DNA of 50,553 nt from an uncultured Syntrophaceae bacterium (GCA_964547985.1 CAZJPV010000015.1:1-50553); one strand, 5' to 3'; positions 1 through 50,553 are shown, numbered from the stretch's first letter. Numbers and translations are program-made. Notes: generated from the sequence alone by a model not told the origin.

Positions 1-1662
1 CTCAAGCCCCGTTACGAGGAAAAGACGGCCCCCTGCAGTGCAGCCTGCCCTGCCGGTGAGGACATCGCCCGGGTGGAGATCCTGACCACGCAGGGGATGT
101 TCAAGGAGGCCTGGCAGACCATCCTGCGGGAAAATCCCTTTCCCGCCGTCTGCGGCCGGGTCTGTTACCATCCCTGTGAGAGCCGCTGCAACCGAGGCGA
201 GTTCGACGAGGCCATTGCTATTCACAATATCGAGCGGTTTCTCGCCGACACGGCGGGTCGGGATGAATTGAAGCCCTCCTTGGAGCGCCTTCCGTCGAAA
301 AAGCAAAAGATCGCCGTCGTCGGGGCCGGACCTTCCGGCCTTTCTGCGGCCTACTTTCTTGCCCTCCTCGGGTATGGCTGTGATGTCTTTGAAGCGTCAG
401 AGGAGCCGGGCGGAATACTGCGCTGGGGGATCCCCCTGTACCGCCTCCCCCTGGCGGCACTGAGGAGAGAAGTGGCTCAGATACAGGGGCTGGGCGTCCG
501 GATCTTCACGGGAAAGACCCTTTCGAAAGGCTTCATCGATGAGGCAAAGGGGCGTTACGATGCCGTTTTTATCGGCTGCGGGCATTATCGATCGGGGGAC
601 ATCGGGGTCCCAGGGGAAAATCTCGAGGGTGTCGAGGACGGCCTTAAATTCCTTCAGAAAATGCGCAAGGGCGACCGGGTGACGCTGGAGAGCCCCGTGG
701 CCGTCATCGGCGGGGGCAACTCCGCCGTCGACGTTGCCCGCTGCGCCGTCCGGCTTGGCGGTCGGGCGATCATCGTTTACCGCCGCCGCCGCCAGGATAT
801 GCCCGCCTTTCCGGATGAGGTGGACAGTGCCCTCGAGGAGGGCGTGGAGCTCATGGAGCTTCTTGCACCGGCGAAGGTGGAGCGTGACGGAAAAGACCTG
901 GTCCTGCATGTACGGCGGATGAAGGTCACCGGCCAGGATGAGAAGGGCAGGGGCATCGTCGCGCCTGACGGGAGGAAGACGGACAAAATCCGTGTGCGCC
1001 GGATCTTCAGCGCCATCGGTGAAGGTCCGGAGGCGCCCTGGCTTCAGCCCCCGAAAGGCGAGAAGTCCGCCGTAGTCCTTGAGAATTGTTTGTTGCTCCC
1101 GCGCGGGAAGGATCCCGTCGTCCTATACGGTGGCGATCTCACGGCGGCAATCAAAAGTGTTGTCAACGCCGTTGCCTCCGGGAAGGAGGCGGCCATAGCC
1201 CTCGATACTCTATTCCGCGAGGGGCCGAAGGCCGTCGAGAACGTGCTGAAAAACGTCAGGGTGGGCGGCGGCCCGGCCCTTTCCATGGAGGCCTATCTGA
1301 AAGGCCCTCGAGGCGAGAGAAGTCCCCATGTGGTGGCTTATTCGGAGATCAACCAGGACTACTTCCAGTTGGCCCGCCGCCTCAGTCAGCCGAGGCTTCT
1401 CATCGTTGAGCGGCGTCGCACCTTCGAGGAGGTGGAACTCCGGGTGTCCGCAAACATTGCCATCCGGGAGGCCGAGCGCTGCTTCCATTGCGGGCTCTGT
1501 GATCAATGCGACAACTGTTTTTACTTCTGCCCGGATCTCGCTGTCATCCGCGACGACGGGGTTCACAGGCGCAGCATCAACTATGACTACTGCAAGGGTT
1601 GCGGGGTCTGCGTGGTCGAATGCCCCCGCAATGCCATGGCCCTCGAGGAGGAAAAATTATGA
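1..1662 (+). CDS. GltD-like NAD(P)H-dependent flavin oxidoreductase (glutamate synthase small-subunit family) with C-terminal 2x[4Fe-4S] ferredoxin domain; 5' end cut by window edge
   Basis: Frame 1 is open from base 1 (LKPRYEEKTAPCSAACPAGEDI...). N-terminal Cys cluster CGRVCYHPCESRC. Dinucleotide-binding motif KIAVVGAGPSGLSAAY and second GGGNSAVD motif. C-terminal CFHCGLCDQCDNCFYFCP and CKGCGVCVVECP ferredoxin motifs. Confidence 0.8.
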   Translation, partial: LKPRYEEKTAPCSAACPAGEDIARVEILTTQGMFKEAWQTILRENPFPAVCGRVCYHPCESRCNRGEFDEAIAIHNIERFLADTAGRDELKPSLERLPSKKQKIAVVGAGPSGLSAAYFLALLGYGCDVFEASEEPGGILRWGIPLYRLPLAALRREVAQIQGLGVRIFTGKTLSKGFIDEAKGRYDAVFIGCGHYRSGDIGVPGENLEGVEDGLKFLQKMRKGDRVTLESPVAVIGGGNSAVDVARCAVRLGGRAIIVYRRRRQDMPAFPDEVDSALEEGVELMELLAPAKVERDGKDLVLHVRRMKVTGQDEKGRGIVAPDGRKTDKIRVRRIFSAIGEGPEAPWLQPPKGEKSAVVLENCLLLPRGKDPVVLYGGDLTAAIKSVVNAVASGKEAAIALDTLFREGPKAVENVLKNVRVGGGPALSMEAYLKGPRGERSPHVVAYSEINQDYFQLARRLSQPRLLIVERRRTFEEVELRVSANIAIREAERCFHCGLCDQCDNCFYFCPDLAVIRDDGVHRRSINYDYCKGCGVCVVECPRNAMALEEEKL

Positions 1663-2843
1663 AAAAAGTCCTGGAAGGCAGCCAGGCCGTGGCAGAGGCC
1701 GTCCGCCTTGCCGGCGTGGGCGTCATATCGGCCTACCCTATCACGCCGCAGACGCACATCGTGGAGCAGCTTTCGACCTACTGCGCCGACGGGACGATGA
1801 ATGCCAAGTTCCTGCGCGTAGAAAGCGAACACTCGGCCCTGGCGGCCCTGATCGGATCGGCGACGAGCGGCATCCGGACCTTCACCGCCACCTCCGGGCA
1901 GGGACTTGCCCTCATGCACGAGATTCTCCACTGGACGTCGGGTGCAAGGCTTCCCATCGTCATGGCCGAGGTGAACCGGGCGCTGGCCCCCGGATGGAAC
2001 ATATGGGTCGACCAGACGGACAGCCTGGCGCAGCGCGACACGGGCTGGATCCAGTTCTACTGCGAAAACGGCCAGGAGACGCTTGATACCACCCTCCAGG
2101 CCTACCGGTTGGCGGAGCTTGTGAATCTGCCCGTCATGGTCGTCCTCGACGCCTTCTACCTCTCCCACACCTACGAGCCCGTGGACGTCCCGGACCAGAA
2201 GAAGGTGGACCGGTTCCTTCCGCCCTACGCGCCCAAGTTCCAGGCGGACACGAAAAACCCATGCGCCTTCGGGCCCCTCGTGGCGCCGGACAACTACATG
2301 GAGATGCGCTACGACATCGCCCGGGCCATGGACGACACCCTCGAGAGGTTTCCCCAGGTGGAGGATGAATACGCCCGGCTTTTCGGCCGGCGCTACGGGG
2401 CGATGGAGCCGGTCATGTGCAGGGACGCCGACATTGTTTTGTTGACTTCGGGAACGGTGACGAGCACTACCCGCCTGGTCGTGAAAAATCTAAGAAAGAA
2501 AGGGGAGAAGGCCGGGCTTCTGAAACTGAAGATGTTAAGGCCCTTCCCCGTTGAGGAGGTGCGCGAGGCTCTGAAAGGCGCCAAAAAAGTTGCCGTCATC
2601 GACCGCAATTTCTCCTTCGGTGCGAGCGGCATCTTCGCCCAGGAACTCAGGGCCGCGCTCTGCAATCTGCCGAAGCACCCGCTCGTTTTCGGGTATATTG
2701 CCGGCATCGGCGGACGGGACGTCACGCCGGCACTCATCGAGGATGTTTACTGGAAGACCAAGAAAAACAAATTACCGGACAAGGAAAGCGTCTGGATGGG
2801 GCTCAAGGAGGTCCGCGATGCAGCTCGACGTTCAGGATCGTGA
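1659..2843 (+). CDS. 2-oxoacid:ferredoxin oxidoreductase alpha subunit (Por/Kor/Vor family, substrate unassigned)
   Basis: ATG at 1659 overlaps the upstream stop (ATGA). N-terminus MKKVLEGSQAVAEAVRLAGVGVISAYPITPQT is typical of OFOR alpha subunits. Internal-ATG start chosen over the ORF-track start at 1599. Confidence 0.85.
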   Translation: MKKVLEGSQAVAEAVRLAGVGVISAYPITPQTHIVEQLSTYCADGTMNAKFLRVESEHSALAALIGSATSGIRTFTATSGQGLALMHEILHWTSGARLPIVMAEVNRALAPGWNIWVDQTDSLAQRDTGWIQFYCENGQETLDTTLQAYRLAELVNLPVMVVLDAFYLSHTYEPVDVPDQKKVDRFLPPYAPKFQADTKNPCAFGPLVAPDNYMEMRYDIARAMDDTLERFPQVEDEYARLFGRRYGAMEPVMCRDADIVLLTSGTVTSTTRLVVKNLRKKGEKAGLLKLKMLRPFPVEEVREALKGAKKVAVIDRNFSFGASGIFAQELRAALCNLPKHPLVFGYIAGIGGRDVTPALIEDVYWKTKKNKLPDKESVWMGLKEVRDAARRSGS

Positions 2844-3699
2844 ATATATGTATTCAGGGCACGTGGCCTGTCCCGGCTGCGGGGCGGCCGTTGCCATGAG
2901 GTTTCTCTTAAAGGCCCTCGGGGACAAGGTCATCATGGTTTTACCGGCCTGCTGCTGGTCCATCATCGCGGGACCCTATCCGCAGTCGACGCTGCGCATC
3001 CCCGTGATTCACAGCGCCTTCGAGACCGGCGGTGCCGTGGCCAGCGGCGTGCGGGCGGCCCTGGACATGAAGGGCGACAAGGAAACGACGGTCGTCACCT
3101 GGGCGGGCGACGGCGGGACCTTCGACATCGGCTTCCAGGCCTTGAGCGGCGCCGTGGAGCGTAACGAGGATTTCATCTACGTCTGTTACGACAATGAGGC
3201 CTACATGAACACGGGGGTCCAGCGAAGCTCCTCCACCCCCTACGGGGCCTGGACCACGACGACACCCGGCACGGAGTGGAAGAAGATGCGGAAGAAAAAC
3301 ATCGTCGAAGCCCTGGTGGCCCATCGAATCCCCTATGCGGCCACGGCCAACATCGCCTTCCTCGAGGATCTGACCCGGAAGGTGAAGAAGGCCAAGGAGA
3401 CGAAAGGGTCGAGATTTCTCCACATCTACGCGAGCTGTCCCACCGGGTGGAAACTCCCCTCGGAGATGGCCATCAAGATCGCACGGATGGCTGTGCAGAC
3501 CAACATCTTCCCCCTCTACGAGGTGGAGGGTGGTATCAAGTACACGATCAATTACAAGCCCAAGGAATACCCCGTCAGGGAATATTTCAAGCTCCAGGGG
3601 CGTTTCAGCCACCTCACGGACAAGGACCTGGCTCAGATCCAGGAGATGGTGAACGAGGACTGGGAGATGCTGTTGCGCAAAGCGGGCGAACATTCTTAG
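2818..3699 (+). CDS. 2-oxoacid:ferredoxin oxidoreductase beta subunit (TPP-binding)
   Basis: ATG at 2818 overlaps the end of the alpha gene. CPGCG Cys motif near N-terminus. TPP-binding GDG motif WAGDGGTFDIGFQALSGAVERNEDFIYVCYDNEAYMNTG. Confidence 0.85.
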   Translation: MQLDVQDREYMYSGHVACPGCGAAVAMRFLLKALGDKVIMVLPACCWSIIAGPYPQSTLRIPVIHSAFETGGAVASGVRAALDMKGDKETTVVTWAGDGGTFDIGFQALSGAVERNEDFIYVCYDNEAYMNTGVQRSSSTPYGAWTTTTPGTEWKKMRKKNIVEALVAHRIPYAATANIAFLEDLTRKVKKAKETKGSRFLHIYASCPTGWKLPSEMAIKIARMAVQTNIFPLYEVEGGIKYTINYKPKEYPVREYFKLQGRFSHLTDKDLAQIQEMVNEDWEMLLRKAGEHS

Positions 3700-3792
3700 C
3701 GGCCTGTTGAAAAACGGCCATCTGCGGCGTTTCCCTCATTCCTCGTCCCTGCGGCGTACCCATACAGTACGCCTCAGTCCTCGGAATTCGGG

Positions 3793-3814
3793 GGCCTTGC
3801 ATGTGGCCATTTTT
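3793..3814 (+). terminator. weak candidate intrinsic terminator after the OFOR genes
   Basis: GGCC-ttgcatgt-GGCC stem followed by ATTTTT. The stem is only 4 bp. A separate perfect 7-bp hairpin GGCGTAC-ccataca-GTACGCC lies at 3753-3773. Confidence 0.25.
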
Positions 3815-3908
3815 GAACAGCCCGGTCGGGACAAGCGGCGTTGCCACGGGTACAGGGTATGGGTTAGCAAGCAAGGGACCCTAAACCCGATACCCGAGAA
3901 GATTAAAT

Positions 3909-4187
3909 ATGGGAATGAAGCCGGAGATGATAAAGAAGATCGACGCCATCCTGGAGAGGGTGAAGGATCCCGAGAGTGACCTCCCCGTGGCGCAGCTGGG
4001 GCTCGTGCAGCGGGTCCGTTACAACGAAGAGAAGAAGAAAATGTACATCTTCACGAATCTCAACGAACATGTCCCGAAGTGCAGCACCTGCCGGTTCATC
4101 GCCGCCGCCGTCGTCGCGAGAATCACCAGGGATCTCGAGACGGCCTTCAAAGCGGAATTCCCCGATCTTTCGGTGGAGTTCGTCTGA
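3909..4187 (+). CDS. hypothetical small protein (92 aa)
   Basis: ORF in a 570-bp gap between genes. Plausible protein-like composition (IDAILERVKDPESDLPVAQLGLVQRV...). Possibly a DUF59/MIP18-like fold; not recognised with certainty. Confidence 0.4.
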   Translation: MGMKPEMIKKIDAILERVKDPESDLPVAQLGLVQRVRYNEEKKKMYIFTNLNEHVPKCSTCRFIAAAVVARITRDLETAFKAEFPDLSVEFV

Positions 4188-4269
4188 TAACCGTTGCAAG
4201 GAATACCGAAAGAGGGCCGGCAAACCCCATCAGGGTGTACCGGCCCTCTTCTTTAAGATCACCCCCGGA

Positions 4270-5193
4270 TTATTTTTTCTTCATGAGGGCTTTGTATACC
4301 CGGTCGTGCAGCGGTGTGGCGATGCCCAGCTCCTTCCCGGACTGCGTGATATATTCCATGAAGATGTCGATCTCGATGGGGTTTCCCTTTTCGTAGTCCC
4401 GCTGCATGGAGGTCTTCGTGGCGAAGGGGAATCCGGACACCTTTCCAATGGAGGTTTCAACGATGTCGGGAGGCAGATTCACGCCCCTTGCCCGCGCTAC
4501 CGCCTCGATCTCGCGAAGGAGCCCCTCGAGCATCTTGAGGTTCCCGGGGTCTTCGAGGATTTCCCCGAAGGTTTTTCCGAGCATGGAAGTCAGTCCGGCC
4601 AGGGGGCCTACGAAGATGTATTTCGTCCAGATCGGGACGGCAATGTCGGCCGTGAGCTCCGCCTTGATGCCGGCCTTCTTCAGGAGGTCTTCGATAGGGC
4701 GGTACTTTTCGACCTGGGCGTTGTCATCAGGCCCGAAGATGAGCTGGCATGAACCGCCTGCCTGCCGGACTTCGCCTGGTGCAATGATGTTGGAACCGAT
4801 ATAGACGGTGCCCCTGATCACATTGCCACGGGGGAGTGCCGCCCTCAATCGTTCGGTGATGTTCACGCCGTTCAGTAGGGGAATGACAGCGGTTTTTTCA
4901 TGGATGTTGCCCGAGATCATCCGGGCCGCCTCCTCGAGGCCGTAACTCTTGACGCAGAAAAGGACAAAGTCAAGCCTGCCGATCTCGAGGGGGTTGTCCG
5001 TGGCCAGGGTGGGAAGGGCTGTATATTCACCGTCGACGGTGATGAGCTTAAGCCCCTTTTTACGGATAGCCTTCAGATGATCGCCCCGGGCGATGAAAAT
5101 GATTTCATGTTCCCGGGAAGGGCCGTATTTGAGCGCGAGTTTCCCGCCGTAGTAACCGCCGATACCCCCGATACCTACGATTCCGATTCTCAT
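4270..5193 (-). CDS. panE: 2-dehydropantoate 2-reductase (ketopantoate reductase)
   Basis: Start chosen at MRIGIVGIGGIGGYYGG (Rossmann GxGxxG). Upstream in-frame extension is GC-skewed and lacks an RBS. Family-typical length of about 307 aa. Confidence 0.75.
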   Translation of the reverse strand: MRIGIVGIGGIGGYYGGKLALKYGPSREHEIIFIARGDHLKAIRKKGLKLITVDGEYTALPTLATDNPLEIGRLDFVLFCVKSYGLEEAARMISGNIHEKTAVIPLLNGVNITERLRAALPRGNVIRGTVYIGSNIIAPGEVRQAGGSCQLIFGPDDNAQVEKYRPIEDLLKKAGIKAELTADIAVPIWTKYIFVGPLAGLTSMLGKTFGEILEDPGNLKMLEGLLREIEAVARARGVNLPPDIVETSIGKVSGFPFATKTSMQRDYEKGNPIEIDIFMEYITQSGKELGIATPLHDRVYKALMKKK

Positions 5194-5236
5194 GGCTGAA
5201 CGTTTCTCCTTTCTTCCATTTCTTGAAATGGCCGGG

Positions 5237-6022
5237 CTATGACGAAACAACGGGCCGGTTTGTGCTCAGATGCCGGCCGCCGTCCACGGGGAGGATGATC
5301 CCTGTGACCCAGGAGCTTTGATCCGAGGCCAGGAAGAGGGCCGCTTCGGCGATGTCCGCCGGCTTCCCGTTGCGTCCCAGGGGATGGAGGGGGCGCATGG
5401 TGTTGTAAAAGTCCGGGACCTTCTCGCCGAAAATGGGGGTGGCCAGTTCCGTGTCCTCGACCACGGCGGGACAGATCAGGTTGACACGAATCTTCTCCGG
5501 GGCTGTCTCCATGGCCATGACCTGGGAGAGGGACTGGAGGGCCGCCTTCGACGCGCAGTAGACCCCCACGCCGGGGAAGGCCTTGATGCCGGCAATAGAC
5601 GACAGGTTCACAATCGATCCCCCGCCCGCCTTTTTCATGTGGGGCAGGGCGGCAACCATCAGGCGCCACGGGGCGAAGACGTTGATCTTCATCGTGATAT
5701 CCCACATCCCGGGGTCACTTTCCGTCAGGGTTCCGAACCTCATGATGCCGGCGTTGTTGACGAGGATGTTAAGCCTCCCTGTTTTTTTCGCGACAAAAGA
5801 CATGAGCCTTTCGATATCGCTCTCAACGGTAACATCGGCGCGGATCCACGAGAAGAGATCCTTGTTTTTCTCTATGCCGGCAGCGGCCTCCCGGAGTTTG
5901 TCCTCACGCCGCCCGCAGATGACGACGTAGGCCCCTTCCTGGTGAAAGCGTCTTGCGATGGCAAGCCCGATACCCGTGCCGCCGCCGGTAACGATGGCTG
6001 TTTTCCCTTCCAGAAGCCCCAT
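5237..6022 (-). CDS. SDR-family short-chain dehydrogenase/reductase
   Basis: TGGGTGIG cofactor motif. NNAG motif. Catalytic S...YxxxK (YCASKAAL). Confidence 0.85.
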   Translation of the reverse strand: MGLLEGKTAIVTGGGTGIGLAIARRFHQEGAYVVICGRREDKLREAAAGIEKNKDLFSWIRADVTVESDIERLMSFVAKKTGRLNILVNNAGIMRFGTLTESDPGMWDITMKINVFAPWRLMVAALPHMKKAGGGSIVNLSSIAGIKAFPGVGVYCASKAALQSLSQVMAMETAPEKIRVNLICPAVVEDTELATPIFGEKVPDFYNTMRPLHPLGRNGKPADIAEAALFLASDQSSWVTGIILPVDGGRHLSTNRPVVSS

Positions 6023-6123
6023 GAGTCCCTCCTTTTGTTTCCGGCATTTCCAATCATTATAACAGAAGGGGATGACCTTAGAAATTGAAAACTGGATGGA
6101 TGATGGAGACGTCCTCAGGTCGG

Positions 6124-6963
6124 CTACTTCCCCATCAAACCTTCTTCCGCCAGGAAGGAAAAAACCGCATCGGCAAATCCGTCAGGGTTATCCGTGAGCA
6201 CGGGGTGGGCGGACTTCCGGATCTCCACGAACCGTCCCCTCGGCATGGCACGGCTCATCTCCCGGGCGACCTCCGCCCCCATGACCCGGCTTTCCTCGCC
6301 CCGGATCACGAGGGCGGGGCAACGAATGTCCGGAAGGTGGGGCCGCAGGTCATACCGAGGGTCAAAGTGGCGGAGGAGTTCCCGGTCGTATAGACATCGG
6401 AAACGGCCTTTCTCATCACGGAAGAGGGCTTTGGCGGCAAAATCCCTGAGGAGTTTCCGGTCGGCGTAGGGGCTGTTCGCCTTCATCCAGTCGACATATT
6501 CTTCGAGCGTCTCGTAGGATTGAGGAAGGTCCATGAAGAGCCCGATGAGGTATTTTTTGTTCCATGGCGGGGGAAATGCCTCGATATCCACGTGGATCAA
6601 AGCTGCCACCCACTGCGGATACAGGGAAGCCAGTCGGGTGGTGTGGAGGGCGCCCATGGAATGGCCTATGAGGATGAAATCGCGAAGCCCCAGTGCCTTG
6701 ATAAAACCCTCGAGATCGGCGACATAATCCTCGCAGCTGTATGCAGGGGGCGAGGGCCAGGTGCTCGCGCCGTGACCCCGCTGATCGGGGGCAAGGATGC
6801 GAAAAAAAGGGCGTGCCCTGCGGGCAAAGGTCTCCCAGATGTAGGCGTTGTCACCGATGCCGTGAACGAGGACGATAGTCCTGTCAGCCGTGCTTTCCCA
6901 CTCGAGGTAGTGGAGCCTGAAAGTGTCGAGAAATAGATCTCTGCTGATCGGATGGTCCGGCAT
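6124..6963 (-). CDS. alpha/beta-fold hydrolase
   Basis: Start placed at MPDHPISRDL. The upstream part of the long ORF is AT-rich and promoter-like. HGxxD oxyanion region (VLVHGIGDN). GHSMG nucleophile elbow. Confidence 0.75.
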   Translation of the reverse strand: MPDHPISRDLFLDTFRLHYLEWESTADRTIVLVHGIGDNAYIWETFARRARPFFRILAPDQRGHGASTWPSPPAYSCEDYVADLEGFIKALGLRDFILIGHSMGALHTTRLASLYPQWVAALIHVDIEAFPPPWNKKYLIGLFMDLPQSYETLEEYVDWMKANSPYADRKLLRDFAAKALFRDEKGRFRCLYDRELLRHFDPRYDLRPHLPDIRCPALVIRGEESRVMGAEVAREMSRAMPRGRFVEIRKSAHPVLTDNPDGFADAVFSFLAEEGLMGK

Positions 6964-7196
6964 CTTCCTGCTGCGCTTTTTGAGTTTATTGACGCTGAAA
7001 AACTTTCCACAAGATATCGGGATTGTCCATAGAAAAATTTCAGAGGGTTTAAACAGGTGTTTGTTTACAAAATTGTCCTTGAAATAAAGAATCGGGCTGG
7101 CATAAACTTCGCAAGAAATGGATAAAGCTGGATTTTTCAAGCGTGACATTGATAGGATTTGTTGTCGGGGAGGGCGTTTTGGCTGACGGGAAGGCA

Positions 7197-7535
7197 ATGG
7201 AGGATCATCGTCCCTGGGGTTACTTTTGCGTGATCAGTGATGAGCCCGATCACAAAGTCAAAAGGATCGTCATCCATCCCGGGAAGCGGTTGAGTCTGCA
7301 AAGACATCGCCTTCGCGCGGAGCACTGGTTCATCCTCTCCGGGGAGGTTGTGGTGACAAGGGGCAGCGATGAGATCCGTCTCGAAGCCGGGCAGTCGATC
7401 GATATCCCGAAAGGGGCCCTGCACCGTGCCATGAACCAGGGGACGGAAGACGCCGTTGTCATCGAAGTGCAAACGGGGGATTATTTCGGTGAGGACGACA
7501 TCGAACGTGTGGAAGACGATTTCGGTCGAGCGTAG
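7197..7535 (+). CDS. cupin-domain protein resembling the C-terminal cupin of type II phosphomannose isomerase / bifunctional ManC
   Basis: Cupin motifs (HPGKRLSLQRHRLRAEHWFILSGEVVV ... GALHRAMNQG). Lies 15 bp upstream of manC. Confidence 0.6.
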   Translation: MEDHRPWGYFCVISDEPDHKVKRIVIHPGKRLSLQRHRLRAEHWFILSGEVVVTRGSDEIRLEAGQSIDIPKGALHRAMNQGTEDAVVIEVQTGDYFGEDDIERVEDDFGRA

Positions 7536-7549
7536 AAAAGGACCTGTCC

Positions 7550-8638
7550 ATGGAATCGAGTGAACTCAACCTGGTTGCCACGATCATGGCCGGAGGCACG
7601 GGAACGAGATTCTGGCCCATGAGCACGAAGAATAGGCCCAAGCAGTTCTTGAAGCTCTTCGGCGAAAGGAGCCTCCTGCAGAAGAGTTATGACCGGATTC
7701 GTGACCTTTTGCCGGTCGAGAGAGTTCTCGTTCTGACTAACGCGGCCCATGTAGTGCTGGTCCGGGAGCAGTTGCCCGAACTTCCCCCCGGGAACGTCAT
7801 CGGGGAGCCCCTCAAGCGCGACACCGCTGCAGCTGTCGGACTCGCGGCGGCGCTCTGCCGGAGGCGTTTCGGAAACCCCGTTATCCTGACCCTCACGGCC
7901 GATCATTTGATTGAACCCGTCGACCTTTTTCAAAAGACCCTTCTCTCCGCGGCGGGGAAAGCCTCCGAGGACAATGTGCTCTATACCTTCGGCATCAAGC
8001 CGGATTACCCGGCCACGGGCTACGGGTATCTGGAGTTCGGCCAGCGGGTCTGCCAGGACGGCGGGATCGAGCATTTCGAGCTTGTGAGATTCAAGGAAAA
8101 ACCGGACGTGGAAACGGCGAAGAGCTATCTATCCCTGGGCAGGTTTTACTGGAACTCCGGGATGTTTGTCTGGACGGCTGACGCCATCCTGCGGGAGTTG
8201 GAGGCAAAACTCCCTAATCATTATCGGTGTATGACGGGAGCGGCTGCAAGCGACGGGACCCCGGCATGGCAAAAGGCGCTGGAGGATGCGTTCCACGAGG
8301 TTCACGCCATTTCCATCGACTACGGTGTGATGGAAAAAGCGGCTCGTGTCAGGGCCGTGGCCGCCCGATTTTCGTGGACGGACGTGGGGGGATGGCTCTC
8401 CATCGAGGCATACCTTCCGAAGGACAGGGCGGGAAACGCCTTCCGGGGTGAAATCTTCACGCTCGACAGCGGGGGGAATCTTGTCTTTTGCGAAGACGCT
8501 GATGAGCAGGTGATGCTGATCGGTCTTAAGGATCTCGTCATCGTCCGGACCGGAAAGAAGACCCTCATCATGAAGAAAGAAAAGGCCGAGGAACTCAAAA
8601 ATCTCGTCAGGGCCCTTGAAGAGAAAGAAAGCACTTAA
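7550..8638 (+). CDS. manC: mannose-1-phosphate guanylyltransferase (GDP-mannose pyrophosphorylase)
   Basis: Nucleotidyltransferase N-terminus IMAGGTGTRFWPMSTKNRPKQFL. Length and conserved blocks typical of ManC/GMP. Confidence 0.85.
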   Translation: MESSELNLVATIMAGGTGTRFWPMSTKNRPKQFLKLFGERSLLQKSYDRIRDLLPVERVLVLTNAAHVVLVREQLPELPPGNVIGEPLKRDTAAAVGLAAALCRRRFGNPVILTLTADHLIEPVDLFQKTLLSAAGKASEDNVLYTFGIKPDYPATGYGYLEFGQRVCQDGGIEHFELVRFKEKPDVETAKSYLSLGRFYWNSGMFVWTADAILRELEAKLPNHYRCMTGAAASDGTPAWQKALEDAFHEVHAISIDYGVMEKAARVRAVAARFSWTDVGGWLSIEAYLPKDRAGNAFRGEIFTLDSGGNLVFCEDADEQVMLIGLKDLVIVRTGKKTLIMKKEKAEELKNLVRALEEKEST

Positions 8639-9096
8639 GCACCGTCGCTTCAGAGGTGATAGCCTGAAAGGTTGGAAAAAATGGATTGAAAATAGAAGCA
8701 CAATGAAATTATAATAGTACATAAAAATGATTTCTTAATATATCCGAATACCTCCTTACCCTCATGGCCTCATTTCCTTTCAAGCAGTCCTGATCGATCA
8801 AAAGGAAGTATCATAAGAAATTCAGGGCCGCTTCATCAGAAAGACGCGCTGTAGGACAATAAAAAAAGTCAGCGCACTCATTCATGCCCGTACTTTGTGA
8901 TTGGATGAGGATATATGCTATCCTGTTTACTATACAGGTATCCTGATGGAAGAACTCATACTCGCTGATATCAACCTAATATCGGTTGTGCATGATGACT
9001 CGATTGTGCCCGCTGATCAAAAAAGTGGCCTGGGGGGGTCAATTTCACGCCCTGTTAGCCTGGAATACACGGGGCCTGGACAAGAAGGAGGTTATT

Positions 9097-10584
9097 GTGG
9101 ACGCCGCATATCTTAGTGGACTTGTTTCCCGGATCACGAAAGGGGCAAAAGTCATTATCGTCTCGAACAGGGAACCCTGTATGCATGAACGGGACATGGG
9201 GGGCATCTGTGTTGTCCGGCCTGCGAGTGGGATGGTCGCTGCCCTTGAACCGATCGTCAGGGCGACGAGAGGAACCTGGGTGGCTCATGGTTCAGGATCG
9301 GCTGACCGTCTCGTCACGGATGAGAAGGGGAGAATTGCTATTCCCCCCGAGGATCCCAAGTACATTCTGAGGCGCCTCTGGCTCACGAAAAAGGAAGAGG
9401 ACGGATATTATTACGGCATTTCCAATCAGGCCCTGTGGCCCCTTTGTCATATCGTTTACACACGGCCCCGGTTCTCGAGAACGGACTGGGAGATTTACGA
9501 GCGCGTAAACAGGCGCTTCTGTGATGCGGTTCTGGAGGAGGTCGGAAGCAGCCCCGCTTTTGTGTTTATACAGGACTACCATCTCGCGTTACTGCCCCGG
9601 ATGCTCAGGAAGGAGAGAGAGGACCTCATCCTCGCTCACTTCTGGCACATTCCCTGGCCCAATCGCGAGGCCTTCCGAATATTTCCCTGGGGGGAAGAGA
9701 TCCTGGACGGGCTGCTCGCCAATGACCTTCTGGGATTTCATATTCAGTATCACTGTAACAATTTCATGGACACGGTGGACCGGGGGATCGAGGCAAAGGT
9801 CGACTACGAACACTACCAGATTTTCCGTGGGGGGCATCCAACCCACGTCCGATCCTTCCCGATCAGTGTGGATTTTCATCAGGTCGGCAAAGACGCGACC
9901 TCTCCCCCTGTGGAGGAAAAACGGCAGAATTTCATCAGGGAGATCGGGGAAAAAATTCTGGAAACAAAGATCTACGTCGGGGCAGACCGGCTGGACTACA
10001 CAAAGGGTATCCCGGAGCGGATGAAGGGATATGACCTCATGCTGAGGCTTCACCCGGAACTCCGGGGAAAAGTAACCCTGCTGCAGCTGGCGGCCCCCAG
10101 CAGGATCCATATAGAAGAATATAGAGACATTAATGAGGAACTCGATGACCTGGTGGATGAAATCAACTGGCGTCATCAGACGGAGGATTGGACCCCCATC
10201 CGTTATCTCCGGGCGCATCACGATTATCATTCCGTTCTTGCTTCCTACAGGATGGCCGATGTGGTCATGGTCACCTCGCTCCACGATGGCATGAATCTTG
10301 TTGCCAAAGAGTTCATTTCCGCCAAAACCGAGGGTGACGGCGTTCTCCTCCTTTCACAGTACACCGGTGCGGCGAGGGAGTTGCCGGATGCCCTTATGGT
10401 TAATCCATATGATATCGATCAGCTCGCTGACGCCATGTACGAGGCTTATCACCTGACTGAAAAAGAGCGAAGGAAACGGCTGAAGCGTTTGAGGAAACAG
10501 GTTCAGATGAACACCGTCTATGACTGGTGCGGAAAGATTTTTGGGGAGCTGGAAAAGATTCTGCTCCTAAAAGAGCGTGGTTGA
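9097..10584 (+). CDS. otsA: GT20-family alpha,alpha-trehalose-phosphate synthase (OtsA-like; GgpS-like not excluded)
   Basis: GTG start preceded by AAGAAGGAGG at a 6-nt spacing. GT20 hallmarks VVSNREP, HDYHL, and C-terminal [10 protein letters not shown]. Confidence 0.8.
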
Positions 10585-11339
10585 TGCAACCAAAGGTAAA
10601 GGATACCCGCAGACTCTGGATTTTTGATTTCGACGGAACGCTGTCAAATCTGGTGCCCGGACGATCGGCAGCACAGATTCTGCCGGAGGCAAAAAATCTT
10701 CTGAAGGAACTCTCGGATCTGCCGGGCCACCAGGTGGCGGTGCTCTCAAGCCGTCTGCTCGAGGATCTCATCCCGAGGGTCGGTGTCTCCGGGGTCTATC
10801 TGGGAGGCGGAAGCGGCGCCGAGTGGCGTTTAAAAGACGGAATTCAAACAGTCGCGGGAGAAAAATTGGAACGGCTGAAAAAAATCAGAGAGACCGTCAT
10901 GGATGAAATCAACGGGCTGAAGGCTGTACCGGGCGTCGACATTGAAGACAAGAAATGGTCGGTGGCCGTCCACATCAGGAGCGTTTTGCCCGATGCCCGG
11001 GCATCGGTGCTCGATTTTCTCAGGGCGTTTCAAGGGAAGGGCGATATCCGCCTCCTGCGAGGGCCGGAGGTATTTGAGGTACAGCTTCTTCCTGAAATCG
11101 ACAAGCTTTTTGGTGTAAAAACACTTTGCAGGCTGGCATCTTTCGAGCCCCGGGAGGGATTACTCGTCTATGCCGGTGACGATGAGAATGATGCCATAGC
11201 CATGGATTGGGTGATCCGGCAGGGAGGGACGGCGATTTCAATCGGCCCTCGCCCTTTGGTTCCCGGGGTTAGATCGGTGGCGACGCCTGCTGCGCTTGTG
11301 ACAGAGATTGTGCAACTCGCCGGAATTAAATCATTTTGA
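10584..11339 (+). CDS. otsB: trehalose-6-phosphate phosphatase (HAD superfamily)
   Basis: ATG overlaps the otsA stop (TGATG). HAD motif I FDFDGTLS. C-terminal GDDENDAIAM motif. Confidence 0.75.
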   Translation: MQPKVKDTRRLWIFDFDGTLSNLVPGRSAAQILPEAKNLLKELSDLPGHQVAVLSSRLLEDLIPRVGVSGVYLGGGSGAEWRLKDGIQTVAGEKLERLKKIRETVMDEINGLKAVPGVDIEDKKWSVAVHIRSVLPDARASVLDFLRAFQGKGDIRLLRGPEVFEVQLLPEIDKLFGVKTLCRLASFEPREGLLVYAGDDENDAIAMDWVIRQGGTAISIGPRPLVPGVRSVATPAALVTEIVQLAGIKSF

Positions 11340-11351
11340 CGGGGGACCTTT

Positions 11352-12023
11352 ATGAATGCTTTTGAAGTGAAGGACTGTGCACTGCTGACGAGGATGAGCG
11401 GCATTCAGCCGGCCTTCAACCTGCGCGAATTGAGGGACCGCATCGCGTTATGCCATCCAGACGTCCTTTACCACCACTTCTGCGAGACGGTGCTGGTCCC
11501 GTCTTTCGACTACCCGGACTACAGGAATGATTTCGCCGTCTGGGCAAGGTGGAGGCTCGGAGACCAGATTCTGTCGGAACGTTTAGGGATGATCGATCCC
11601 TATCTCTACCCGTCCATGGAAGAACTGCGAGGGGCTGCACTGGAGATTATCGATGAAAGGCTCAGCGAGGTCACCATGGTTCCCTGGGCGAGACCGGGAC
11701 ATGAATTCTACTTCATGCAGGCCGTTACGATTGTCTTTGACACGGGGGAGCGCATCAATCACCCGGACGAGCTGTCGAATGTCGTTTCGCGAATGACGAA
11801 TGGCAGTATCTATTTCCACGTACTGGAGGCGAGGAGGCGGTGCCCCGTGGGAGTGGACGATTTTACGGGGTGGCTCAAAGGTTACGATGGAAACTGGGAT
11901 CACTATATAAAGGCTGTTAAGGCCATCGACGTCACATTTCACACGCTTTCCGAAATAAGGCAGGAACTTGTGGAAGCCTTCGCGGGCAAACGGATTCGCA
12001 GACCCAAGGAGCGAAGAACATGA
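11352..12023 (+). CDS. uncharacterised protein (223 aa), translationally coupled to the downstream TreT-like gene
   Basis: Clean ORF whose stop overlaps the next start (ATGA at 12020). No family recognised by eye. Confidence 0.6.
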   Translation: MNAFEVKDCALLTRMSGIQPAFNLRELRDRIALCHPDVLYHHFCETVLVPSFDYPDYRNDFAVWARWRLGDQILSERLGMIDPYLYPSMEELRGAALEIIDERLSEVTMVPWARPGHEFYFMQAVTIVFDTGERINHPDELSNVVSRMTNGSIYFHVLEARRRCPVGVDDFTGWLKGYDGNWDHYIKAVKAIDVTFHTLSEIRQELVEAFAGKRIRRPKERRT

Positions 12024-13258
12024 ATCATTCGTTGGACGATTACATTCCTGTTGTAGGTGACCCCGTCATTCGCCAGCTCAGAACCCTGGGTGAGAAACTG
12101 AAGGGATTGCAGGTTCTCCATGTCAATTCCACTGCAGAGGGGGGCGGCGTGTCGGAGATTCTGACATGGATGGTTCCGTTAATGCGCGACCTCGGACTGG
12201 ACGCCGTCTGGCGGGTCATCATGGGGACGACGCCCTTTTTTAACACGACGAAAGCGATCCACAATGGTTTACAGGGAAGAGACGCGTCCATCTCAAAGAA
12301 AGACTGGGATCATTATGTCGAGGTCAACGCTCAGAACTATGCCGAAATGAAGAACATCCTTGAAAGCGCTGAACTTGTCGTCATCCACGACCCCCAGCCC
12401 GCACCCCTTATTGATTTGTGCACCGGGAGAAAAGGAAAATGGATCTGGCGGGCTCACATTGACATCAGCCGCCCTGTCCGTTCCGTCTGGAAGTCGCTTC
12501 GTCCTTGTGTGGAGAAATATGATGCAAGCATCTTCTCCATGGGGCCGTTTGCGCAACTCCTCCCTCATCCCCAGTTCGTCATCGCGCCGAGCATCGACCC
12601 TTTGAGCGACAAGAACATCGATCTGGAAGAGACCGAACTCGAAAAGGTCAGAAATCTCTTCGGGCTGGATAAAAGCCGCCCCCTTTTGGTGCAGATATCG
12701 CGCTTCGACCGCTTCAAAGACCCCGTGGGGGTCATCCAGGCCTATCGCCTTGTCAAGAAGGTACTGTCGGTTCAACTCGTCCTCGCCGGCGGCGGGGCGA
12801 CCGATGATCCGGAAGGCAAGGAGATCCTCGACGAGGTAAAAGAGGCGGCGGGAGACGATCCTGATATCCACGTCCTGCTCCTCCCGCCAAACTCTCACCG
12901 GACGATCAACGCCCTTCAGCGCTTGGCCGATATCATCATCCAGAAATCGACAAGGGAAGGTTTCGGCCTCACAGTCACGGAGGGACTCTGGAAGGGGAAA
13001 CCCGTTATAGGAGGCGACGTCGGAGGGATTCAGCTGCAGATTTACAATCACTACACGGGCTATCTCATCAACACACCTGAAGGGGCTGCACACCGGATTC
13101 GTTTCCTCCTTCACCACCGGGACAGGATGATCAGTATGGGGAAAACCGCCCGGGAATTCGTGCGTGAAAACTTTCTCCTCACTCGCCACCTCCGGGAATA
13201 CTTGACTCTTTTCTCCTGGATGCTTCGAGCGGAGGGCAAGCACACGATCATGATATGA
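12020..13258 (+). CDS. treT: GT4-family trehalose synthase, TreT-like (NDP-glucose:glucose glycosyltransferase)
   Basis: HVNSTAEGGGVSEIL ... VIHDPQP ... REGFGLTVTEGLWKGKPVIGG blocks match the TreT / sucrose-synthase-like GT4 pattern as I remember it from archaeal TreT. Confidence 0.65.
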   Translation: MNHSLDDYIPVVGDPVIRQLRTLGEKLKGLQVLHVNSTAEGGGVSEILTWMVPLMRDLGLDAVWRVIMGTTPFFNTTKAIHNGLQGRDASISKKDWDHYVEVNAQNYAEMKNILESAELVVIHDPQPAPLIDLCTGRKGKWIWRAHIDISRPVRSVWKSLRPCVEKYDASIFSMGPFAQLLPHPQFVIAPSIDPLSDKNIDLEETELEKVRNLFGLDKSRPLLVQISRFDRFKDPVGVIQAYRLVKKVLSVQLVLAGGGATDDPEGKEILDEVKEAAGDDPDIHVLLLPPNSHRTINALQRLADIIIQKSTREGFGLTVTEGLWKGKPVIGGDVGGIQLQIYNHYTGYLINTPEGAAHRIRFLLHHRDRMISMGKTAREFVRENFLLTRHLREYLTLFSWMLRAEGKHTIMI

Positions 13259-13456
13259 AATGGGCCGATACTGCCGGAAAATCAAATGGTGATTATGTGG
13301 CCGTATTCAAGATAGGTCACCTTTGCGTTTATCACGAGAACACTTCTCGTGTATATACTTCAAAACCCATCAGGGTTTAATCCATTCGAGGACGCTTTCA
13401 CCACAGGTCAAGCTTTTAAAGGAATCCATGACAATTCAATACCTAAAGGAGGTTCT

Positions 13457-13951
13457 ATGTCGAAGACGGAAAAAAATCTGAAGGAGGCCTTTGCGGGGGA
13501 GTCCCAGGCAAACAGGAAATACCTGGCCTTCGCGAAAAAAGCGGAGCAGGAGGGTCATCCTCAGGTGGCGAAACTCTTCAGGGCAGCCGCCGAAGCCGAG
13601 ACGGTCCATGCCCATGCCCATCTGCGAGAGCTGGCCGGTATCAGAAGCACCAGGGAAAATCTTCAGGAGGCGATCGAGGGAGAATCGCATGAATTCCAGA
13701 AGATGTACCCGGGGATGATTGAGGATGCGAAGGCCGAAGGGATCAAGGGAGCGCTTCGGTCATTCGAATTTGCAAACGCCGTGGAGAAGATCCATGCAGC
13801 GCTCTATCAAAAAGCGCTCGATAATCTGGGGAAGAATCCCGACGTTACCTATTACGTCTGTCAGGTCTGTGGCTACACGGCGGAAAATGAGCTGCCCGAC
13901 GAATGTCCCGTGTGCAGAGCTAAGAAGCAGGCCTTCAAAAAAACAGAGTAA
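13457..13951 (+). CDS. rbr: rubrerythrin
   Basis: AGGAGG RBS before ATG at 13457. Ferritin-like diiron motifs (EGESQANRKY, ETVHAHAH, EGESHEF). C-terminal rubredoxin-like CQVCGY...CPVC. Confidence 0.9.
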   Translation: MSKTEKNLKEAFAGESQANRKYLAFAKKAEQEGHPQVAKLFRAAAEAETVHAHAHLRELAGIRSTRENLQEAIEGESHEFQKMYPGMIEDAKAEGIKGALRSFEFANAVEKIHAALYQKALDNLGKNPDVTYYVCQVCGYTAENELPDECPVCRAKKQAFKKTE

Positions 13952-14119
13952 GGTGCGGCTCTCTTCATAACGAGACGGTGTACGGTTTTATCAAAAGATC
14001 CCGACACTTTGTTAACTTAAAGCATAAAATAAGAGATAATTTACAACTTATTGTTTATAAATAATTAAATAAATTAACTATTAGGACATTCAAAAGATGC
14101 AAGCCCACAGGGAGGTCTT

Positions 14120-14668
14120 ATGAAAAGACTCATGACTTTTGGATTCTGGCTTTTGGTCTTTTCCCTTCTTGTTGGTTGTATGGCCTACGATGCTGCCGTC
14201 ACCGATCGAAAGGTGGAGACCTATGCCAAGGACGAATCCATAGAGGCGGAGATCGCCTCGAAAATGATCGCCGATGACACGGCGAAATTTATGGATGTCT
14301 CTGTTTTCTGCTATAGCGGGAATGTCTACTTGGTCGGTGAGTATGAGACGGACAAGCAGAAGGAACGGGCCATTACGATTGCCAGGGGGGTGAACGGTGT
14401 AACATCCGTAACGCCCTACATACTTGCCAAGCGGGAGGTGAAGGGCTGTGGGTCAACGGATAACGTGACGATCACCTCACAAGTCAAGACGAAACTGATC
14501 GGGGACAAGGATATCTGGTCGACGAATGTGGATGTCAAGACGGTTCAGTGTAATGTAGTCCTTCTCGGGGTTGTCGGGTCGAAGAAAGAGATCGACAAGT
14601 CTATCGCACACACCAAGAGCGTGAAGGGCGTAAGGGGTATCAAATCATTCTTGAGGTCTGTCCGGTAG
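14120..14668 (+). CDS. BON-domain lipoprotein (OsmY-like), paralog 1
   Basis: Lipobox LLVGC. Two BON-like halves. Shares VQCNVVLLGVVGS with the paralog at 15351. Confidence 0.75.
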   Translation: MKRLMTFGFWLLVFSLLVGCMAYDAAVTDRKVETYAKDESIEAEIASKMIADDTAKFMDVSVFCYSGNVYLVGEYETDKQKERAITIARGVNGVTSVTPYILAKREVKGCGSTDNVTITSQVKTKLIGDKDIWSTNVDVKTVQCNVVLLGVVGSKKEIDKSIAHTKSVKGVRGIKSFLRSVR

Positions 14669-15112
14669 GTACTTGCTTCGCGTGTCGCCCGAGAGATCCA
14701 CGTCCCAGTCGACGGAGATTTTTGATGAGGCTATTCTTTTGACGAGAAGGGCGATGATCACGCCGCAGATGAGCGTGAAGATGATATAAAGGGAAAGGCC
14801 AAAAGTAACGTCACCCCTCTGGGCAATCCCGCCGCTCAAATAACCGCAGAGTGCCCCGAGCATACCGCCCAGAAGGACTGCGCGGAGGAAATTCAATCGG
14901 TTGCTGACAATCCCGATGATGCCGCCCATACCCATGAAAAACGGGGTGCTCGTAAAGCTCAGCGCAATGATGCTGCTGATGATTTGCGCACAGTTCTCAC
15001 CTGTGAGGCTCTGGTAGTCCTTTGCGGTAATAATGTACAGGAGCGCCAGGGCGCTGATGAGCAGGGGACCCGTCACGAGACCCACCAGTATGCCCAGAAT
15101 GAGCAATTTCAT
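14645..15112 (-). CDS. small glycine-rich integral membrane protein, hypothetical
   Basis: 155-aa ORF with 4 predicted TM helices and Gly-zipper segments. Convergent 24-nt overlap with the BON gene. Confidence 0.5.
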   Translation of the reverse strand: MKLLILGILVGLVTGPLLISALALLYIITAKDYQSLTGENCAQIISSIIALSFTSTPFFMGMGGIIGIVSNRLNFLRAVLLGGMLGALCGYLSGGIAQRGDVTFGLSLYIIFTLICGVIIALLVKRIASSKISVDWDVDLSGDTRSKYLPDRPQE

Positions 15113-15293
15113 ATTTCATGTAGGAAGTTCCAATCTAACAGTATTGTTCAATTCTTCACAAATTTATCCGATTCCAAAAAAATGATCAAAATATTTATGG
15201 GGTTTCTCTGCCGGAGCGAGCACTTAAAGGGACGATCTTGTCTCAAGAACGAGCTTTAGAAAAAAGCGAGACCGACTGCTATGTACGTCTCGT

Positions 15294-15309
15294 TGGCCCA
15301 CCGGTTGCA
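15294..15309 (+). promoter_or_regulatory. candidate sigma-54 (-24/-12) promoter upstream of BON lipoprotein paralog 2
   Basis: TGGCCC-accgg-TTGCAT matches the TGGCAC-N5-TTGCW spacing. Lies 42 nt upstream of the GTG start. Confidence 0.35.
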
Positions 15310-15350
15310 TAAAAGTTACATTAAAACATGAATTTCCGTGAGGTGACGCC

Positions 15351-15926
15351 GTGAAAAAATATGCATTTTATTGGGTACTTTTGGTCGTTCTTTTTCTGTT
15401 CGCCGGTTGCACTGTCTATGACACCGTCATCCGTGAACGCAACGCGGAGGTCTATGCCAGGGATGGGGTGAAGGAGGCTACGATCAAGGCGAAATTCATC
15501 GAGGACCCCAGCGTTAAAGCGATGGATGTATCAATCAACTTTTATGGCGGGCAGGCGTATCTCGTGGGCGAATATGACTCGCCGTATCAGAGAGACCGTG
15601 CCGTCATGCTGGCGGGAAGTGTCAGCGGCGTGAAGTCGGTGATGGCCTATCTTCTTCCAAAGATGAAGGATGAACGCTGCGGGCCTGCCGATAACACGCG
15701 GATCAACTCGGAGGTGAAGGCGAAGATTCTCCGGGACAGCGGAATCTGGTCCACGAGCGTCGATGTCAAATCCGTCCAGTGCAATGTCGTTCTTCTGGGC
15801 GTCGTCGGTTCCCAGAGGGAAATCGGAAGGGCCGTCGACCATGCCTTCAGCATCTCCGGTGTCAGGAAGGTCAAGAGTTTTCTGATTTCAGCCCAGGAAG
15901 AGAAAACACCTGTTGCGAAAAAGTAG
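15351..15926 (+). CDS. BON-domain lipoprotein (OsmY-like), paralog 2
   Basis: GTG start with GAGGTGA RBS. Lipobox LFAGC. Two BON halves. Confidence 0.75.
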   Translation: MKKYAFYWVLLVVLFLFAGCTVYDTVIRERNAEVYARDGVKEATIKAKFIEDPSVKAMDVSINFYGGQAYLVGEYDSPYQRDRAVMLAGSVSGVKSVMAYLLPKMKDERCGPADNTRINSEVKAKILRDSGIWSTSVDVKSVQCNVVLLGVVGSQREIGRAVDHAFSISGVRKVKSFLISAQEEKTPVAKK

Positions 15927-15944
15927 GAATTTGTAATTCAGGGA

Positions 15945-16391
15945 TCATTCCTGACCGCCAAGCCGTCGGGCCGCCTCTTCCATGGACAGGGGATCCCTTA
16001 GCCTGACCAGTCTTTCAGGGGATTCCTGAAAATTCTCCAGGGCGTTGAAGAAGCGGTCCAGCACATCGCCGCTGTAAGTCGGGATCAGAAAGAGGTGCGT
16101 GTGGGGGATTCGCCTTCCCCGGGCGTATAGAAAGACAAAGTCGGGATTGTAGGTCTTCATTATCCGGTTCGCCATGATGTTCGCCGCCTTGAAGAGGCTC
16201 CCCGTCTCCTCCTCGGAGAGCTGATGCCACCAGGGGACATGCCGCTTCGAGAGGACCAGGCAGTGCCCTTCCGTGTAGGGGTGAATGTCGAGAATGACGA
16301 GGGCATGCTCGTTTTCATAGACGCGGTAAGCCTTGCCGCTTCCATTGACAATATCGCAGAAGACGCACTTCTCTCGTGGTTGATCCGCCAT
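15945..16391 (-). CDS. HIT-family (histidine triad) nucleotide hydrolase/transferase
   Basis: Start at MADQPREKCVFCDIVNG. Histidine triad motif HTHLFLIP. Confidence 0.8.
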   Translation of the reverse strand: MADQPREKCVFCDIVNGSGKAYRVYENEHALVILDIHPYTEGHCLVLSKRHVPWWHQLSEEETGSLFKAANIMANRIMKTYNPDFVFLYARGRRIPHTHLFLIPTYSGDVLDRFFNALENFQESPERLVRLRDPLSMEEAARRLGGQE

Positions 16392-16486
16392 GACGAATAT
16401 TCTCCCTCCCGTTGATTCTATTTTTTGGCCGTACTTTGCACGGCCGACATCCCCGAGTATAAGGTCAAAAATACGCGTGTCGGCGA

Positions 16487-16957
16487 TCAAGCGCGCAAGG
16501 TGGCTACAAGCCTCATGGGAAAACGGAGCAGAGATAGCGCCTCCAGTGCGCTCCGGCAGACGACATCGGCACCGGTCATCGTTTCACCCGATGCGCCTTC
16601 TTCCCCGATGACTGCGATTCCGATGACCGCTTCCCGGACCATGAGGCGATCGTTCCGGCCGTTGCCGATGCAGACCGTCCGGTCCGCACCCAGCTTTCGA
16701 ACATAGTCCCGCTTCGCGATATCTTGGCCTCCCTCATGCAGAACGATCATCCGACAGGGTAATCCTTGGCATGCACTTGCTGTATTGCCGTGGGTGTCCG
16801 CCGTGAGGATGTGGATTGTAACGTCCCGGGAGAGCGACAAAATCAGATCATGAATTCCCTCCGCCGGGATCCCGTCGCACGCCACCGTGCCGTTGAAATC
16901 CAGGACGAGGTGCTCGACCTGCACGTGCTTGAATCCCGGAATTCGGATCTCGATCAT
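16487..16957 (-). CDS. HAD-superfamily hydrolase (small soluble P-type-ATPase-like)
   Basis: Motif I LVLDFNGT. C-terminal GNGRNDRLM (GDGxND-like) motif. Confidence 0.7.
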   Translation of the reverse strand: MIEIRIPGFKHVQVEHLVLDFNGTVACDGIPAEGIHDLILSLSRDVTIHILTADTHGNTASACQGLPCRMIVLHEGGQDIAKRDYVRKLGADRTVCIGNGRNDRLMVREAVIGIAVIGEEGASGETMTGADVVCRSALEALSLLRFPMRLVATLRA

Positions 16958-17181
16958 TGTTATCTCCGACCTTTGCTACAGACATGCATTTCGAGCCGCC
17001 CTTGCCTGTTTTCCTCAACAAGCAGACTCCGCAGCGGAAGTCCGGTTTGTCGGTCCGTCCGCCTTTCCGCAGGGAGCTAACATGAAACAACCATCTAGGT
17101 CAAATCAAACGAAAGTCTGTGACGTACATGTCCCGGAACATAAAGGGGCCTGACTTTTTCCCAGTAAGCCAGAGGCAAACG

Positions 17182-17838
17182 TCACTCGCTGACACTTGTA
17201 TCGTCGGTGGGGGGTGCAAGCCCTTCAGCTGCCGGCCACCGATCTAGGTCCTCAAGAATGGCGCATGCAACCTTTCTGCGCATCCTGCTCGATGGAGCTT
17301 CCCCGAGAGGGTCCGATGCGGGATCGACAGCCAGGGCCTTGAGAGACGGCCTTGAAGCCTCTCCCATCTGACGCAGGGCGTTCTCGGCGGCCTTCCGGGA
17401 AAAGTCATCCCCGAGAGCCCTGATAAGCAGCGGGATCGATTCGGGCCTGCGGAAGGAACCAAGTGCTTCGATGACGCCGGGAAGGCTCTTTTGCGCGGCA
17501 AACCGAAAAAGGGCCTCAAACACTTCGTCCATTTTCCAGGCTGCCAGGGCTCGTGCAGCAGTGCTTTGGACGGCCTCTTCCCCGAATAGGGTCACGGGAT
17601 CGGGTATCTCCTGCTGCAGCGACAGGTATTCCAGCAAAACAGACAAGGCGCCGAGGCGGGCAAGGGCCTGAATAGCCCACTGGCGGGGTTGGTAGATGTG
17701 AGAGGGCCTCCCGCCGATCAGGTAATCCCGTAAAGGCGCAATGGCGCGCTCGCCGCAGGCCACGAGCTTCTCGGCGGCGAGTTCCCCTCGGTGAAGATCC
17801 TCCAATTGCTGAATCAGCTGATCGATGTCGGCTGTCAT
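17182..17838 (-). CDS. HEAT-repeat (PBS-lyase-type) protein
   Basis: Repeated A..AL..LG helical hairpin pattern throughout the 218 aa. Confidence 0.6.
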   Translation of the reverse strand: MTADIDQLIQQLEDLHRGELAAEKLVACGERAIAPLRDYLIGGRPSHIYQPRQWAIQALARLGALSVLLEYLSLQQEIPDPVTLFGEEAVQSTAARALAAWKMDEVFEALFRFAAQKSLPGVIEALGSFRRPESIPLLIRALGDDFSRKAAENALRQMGEASRPSLKALAVDPASDPLGEAPSSRMRRKVACAILEDLDRWPAAEGLAPPTDDTSVSE

Positions 17839-17880
17839 TTCTGTTATTGCCCTCGACGGAGAATACCCCGAGGAAACAAT

Positions 17881-19068
17881 TCAAGACGGGTTGGCGTCCC
17901 ATTGCCGCCGGACGATCCACAGCAGGGGGACGGACAGAAGTTGAGCTCCAACGGAAAAAAGAACAAGGGCCGCGATGGAAATATCGTAAAGATAGCCCAT
18001 CAGGGCGCTGCCTGCAAACCAGAAGATTCCGTATCCTGTATTGAACACCCCGTAGGCGGTCCCGCGCCTGTCGGATGCAATCATCTTTGCGACGGCCGCA
18101 CGCATAATCGACTCCTGAGCACCCATGCCGATGCCCCAGAGAACGACTCCCGCGAGAGCAGGCCAAAAGCCACCCCAAAAGACGAGAGGGGCAAAGGCTG
18201 CCGAGATGAAGACTGATCCGATGAGGATCCCGAATCCGACCCGGTCAAAAAGATACCCGAACAACAGAGCCGCCAGGGCGTCGACACCCATCGCAATCGA
18301 GTAAAAAACAGGGATCCAATCCCTGGGAATGGAGGCGACGTGTCCAAAATGATAGGCAATGAGCGGGTAGTCGGCATACCCTGCCGCAATAAATGATACG
18401 CCGCTCAGGTAAAGCCAGAAAACACCTGGAAAAGCAGATGGGGATTTGATGCTCGTCGCTTCCAGGTCCTGAGGTGTCGGGTAAAGCATTCTTGCAGCGA
18501 GAAGGATCACGACGGCCAGCAGTGCCGGGACGAGCAGTGCGGCAAAACCCTCCCGATAGGTTCCTTTTAAAATCAGGATCCCGGCCACGATCAAGGGACC
18601 CAGCATGGCCCCGGCTTGATCCATCGCCTCGTGAAGGCCGAATCCCCATCCCCGTCCCATTTGATGCGTGGCATGAGACAACATCGCATCACGGGCCGGG
18701 GTACGAACCGCCTTGCCGAGACGCTCCAACATGACAAGTGCCGCGGCTATGTCCCATCGGTTCGCTAGGGCGAGGACAGGAACAGCGAAGAGATTGATCA
18801 CGTAGCCGACAATAGTGATCGTCCAATATCGGCGCGTGCGATCGCTGATATACCCGGATATCAGCCGAAGGCCGTACCCGATCAACTCACCGAATCCGGC
18901 GACGATACCGACCACCGTGGCACTTGCACCCAGGCTGCCGAGAAACGGACCGGTGATGCTTCTTGCCCCCTCGTAGGTCATGTCCGCAAACAGACTGACG
19001 ATACCGAGGAGCACGACGAAACGGAATGCCTTCGTCCTCCCGGCTATGCTGCGAGCCTCAGGGGCCAT
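17881..19068 (-). CDS. MFS transporter
   Basis: About 12 hydrophobic segments. Conserved DRxGRR-like loop (SDRTRRYW; ASDRRGTAY). Confidence 0.8.
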   Translation of the reverse strand: MAPEARSIAGRTKAFRFVVLLGIVSLFADMTYEGARSITGPFLGSLGASATVVGIVAGFGELIGYGLRLISGYISDRTRRYWTITIVGYVINLFAVPVLALANRWDIAAALVMLERLGKAVRTPARDAMLSHATHQMGRGWGFGLHEAMDQAGAMLGPLIVAGILILKGTYREGFAALLVPALLAVVILLAARMLYPTPQDLEATSIKSPSAFPGVFWLYLSGVSFIAAGYADYPLIAYHFGHVASIPRDWIPVFYSIAMGVDALAALLFGYLFDRVGFGILIGSVFISAAFAPLVFWGGFWPALAGVVLWGIGMGAQESIMRAAVAKMIASDRRGTAYGVFNTGYGIFWFAGSALMGYLYDISIAALVLFSVGAQLLSVPLLWIVRRQWDANPS

Positions 19069-19379
19069 AATCCAGCCTACATTTTCTCTTGTTGTTGTTC
19101 ACGCACCTGTTGTGATTATTCTCAGGAGCGAGCCGAATGAACCGATGCCCGGCGCAAATTCAAGGGGCAGTTCCAACGGACCCGTTATAAAGAGCTTACC
19201 CGAAGTGTGTCAGTTTGCAGGAAACTCCTCAGCAGACGCCGTGCGTCAGTCACGGGAAAATCCGGCAAAAAATTCTACGACACACATCACGGCCGCATGT
19301 TCTATCTCTGTGATATCTTCGTGTCGATGCTGATGGCTCTGCTTTCGATTAAATTCGCTCAAGTGAGTCTTGATGGTCT

Positions 19380-20018
19380 TCAATCTCCCGATCGTATCGT
19401 AGACCAGAAACAAGAGTCCTTCACTGAGATCATGGTTGAAAAAAATGTCACGCAAATGGGGCAGGCAGATGCAGCAGGATGATGCATAGGTGTCTGCATT
19501 TCGGAACGGGCTAACATATCGACGAGCAGATTACCATAAAACCGGGAGGATCGCTGGAGGGATTCGCAGACGATGCAGTTCATCTTGGAAAAGGCGGGGA
19601 TGCCGTTCTTTTCGTTTTGAAGGGTTAGCCAGGCGGCTAAAAAATTCCCGATGTGGTGCCGAGGTTTCTTGTGCACATTTTTTTCGACGAAAGCCGTGAT
19701 CTTCTCGAACTGTATGAGGAATTCTGAAAGAAGGGTTTCATAAAGGTTGGCGTTACCGAAAGGGATCTGCCACATTCTTCTTTCCAACTCCAGAAGCTGC
19801 CAGGCGTGCATTCGGCAGAAACCCATGCCGGCAACGATCCGCCCCAGGGTTGACTGATCCTTCAAATTTTCACGCAGGAGGAACTGCATAAACCGCGTTA
19901 CCTCTGTCTGGCAAACGCGGCAAATGGGACATCCCGGCTCGTGAAGCGCACGCTCGAGGGTCATTTCGTCGAGATCTCTTTGTTTTTTATCATGGGGTAT
20001 TCTCTTTTTTATTTTCAT
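19380..20018 (-). CDS. Cys/His-rich uncharacterised protein, paralog C (212 aa), last gene of the novel operon
   Basis: Two copies of the C-x2-C ... C-x2-H module: CPIC...GFCRMHAWQL and CIVC...CPIC. Confidence 0.6.
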   Translation of the reverse strand: MKIKKRIPHDKKQRDLDEMTLERALHEPGCPICRVCQTEVTRFMQFLLRENLKDQSTLGRIVAGMGFCRMHAWQLLELERRMWQIPFGNANLYETLLSEFLIQFEKITAFVEKNVHKKPRHHIGNFLAAWLTLQNEKNGIPAFSKMNCIVCESLQRSSRFYGNLLVDMLARSEMQTPMHHPAASACPICVTFFSTMISVKDSCFWSTIRSGD

Positions 20019-20034
20019 AATCTATCAGGCCATT

Positions 20035-21129
20035 TCATGATTGAGTTTTCTTGCTGTCTTCCGGAGGAGATGCTCGCAGAGATTCCTTCTCGCTTTTCAA
20101 TCGGTCTATCGTATCTCTATACAAACTGATTCGTGATTTCGCGCCGGCGAGCTGTAACTGTAGGGTTTTATTATCCTCCATACATTTCCAGTAGCGATAG
20201 TGGAGAGAAGCAGCCCGAGTGCTTTCCTCGTTCAGCATTTTGTTCAGCCCTTCAATCTGACGTTTCAGTTTCTCGTTTTCAAAAGATTCTGCTTCGAACA
20301 GTTGACTAACATCTGCCACCCCTCCCTGATTTTCCTGTGAGGGGGAATAAAGAGGTTCATGGTCACCGGGCAAAGCATCTTTCACATCGGCGCCGGCTTC
20401 CAAAGAAAAAAGCAAGCCCTCCTTGCCGCAGGTAAATTCAAGGGCTTTTTCCCAGGCATGATCCGGAGGGCGGTCCGAAGATTCAGCTTGTGGAAGTCTT
20501 CCAAAGTGATGGTCCTGAAAAGCGCTTTTCATATACCTGGAAATTTCGACCTGTTTTTTGATGAGCATAGAAAGATGATTGTGACGGGGAAATTGCTCCA
20601 CCGCCATGAGGACGTGAGGAAAACAGATTTCGGCTGCGCGGTCAAATTCTCTGGCGAATCCGGGCTCATTAATGGCGTCGAGCAGAGTCTTGAGATAGGA
20701 TTTTTCGACGTGGTGCATGACCTGGCAGGCCCTGCATCTTTTTGCCCGGCCGGCAAGATATTCCGTTGATTTTATGGTATTTCGGTATGCCCTGAAGAGC
20801 CTTTTCAGCCCCGTTTCTCTTTCAAGCACATGGAGAATATTACCAAGGCAGGCCTCCAGATGCTTTAATTCCCCGTCGAGGATCGGATAGAGATCGGACG
20901 GATATGCATTTTTAAGCTGCCACATGTGATAAAAACATAATGAGCCGGGGTTTTTTTGTCTGCTTTTTCCTTCAGGCCCTGGATTCAATGACTTCAAGAA
21001 ATCGCTCAATACACCTCGGCATTGTTTTTGAACGAGGCTGCAAATCGGGCATCCGCCATCTTGGAGTTGATCCCATAATTCAAGATAAAGGAGACGGGAT
21101 TTTTTAATTGAGCAGGTAAATTTAGTCAC
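20035..21129 (-). CDS. Cys/His-rich uncharacterised protein, paralog B (364 aa) with C-terminal coiled-coil tail
   Basis: CPIC...LCFYHMWQL and CRAC...ICFPHVLM modules. C-terminal 110 aa is charged with heptad-like periodicity (EKLKRQIEGLNKMLNEE...). Confidence 0.6.
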   Translation of the reverse strand: MTKFTCSIKKSRLLYLELWDQLQDGGCPICSLVQKQCRGVLSDFLKSLNPGPEGKSRQKNPGSLCFYHMWQLKNAYPSDLYPILDGELKHLEACLGNILHVLERETGLKRLFRAYRNTIKSTEYLAGRAKRCRACQVMHHVEKSYLKTLLDAINEPGFAREFDRAAEICFPHVLMAVEQFPRHNHLSMLIKKQVEISRYMKSAFQDHHFGRLPQAESSDRPPDHAWEKALEFTCGKEGLLFSLEAGADVKDALPGDHEPLYSPSQENQGGVADVSQLFEAESFENEKLKRQIEGLNKMLNEESTRAASLHYRYWKCMEDNKTLQLQLAGAKSRISLYRDTIDRLKSEKESLRASPPEDSKKTQS

Positions 21130-21532
21130 GGCTTGGGCTTCTCCTGCTGACGGTGTGGAAAGATTTTAGCATTTGCCTCGCGAATCGGCTCACTAGTCTC
21201 GATTCGTGATCCTTCAGGCTTCTAATTATATCCAGGCATTCGTCATTTCCAATCTTCGATAGGGCCACGATGATTTGCCTTATCGCGTAAAAATCATCAC
21301 CCGCGCGAATGATCGACCTGAAGGCGGGCACCGCCGCCTGGCTTTTCATGTCTCCGAGCAACTGTATGGCCATCATCCTATGTTCCCTCACCGGATGTCT
21401 CAGAGCGAGCATCAGTTTTTCTTCATAAGGCAGGGTCCCATATTCCGAAAGCTTATATCCACAGTGCGGACAGCGCACTTCTTTTTCTTTTATTTCGGTC
21501 CAGCAGCATGGGCAATAGAAATGAGCAGCCAT
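21122..21532 (-). CDS. Zn-ribbon plus HEAT-repeat protein (136 aa)
   Basis: N-terminal CPCC...CPHC zinc ribbon, then PBS-lyase-like HEAT repeats. Overlaps the downstream gene by 8 nt. Confidence 0.6.
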   Translation of the reverse strand: MAAHFYCPCCWTEIKEKEVRCPHCGYKLSEYGTLPYEEKLMLALRHPVREHRMMAIQLLGDMKSQAAVPAFRSIIRAGDDFYAIRQIIVALSKIGNDECLDIIRSLKDHESRLVSRFARQMLKSFHTVSRRSPSRD

Positions 21533-21535
21533 CGG

Positions 21536-22429
21536 TTAAATCATAGAGGCCAGGACAGAAAGGCCATCGATCGCATAATAGGTGTTCTCGAGTGTTGCGA
21601 TCCCACCATGCATTAGCCTCGAGAATCCTCCGTTTCGGTTCTGGCAATGCAGGATGAAATTTGCACAATCGTCAAGGTAGTGTGGCTGGTAGGACATAAT
21701 ATTGGAAGCTACAATGCCGGCGTAAACGTATTCGATGTAGGAGAGGGAGGTGCGGGGAACATCCGTGAACCCGTAGAACGGGATTTCGCAATTTTTGATG
21801 AAAGCCGTTGATTCCATTTTTTCAACCGAATAGCCCAGGCGGCTCAGAATGATCAGCGCTCTCGATGTTTCGCTGAGAGATGAATGCCGGTGCCCGAATC
21901 CTTTGTCCTCGTTTTCAAAGTACAGAATGAAGTCAGCAATGCCCTGCTCGATTCGGCTGTCCGCCATTTTCAGGCTGTAATAAAGATCGACCAGGTAAGA
22001 GGTCCTTTTAAAGAGATAACTGATTTCAATTGGAAGGTGTTCGACATCAAATCGATAATGCCGTAAGTTCTTTGTCACGTAAGGCACAGGATCGTAAGCC
22101 GGCTCCTCCCGAAGCATCTGCAAGCCTTTGATCGAATAGTAGGCCATGTAGACACTGTTATAGGAGCCATCCGGGTGCTGCATGTTACGCAGCTGGATGA
22201 GTGTCTTGTCATCCTGGAATTCGATACCCATCAGGGCCAAGATGGACAGAGCATAGAATGTGTCCGAACCGTTGGGCTCCTCCAACTTGTAGAAGCAGAA
22301 ACCACCCGCTTGACATTTGCGTTCCAGGACGTAGCGGATCACACGGTCTCTGAAGTCCGGATCCCGCAGGAGCTCCCCAGCGATGCTCCTTCTCCGGTCT
22401 TTCATGTTGATTCGAAGCGGAGATGTCAT
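21536..22429 (-). CDS. prenyltransferase / squalene-oxidase repeat (alpha/alpha-toroid) protein (297 aa)
   Basis: Repeated QxxDGGF-type motifs (QAGGFCF, QHPDGSYN, ENEDKGFGH, QNRNGGFSR), each followed by TxYAL..L.L.G-like segments (DTFYALSILALMG; NTYYAIDGLSVLASMI). Confidence 0.65.
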   Translation of the reverse strand: MTSPLRINMKDRRRSIAGELLRDPDFRDRVIRYVLERKCQAGGFCFYKLEEPNGSDTFYALSILALMGIEFQDDKTLIQLRNMQHPDGSYNSVYMAYYSIKGLQMLREEPAYDPVPYVTKNLRHYRFDVEHLPIEISYLFKRTSYLVDLYYSLKMADSRIEQGIADFILYFENEDKGFGHRHSSLSETSRALIILSRLGYSVEKMESTAFIKNCEIPFYGFTDVPRTSLSYIEYVYAGIVASNIMSYQPHYLDDCANFILHCQNRNGGFSRLMHGGIATLENTYYAIDGLSVLASMI

Positions 22430-22872
22430 TGTCGTCCCTTGTCATTGCTCTGCAACAGGGCCGTTTCAATGTATTTCGCCATCGGCCGTAACTTCAGGAC
22501 GATGTCATCCAGTTCGAGGGCCGCTTTCTTGGACGGAGCCCCATAACCCCTCATGTGCACGGGCCTCAACTCCTGAATGGCGATGCCCACAAATTGAAGT
22601 GTCACACGAATGACATGCTGGGTGCTCATCAACGTCTGGTGGTTCGATATTCCCTTACTTTCGAGTATGCGGCACATGGTTTTACGAAATTCGGATATGT
22701 TCGTTTCCAGAGACTCTCTCTGCGCAGGATGGACATCGGTGGCATATCTTGGAAAGCAGGCTTTCCCGTTTCCGAGGTCGAGCAATGTTTCTATCTCGCA
22801 GAAGAGATGATCTATGTGCTTAAATGCATTTAGCAAAGCCCTTTTGTGGTTTTCATTCAGCTCTGTCATCAT
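22426..22872 (-). CDS. hypothetical protein (148 aa)
   Basis: ORF translationally coupled to the toroid gene (ATGA). No recognisable motif. Confidence 0.55.
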   Translation of the reverse strand: MMTELNENHKRALLNAFKHIDHLFCEIETLLDLGNGKACFPRYATDVHPAQRESLETNISEFRKTMCRILESKGISNHQTLMSTQHVIRVTLQFVGIAIQELRPVHMRGYGAPSKKAALELDDIVLKLRPMAKYIETALLQSNDKGRQ

Positions 22873-22934
22873 ACCCTAGCCTGAGAAGTTTTCACTATCA
22901 TAATTTAACACCCTTTTGAGGCGAAGACAGCGTC

Positions 22935-23639
22935 CTATAGACCCGGTTTGAAAGGCGTGTAGACGTTCCTTGAACCTGCTATGCTCTTGAGGGCACGGAG
23001 ATAAACTTCTTTTTCGTCCATGGTCAGCATGTATCTTTGCAAGGTGTTTCGCTTTGAAACAAAATTTTCCATGCGGGTTGCCATTTCCTCGTAGCGATTT
23101 GCCGCGTGGGACAATAGAAACCTTGTGACTCTTCCGGAGGAAGCAATTAAAACAAGTTGGCATAGGTGTCTGAGGCAAGCACCCTGAGACTGTCCGTAAA
23201 CCCGGCTGCCTTCCGGATCCTCGAGAAAATGGCCGAATTTTACAAGATAGGAATATTCCTTATCGCTGATAAGACGGCAAAGGCGGCAGTCTTCCACGCC
23301 TCTCACGATTTCTGAAAGTGCCTTTGTCGCGTCTCCTGCCTTTTCGGTGCCACGGGACAGTTGAGATGACAGACGTCTTAGAAGTCTTGGAAACCCCGAG
23401 GAAATGCCGAGGGGAGACGAGAAAGAGGCTAACTGCCATGTGTGTAACGGGCAAAACCCGAGTTCGTGCGCGTATTGATGCTTGGCTTCTTCATCGTTTG
23501 CCAGACGATTCTGCCATTCTGCAAAGAAGACCGCCGTGATTTTTTCCAGATGGTCACATATCGGGCAACTGTTCATCCGCAGATCTTTCAATATATCTTC
23601 TTCAAAGGATTGCTTTAATTTGGTAGCGTCTCTATTCAT
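22935..23639 (-). CDS. Cys/His-rich uncharacterised protein, paralog A (234 aa)
   Basis: CPIC...GFCPLHTWQL and CRLC...GACLRHLCQL modules. Overlaps the upstream gene (ATGA). Confidence 0.6.
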   Translation of the reverse strand: MNRDATKLKQSFEEDILKDLRMNSCPICDHLEKITAVFFAEWQNRLANDEEAKHQYAHELGFCPLHTWQLASFSSPLGISSGFPRLLRRLSSQLSRGTEKAGDATKALSEIVRGVEDCRLCRLISDKEYSYLVKFGHFLEDPEGSRVYGQSQGACLRHLCQLVLIASSGRVTRFLLSHAANRYEEMATRMENFVSKRNTLQRYMLTMDEKEVYLRALKSIAGSRNVYTPFKPGL

Positions 23640-24310
23640 ATTTTATCCTCTATCATGCTTGGGTGCTTTTGGCGCGATTTAAGCTTGCGTTCAAGGATTT
23701 CTCTGATGCCAAGCGGGTAACCACCTGACAGTTCAGATAACGAACGGATGTGATCTTCATACCAACCGAGATTATGCTGGGCGCAAAAATGCCTGAATAC
23801 TTTCAGCGTGTCATCTATCTTCATGTGCCGTAACGCAAGCGTCTCAGACGGAAGCAGAGTCGCACGCAGATGGAAAAGGGCTTTGCCCAACGAGGATTCA
23901 TCAACGATTGCAATAAAGCGGAATCGCTTCTCATCGGAAAGATAACGCAAAAATGCCAGTTTTTGGGGAGTCAGTTTCACGATGTCATCGAGTACCAAAA
24001 TATGCTGCCTTATGTCTTTTAATTTCATGTGAACAATGCGGAAACGGTTAGATTTATAACCTCGGACCTTCGTTTTTCGATCATAAATATTTCCTGCAAA
24101 TAGATCCCTCATGAGTTGTCTGCTTAAAGTACCTGGCGTTTGAGAAAAGTCCATGAATACGAACCGCCATCTTTTGCTGGTCTTGCGGGCGACATGCCGG
24201 ACAAGGCTGGATCGTCCTATGCCAAATTTGCCAGTCAGAACGATGTTTTTACCTTCTTCCAGCCATCCGATGATCTTCTTCGTTTCCCGTTCACGGCCTG
24301 TGAAAATCAT
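23636..24310 (-). CDS. P-loop NTPase-like protein (archaeal-ATPase / AAA-like N-domain) with Walker A Lys replaced by Arg
   Basis: FTGRERETKKIIGWLEEGKNIVLTGKFGIGRSSL resembles the PF01637-type FxGRExEL...GxxGxGKTSL pattern but carries GRS instead of GKS/T. Walker-B-like ILVLDDI. Confidence 0.55.
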   Translation of the reverse strand: MIFTGRERETKKIIGWLEEGKNIVLTGKFGIGRSSLVRHVARKTSKRWRFVFMDFSQTPGTLSRQLMRDLFAGNIYDRKTKVRGYKSNRFRIVHMKLKDIRQHILVLDDIVKLTPQKLAFLRYLSDEKRFRFIAIVDESSLGKALFHLRATLLPSETLALRHMKIDDTLKVFRHFCAQHNLGWYEDHIRSLSELSGGYPLGIREILERKLKSRQKHPSMIEDKI

Positions 24311-25293
24311 GTCATCCGTTCTGTGTATTTATCTCTGACTTCCGTAATAAAATGCTGGGAGTTATCACTTCTTTTTTCGTCAAAGGAAAGTTCGTACAGA
24401 GTTTTTATGTGGCCCCGTCCGATTTCCAGCTGTAGAAAAGACAGGCGGTGCCCGTGAACAAGTTTCTCAATGTGGGCTGCCCCCAAAAGTGCGTCCATGG
24501 GAATACAGCAAATATTGACGCCGAAGGTCAGCATTTTTGGACTCAGGGCGTGATCATCGATCGCATGAATCAAACCATGATCGGTCGCCACAAAGATTCC
24601 TTCCGTTGCCAGGCATGCCTTTCTTCGCCGTTTCTTACCGGCACCCCAGATCTCCGATGAGCGAAAGACATGAGACGGCCTTTCACCCTCTGTGATGATC
24701 GGTTTCAACATCTCCAGCTGTGGTTTGGCCGTCTGGCCGAATATGCCGATCCACAACGGATTTTCCGCGGATACAGGATCCGTCGAGTACCCTAAAGTCA
24801 GTCTTCGGTATTCACGAATCACCGATGCAAAGTGCTGGTTGCCGGTGGCTGTATATGTCATGGAAACCCTGGATATAACACCCTCAGCGACATGATGAAT
24901 GACGAACCAACCCAGGAGAAGGGCGTTTCCATACTCGACTCTGATGACCGTCGAAAAAGGAATCGTCTCCACAGTCGGGGGGATGCCGCCCACATGGTGA
25001 TCCTTCGAAACAATAAAGCGCTTCGACGTGACCGCAACCGCATGTGAAGCGGGCTCCGCCTCTATCCCGAAGCGGACCTGATCCGTCTGCCGGATCGGCG
25101 CGTAAAGAAGGTAGTACAGTTTCTCTTCCGGAGTGAGCGCCCCTGCGATGAGATCGGCGTGAACCCCCAAAAGACCCTCGGGTTTTTCCGTTCTGAAGAC
25201 ATAAGGTTCTTTCCCTCGGGATTGGTACGGTGCCATTTTCAAAGACATCTTATCCTGACCGCCGTTCATAACGATGATGTCCCTTCTCTCCAA
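24307..25293 (-). CDS. hypothetical protein (328 aa), first gene of the novel operon
   Basis: Long ORF coupled (ATGA) to the next gene. No recognisable motif. N-terminal start uncertain. Confidence 0.5.
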   Translation of the reverse strand: MERRDIIVMNGGQDKMSLKMAPYQSRGKEPYVFRTEKPEGLLGVHADLIAGALTPEEKLYYLLYAPIRQTDQVRFGIEAEPASHAVAVTSKRFIVSKDHHVGGIPPTVETIPFSTVIRVEYGNALLLGWFVIHHVAEGVISRVSMTYTATGNQHFASVIREYRRLTLGYSTDPVSAENPLWIGIFGQTAKPQLEMLKPIITEGERPSHVFRSSEIWGAGKKRRRKACLATEGIFVATDHGLIHAIDDHALSPKMLTFGVNICCIPMDALLGAAHIEKLVHGHRLSFLQLEIGRGHIKTLYELSFDEKRSDNSQHFITEVRDKYTERMT

Positions 25294-25780
25294 ATTGAGC
25301 CGAAATCACTGATGCCATTCACTGTGTCCAAGGTTCCGTAAGCGGTTCCAGATGGCTCATCCCGGAACTCATTTCTGTGGGCTATATTCAGCCCTGTGTC
25401 TCCTCAAGCCATAAAAAATGCCCGCAAGGCAGACAAGGATTGCAAGCCATAAAATGTGTGAAGAAATGAAGGCAAAAACCAGGAAAGGTGGTGACGACCA
25501 CACCATGAGGGCGTGTCAAACAGAAGGCGTAGGTAGTGCGGTTAAACCATCGGCTAGTGCTGCCCACCACTCGCACGTTGTTTTCGTTTTCCACCATAAT
25601 CGTAAATGTTCCCCTCTGTGACACAGTAGTCCGTTTTTCCCTTCCTGGGCGGCGCATGAAAGAGAATTGCAAGAGGAGTCATCAGCTCGAGGGAGCAATT
25701 ACGGTGGACCCCATCACCGGTTCAGGAGTCATCAGTCCTCGGGGACATTCTCGGGGGCGGACTCCATCGCCGGAGAAAAG

Positions 25781-28824
<3,044 letters not shown>

Positions 28825-29044
28825 AAAAAAACTCCCCTGATGTATAGCACTCAGAGGAGTTATCAGCCTTTAGGGCAGTTAAGGTGAACTCCATCACCGC
28901 CCGAATAAATCCGGGAGATATACTTTCCTAACACAGAAGGGCTCCTGTTGTCAAGCCCGCACTGGTTACAAGACTGTAATCGTTGATTTCACTTTGTTTT
29001 TAAGTTAGGATGCCATCGTACAAGCTGGTCCGGAAGGTACAGAG

Positions 29045-29680
29045 ATGATTTCAATTATAGACTATCATGCGGGAAACCTCACCAGCGTCGCCCGGGCCCT
29101 TCAATACCTGGGCGAGCCCTGTGAGATCACCGGCGATCCCCGGAAACTGCAAAAGGCGGAACGCATCATCTTCCCCGGCGTAGGCGCCGCCGGTGAGGCC
29201 ATGGAAAACCTCCGCGCCGCCGGGCTCGATGCGTGCATCCGGGGGGCATTCCAGGCGGGAAAGCCCATCCTCGGCATTTGCCTGGGTACCCAGGTCATCT
29301 TTGATTACAGCGAGGAGAACGAAGCTGCCTGTCTCGGCGTCGTGCCGGGGCAGGTGAGGCGTTTTCCGAGGGATCTGAAGGAAAACGGAAGGCCCCTGAA
29401 GATCCCGCACATGGGGTGGAACCGCGTGGACTTTGTTGGAGACCATCCGGTCTTCAAAGGCATACCGCAGGGAGCCGAGTTCTACTTCGTCCACTCCTAT
29501 TACCCATTTCCCGACGATGAAAGACGCGTGGCCGGCTGGTCGGAATACGGCATTCGATTCTGCGCCGTAGTGGCAGACCGGAACATGGTTGCCGTTCAGT
29601 TCCACGCGGAGAAGAGCGGCCGCTTCGGGCTTCAGATACTGAAGAACTTCTGCAAGTGGGAGGGAAGGGATGCTCAGTAA
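29045..29680 (+). CDS. hisH: imidazole glycerol phosphate synthase, glutamine amidotransferase subunit
   Basis: Class-I GATase triad context GICLGTQ ... HSY. Overlaps hisF. Confidence 0.9.
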
Positions 29681-30449
29681 GCGAATCATTCCCTGTCTGG
29701 ACGTCCGGGACGGCAAGCTCACCAAGGGTGTGCGGTTCAAGGGCAACATCGACATCGGTGACCCAGTCGAGGCGGCGAAGACCTACTATGAGCAGGGTGC
29801 CGATGAAATTGTCTTTTACGACATCACCGCCTCGGCCGAGGGCCGCGGGATCATGATCGATGTCGTACGACGCGTTGCGGAGACGATTTTTATTCCTTTC
29901 TCCGTCGGCGGCGGGATCCGGACGGTCGAGCAGATGAGGGCGGTCATCCTGGCGGGCGCGGAGAAAGTGAGCGTCAATTCAGGGGCCATCGAAAACCCCC
30001 GGATCATCAGCGAGGGAGCAAAGGCCTTCGGTAGCCAGTGCATCGTCCTGGGCATGGATGTGAAAAAAGTGGACCGAAGCGCAAAGACCCCATCGGGCTA
30101 TGAGATCGTCATCCAGGGGGGCCGCAAATACACAGGGATCGATGCCCTCCGGTGGGCGATAGAGGCGGAGAGCCTCGGCGCCGGGGAGATCTGTCTCAAT
30201 TCCATCGATGCCGACGGCACCCTTGACGGCTATGAGCTGGAGCTCACGCATCTCGTCTCGACGAATGTCAGGATCCCCGTCATCGCCTCCGGCGGCGCGG
30301 GGAAGGCCGTGCACCTCTTTGATGTCCTGACCCGGGGAGTGGCCGACGCGGCCCTCATCGCATCGATTGTCCACTACGGGACCTACGCGATCCGGGACCT
30401 GAAGGAATATCTGAGCGGCAGAGGCGTGAAGGTCAGGCGGCAGTGGTGA
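29670..30449 (+). CDS. hisF: imidazole glycerol phosphate synthase, cyclase subunit
   Basis: [24 protein letters not shown]-terminus and (beta/alpha)8 blocks typical of HisF. Confidence 0.9.
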
Positions 30450-30809
30450 GACCGCTGTCCCGGATTCATAGTGCCGGGTCGAAAAACCTAAGAAGCATTT
30501 ATACTCTTTCCAACCACTTTGTCATTCCCTTCTTTTTACTTCGACTTCCGCACTTTACAGGGTGATTTTCCTAAAACCTTCCTGTCATGAACGGGACAAG
30601 GGCTGGTTCTCGCCGCGGTCCTGCGCGGATCGACTTTTGATTTTCCTTAGGAATGTCACAACGCAATATATTTGTGATTTGCTGACGGTATAATATTGAA
30701 TAAGGTGGTAGATAAATTATAAAATAAGTAATATTATCAATATAATATAGAATAATATGACCCTGAGACCGATATGACAAAAAATTATTGTGCAATGCAA
30801 CAATTTTAC

Positions 30810-30838
30810 TTGACAGAAGCAAAATTAATTGTTATATG
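30810..30838 (+). promoter_or_regulatory. sigma-70-type promoter for the phasin gene
   Basis: TTGACA-17 nt-TATATG in an AT-rich region. Followed by AGGAGAAGGAGG RBS and ATG at 30892. Confidence 0.5.
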
Positions 30839-30891
30839 GACTGGTAGAGCCCGAGAGGGACAAACAACAAACAGGAGAAGGAGGTACTAGG

Positions 30892-31170
30892 ATGATGGTA
30901 GAGCAAGAAAAATTAGCAAAACAGACAATCGCGTTTTACAAGAAGACCTTTGAGAGCACCTTCGCCGCCCTGGACATGATTCAGGAGCAGACCCAGCGCA
31001 TGCTCAAGATGCAGATGGACCTCATGACGGGTATGCCGGAAGAGGGTAAGAAGGTCCTCAATGACTGGATGAAGGTCTACAAGAAGGGCTGCGAAGAGTT
31101 CAAGTCAGCCGTGGATGACAAATTCAAGCAGGTGGAGTCCTATTTCTCCGAGAAGTCTTCGAAGAAGTAA
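30892..31170 (+). CDS. phasin-family protein (PHA granule-associated), 92 aa
   Basis: Small alpha-helical protein (FYKKTFESTFAALDMIQEQTQRMLKMQMDLM...) directly upstream of a PhaC-like gene. Strong RBS. Confidence 0.55.
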   Translation: MMVEQEKLAKQTIAFYKKTFESTFAALDMIQEQTQRMLKMQMDLMTGMPEEGKKVLNDWMKVYKKGCEEFKSAVDDKFKQVESYFSEKSSKK

Positions 31171-31372
31171 AAAGCATTCGGCGTTTCAGGAACGTTTTCA
31201 GAAGGGAAGAGGGTGCTGTATTCATCGCACGGGGTTATTAAAATTTCGACAGAGCGCTGGCATCATGCAGCGCCCTCGTACTTCAAAATAAATCTTGGCA
31301 AACCACTTATCGTGTGGTAAAAAATGCGCGACGGTTCAAAGGAATTCTTAATGGCAACGGACGGAGGGAAGG

Positions 31373-32929
31373 ATGCATAACATTATGGACCTACCCTGGG
31401 TGATGTATACTGGCACTATACAGTGGCAGCAAAGAAGTGCCTCAAGGGTTCTCAGATACTGGGAATCCTTTTTTTTGGGCGCCAAGAGCAACGTCTATTA
31501 TCTGAACGGTCTGGCCAGATACACGACGGAATTCATGACCCCCTACTGGACGGCCCTCAATGCCTTTATGTGCCTTGAGAAGGAGAAAGTAACCACCCAC
31601 GGACCGGCAGATACCCTCCGGGATTACGCGGAGCTTTTCCAGTTCAATCTTCAGATCGCGAGGACCGGTTACTGGAGCGGTTTGCTTGCCATCAACGACT
31701 ACTGCGCCCGGGAATCCGAAAGGACCCTTGCGGCATGCATCAACACGATTTTTGACAGGGAAGGACAGGATTTCAAGGACACCCGGGAGAGGCGTCTGAG
31801 GCTCATCGAGATGGTGAACCGGGAATACCCCCAGGCGATCAAAAGCGTCGAGTCCGAATTCGGGTTTCACATCGACGACGGCGGCTACATCAAGGTGGCT
31901 GAGACGGAGCGATTCGACCTCTACCAGGTGCTGCCGCGGGATAAAAGCGTCGCCGTCAGGGAAAAAGGGAAACCCATCATTATCATCCCGCCCTACGTCC
32001 TCGGTCCCAATATTCTCTGTTTCCTGCCGGGGGAGAACAAGAGCTACGTCCACTGCTACGCCAACCAGGGAATCCCGACCTACATCCGTATCCTCAAGGA
32101 TATCGAAACGACGCCGGCCGTGCAGGTTATGACGGGGGAGGATGACTGTCTCGACACGAGGTATTTCTGCGAGAGGATCAAGGAGCGGCACGGCAGGGCC
32201 GTCACCCTGAACGGCTTCTGCCAGGGGGGGCTCGTTGCGGTAATGGCTCTGCTTTCCGGCGAGCTCGATGGGCTCGTTGACGCCTTCATCACCTGCGTTG
32301 CGCCCATGGACGGCACCCGGAGCCAGGCACTTGTCGCGTACCTCGAACACATCCCGCAGCGCTTCCGCGACCTCGGCTATGCCACAAAGACCCTGCCGAA
32401 CGGAAACAAGGTTGTGGACGGCAAGGTCATGAGCTGGGTTTACAAGTTGAAAAGCATGGAGAGGGAAGCTCCTGTCTACTCTTTTCACCGGGATCTCATG
32501 ATGTTTGACCAGCCCGGGGAAATAAAGGTCAACAAGACCGCTGCGGCCCTGAATTGCTGGCTCACGCAGGGAAGAAAAGACCTTCCCGTGGGGATCACGG
32601 ATCTGAGTTTCAAGTCCTACACAATTCCTGTGACACCGGATGGGACCCTTCCGGTGAAACTCTTCGGCCGGGAGCTGAACTTCAAGCGCCTGAAGGAGAT
32701 GGGGATCCCCTGGCTCATCTGCATCGCCGAGGACGATGATCTCGTCGATAAGGCTGCGTCTCTTGCCGCCCTTGATTTTGTGGACGCGGAAGTCACCGTT
32801 TTCCCAAAAGGACACGGCTCCATTGCTACATCCTGGTCCCTCCCTACCTCGGAGTGCCCCCTCGGGGGATGTTTCAAGAATTTCCGGGGGCCCGTCTGTT
32901 ATCAGCTGGAGCTCGACCAGAAGCACTGA
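31373..32929 (+). CDS. poly(3-hydroxyalkanoate) synthase-like alpha/beta hydrolase with Cys lipase box (divergent PhaC)
   Basis: GGAGGGAAGG RBS. Lipase box LNGFCQGGLVA (G-x-C-x-G-G). PIIIIPPYVLGPNIL block. C-terminal KGHGSI His region resembling class III PhaC. Confidence 0.6.
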   Translation: MHNIMDLPWVMYTGTIQWQQRSASRVLRYWESFFLGAKSNVYYLNGLARYTTEFMTPYWTALNAFMCLEKEKVTTHGPADTLRDYAELFQFNLQIARTGYWSGLLAINDYCARESERTLAACINTIFDREGQDFKDTRERRLRLIEMVNREYPQAIKSVESEFGFHIDDGGYIKVAETERFDLYQVLPRDKSVAVREKGKPIIIIPPYVLGPNILCFLPGENKSYVHCYANQGIPTYIRILKDIETTPAVQVMTGEDDCLDTRYFCERIKERHGRAVTLNGFCQGGLVAVMALLSGELDGLVDAFITCVAPMDGTRSQALVAYLEHIPQRFRDLGYATKTLPNGNKVVDGKVMSWVYKLKSMEREAPVYSFHRDLMMFDQPGEIKVNKTAAALNCWLTQGRKDLPVGITDLSFKSYTIPVTPDGTLPVKLFGRELNFKRLKEMGIPWLICIAEDDDLVDKAASLAALDFVDAEVTVFPKGHGSIATSWSLPTSECPLGGCFKNFRGPVCYQLELDQKH

Positions 32930-33018
32930 AAAAACACGATCAGGAAAGATATTCTCTCCCGCCTTCATTGTTGCTCAATCGATGAAGGGAGGGTCTGAAC
33001 GGCCATCTCTTCCTGCGC

Positions 33019-33555
33019 CTATTTCAAGCCCAGCACGTCCTGCATATCGTAGAGACCGTTTTTTTTCTGATTCACGATCCATTTCGCGGCGGCAATCGCC
33101 TCACGGGCGAAGGTGTCCCGGATGAAGGAGCGGAAAATCCTCTCGGCACCCTTTTCGTGCCCGCTGTAGATCACCGGACTGACATCCGGGACAAGGACGC
33201 ATCTCGTCCGGGCTGAAAAGGTTCTCACCATGTCCATCTCGTCAATCATGAAACCCGTCGTCCCCATGATGAGGGCAACGCCGTTTTCCGAAGCCGTCTT
33301 CAGGTGCTGAAGCGAGGTTTCCTTGTCGGTAAAATCGATGACGACGTCCCCCCGGAGGATACAACCGGCCAGTTGATCGGCAATCAGGACACCGATGTTT
33401 CCGATATTCAGATACGCACCGGCATCCCGGCCTGTGAGTGTATGGTCTTCGTGCTCCACGGCCGCGACGATCCGCATACCCTCCATACCGTGTATCATTT
33501 TGATGATCCGGCTCCCCATCGAGCCGCTCACACCCGCCACGATAATTTTTATCAT
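33019..33555 (-). CDS. dapB: dapB homolog (4-hydroxy-tetrahydrodipicolinate reductase) with in-frame internal deletion of the catalytic/tetramerisation domain; possibly non-functional
   Basis: N-terminus MIKIIVAGVSGSMGSRI, MGTTGF block and C-terminus GLYDMQDVLGL match DapB. Length is 178 aa versus about 270 aa, and the HHxxK catalytic segment is absent. Confidence 0.55.
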   Translation of the reverse strand: MIKIIVAGVSGSMGSRIIKMIHGMEGMRIVAAVEHEDHTLTGRDAGAYLNIGNIGVLIADQLAGCILRGDVVIDFTDKETSLQHLKTASENGVALIMGTTGFMIDEMDMVRTFSARTRCVLVPDVSPVIYSGHEKGAERIFRSFIRDTFAREAIAAAKWIVNQKKNGLYDMQDVLGLK

Positions 33556-33699
33556 GCTCCTGCCTTTGATATCATTTGTTCATGGGCTTGATGTGCATAT
33601 TGGATATCTCTTTACAGCAATATGTAAAATAGAGATAATAAATACATTTTTGTCACGTTTCGAAAAACGCAATCCACATGGAAAGATGGAGGTGACGGT

Positions 33700-34311
33700 A
33701 TGAAAAACAAATATCTGGTCTGGCTCATTATCCCTGTTTTCCTAATCGTGTCGAGTTGCGCAACCGTACCTTCCGTGCCCGAGGAGCACCAGGGCGCGGC
33801 GAAAGGGGCGGCGGTGGGTGCAGCAGCCGGGGCTGTTCTCGGGGCTGTCATAGGTGGTGATGCAAAGAGCGCCGTTATGGGCGGCCTCTTGGGCGCACTC
33901 GTGGGCGGTGTCATCGGACACTACTACGAAGACCAGAGGAAAACCGGGGCGGACACGGCCAAAAAACACCATTATGACCCCGCCAAGGGACCCCTGTTGA
34001 AGATCGAAGAGGCATCCGTCATTCCCCAGACCGTGAGCCCCGGCGACAAAGTGGAGATGAAGTTGACCTACGCCGTTCTCACACCGAAGGAGGAAGACCA
34101 GTTGGAAATCTGCGAGAAACGGGAGATTCGTCTGAACGGTGAACTCGTCGGAAACCCCGAGGTGAAGGTGAACCGCAAAGGGGGTACCTATTCCTCGAGC
34201 ATTCCCCTGACACTGCCGTCGTCGGCCAAAAAGGGCCTGTACGTTGTTGTCGGCACGGTTCAATCCGACAAGCTTTCGGACACGATCCAGACAGCCTTTA
34301 CCGTGAAATAA
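33700..34311 (+). CDS. lipoprotein with N-terminal glycine-zipper region
   Basis: GGAGGTGA RBS. Lipobox IVSSC. Gly-zipper GAAVGAAAGAVLGAVIGG...GGLLGALVGGVIG. Confidence 0.65.
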   Translation: MKNKYLVWLIIPVFLIVSSCATVPSVPEEHQGAAKGAAVGAAAGAVLGAVIGGDAKSAVMGGLLGALVGGVIGHYYEDQRKTGADTAKKHHYDPAKGPLLKIEEASVIPQTVSPGDKVEMKLTYAVLTPKEEDQLEICEKREIRLNGELVGNPEVKVNRKGGTYSSSIPLTLPSSAKKGLYVVVGTVQSDKLSDTIQTAFTVK

Positions 34312-34390
34312 ATGGATGCAGGTGAGCCCGACCGGCCGCAAAAGGCCGGTCAGGCTCAACGGTTGTCTTACTGTTGACGGGATTCTTCTC

Positions 34391-35680
34391 TTATTCCAGT
34401 GCCCGTTTATCCCCGGCGTTCTTGCCGTAGCGTTCTTCAAGAAGTCTCACCATGTCAAGGCCCGTCAGGGTCTTCATCTGCTCGAAAAAAGAATTCACCG
34501 ATCCGGCGAGGCTTCCGACCAGGTGCGGCAGTCCCCCTCCATTTCCGCCCCCGCCCCCGTCGACGACGGTCAACCGCTCGACGTTGAGGTTCGAGGCGAT
34601 GACTTTTGAGACGTGGCTCACGAGTTCGGGCAGCAACTGGATCATGAAGAGCTCCCGGCTATCCTCGTGCTCCCATTGCTCGCGCAGGAGTCTCAGGGCT
34701 TCGGCCTTGGCCTTACCTTCCTCAAAGGTGTAGGCGGCCTGGCCGATGGCCTTGAGCATCAGCGCCTCTTTCTCCGCCTCGGCTGGAATGACCACTTCGG
34801 CCTGGTATTTCAGCCTGTTCGTCTCCACGCGCTTTGCTTCGAGGTCCTTCGTTTCCCCCATACGCGCGATGTCCCCCGCCACCTTGGCTTTCTCTTCAGC
34901 ACGGTTGGCCTCGGCCCTCCATGAGGCCTGTGCCGCCTTGAACTCGAGCTCTGACTTCGCGACGGACTTTTTTGACTCGATTTCGGCAATATCTGCGACC
35001 CGTTTGCTCTCGGCCTCTTTCTGGCTGGCCTCGGCATTGGAGGTGGCCTCCACGATCCTGGCATCCCTCTGCACCTCGGCGTTTTTCTTCCGGGCAATGG
35101 CCTCGAGGTAGCCCTTGTCGTCCTTGATCTCCTGGATTTTCAGGGTGTCCAGAACCAGGCCCAGCCGCTGCATGTCCTCCCGTGCCTCTCCGGCGACCTG
35201 CTGTGAGAGGGCAATCCGGTTTGCATTCGCTTCCTCGGGCTCCATGGTGGCCAGGACTCCCCGCAGTGTTCCTTCCAGTATCTCGCGGGCCGTCGTGGCG
35301 ATGGCCGTCGAACTCTTGCCCAGGAAGCGCTCGATGGCGTTTCCCAGACCCTGCTCCAGTGAGCCCGCGATCTTGATGTTGGCCATGGCCTTCACGTTAA
35401 CGGGGATGGTCCCCCTCGTGAGGGCCCCCGTCACGTCCATCTCGATGGGCATGGTGCTCAGGGACAGGGTGCTGACCGTTTCAATGAGAGGGATCTTCAG
35501 AGCCCTGCCTCCCCGGATGACCCGGTATCCGACATAACCTTTTTCCTTGTCCTTGAACTTGCGACCCGAGAAGATCATGACCTCGTTGGGCTGGCAGATC
35601 TTCATGTTGGCCTTGATGTATATCACGACAACCATGACGGCCAGTGCAACCAGCAGGATGCTCAAAATTTCGATGTTCAT
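34391..35680 (-). CDS. flotillin / SPFH (band-7) family protein
   Basis: N-terminal TM helix and SPFH domain. Long Ala/Glu-rich coiled-coil flotillin region (EAEKEALMLKAIGQAAY...). Confidence 0.85.
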   Translation of the reverse strand: MNIEILSILLVALAVMVVVIYIKANMKICQPNEVMIFSGRKFKDKEKGYVGYRVIRGGRALKIPLIETVSTLSLSTMPIEMDVTGALTRGTIPVNVKAMANIKIAGSLEQGLGNAIERFLGKSSTAIATTAREILEGTLRGVLATMEPEEANANRIALSQQVAGEAREDMQRLGLVLDTLKIQEIKDDKGYLEAIARKKNAEVQRDARIVEATSNAEASQKEAESKRVADIAEIESKKSVAKSELEFKAAQASWRAEANRAEEKAKVAGDIARMGETKDLEAKRVETNRLKYQAEVVIPAEAEKEALMLKAIGQAAYTFEEGKAKAEALRLLREQWEHEDSRELFMIQLLPELVSHVSKVIASNLNVERLTVVDGGGGGNGGGLPHLVGSLAGSVNSFFEQMKTLTGLDMVRLLEERYGKNAGDKRALE

Positions 35681-35798
35681 AACCTATCCTCCATTCCCGG
35701 TTTATTCAGATATTAAATCCATCGTTATTCCTCATATCATTTTACAACTTCCTTATGCCCTGTGCCTGATGCCTTGAGCCTGCAGCAAGGCTGCGCCG

Positions 35799-37214
35799 CT
35801 ATATGTCGTAGTAGAGGGCGAACTCGTACGGATGCGGTCTCAGCCGGATCATGTCATTTTCTCTTTTGCGCTTGTATTCAATCCATACCTCGATGAGGTC
35901 CTTCGTGAAGACGTCGCCCTTGAGGAGGTAGGTGTGGTCCTTCTCCAGGTTGTCGAGGACCTCCGAAAGGGATCCAGGAGTGGCTCGGATGTGCTTCTTC
36001 TCCTCCGCCGGGAGCTCGTAAATATCATGATCGATCGGGGGAGGGGGCTCCATCTCTTTTTCGATCCCGTCCAGGCCCGCCATGAGCATCGCCGCGAGAG
36101 CCAGATAGGGGTTGCAGGAGCAGTCGGGGCAGCGGAACTCGATGCGCTTGGCCTTCTCGCTCTGGGAGTACATGGGGATCCGGACGCAGGCACTCCGGTT
36201 TCTCTGGGAGTAAACCAGGTTGATCGGCGCCTCGTACCCCGGCACCAACCTTCGGTAGGAGTTCGTCGTGGGTGACGTAAAGGCGAGGAGCGACGGCGCG
36301 TGGTGCAGGAGTCCCCCGATATAGTGGCGGCAGATCTGGCTGATCCCGCCGTAACCGCTGGGATCGTAGAAGAGGTTTCTGCCACCCCTCCAGAGACTCT
36401 GGTGGACGTGCATCCCCGAACCGTTGTCCATGAAAAGGGGTTTGGGCATAAAAGTGACGGTCTTGCCATGTTTATGGGCCACGTTCTTGACGACGTATTT
36501 ATATTTCATGAGCATATCGCCCGTGTTCACGAGCGTGTTGACCCGGACCCCGATCTCGCACTGTCCCGCCGTGGCCACTTCGTGGTGATGGAGGATCACG
36601 GGGATACCGACCTCGGTCATCACCTTGCACATTTTGGCCCTCAAATTCTGGAGGCTGTCCGTCGGAGGAACGGGGAAGTAACCTTCCTTGTAGCGGGGTT
36701 TGTAGCCCAGGTTCGGTCCCTCTTCCCTCCCGGTGTTCCAGGACCCCTCCACGGAGTCGATCCGGTAGAAACCCGAGTGCTGGTTCTGGTCGTATCGGAT
36801 GTCATCGAAGATGTAAAACTCGGGCTCCGGCCCGAACCAGACCGTGTCGGCGATACCGCAGGCAGAGAGGTACCGCTCCGCCTTCTGGGCCACGTTGCGG
36901 GGATCGCGGGAGTAGGGAATCTGCGTCACGGGGTCTTTCACGTTGCAAATCATGCTGAGTGTCGGGTCCGCCATAAAGGGGTCCACGAAAGCCGTGGCCG
37001 GATCAGGCCGCAGCAGCATGTCGCTTTCGTTGATGGGTTGGAAACCCCGGATGCTGGAGCCGTCAAAACCAAGGCCGGCGATAAACAGGTCCTCTGCGAG
37101 ATCCTGGATCGGTATCGTGATATGCTGCCACATCCCCGGGATGTCGGTAAATTTCATGTCGATGAATTCCAACTGCTTGTCTTTGGCATATCGAGTCAAT
37201 TCTTTAAGGTTCAT
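35799..37214 (-). CDS. glnA: glutamine synthetase type I (GSI-beta-like, 471 aa)
   Basis: Canonical GS blocks ([16 protein letters not shown], adenylylation-loop region [16 protein letters not shown]). Last gene of the amtB-glnK-glnA cluster. Confidence 0.9.
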
Positions 37215-37231
37215 TTTTCCCTGCCTCCCGT

Positions 37232-37573
37232 CTATCCGATCGCCTTTCCGCCGCGTTCACCGGTCCGGATTCTCACGACCTCGAAGAGATCGAGGACGAA
37301 TATCTTTCCGTCGCCGATCTCCCCGGTCCGGGCCCCTTTGACGATGGCACCGACAGTGGGCTCGACGAAGTCCTCGTTGACGGCGATCTCGAGCTTGACC
37401 TTCTTGAGGAGCGTGCCGGCTTCTTTCGCGCCCCTGTACACCTCGGTGAGGCCCTTCTGCCGGCCGCGCCCGAGGACGGTGGAGACGGTCACCAGGTTTA
37501 CCTCGATATCCTCAAGGGCCTTCATGACTTCATCGAGCTTGTGCGGCTGGATGATGGCGACGATGTATTTCAT
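37232..37573 (-). CDS. glnK: PII nitrogen regulatory protein (GlnK-type, linked to amtB)
   Basis: [16 protein letters not shown] ... GRGRQKG T-loop ... [11 protein letters not shown]. Position 51 is Glu, not Tyr. Confidence 0.9.
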
Positions 37574-37585
37574 TATAGTTTCCTC

Positions 37586-38821
37586 CTACTCCACCAACGT
37601 ATACGCCGATTCACTGTGCTGGGTCAGATCGAGGCCGATAATCTCCTGTTTCTGCTCCACCCGCATGCCGATCAGGGCGTCGACAAATTTGTAGAGAACC
37701 CATGTCATGGTGGCCGCGTAGGTCACGGCGACCAGAACGAGGAAACACTGCACGAGAAACTGCTGCATATTCCCGAACAGAAGACCGTTGGCCCCTGCCT
37801 CGTTCACGGCTTTTTCGGCGAAGATGCCGGTCGCGATGGTCCCCCATATGCCGCCGATGCCATGAATGCCGAAGACATCGAGGGAGTCGTCGTATTTAAA
37901 TTTGGTCTTTATCCTGGCCACAGCGATGTAACAGAAGATACTCACGAAAATACCGATGAAAATGGCGTTCATGGGATTCACGAATCCGCAGGCCGGCGTG
38001 ATGGCGACCAGTCCGGCGACAGCGCCTGTCACGACACCGAGGACCGTGGGCGATCCGTGCTGCTGCCATTCGATAAGGGCCCAGGCGAGCCCGGCTGCGG
38101 CGGTAGCCACGTGGGTGGTCACAAAGGCGTTGGCGGCCAGTTCGTTGGCCGCGAGGGCGCTGCCGGCGTTAAAACCGAACCACCCGAACCACAGCAGCGC
38201 GCCGCCCAATACCGTGAAGGGCAAATTGTGCGGTGTGAAGGTGTGTTCATCAACGCCTATCCTCTTGCCAATGAGTAAAGCCAGGACCAGGGCCGATACA
38301 CCGGAACTGGTGTGAACAACGATCCCCCCGGCAAAATCCAATGCGCCCAGATTCCTGAGCCAGCCACCAATGCCCCAGACCCAGTGTCCGAGGGGATCGT
38401 AAACAAAGGTTGCCCATAGAATCGTAAAGATGAGGAATCCGGAAAATTTGATCCGTTCCGCGTAGGTCCCGATGATGAGGGCCGGTGTGATGACGGCGAA
38501 CATGCACTGGAAGATCATGAAGGCGTAGTGGGGGATGGTGGCCGCGTAGTCGGCAAAGGGTTGACCGCCGACCCCTTTCAGCCCGGCCCATTCCAGGCCG
38601 CCGATGATCCCGCGGCCCGCGTCGGGCCCGAATGTGAGAGAGTAACCGTAGAGTACCCACTGGAGGCTGATCACGCACAGGATGATGAAGCATTGCATCA
38701 GGGCCGAAAGGACATTCTTCCTTCGTACGAGCCCGCCATAGAAGAAGGCCAGTCCCGGCATCGTCATCAAAAGTACGAGGGCAGCAGAAGTCAGTACCCA
38801 CGTTGTATCACCTGAGTTCAT
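37586..38821 (-). CDS. amtB: ammonium transporter
   Basis: Amt/MEP family blocks (DFAGGIVVHTSSG, GxxAxxG). 11 TM helices. Confidence 0.9.
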   Translation of the reverse strand: MNSGDTTWVLTSAALVLLMTMPGLAFFYGGLVRRKNVLSALMQCFIILCVISLQWVLYGYSLTFGPDAGRGIIGGLEWAGLKGVGGQPFADYAATIPHYAFMIFQCMFAVITPALIIGTYAERIKFSGFLIFTILWATFVYDPLGHWVWGIGGWLRNLGALDFAGGIVVHTSSGVSALVLALLIGKRIGVDEHTFTPHNLPFTVLGGALLWFGWFGFNAGSALAANELAANAFVTTHVATAAAGLAWALIEWQQHGSPTVLGVVTGAVAGLVAITPACGFVNPMNAIFIGIFVSIFCYIAVARIKTKFKYDDSLDVFGIHGIGGIWGTIATGIFAEKAVNEAGANGLLFGNMQQFLVQCFLVLVAVTYAATMTWVLYKFVDALIGMRVEQKQEIIGLDLTQHSESAYTLVE

Positions 38822-38875
38822 TGTTTTTTACCTCCCGGTCGTCGGATAGAGATAAGCTTTCCTGCTTACTGGATA

Positions 38876-38892
38876 TGGCAAGGGGGATGCCA
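38876..38892 (-). promoter_or_regulatory. sigma-54 (-24/-12) promoter of amtB-glnK-glnA
   Basis: Minus strand reads TGGCAT-ccccc-TTGCC with exact consensus spacing. Lies about 45 nt upstream of the amtB ATG, which is preceded by CCGGGAGG RBS. Confidence 0.55.
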
Positions 38893-39113
38893 GGCGAGAG
38901 AAAAAAAATAAGTCATTGAAAACACATGTGAATGTGCAATCACATCCAATGGAAACAGGTCATATTTGGAACAAAAATGTATCTCGTTAAGACGAGACAT
39001 ACAATATTGTTTCTATTTTCCCAAGAAATCTCGCGCTTCGTTATCGATGGTTCAGGTCAAATCCCAAACGATCCTCTGCAGATAAAACAAAAACACCCTG
39101 ATGCTACCCGGCG

Positions 39114-39129
39114 TGGCACTTCTCTTGAT
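39114..39129 (+). promoter_or_regulatory. weak sigma-54-like element upstream of the outer-membrane protein gene
   Basis: TGGCAC-ttctc-TTGAT. The -24 element is perfect but the -12 GC is replaced by GA. Confidence 0.25.
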
Positions 39130-39184
39130 TTGGTTATGACCATCGGACGTCTGATACAGAAACCAATCTATCAAACGAAAGGGG

Positions 39185-40033
39185 ATGCTCATGACGAACC
39201 ACTCGAGACAAATTCATTACAGAAGATTTATCCTCTCCAGCCTGTACGTCATTGCCATCATCTTTAGCTTCGTCACCGTCGCAAAGGCAGAAGAAGAAAA
39301 ACCGGCAATGGATGCCACCGTCGCTACCCTCAGCCAGTATATATGGCGGGGCCAGGAAATGACGAGAAACAGTGTCGTCATTCAACCCTCCCTGACGGCA
39401 AGTTACAAAGGCTTCTCCGTCAACTTCTGGGGAAACCTCGACACGGATCCTTATACAAGGACGGATACGAGTTACTCCAGCAAGTGGACGGAGACGGATC
39501 TTACGCTCTGTTACAGCAAGTCCTTCGGGATCGTAACGGCGGGGGCGGGCTATATCTATTACGGCTTTGCGGCACCCAACGCGGGGGCGCCCGACCCTTT
39601 GGATTCCCAAGAGCTCTATGCATCGGTCGGTCTCAATACCCTTCTTTCACCCACCCTGACGGTGTACAAGGAGATCGATCATTACCACCAGTGGTACTTC
39701 CTGCTGGGTGTTTCGCACCTCTTCAAATTCAGTGATGCCGTCGGAATGAAATTGTCGGCATCAGCGAGTTATCTGAAGAGCGAGGATGAGACGACCTATC
39801 CGGAAGTCAATGATAACCAGGTCCCCACGGGAGACAAGTTCAATAACTTTCATGACGGCGTGCTTTCCGCGAGCTTTCCCATCACACCGATGAAGTACGT
39901 GACCATCGCGCCGACGGTTTCCTGGATCTTCCCGCTTTCCGATGATGCGAAGAATGAAATGAAATACCGGAGCAAAGACGGCGAGACCGACAACTTCCTG
40001 GTGTGCGGGCTCAGCTTGGGTTTTGCCTTCTGA
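39185..40033 (+). CDS. outer-membrane beta-barrel protein (MipA/OmpV-like or gcw_chp-like)
   Basis: Signal peptide ending VAKAEEE. Alternating amphipathic beta-strand pattern. C-terminal aromatic GLSLGFAF. Confidence 0.65.
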   Translation: MLMTNHSRQIHYRRFILSSLYVIAIIFSFVTVAKAEEEKPAMDATVATLSQYIWRGQEMTRNSVVIQPSLTASYKGFSVNFWGNLDTDPYTRTDTSYSSKWTETDLTLCYSKSFGIVTAGAGYIYYGFAAPNAGAPDPLDSQELYASVGLNTLLSPTLTVYKEIDHYHQWYFLLGVSHLFKFSDAVGMKLSASASYLKSEDETTYPEVNDNQVPTGDKFNNFHDGVLSASFPITPMKYVTIAPTVSWIFPLSDDAKNEMKYRSKDGETDNFLVCGLSLGFAF

Positions 40034-40249
40034 TAGGCTGTTGAAAAAGCCCATTTACTTTCTTTCCTCATCCTTCGTTGTTGCGACGTACGTTACAAAG
40101 TACACCTCACGCCTCAAGAATGTTAATTCCTCGCTCATATGCGAGAAAGTTAGAAACTTAAAGAATGGCCGCCTCGCCAGGATCATTCGTTGATGTGGTC
40201 GAGGAAGAATGGCCATTACGCGGTCAGGGAGAGGGGTACCTGGGGGGTA

Positions 40250-41719
40250 CTATCTGCAGTAGAGTTGTTCTTCGAGACAGTATTTGTTGAGTTCGGCGGG
40301 CATTGGAAGAGGGTAGTCCCCGGAATAACAGGCGAGGCAGTAACCTTTCGAGTTCGTCTTGGTGGCGTCGACCATTCCCTTGAGGCTCAGGTAGTAGAGG
40401 GAGTCGAGGCCGATGAAACGGGCGATGGCTTCGACCTTTCCCTTTTCCGCTGCGATGAGCTCTCCCTTCGAGGAGAAATCGATCCCATAGGGGCAGGGGT
40501 AGCGGGTCGGCGGGCAACTGACCGCCATGTGGATCTCCCTGACGCCGATCTGCCGCAGGTTCCGAATCCTGTTTCTGCTGGTGGTGCCGCGGATGATGGA
40601 GTCCTCGACGATGAGGACCCTCTTGCCCTTGAGCAGGGGCTTCACGGGATTTAACTTCACGCGCACTCCGAAGTCCCGGATCGCCTGCGTGGGCTGGATG
40701 AAGGTCCGACCCACGTAGTGGTTTCGGATCATCCCCATCTCGAAGGGAATACCGCTCTCCTCGGCATAACCGAGGGCTGCGTAGTTCCCGGAATCGGGGA
40801 AGGGCATGACGAGATCCGCATCGGGGCGATACTCGCGGGCGAGCTTATGTCCAAGGCGTTTTCGACACAGATAGACGTTCTGGCCGAAGACCTCGCTGTC
40901 GGGCCTCGCGAAGTAGATCAGCTCGAAGATGCAGTGGGATGTCTTCACCTTCCGAAACGGTTTGAGACTCTTGAGGCCTTTAGCATCGATGATGATAATT
41001 TCGCCGGGTTCCACATCCCGCTCGTACTCCGCGCCAAGCAGGTCCAGGGCGCAGGTCTCGGAGGCAACGATCCAGGCCTTCTTCAGGCGCCCCAGACACA
41101 GCGGGCGGAATCCCCGCGGGTCACGGGCGGCGATGACTTTATCCTTCGTGAGCAGGACGATACTGAAAGCGCCCTTCACGCGGCCGAGCGCCTTGACCAG
41201 GGCCTTTTCAAAGCCCTCGCGGATGTGGTGGGCCAGCAGGTGGACGATGACCTCACTGTCCATGGTGGACTGGAAGATAGATCCTTTTTCCTCGAGCTGG
41301 GCGCGAAGGATCTGAGCGTTGATCAGGTTGCCGTTGTGGCCCAGTGCGTAGTGCTCGCCGGCGTGGTGGACGAGGAAGGGCTGCGCGTTCGACAGGATCG
41401 AGGAGCCCGTGGTGGAGTAACGGACATGACCGATGGCCATGTGGCCCGGAAGACGCGAGAGGCGCTCTTCGGTGAACACCTCGGAGGCAAGCCCCATCCC
41501 CTTGTATTCATAGACCCGGGTGCCGTCGGCTGTGGTGATGCCGGCGCTTTCCTGTCCCCGGTGCTGAAGGGCGAAGAGGCCGAAAAAGGCAAGCCTTGCG
41601 GCCTGTTCATCACCATACACGGCGACGATACCGCACGCCTCACGCGGCCCCCCTCTTTCAGGCAGTGGAGAGTGGAGAGTGATGAGTGATGGGTTAGATA
41701 AAGAATTGTTTATTTTCAT
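40250..41719 (-). CDS. purF: amidophosphoribosyltransferase with N-terminal propeptide
   Basis: CGIVAVYG Ntn-Cys block preceded by a 28-aa leader. PRT domain and C-terminal Cys cluster. Confidence 0.85.
   Translation of the reverse strand: MKINNSLSNPSLITLHSPLPERGGPREACGIVAVYGDEQAARLAFFGLFALQHRGQESAGITTADGTRVYEYKGMGLASEVFTEERLSRLPGHMAIGHVRYSTTGSSILSNAQPFLVHHAGEHYALGHNGNLINAQILRAQLEEKGSIFQSTMDSEVIVHLLAHHIREGFEKALVKALGRVKGAFSIVLLTKDKVIAARDPRGFRPLCLGRLKKAWIVASETCALDLLGAEYERDVEPGEIIIIDAKGLKSLKPFRKVKTSHCIFELIYFARPDSEVFGQNVYLCRKRLGHKLAREYRPDADLVMPFPDSGNYAALGYAEESGIPFEMGMIRNHYVGRTFIQPTQAIRDFGVRVKLNPVKPLLKGKRVLIVEDSIIRGTTSRNRIRNLRQIGVREIHMAVSCPPTRYPCPYGIDFSSKGELIAAEKGKVEAIARFIGLDSLYYLSLKGMVDATKTNSKGYCLACYSGDYPLPMPAELNKYCLEEQLYCR
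41664..41691. repeat. tandem heptamer repeat (AGTGGAG)x2(AGTGATG)x2 inside the purF propeptide coding region
   Basis: Read directly from the sequence. A 12-bp inverted copy CACTCTCCACTG lies at 41884-41895 just beyond the carB stop. Confidence 0.7.
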
Positions 41720-41903
41720 GTAATTATACCGAAAACCTCAAGTTTTTTCTCTTACTATTGTTAATATAATCATCGCTATAACAGCGGATAACCCAGACCT
41801 AAGTTACATTGTCGCAGGCCCGAGGCTGGAACTCGGTACCCTTTGCCCTGAGCCCTTTACCCGGGCCTTCGGCCCTTTCTCACCACTCTCCACTGATCAC
41901 ACT

Positions 41904-45105
<3,202 letters not shown>

Positions 45106-45113
<8 letters not shown>

Positions 45114-46287
45114 GGGCTTTGCGACCTCTTGCCTTCGGTTTTTCTCTTTCCTGTTTCATCAGTGAGATGAATCCTTTGAAGAGGTACGCCGCATCGTGGG
45201 GCCCCGGCGCCGCCTCGGGGTGATACTGCACGCTGAAGGCCTTGAGCTCCGGGAAATAGAGTCCCTCGAGGGTGTTGTCGTTCAGGTTCAGGTGCGTCTT
45301 TTGCAGGTTGCCGGTAAGCGTTTCCGGTATGACGACGAAGCCGTGGTTCTGCGAAGTGATCTCCACGTGCCCGCTCCTCATGTTCCTGGCCGGCTGGTTC
45401 ACGCCGTGATGACCGAACTTGATCTTCATGGTCCTGCCGCCCATGGCCTGGCCGAGGATCTGGTGGCCCAGGCAGATACCGAAGATAGGGATCGTGCCCA
45501 CGAGCTCCCGTGTCGTTTCGATGATGTAGGTGAGAGGCGCCGGGTCGCCGGGTCCGTTCGTGAGAAGAAGCCCGTCGGGGTCATAGGCCCGGATGTCCTC
45601 AGCCGTAGATGCGGCCGGTACGATGATGACCTCGCACCCTTCCTTCTCAAGACTCCGCAGGATGTTGTATTTCACGCCGCAGTCGAGGACGACGACGCGG
45701 AAACGCCCGCCCTGTTTTCGCTTTCTCAAATTTTTCATCGGGACGGGGGCGCCATCCTTCCAGAGGTAGGGTTCCCGGCACGTGACGGAACCGATGAGGT
45801 CGCGCCCAACAAGCCCCGGGTAGGCAAGGACACGCTCCAGGAGCCTCCCCGTGTCCCTGGTCTCCGTCGACAGGATCCCACGCATGGAGCCTTCGGTGCG
45901 AAGCTTTCGAGTGATGGCACGCGTGTCCACGCCCTCCAGGCCGATCTTCCCGAACTTCTCGAGGAACGCCTGAAGCGTCATCCGGCTCCGCCAGTTGCTC
46001 GGGAAGGGCTGGTACTCCTTGACGATGAAACCTTCCAGGTGGATGCCGGCGGATTCCATGTCCTCGGCGTTAATGCCGTAGTTGCCGATGAGGGGGTAGG
46101 TCATCGTCACGATCTGCTCCTTGTAGGAAGGATCGGTGAGGATCTCCTGGTAGCCCGTCATACCGGTGTTGAAGACAATCTCGCCCATGGCCTCGCCCTC
46201 TCCGGCGAAGGCGCAACCCCGGAATACGCTGCCGTCTTCCAGTACCAGAACGGCAGGCGGTTTTGTTTTGAGCAGGCTCAAGTTCAA
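45106..46287 (-). CDS. carA: carbamoyl-phosphate synthase small subunit (glutamine amidotransferase)
   Basis: [12 protein letters not shown]-terminus. GATase GICLGHQ block. 8-nt overlap with carB. Confidence 0.9.
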
Positions 46288-46387
46288 TTCCTCTTCTGTA
46301 TATAAACGACAGAAAGGCAGAAGACGTCCGGCATGGAGAGAAGAAAACTCCCCCGTGCCGGACGCTGTGTCTGAAGAACGGTTTCAG

Positions 46388-47719
46388 TTACAACATGGGC
46401 AGATAGCGCTTCAGTTCGAAGTCCGTGACGTAAATTCGATAAAGATCCCACTCCTTCACCTTGTTCTCGATGAATTTATGGAAGATGTGGTCGCCCAAAG
46501 CCTCGTTGACCAGCGCGCTTTTCTGGACCTCTTGGAGGGCTTCGAAGAGGTTCCCCGGAAGGGAGGTGATCCCCGCCTTGGCACGGGCCTTCTCGTCCAT
46601 CTCGAAAACGTCATGCTCAACCGGTTCGGGCAAGGGATACTTGCCCGCGATGCCTTTCAGGCCTGCGGCCAGCATGACGGTGAAGGCCAGGTAGGGGTTG
46701 CACGCCGGGTCGGGTGAGCGGTATTCGATTCTTGTGGCATTTTCCTTTCCGGGTTTGTACATGGGGACCCGGACCATCGTGGATCGGTTCCGGCGGGCCC
46801 AGGCGACGTAGACGGGCGCCTCGTAGCCCGGCACCAGTCGCTTGTAGGAGTTTACCCACTGGTTGGTGACGGCCGTCATCTCGCGGGCGTGTCGCATGAT
46901 CCCGGCGATGTAATGCTTGGCGATGCTGGACAGATGATACTTGTCCTTGCCGTCGAAGAAGGCGTTTTTGCTGCCCTTGAAGAGCGACTGGTGGACGTGC
47001 ATGCCGCTTCCGTTCTGGCCGAACATGGGCTTGGGCATGAAGGTCGCGTAGACTCCATTCTGGCGGGCGATCTCCTTGACGGCCACGCGGTAGGTCATGA
47101 CGGTGTCGGCCATCTGAAGGGCGTCCAGGTAGCGCAGATCGATCTCGTGCTGGCTCGGGGCCACCTCGTGATGGCTGTACTCGACGCGGATCCCCATCTG
47201 CTGGAGGGCGAAAATGGTCTGCCGTCGGAGGTCCGTGCCCCGATCGATGGGCAGGCCGTCGAAGTAACCACCCGAATCGAGGATCTCAGGGGTGCCTTCG
47301 TTCGCAAAATAGAAGTACTCGAGTTCGGGGCCCACATTGAAGGTGTACCCCTGCTTGGCGACCTTAGCGAGCATACGCTTCATGGCATACCTGGAATCAC
47401 CCTCGTAGGGGGTGCCGTCGGGGTTCAAAATGTCACAGAACATTCTTGCTACGGGCCGATCGCTGGGGCGCCAGGGGATCAACTGGAAGGTCGTGGGGTC
47501 CGGCTTGGCGATCATGTCGCTTTCCTCTATGCGGGCAAATCCCTCGATCGATGACCCGTCGAAACCCATCCCCTCGGACAGGCCCTCTTCGAGCTCCGAT
47601 GGGGTTACGCTGAAGGTCTTGAGCTTTCCCAGGACGTCTGTGAACCAGAACTGGATGAAACTGACATTCTTCTCTTTAACGACTTTGTAAACATCCTTTG
47701 CTGTCTTGCACTGATACAT
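46388..47719 (-). CDS. glnA: glutamine synthetase type I, GSI-alpha-like (443 aa)
   Basis: GS blocks ([21 protein letters not shown]). Shorter GSI-alpha-type length. Second GS in the window. Confidence 0.85.
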   Translation of the reverse strand: MYQCKTAKDVYKVVKEKNVSFIQFWFTDVLGKLKTFSVTPSELEEGLSEGMGFDGSSIEGFARIEESDMIAKPDPTTFQLIPWRPSDRPVARMFCDILNPDGTPYEGDSRYAMKRMLAKVAKQGYTFNVGPELEYFYFANEGTPEILDSGGYFDGLPIDRGTDLRRQTIFALQQMGIRVEYSHHEVAPSQHEIDLRYLDALQMADTVMTYRVAVKEIARQNGVYATFMPKPMFGQNGSGMHVHQSLFKGSKNAFFDGKDKYHLSSIAKHYIAGIMRHAREMTAVTNQWVNSYKRLVPGYEAPVYVAWARRNRSTMVRVPMYKPGKENATRIEYRSPDPACNPYLAFTVMLAAGLKGIAGKYPLPEPVEHDVFEMDEKARAKAGITSLPGNLFEALQEVQKSALVNEALGDHIFHKFIENKVKEWDLYRIYVTDFELKRYLPML

Positions 47720-47892
47720 TACTGCCTCCTTCTTCTCGTATTTTGAGCTGGTTCCAGACCTGGTGAAGGTTCAATGATTGGCTGGATTTCACCAGCTTGA
47801 GTAACATATTTGTAACTATCTGACAATCTGTTCCTGCCTTCCGTTCACCCCTTCATGGTCCCTGCGAAGCCTTACGAGGGGCGCGCGGCGCC

Positions 47893-50316
47893 TCATTCGA
47901 CCGAAATGTCCGCTCGCGCGGAAGAAACCCCGTTGCCGTTTATGATATCTTCCAGGGATTTGTTTTCAATGAGCTGCCAGATCCCGCAGGGGCAACCTCC
48001 CGCGCAGAAGCCGCAGCCGATGCAGAGATCGGGGTCAACGACGTATTCGTAAGCATCCCCAGGAAGCGGCCTTCTCGAGATGGCACTCTGCGGGCAGAGG
48101 GTCACACAGAGACCGCAGTCGCGGCAGGCGCCGCAGGAAGCGCACTGGTCGGCGCACGCCTTTTCGTCCTCGAACCCCTTGACGCGGGGGTCGTAGTATT
48201 CAAGCTTCACCCGCTCGAATTTGATGGGTGCGAGCTGATCGAGGGTTTCTTCTTTCCCCTTGATCCGGGCATCGATGATCTCCGCGGCCTTCCTGCCGGC
48301 GCCGATGGCCTCGGTGAGAATCCCGAGTTTCACGGCATCGCCGATGGCGAATACCGCCGGGTCGCTCGTCTGGTAGCGTTCATCGACGGCGATAAAGCCC
48401 CGTTCCGTGCGGATGTCTTCCGGCAGGAAGGAGAGATCGGGGAGGTCGCCGACGGCGACGATGACCGTGTCAGCCGGCAGTGTCTCACCGTCTTTGAGCT
48501 CCACGCCCTTTTCCCGGATGGCCTTCGTGAAGCGGGGCCAGAGGAACTTTGCCCCGGCAGCCTCCGCCGCGGCGCGTTCCTTGCCATACGATGCGGGCTC
48601 CTGGACGTCGATCAGGGTGATGTCCTTCGCGCCGAGTCTTGCCGCCTCCGCCGCGGCATCGCAGCCGACATTGCCCGCGCCGATGACGACGACCTTGTGC
48701 CCGACGGTCACGGCCTCCCGCTTGCTCGCTTTCAGAAACTCGAGTGCCGGGACGGCTCTTTCCATGCCCGGGACGGACAGCATCCGGGGACGGCCGGCGC
48801 CGGTGGCGACGACGACGAAGTCATGCTCCGCGCGGATCCGGATGTAGTCCTCTCTGGTGAGGTCATGACCGAGGCGGACATGGGGGATGAGGCCCTTGAT
48901 GCGCTTGAGTTCGTGCTCAAGGATCTCGTCGGGGATCCTCTCTCTCGGGATTATGCTGGAGATCTTTCCGCCCAGCGTTTCTCCCTTCTCATAGATCACG
49001 GGCTGATGGCCTTTGAGGTAGAGCTGCCAGGCCATGGAAAGCCCGGCGGGACCGCCGCCGAGAACGGCGATCTTTTTCCCCGAAGCGGGCGCTGGCGCAG
49101 GAGGCCTGGCCTTGAGGCTCGCCTTCCCGAGAACGGTGATGTCCAGGGGTTTCAGACTTTCGATCTGACGGGTGCAGTTCTGCATGCAGATATTCGGGCA
49201 GAGGTACCCGCAGACGGTGGCGGGGAAGGGCGTGTAGGCGAGAGCCAGGTCCACCGCTTCGTCAACGAGACCCTTGCGGATGAGCTCCCAGCGGCGCTGC
49301 ACCGGGATCCCCGTTGGGCAGTTTGCCTGGCAGGGGGGGAGGAACTTGTGGTTTTCCCACACGGGAACGTAGCGCCGCAACATCCCCGTGGTGATCACGG
49401 GGAGCGGGCTCCGGTCGATCGTGGTGAGGTCTCCGATCAGACCGCCCGCGCCGAGTTCTTTGTCCCACACACCGGTCCGGAAGGCATGCATGTCAAGGAG
49501 GTCCTTGGCCTTCTTCTCCTGGGGTTTCAGGGCCACGAGGAGCTGCCACTCCCCGCACTGGGCCGTGAGTTCGCGAAAGAGCTCGGGACGGCCGATGGTG
49601 GTGAGAAACTCCTTCATGTTTGCGGTGAGCCATTTCCAGTCCGTATCGGAAAGGGTAGTGAGCCTCGCGTCCGCCTCGCTGTATCCCCGGTGGGGTCCCC
49701 GGAAAAAGATCTTCCCGCCCACCATCCCGATACAGGGGCGATGACCGAGGACGTTGTCGGGATGGTGAGCCCGGTATCCGCAAACCACGGCAATGCCGCC
49801 GGCCATGAATTCAGCGAAGGAATCCCCTACGCCCCCGAGTACCCACAGTTCAGGCGGCGCGAAGCGGGGGTTGTGCTTGGTCATGGTCATGCCGCGTGCG
49901 CCGATATCGCCGGCCACGTAAATCCTCCCCTGGGCCATGGCGTTTCCCACGCCGTTTGTCGCCTGGCCGTGAACCACGATACGGGCGCCGCCATTGAGCC
50001 AGCCCACGTCGTCCGAGGCGGGCCCCATCACCTCGATGAGGGTGTTCGGGGATCCCATGGAGCCGAGCCGCTGACCCGGCGATCCGGTGATTCGCACCGA
50101 CACCTGTCCGTCATCGACTCGCCACAGGCGGCCGCCGATCCCGTGCTGGCCGAAGGCCTGAACCTCGATCAACCGGTGGCCTTCCGCGACGGCTTCCTGG
50201 ATGTGTTCTTCCAGGACCCGGGAGTCGACGCGGTGGCCGCTCTCCATACCGCGGATGACCACATGGGGGTGGTGGGGGGCTGCTTTTTTTTTGGCAGTTG
50301 CTTTTCTCGTTGCCAC
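47893..50316 (-). CDS. glutamate synthase GXGXG-domain (GltB C-terminal domain) fused to GltD-like NADPH flavin oxidoreductase and C-terminal 2x[4Fe-4S] domain
   Basis: N-terminal GXGXG beta-helix repeats (ITGSPGQRLGSMG ... IVVHGQATNGVGNAMAQGRIYVAGDIG). Middle CQANCPTGIP ... KIAVLGGGPAGLSMAW. C-terminal CASCGACRDCGLC ... CIGCGFCAGGCP. GTG start at 50316 chosen just after the upstream stop; ATG at 50250 is the alternative. Confidence 0.75.
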   Translation of the reverse strand: MATRKATAKKKAAPHHPHVVIRGMESGHRVDSRVLEEHIQEAVAEGHRLIEVQAFGQHGIGGRLWRVDDGQVSVRITGSPGQRLGSMGSPNTLIEVMGPASDDVGWLNGGARIVVHGQATNGVGNAMAQGRIYVAGDIGARGMTMTKHNPRFAPPELWVLGGVGDSFAEFMAGGIAVVCGYRAHHPDNVLGHRPCIGMVGGKIFFRGPHRGYSEADARLTTLSDTDWKWLTANMKEFLTTIGRPELFRELTAQCGEWQLLVALKPQEKKAKDLLDMHAFRTGVWDKELGAGGLIGDLTTIDRSPLPVITTGMLRRYVPVWENHKFLPPCQANCPTGIPVQRRWELIRKGLVDEAVDLALAYTPFPATVCGYLCPNICMQNCTRQIESLKPLDITVLGKASLKARPPAPAPASGKKIAVLGGGPAGLSMAWQLYLKGHQPVIYEKGETLGGKISSIIPRERIPDEILEHELKRIKGLIPHVRLGHDLTREDYIRIRAEHDFVVVATGAGRPRMLSVPGMERAVPALEFLKASKREAVTVGHKVVVIGAGNVGCDAAAEAARLGAKDITLIDVQEPASYGKERAAAEAAGAKFLWPRFTKAIREKGVELKDGETLPADTVIVAVGDLPDLSFLPEDIRTERGFIAVDERYQTSDPAVFAIGDAVKLGILTEAIGAGRKAAEIIDARIKGKEETLDQLAPIKFERVKLEYYDPRVKGFEDEKACADQCASCGACRDCGLCVTLCPQSAISRRPLPGDAYEYVVDPDLCIGCGFCAGGCPCGIWQLIENKSLEDIINGNGVSSARADISVE

Positions 50317-50329
50317 GACGTTTACCTTC

Positions 50330-50553
50330 TCACACAACGTATTTGATCTGAAGCCGCTCGGCCGCGTTTTTGTCCGCGATGCCCAGGGCGTCTGACATCC
50401 CAATGGGAAGCGATGTCGAACGCCCCAGCGGGGCCACGATCTTCTTCAGTTCTATGTCAAAGCTGAGGAACACGTCCACGACGCGCTGGGCTACGTGTTC
50501 GGGATCGAGTCGCCGGTACAGGCGGGGATCCTGAGAGGTGATTCCCTTCGGGC
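50330..50553 (-). CDS. 3' end of a probable glutamate synthase FMN-domain (GltB-like) gene, truncated by window edge
   Basis: Minus-strand frame open to the window edge. Ends ...FLSFDIELKKIVAPLGRSTSLPIGMSDALGIADKNAAERLQIKYVV with stop at 50330-50332. Assignment rests on context and weak motif resemblance. Confidence 0.4.
   Translation of the reverse strand, partial: PKGITSQDPRLYRRLDPEHVAQRVVDVFLSFDIELKKIVAPLGRSTSLPIGMSDALGIADKNAAERLQIKYVV

Follow-up and report, generated by a model that had tools for sequence, protein, structure and literature searches.

DUF6062, a family of duplicated Cys/His modules, in a fluoride-riboswitch-led operon of an uncultured Syntrophaceae bacterium

The known bacterial defence against fluoride consists of exporters (Fluc/CrcB and CLC-F) and of extra copies of the enzymes that fluoride poisons, of which enolase is the classic target. 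The linkage of mutS-like genes to the fluoride riboswitch was reportedly noted in 2010, and several classes of riboswitch-linked genes are said to be still unexplained. The exporter genes and those for Na+/H+ antiporters belong to the known fluoride regulon, as do the genes for enolase, pyrophosphatase, HAD phosphatases and the mutS-like proteins, which are known associates of the riboswitch (PMC11139923, PMC2864571). Mg mediates the poisoning of NTPases by fluoride (PMC11139923, PMC2864571, PMC12700350).

The same upstream RF01734 aptamer is found in the DNA analysed here, a stretch of 50,553 nucleotides from an uncultured Syntrophaceae bacterium (GCA_964547985.1 CAZJPV010000015.1:1-50553), hereafter the window. 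It leads genes for proteins of the family DUF6062. Loci that carry this family share enolase, pyrophosphatase, HAD and MutS_V ATPase genes with the known regulon, and crcB/DUF190 in two cases (L002, L030). PMC2864571 and PMC11139923 discuss neither DUF6062 nor dynamin-like GTPases as associates; an earlier listing by Baker et al. 2012 is possible. Neither the combination of fluoride, riboswitch and dynamin nor a description of fluoride-riboswitch control of dynamin-like proteins was found in the literature searched.

Gene order and riboswitches in the window

Two fluoride riboswitches were identified on the minus strand at scores above the RF01734 gathering score of 34 bits in Rfam cmscan (Table 1). 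The second has a syntenic counterpart in three related loci (L001, L011, L018); about 370 nt separate it from the first ORF, and this leader contains a terminator-like hairpin. Downstream of riboswitch 2, on the coding strand of the aptamer, eight genes run from 25293 to 19246 and are tightly spaced or overlapping.

Table 1. Features of the fluoride-riboswitch-led region, in the direction of transcription
Feature	Position	Strand	Evidence and remarks
Fluoride riboswitch 1 (RF01734)	28847-28907	-	cmscan 48.5 bits, E 1.7e-10; 22 nt upstream of dynamin-like gene
Bacterial dynamin-like GTPase, 559 aa	27145-28824	-	Pfam Dynamin_N 1.9e-27
Enolase	25781-27085	-	NCBIfam TIGR01060 eno, 649 bits; co-transcribed behind riboswitch 1
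Fluoride riboswitch 2 (RF01734)	25666-25727	-	cmscan 44.6 bits, E 3.3e-9; leads eight-gene DUF6062 operon
First operon ORF, 328 aa	24307-25293	-	no family match; end overlaps next gene by 4 nt
Small P-loop ATPase, AAA_16/STAND-like, 224 aa	23636-24310	-	Pfam AAA_16 6.5e-9, AAA_22, NB-ARC
DUF6062 paralog C, 234 aa	22935-23639	-	PF19538 38.6 bits
Conserved 148-aa protein	22426-22872	-	no family match
Prenyltransferase/terpene-cyclase-like alpha/alpha-toroid protein, 297 aa	21536-22429	-	Pfam Prenyltrans 3.9e-16
Zinc-ribbon + HEAT-repeat protein, 136 aa	21122-21532	-	Pfam HEAT_2 6.9e-9, Zn_Ribbon_1
DUF6062 paralog B, 364 aa	20035-21129	-	PF19538 33.1 bits; DUF6062 domain + C-terminal tail
DUF6062 paralog A	19246-20018	-	PF19538 33.1 bits (truncated ORF); 257 aa when intact, frameshifted here
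MFS_1 transporter	17881-19068	-	recurrent in related fluoride clusters

The dynamin-like GTPase behind riboswitch 1 contains a hydrophobic paddle-like segment at residues 466-480 and has orthologs in related fluoride clusters, and enolase is present in 15 of the 27 related loci. The 328-aa first ORF has its sole partial homolog in L001, and the Prenyltrans protein occurs, among the related loci, only in L001, L011 and L018. Homologs of the 148-aa protein adjoin dynamin-like genes in five loci (L001, L005, L009, L018, L024). The last 4 nt of the AAA_16 ATPase gene are also the first 4 nt of DUF6062-C, and an ATPase of this type adjoins stand-alone C-type DUF6062 genes in L001, L011, L018 and L021. 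Similarly, the gene of the Zn-ribbon/HEAT protein overlaps DUF6062-B by 8 nt at its end and adjoins DUF6062 genes in L001, L004, L006, L009, L028 and L032. A protein identical to B is on record (P0001). The MFS_1 transporter is found in 12 related loci, being 52-77% identical in eight of them and 25-35% in the other four, and its gene is directly riboswitch-led in L002 and L012; it is a probable part of the DUF6062 unit. The paired MutS_V ATPases that typify the cluster at other loci are missing from the window locus.

Two other identities were tried for this region and rejected. A magnetosome (mad gene) assignment, suggested by the HEAT, MFS and dynamin proteins, was dropped, since the window contains metabolic genes of ordinary kinds and none of the mam type. 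Metabolite biosynthesis, suggested by enolase, prenyltransferase, HAD and HIT, was dropped because the RF01734 riboswitches place these genes in the fluoride regulon.

The DUF6062 domain and its predicted fold

An earlier note on this DNA had described A, B and C as three paralogs, each built from a duplicated Cys/His module. They are present as three minus-strand ORFs where the note had placed them, and their relationship is borne out by pairwise BLASTP (E 9e-7 to 3e-4) and by membership in a common Pfam family. Every motif string quoted in the note (GFCRMHAWQL, LCFYHMWQL, GFCPLHTWQL and others) occurs in the translations. The cysteines and histidines lie at C27/C30 and C65/H68, then C132/C135 and C169/H172 in B; at C25/C28 and C63/H66, then C118/C121 and C155/H158 in C; and, in the frameshifted ORF of the window, at C30-x2-C33 and C68-x2-H71, then C148-x2-C151 and C186-x2-C189 in A. 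Within each module, the two motifs begin 37-38 positions apart in all three proteins, and no hydrophobic segment is present in any of them. When profiles of the N- and C-terminal halves were aligned, CxxC fell on CxxC and CxxH on CxxH (hhalign probability 97.4%, E 1.5e-11), which confirms the internal duplication. Conservation of the eight ligand columns is 98.7-100% over 399 DUF6062 domains, which come from 352 proteins, and the His of CxxH is found in 394 of 394 domains at one site and in 392 of 394 at the other. The conservation and the alignment of the halves together place the motif pattern beyond chance.

The duplicated motif is real in the three proteins, but the second CPIC reported for A is an artefact. 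Relative to contig L029, which is 99.93% identical to the window and in which gene A is intact (as it also is in P0003), one C of a CC pair is missing at window position 19492. The apparent CPIC at residues 186-189 is consequently read out of frame; in the correct frame the same DNA encodes SSCCICLPHLRD, with a canonical CxxH, and the last motif of intact A reads CICLPH. The true C-terminus is encoded at 19246-19491. Of the span 19380-20018 assigned to the gene earlier, the 20018 end holds, whereas the other end moves to 19246 once the deletion is corrected. A may not be functional in this strain. The frameshift, the riboswitches and the link to dynamin-like GTPases are all absent from the earlier note.

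All three proteins are members of an uncharacterised family, DUF6062 (Pfam PF19538). Each exceeds the gathering cut-off of 27 bits for the whole-protein score (Table 1), and the domain is present in 89 of 89 homologs. The eight family ligands are complete in B and C, and in A after correction of the 1-nt deletion. A, B and C share with PF19538 a domain length of about 230 aa, two CxxC...CxxH modules and the HxWQL signature; they differ from it in that B carries an additional tail, which has the look of a coiled coil when judged by eye and is conserved in P0029, and in that the window copy of A is frameshifted. In a set of 1.84 billion proteins, DUF6062 has 5,499 representatives at E<=1e-3. The domain had been thought unrecognised and unnamed, which does not hold. 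It has a name but not a known function: Pfam enters it as a family of unknown function, and no mention of DUF6062 or PF19538 was found in the literature searched. The refuting case that the note set out, a match to a well-known named domain of known function, therefore applies only by half.

The fold had been suggested to be treble-clef-like, which would place the first two ligands on a beta-hairpin zinc knuckle and the last two at a helix N-terminus. The AlphaFold (AF2) model of C (pLDDT 92.2) contains 12 helices, no strands and no beta-hairpin knuckle. The ligand pairs of C start helices H26-48, H64-73, H119-140 and H156-165 in turn, and they likewise lie at helix starts in the model of a GTPase-DUF6062 fusion. 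On the all-alpha model of C, a treble-clef or zinc-ribbon identity was ruled out. No sequence or fold match was found among solved structures. DUF6062 is thus predicted to be a soluble, all-helical domain derived from a duplicated two-helix-cap metal site, in which a CxxC at one helix N-terminus and a CxxH at another, 37-38 residues on, would form the two Cys3His sites of each domain, with structural Zn as the most probable metal. Helical Cys/His zinc sites are known from the ZAS anti-sigma factors (RsrA-type, HxxxCxxC), in which Cys and His at helix ends also hold an all-helical bundle. In contrast to these, DUF6062 has CxxC...CxxH twice and no HxxxCxxC, and no sigma factor gene adjoins it.

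Taken as a whole, the earlier interpretation has a novel, unnamed Zn finger of tandem treble-clef-like form, whose three copies would serve as alternative subunits of a single complex; this is very unlikely. The duplicated module, the occurrence of three paralogs in one operon and the tandem fusions found elsewhere, which support co-assembly, speak for it; the catalogued family, the predicted all-alpha fold with no zinc knuckle and the frameshift artefact among its motifs speak against it. It is also distinctly improbable that CxxC and CxxH act as a thiol-disulfide switch or as Fe-S ligands, with DUF6062 as a redox sensor in an anaerobe. A CPxC that starts a helix does resemble thioredoxin-type redox motifs, some Fe-S clusters have 3Cys+1His ligation, and the host appears to be anaerobic, as judged from a 2-oxoacid:ferredoxin oxidoreductase and from rubrerythrin in L029. 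However, the aerobes Niastella vici and Microlunatus endophyticus carry the family equally, the clusters are without Fe-S assembly or redox partner genes, and the invariance of the His at both sites fits Zn in a Cys3His site.

Riboswitches and GTPase fusions at related loci

The 27 related loci cover at least nine phyla, including Verrucomicrobiota, Planctomycetota, Bacillota, Bacteroidota, Actinomycetota, Acidobacteriota and Desulfobacterota. RF01734 was matched 56 times in 22 of them, with one to five aptamers each. In 21 of these loci, an aptamer lies upstream of the DUF6062 gene on the same strand, and in L017, L019, L025 and L006 directly upstream. In L030, a distant stand-alone DUF6062 gene shares its operon with two crcB genes for fluoride channels and with DUF190, and ahead of the operon lies an aptamer of 33.7 bits, near the 34-bit threshold.

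The recurrence of two to five fluoride riboswitches per locus across phyla argues against a defence island, in which the dynamin-like protein, the STAND-like ATPase and DUF6062 would form an anti-phage system and the riboswitches would be incidental. PADLOC-DB gave only partial P-loop or coiled-coil matches, for the dynamin, the AAA_16 ATPase and the tail of B. In favour of such a system are a weak match between the dynamin and LeoA (6.6e-10, confined to the N-terminal 80 residues), another weak match between AAA_16 and mad8/PDC-S01, and a lower GC across 20-24 kb. No PADLOC match was obtained for A, B, C or the 148-aa, 328-aa, Prenyltrans and Zn-ribbon/HEAT proteins, and the cluster contains a housekeeping-type enolase, pyrophosphatase and MFS transporter. 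We consider such a system extremely unlikely.

The closest relatives of the window proteins in other phyla are fused to a Dynamin_N G domain. Among the best 150 family representatives, 49 are Pfam-confirmed fusions of Dynamin_N and DUF6062; examples of such fusions are L016 (637 aa), P0108 and P0114. In another search, all of the best 120 matches were fusions of this kind. C is 35-44% identical to the C-terminal domain of such fusions, and most relatives carry the C-like domain tethered at the C-terminus of a dynamin-like GTPase of the IniA/BDLP class. Compared with IniA, BDLP, SynDLP and mitofusin, these fusions have the trunk and the paddle, the membrane-binding tip, swapped for a flexible linker and the soluble, Cys/His-rich DUF6062. 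The window locus differs from this class in that A, B and C stand alone with no fused Dynamin_N, and C is a separate polypeptide preceded by the AAA_16 ATPase. A further 44 of the same 150 representatives are tandem DUF6062-DUF6062 proteins, which support the earlier suggestion that the copies act together. A and B showed no clean orthology to the N- or C-domain of these tandem proteins; A-like sequences usually match the N-domain best, in a mixed pattern.

Some DUF6062 genes, of the Chloroflexi type, have no riboswitch and neighbour cobW, hypC and MoxR, so the core role of the family may be metal handling that is not specific to fluoride. DUF6062 might then be a metallochaperone or metal buffer and a client of the NTPases, which stores or delivers Zn, Fe or Ni and re-metallates or reactivates fluoride-disturbed enzymes, its Cys3His sites being exchangeable and not structural. 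This is consistent with the G3E metallochaperone GTPase CobW and MoxR/DUF58/DUF4129 beside the Chloroflexi-type members, with Nramp and MgtE-domain genes that adjoin DUF6062 and Zn-ribbon/HEAT in L032, with the consistent position of the family beside or fused to NTPases, and with a report that fluoride perturbs metal homeostasis (PMC12700350). Nevertheless, ligands that are predicted to sit at helix caps, buried in a confident bundle, and that are invariant in both halves look like typical structural sites. Moreover, fluoride binds hard cations (Mg, Al, Ca) and not thiolate-bound soft metals, and dynamin-class GTPases are not known to be metallochaperones. For these reasons, this alternative is regarded as unlikely.

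A proposed role in the fluoride response

As a whole, the data are best explained if DUF6062 is the metal-stabilised effector or adaptor arm of a fluoride-induced NTPase machinery, a reading that we in part infer and consider somewhat probable. Since RF01734 aptamers lead the genes, expression of the eight-gene operon, directly downstream of the unit of riboswitch 1 with its membrane-type dynamin-like GTPase and enolase, would be expected to be switched on as cytoplasmic fluoride rises. DUF6062 would then serve P-loop NTPases as a non-catalytic arm. In most phyla, the C-type domain would be carried on a flexible linker at the C-terminus of a GTPase of the IniA/BDLP/mitofusin class, whereas here C is separate and its translation is apparently coupled to that of the small AAA_16 ATPase. 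A probably pairs with B, as in the tandem proteins, and both probably also pair with the Zn-ribbon/HEAT protein encoded next to them. Dimerisation of the NTPases, driven by nucleotide, would bring the DUF6062 modules or their binding partners together during the fluoride response. Candidate targets are the membrane and Mg-dependent enzymes that fluoride poisons, the co-encoded enolase among them. Counted against this explanation are the unfused state of C and its neighbour of a different NTPase kind (AAA_16), the lack of a MutS_V pair, the 370-nt leader with its terminator-like hairpin, the possible inactivity of A in this strain, and the Chloroflexi-type genes that have no riboswitch.

A broader version of this proposal is tentative and rather doubtful at present. 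DUF6062, the fused dynamin-like GTPases and the paired MutS-like ATPases could constitute a widespread, nucleotide-driven machine for fluoride defence that does not rely on export. Such a machine might remodel membranes or repair them, or it might free poisoned Mg enzymes (the co-encoded enolase and pyrophosphatase) of metal-fluoride complexes, with DUF6062 as a target-binding arm of a new two-metal helical fold.

DUF6062 could represent a metal-binding fold that is new and for which no related structure has been solved. The locus links two groups to the fluoride regulon in at least nine phyla, thousands of uncharacterised DUF6062 proteins and one class of dynamin-like GTPases of bacteria, and it points to a widespread component of the bacterial response to fluoride stress that has gone unstudied. 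Culturable carriers (Niastella vici, Lucifera butyrica) and a simple expected phenotype, fluoride tolerance, provide a testable handle on the family, and its study could show bacterial dynamins in a new physiological role.

Family membership and duplicated module

Judged by their sequences, the minus-strand paralogs A, B and C are ordinary members of a catalogued, unstudied Pfam family, DUF6062 (PF19538), and match it with 33.1, 33.1 and 38.6 bits, all above the gathering score of 27. The earlier note had taken their domain to be unnamed, a claim that fails on this assignment. NCBIfam holds no model matching A, B or C, and no mention of DUF6062 or PF19538 was found in the literature searched. 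Searched exhaustively with a family profile, 1.84 billion representatives yielded 5,499 members at E<=1e-3, and 1,776 at the stricter cut-off of E<=1e-30.

The paralogy of the three proteins and their internal duplication, both proposed earlier, were upheld. Pairwise BLASTP matches are weak yet significant (E 9e-7 to 3e-4), and a profile-profile comparison of the N-terminal and C-terminal halves (probability 97.4%, E 1.5e-11) places CxxC over CxxC and CxxH over CxxH. The motif scan located C25/C28 and C63/H66, then C118/C121 and C155/H158, in C; C27/C30 and C65/H68, then C132/C135 and C169/H172, in B; and C30xxC33 and C68xxH71, then C148xxC151 and C186xxC189, in A, numbered on the ORF as found. 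From first residue to first residue, CxxC and CxxH are 37–38 residues apart in all modules of A, B and C. Aligning 60 diverse homologs showed little or no variation at the ligand positions or at P26, W68, Q69 and L70. Ligands were then counted over 399 domain instances from 352 proteins, both in the first module (C25 383/383, C28 385/385, C63 393/394, H66 394/394) and in the second (C118 392/394, C121 389/394, C155 394/394, H158 392/394). The profile match of the halves and this conservation therefore show that the duplicated module is real.

The motifs quoted in the earlier note are present in A, B and C, except that the fourth motif of A, 'CPIC', is a frameshift artefact. The database protein P0003 matches A at 100% through '...ARSEMQT' and then differs, continuing as 'TYASSCCICLPHLRDIFFNHD...', which is the product of a separate 69-aa window ORF (19246-19455). 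A related contig, L029, is 99.93% identical over 14.5 kb and reads CAGACCACC where the window reads CAGA-CACC. One C of a CC pair is thus missing at 19492 relative to L029, and A is split into 19380-20018 and 19246-19455. 'CPIC' is an out-of-frame translation; the correct frame gives C-I-C-L-P-H, a canonical CxxH, and intact A has 257 aa (19246-20018, minus). An assembly error could explain the deletion, as could a genuine frameshift allele.

An AlphaFold2 model of C, built from the 60-sequence alignment (mean pLDDT 92.2, pTM 0.86), has 12 helices and zero strands, and every ligand pair falls within the opening turn of its helix (H26-48, H64-73, H119-140, H156-165). The treble-clef-like fold suggested in the earlier note is ruled out for C because it requires a beta-hairpin knuckle and the predicted structure is strand-free. 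A Foldseek search against the PDB returned no solved relative (best E 0.62), and a profile search of PDB sequences gave no match below E 0.2. A sequence scan of A, B and C detected no membrane-grade hydrophobic segment.

The operon and its fluoride riboswitches

The paralogs lie in a compact minus-strand array in the order unk328, AAA_16, C, unk148, Prenyl, ZnR-HEAT, B and A, with intergenic gaps of -8 to +62 nt and 4-8 nt overlaps at unk328/AAA_16, AAA_16/C, unk148/Prenyl and ZnR-HEAT/B. Downstream of the array, in addition to the MFS transporter, genes encode HEAT, HAD-like and HIT proteins. Over 20001-24000 the GC content drops to 0.475-0.484, while the window's outer parts have 0.54-0.63.

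Features of the operon region
Feature	Position	Strand	Remarks
Riboswitch 1 (RF01734)	28847-28907	minus	48.5 bits; 22 nt upstream of dynamin-like gene
Dynamin-like GTPase	27145-28824	minus	559 aa; Dynamin_N 1.9e-27; upstream of array
Enolase	25781-27085	minus	upstream of array
Riboswitch 2 (RF01734)	25666-25727	minus	44.6 bits; between enolase and unk328
unk328	24307-25293	minus	328 aa; no family match; partial homolog only in related locus L001
AAA_16/STAND-like ATPase	23636-24310	minus	just before C
C	22935-23639	minus	234 aa
unk148	22426-22872	minus	148 aa; no family match
Prenyltransferase-like alpha/alpha toroid (Prenyl)	21536-22429	minus	
Zn-ribbon+HEAT (ZnR-HEAT)	21122-21532	minus	small; just before B
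B	20035-21129	minus	364 aa
A	19380-20018	minus	212 aa, as found in the window
MFS_1 transporter	17881-19068	minus	downstream of array

An Rfam scan of the 50.5-kb window gave exactly two matches, both to the fluoride riboswitch, which frame the dynamin-like GTPase and enolase unit and the DUF6062 operon. From its place, riboswitch 2 is taken as the leader of the DUF6062 operon. The distance to its first ORF is unusually long (~370 nt, 25293-25666, minus; 47 nt in L018), and this leader holds a terminator-like hairpin (25419-25435) and a 94-aa ORF (25388-25672). Neither crcB nor CLC-F was found among the window ORFs scanned. Residues 466-480 of the dynamin-like GTPase are strongly hydrophobic and resemble the membrane paddle of the bacterial dynamin-like protein BDLP.

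Related loci and domain architectures

Relatives of C were scanned in one genome per GTDB species, which gave 25 loci, and exact-protein look-up added three. The 25 are from Verrucomicrobiota, Planctomycetota, Lentisphaerota-type (Victivallaceae), Bacillota, Bacteroidota (including the cultured Niastella vici), Actinomycetota (Microlunatus endophyticus), Acidobacteriota, Desulfobacterota/Syntrophia-type, Chloroflexota and Bipolaricaulota. An Rfam scan of 27 distinct loci (472 kb) detected 56 fluoride riboswitches, spread over 22 of the loci and often at a density of 2-5 per 20 kb; the remaining five loci are short contigs (L015, L023) or distant Chloroflexi/Bipolaricaulota-type loci (L003, L026, L027). 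In 21 of the 27, the DUF6062 gene has a same-strand riboswitch upstream, which in some is close by, at 51 nt (L019), 83 nt (L025), 482 nt (L017) and 649 nt (L006).

Recurring neighbours in these loci are extra dynamin-like GTPases (24), a pair of MutS_V ATPases (16), enolase (15) and the MFS transporter (12), with occasional pyrophosphatase, metallophosphoesterase, HAD and HIT genes; L002 additionally carries crcB and DUF190. Published work names enolase, pyrophosphatase, HAD-fold phosphatases and 'mutS' genes as typical companions of fluoride riboswitches (PMC11139923, PMC2864571). Reading the cluster as a defence island is almost unsupported and very improbable. The MutS_V genes (~500 aa each; L001:13700-16824, L016:5727-8749), absent from the window, form a conserved pair that in most cases follows a fluoride riboswitch and immediately precedes the GTPase-DUF6062 gene; NCBIfam relates them weakly to MutS, MutS2 and the KamC reactivase ATPase. 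Eight of the 12 loci carrying the MFS gene have homologs 52-77% identical to the window's, and in L002 and L012 the gene is directly riboswitch-led; as the scanned window ORFs include neither crcB nor CLC-F, the window's transporter may be fluoride-related. Homologs of unk148 adjoin dynamin-like genes in L001, L005, L009, L018 and L024. ZnR-HEAT genes adjoin fused and stand-alone DUF6062 genes in the window, L001, L004 (10660-11031), L006 (10660-11004), L009, L028 and L032 (2050-2547), and their product is a likely partner of DUF6062 proteins. The verrucomicrobial L004 has three DUF6062 genes in a row behind one riboswitch (7168-10654), two stand-alone and then a GTPase fusion, mirroring the window's three-paralog set.

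A distant stand-alone member, P0040 (~26% identical to C), shares an operon (L030:7075-11469) with DUF190/CBS, DUF190 and two crcB genes, all in the same orientation. The aptamer ahead of this operon scores 33.7 bits, just below the gathering score (E 3.2e-7, local search). A second aptamer in L030 (45.3 bits) faces the opposite way, towards a NUDIX/NrtR-like gene.

Chloroflexi-type DUF6062 genes (L031:7087-12392; L003:10001-13639) lie without riboswitches near cobW, hupF/hypC, MoxR AAA+, DUF58 and DUF4129. Such contexts with cobW, hypC and MoxR/DUF58/DUF4129 point tentatively to metal handling, or a link with MoxR, in this branch, and the Nramp/MgtE neighbours in L032 also suggest metal handling; for DUF6062, a metal-handling role is considered unlikely.

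Eighteen of the 25 GTDB loci encode the C-like domain at the C-terminal end of a 528-1023-aa ORF with an N-terminal dynamin-type G domain. Pfam confirmed Dynamin_N together with DUF6062 in the 637-aa Niastella protein, P0108, P0114 and P0190. A search with the Niastella protein gave 1,719 proteins at E<=1e-10, some of which may match via the G domain alone; PF00350 and PF19538 are both present in 119 of its 120 top matches (precomputed Pfam). The 150 best family representatives comprise 49 C-terminal fusions of this size, 44 tandem DUF6062-DUF6062 proteins (an architecture that Pfam confirmed in P0090 and P0091), 36 stand-alone proteins and 21 with shorter N-terminal extensions. An AAA_16 ATPase precedes a stand-alone C-type gene only in Desulfobacterota-like loci (window, L001, L011, L018, L021). 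The AlphaFold2 model of a Lucifera butyrica fusion, LUCI_5062 (634 aa; pLDDT 80, pTM 0.74), has four parts: an N-terminal helical hairpin, a G domain with a three-helix bundle (through residue 378), a disordered linker (383-409) and the DUF6062 domain (415-620).

Possible mechanism and significance

Each module is predicted to bind one metal through Cys3His, most likely structural zinc. In favour of this are the invariance and duplication of the sites and their placement, suited to stapling helices; moreover, fluoride attacks hard cations and should leave soft thiolate sites untouched. An Fe-S or thiol-switch role for the same motifs appears quite improbable. The DUF6062 operon would be induced by fluoride, C would partner the overlapping AAA_16 ATPase as the fused domain partners its GTPase, and B would pair with A, like the tandem proteins. 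The coiled-coil-looking C-terminal tail of B, conserved in the database protein P0029, and the ZnR-HEAT protein could supply oligomerisation surfaces, and nucleotide-dependent dimerisation of the NTPases may gather DUF6062 modules or cargo. Fluoride poisons NTPases by Mg sequestration or through metal-fluoride transition-state mimics (PMC12700350). The output might be membrane remodelling alongside the paddle-bearing BDLP, or NTP-driven reactivation of fluoride-poisoned Mg enzymes, to which the weak similarity of the MutS_V ATPases to KamC is tied.

No paper combining fluoride, riboswitch and dynamin was found in the literature searched, nor any description of such a DUF6062/dynamin fluoride component in the accessible literature. 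The value of the finding lies in the genomic context rather than in the novelty of the domain. It points to DUF6062 proteins and their dynamin-like partners as a part of the fluoride response that is under riboswitch control and widely conserved.
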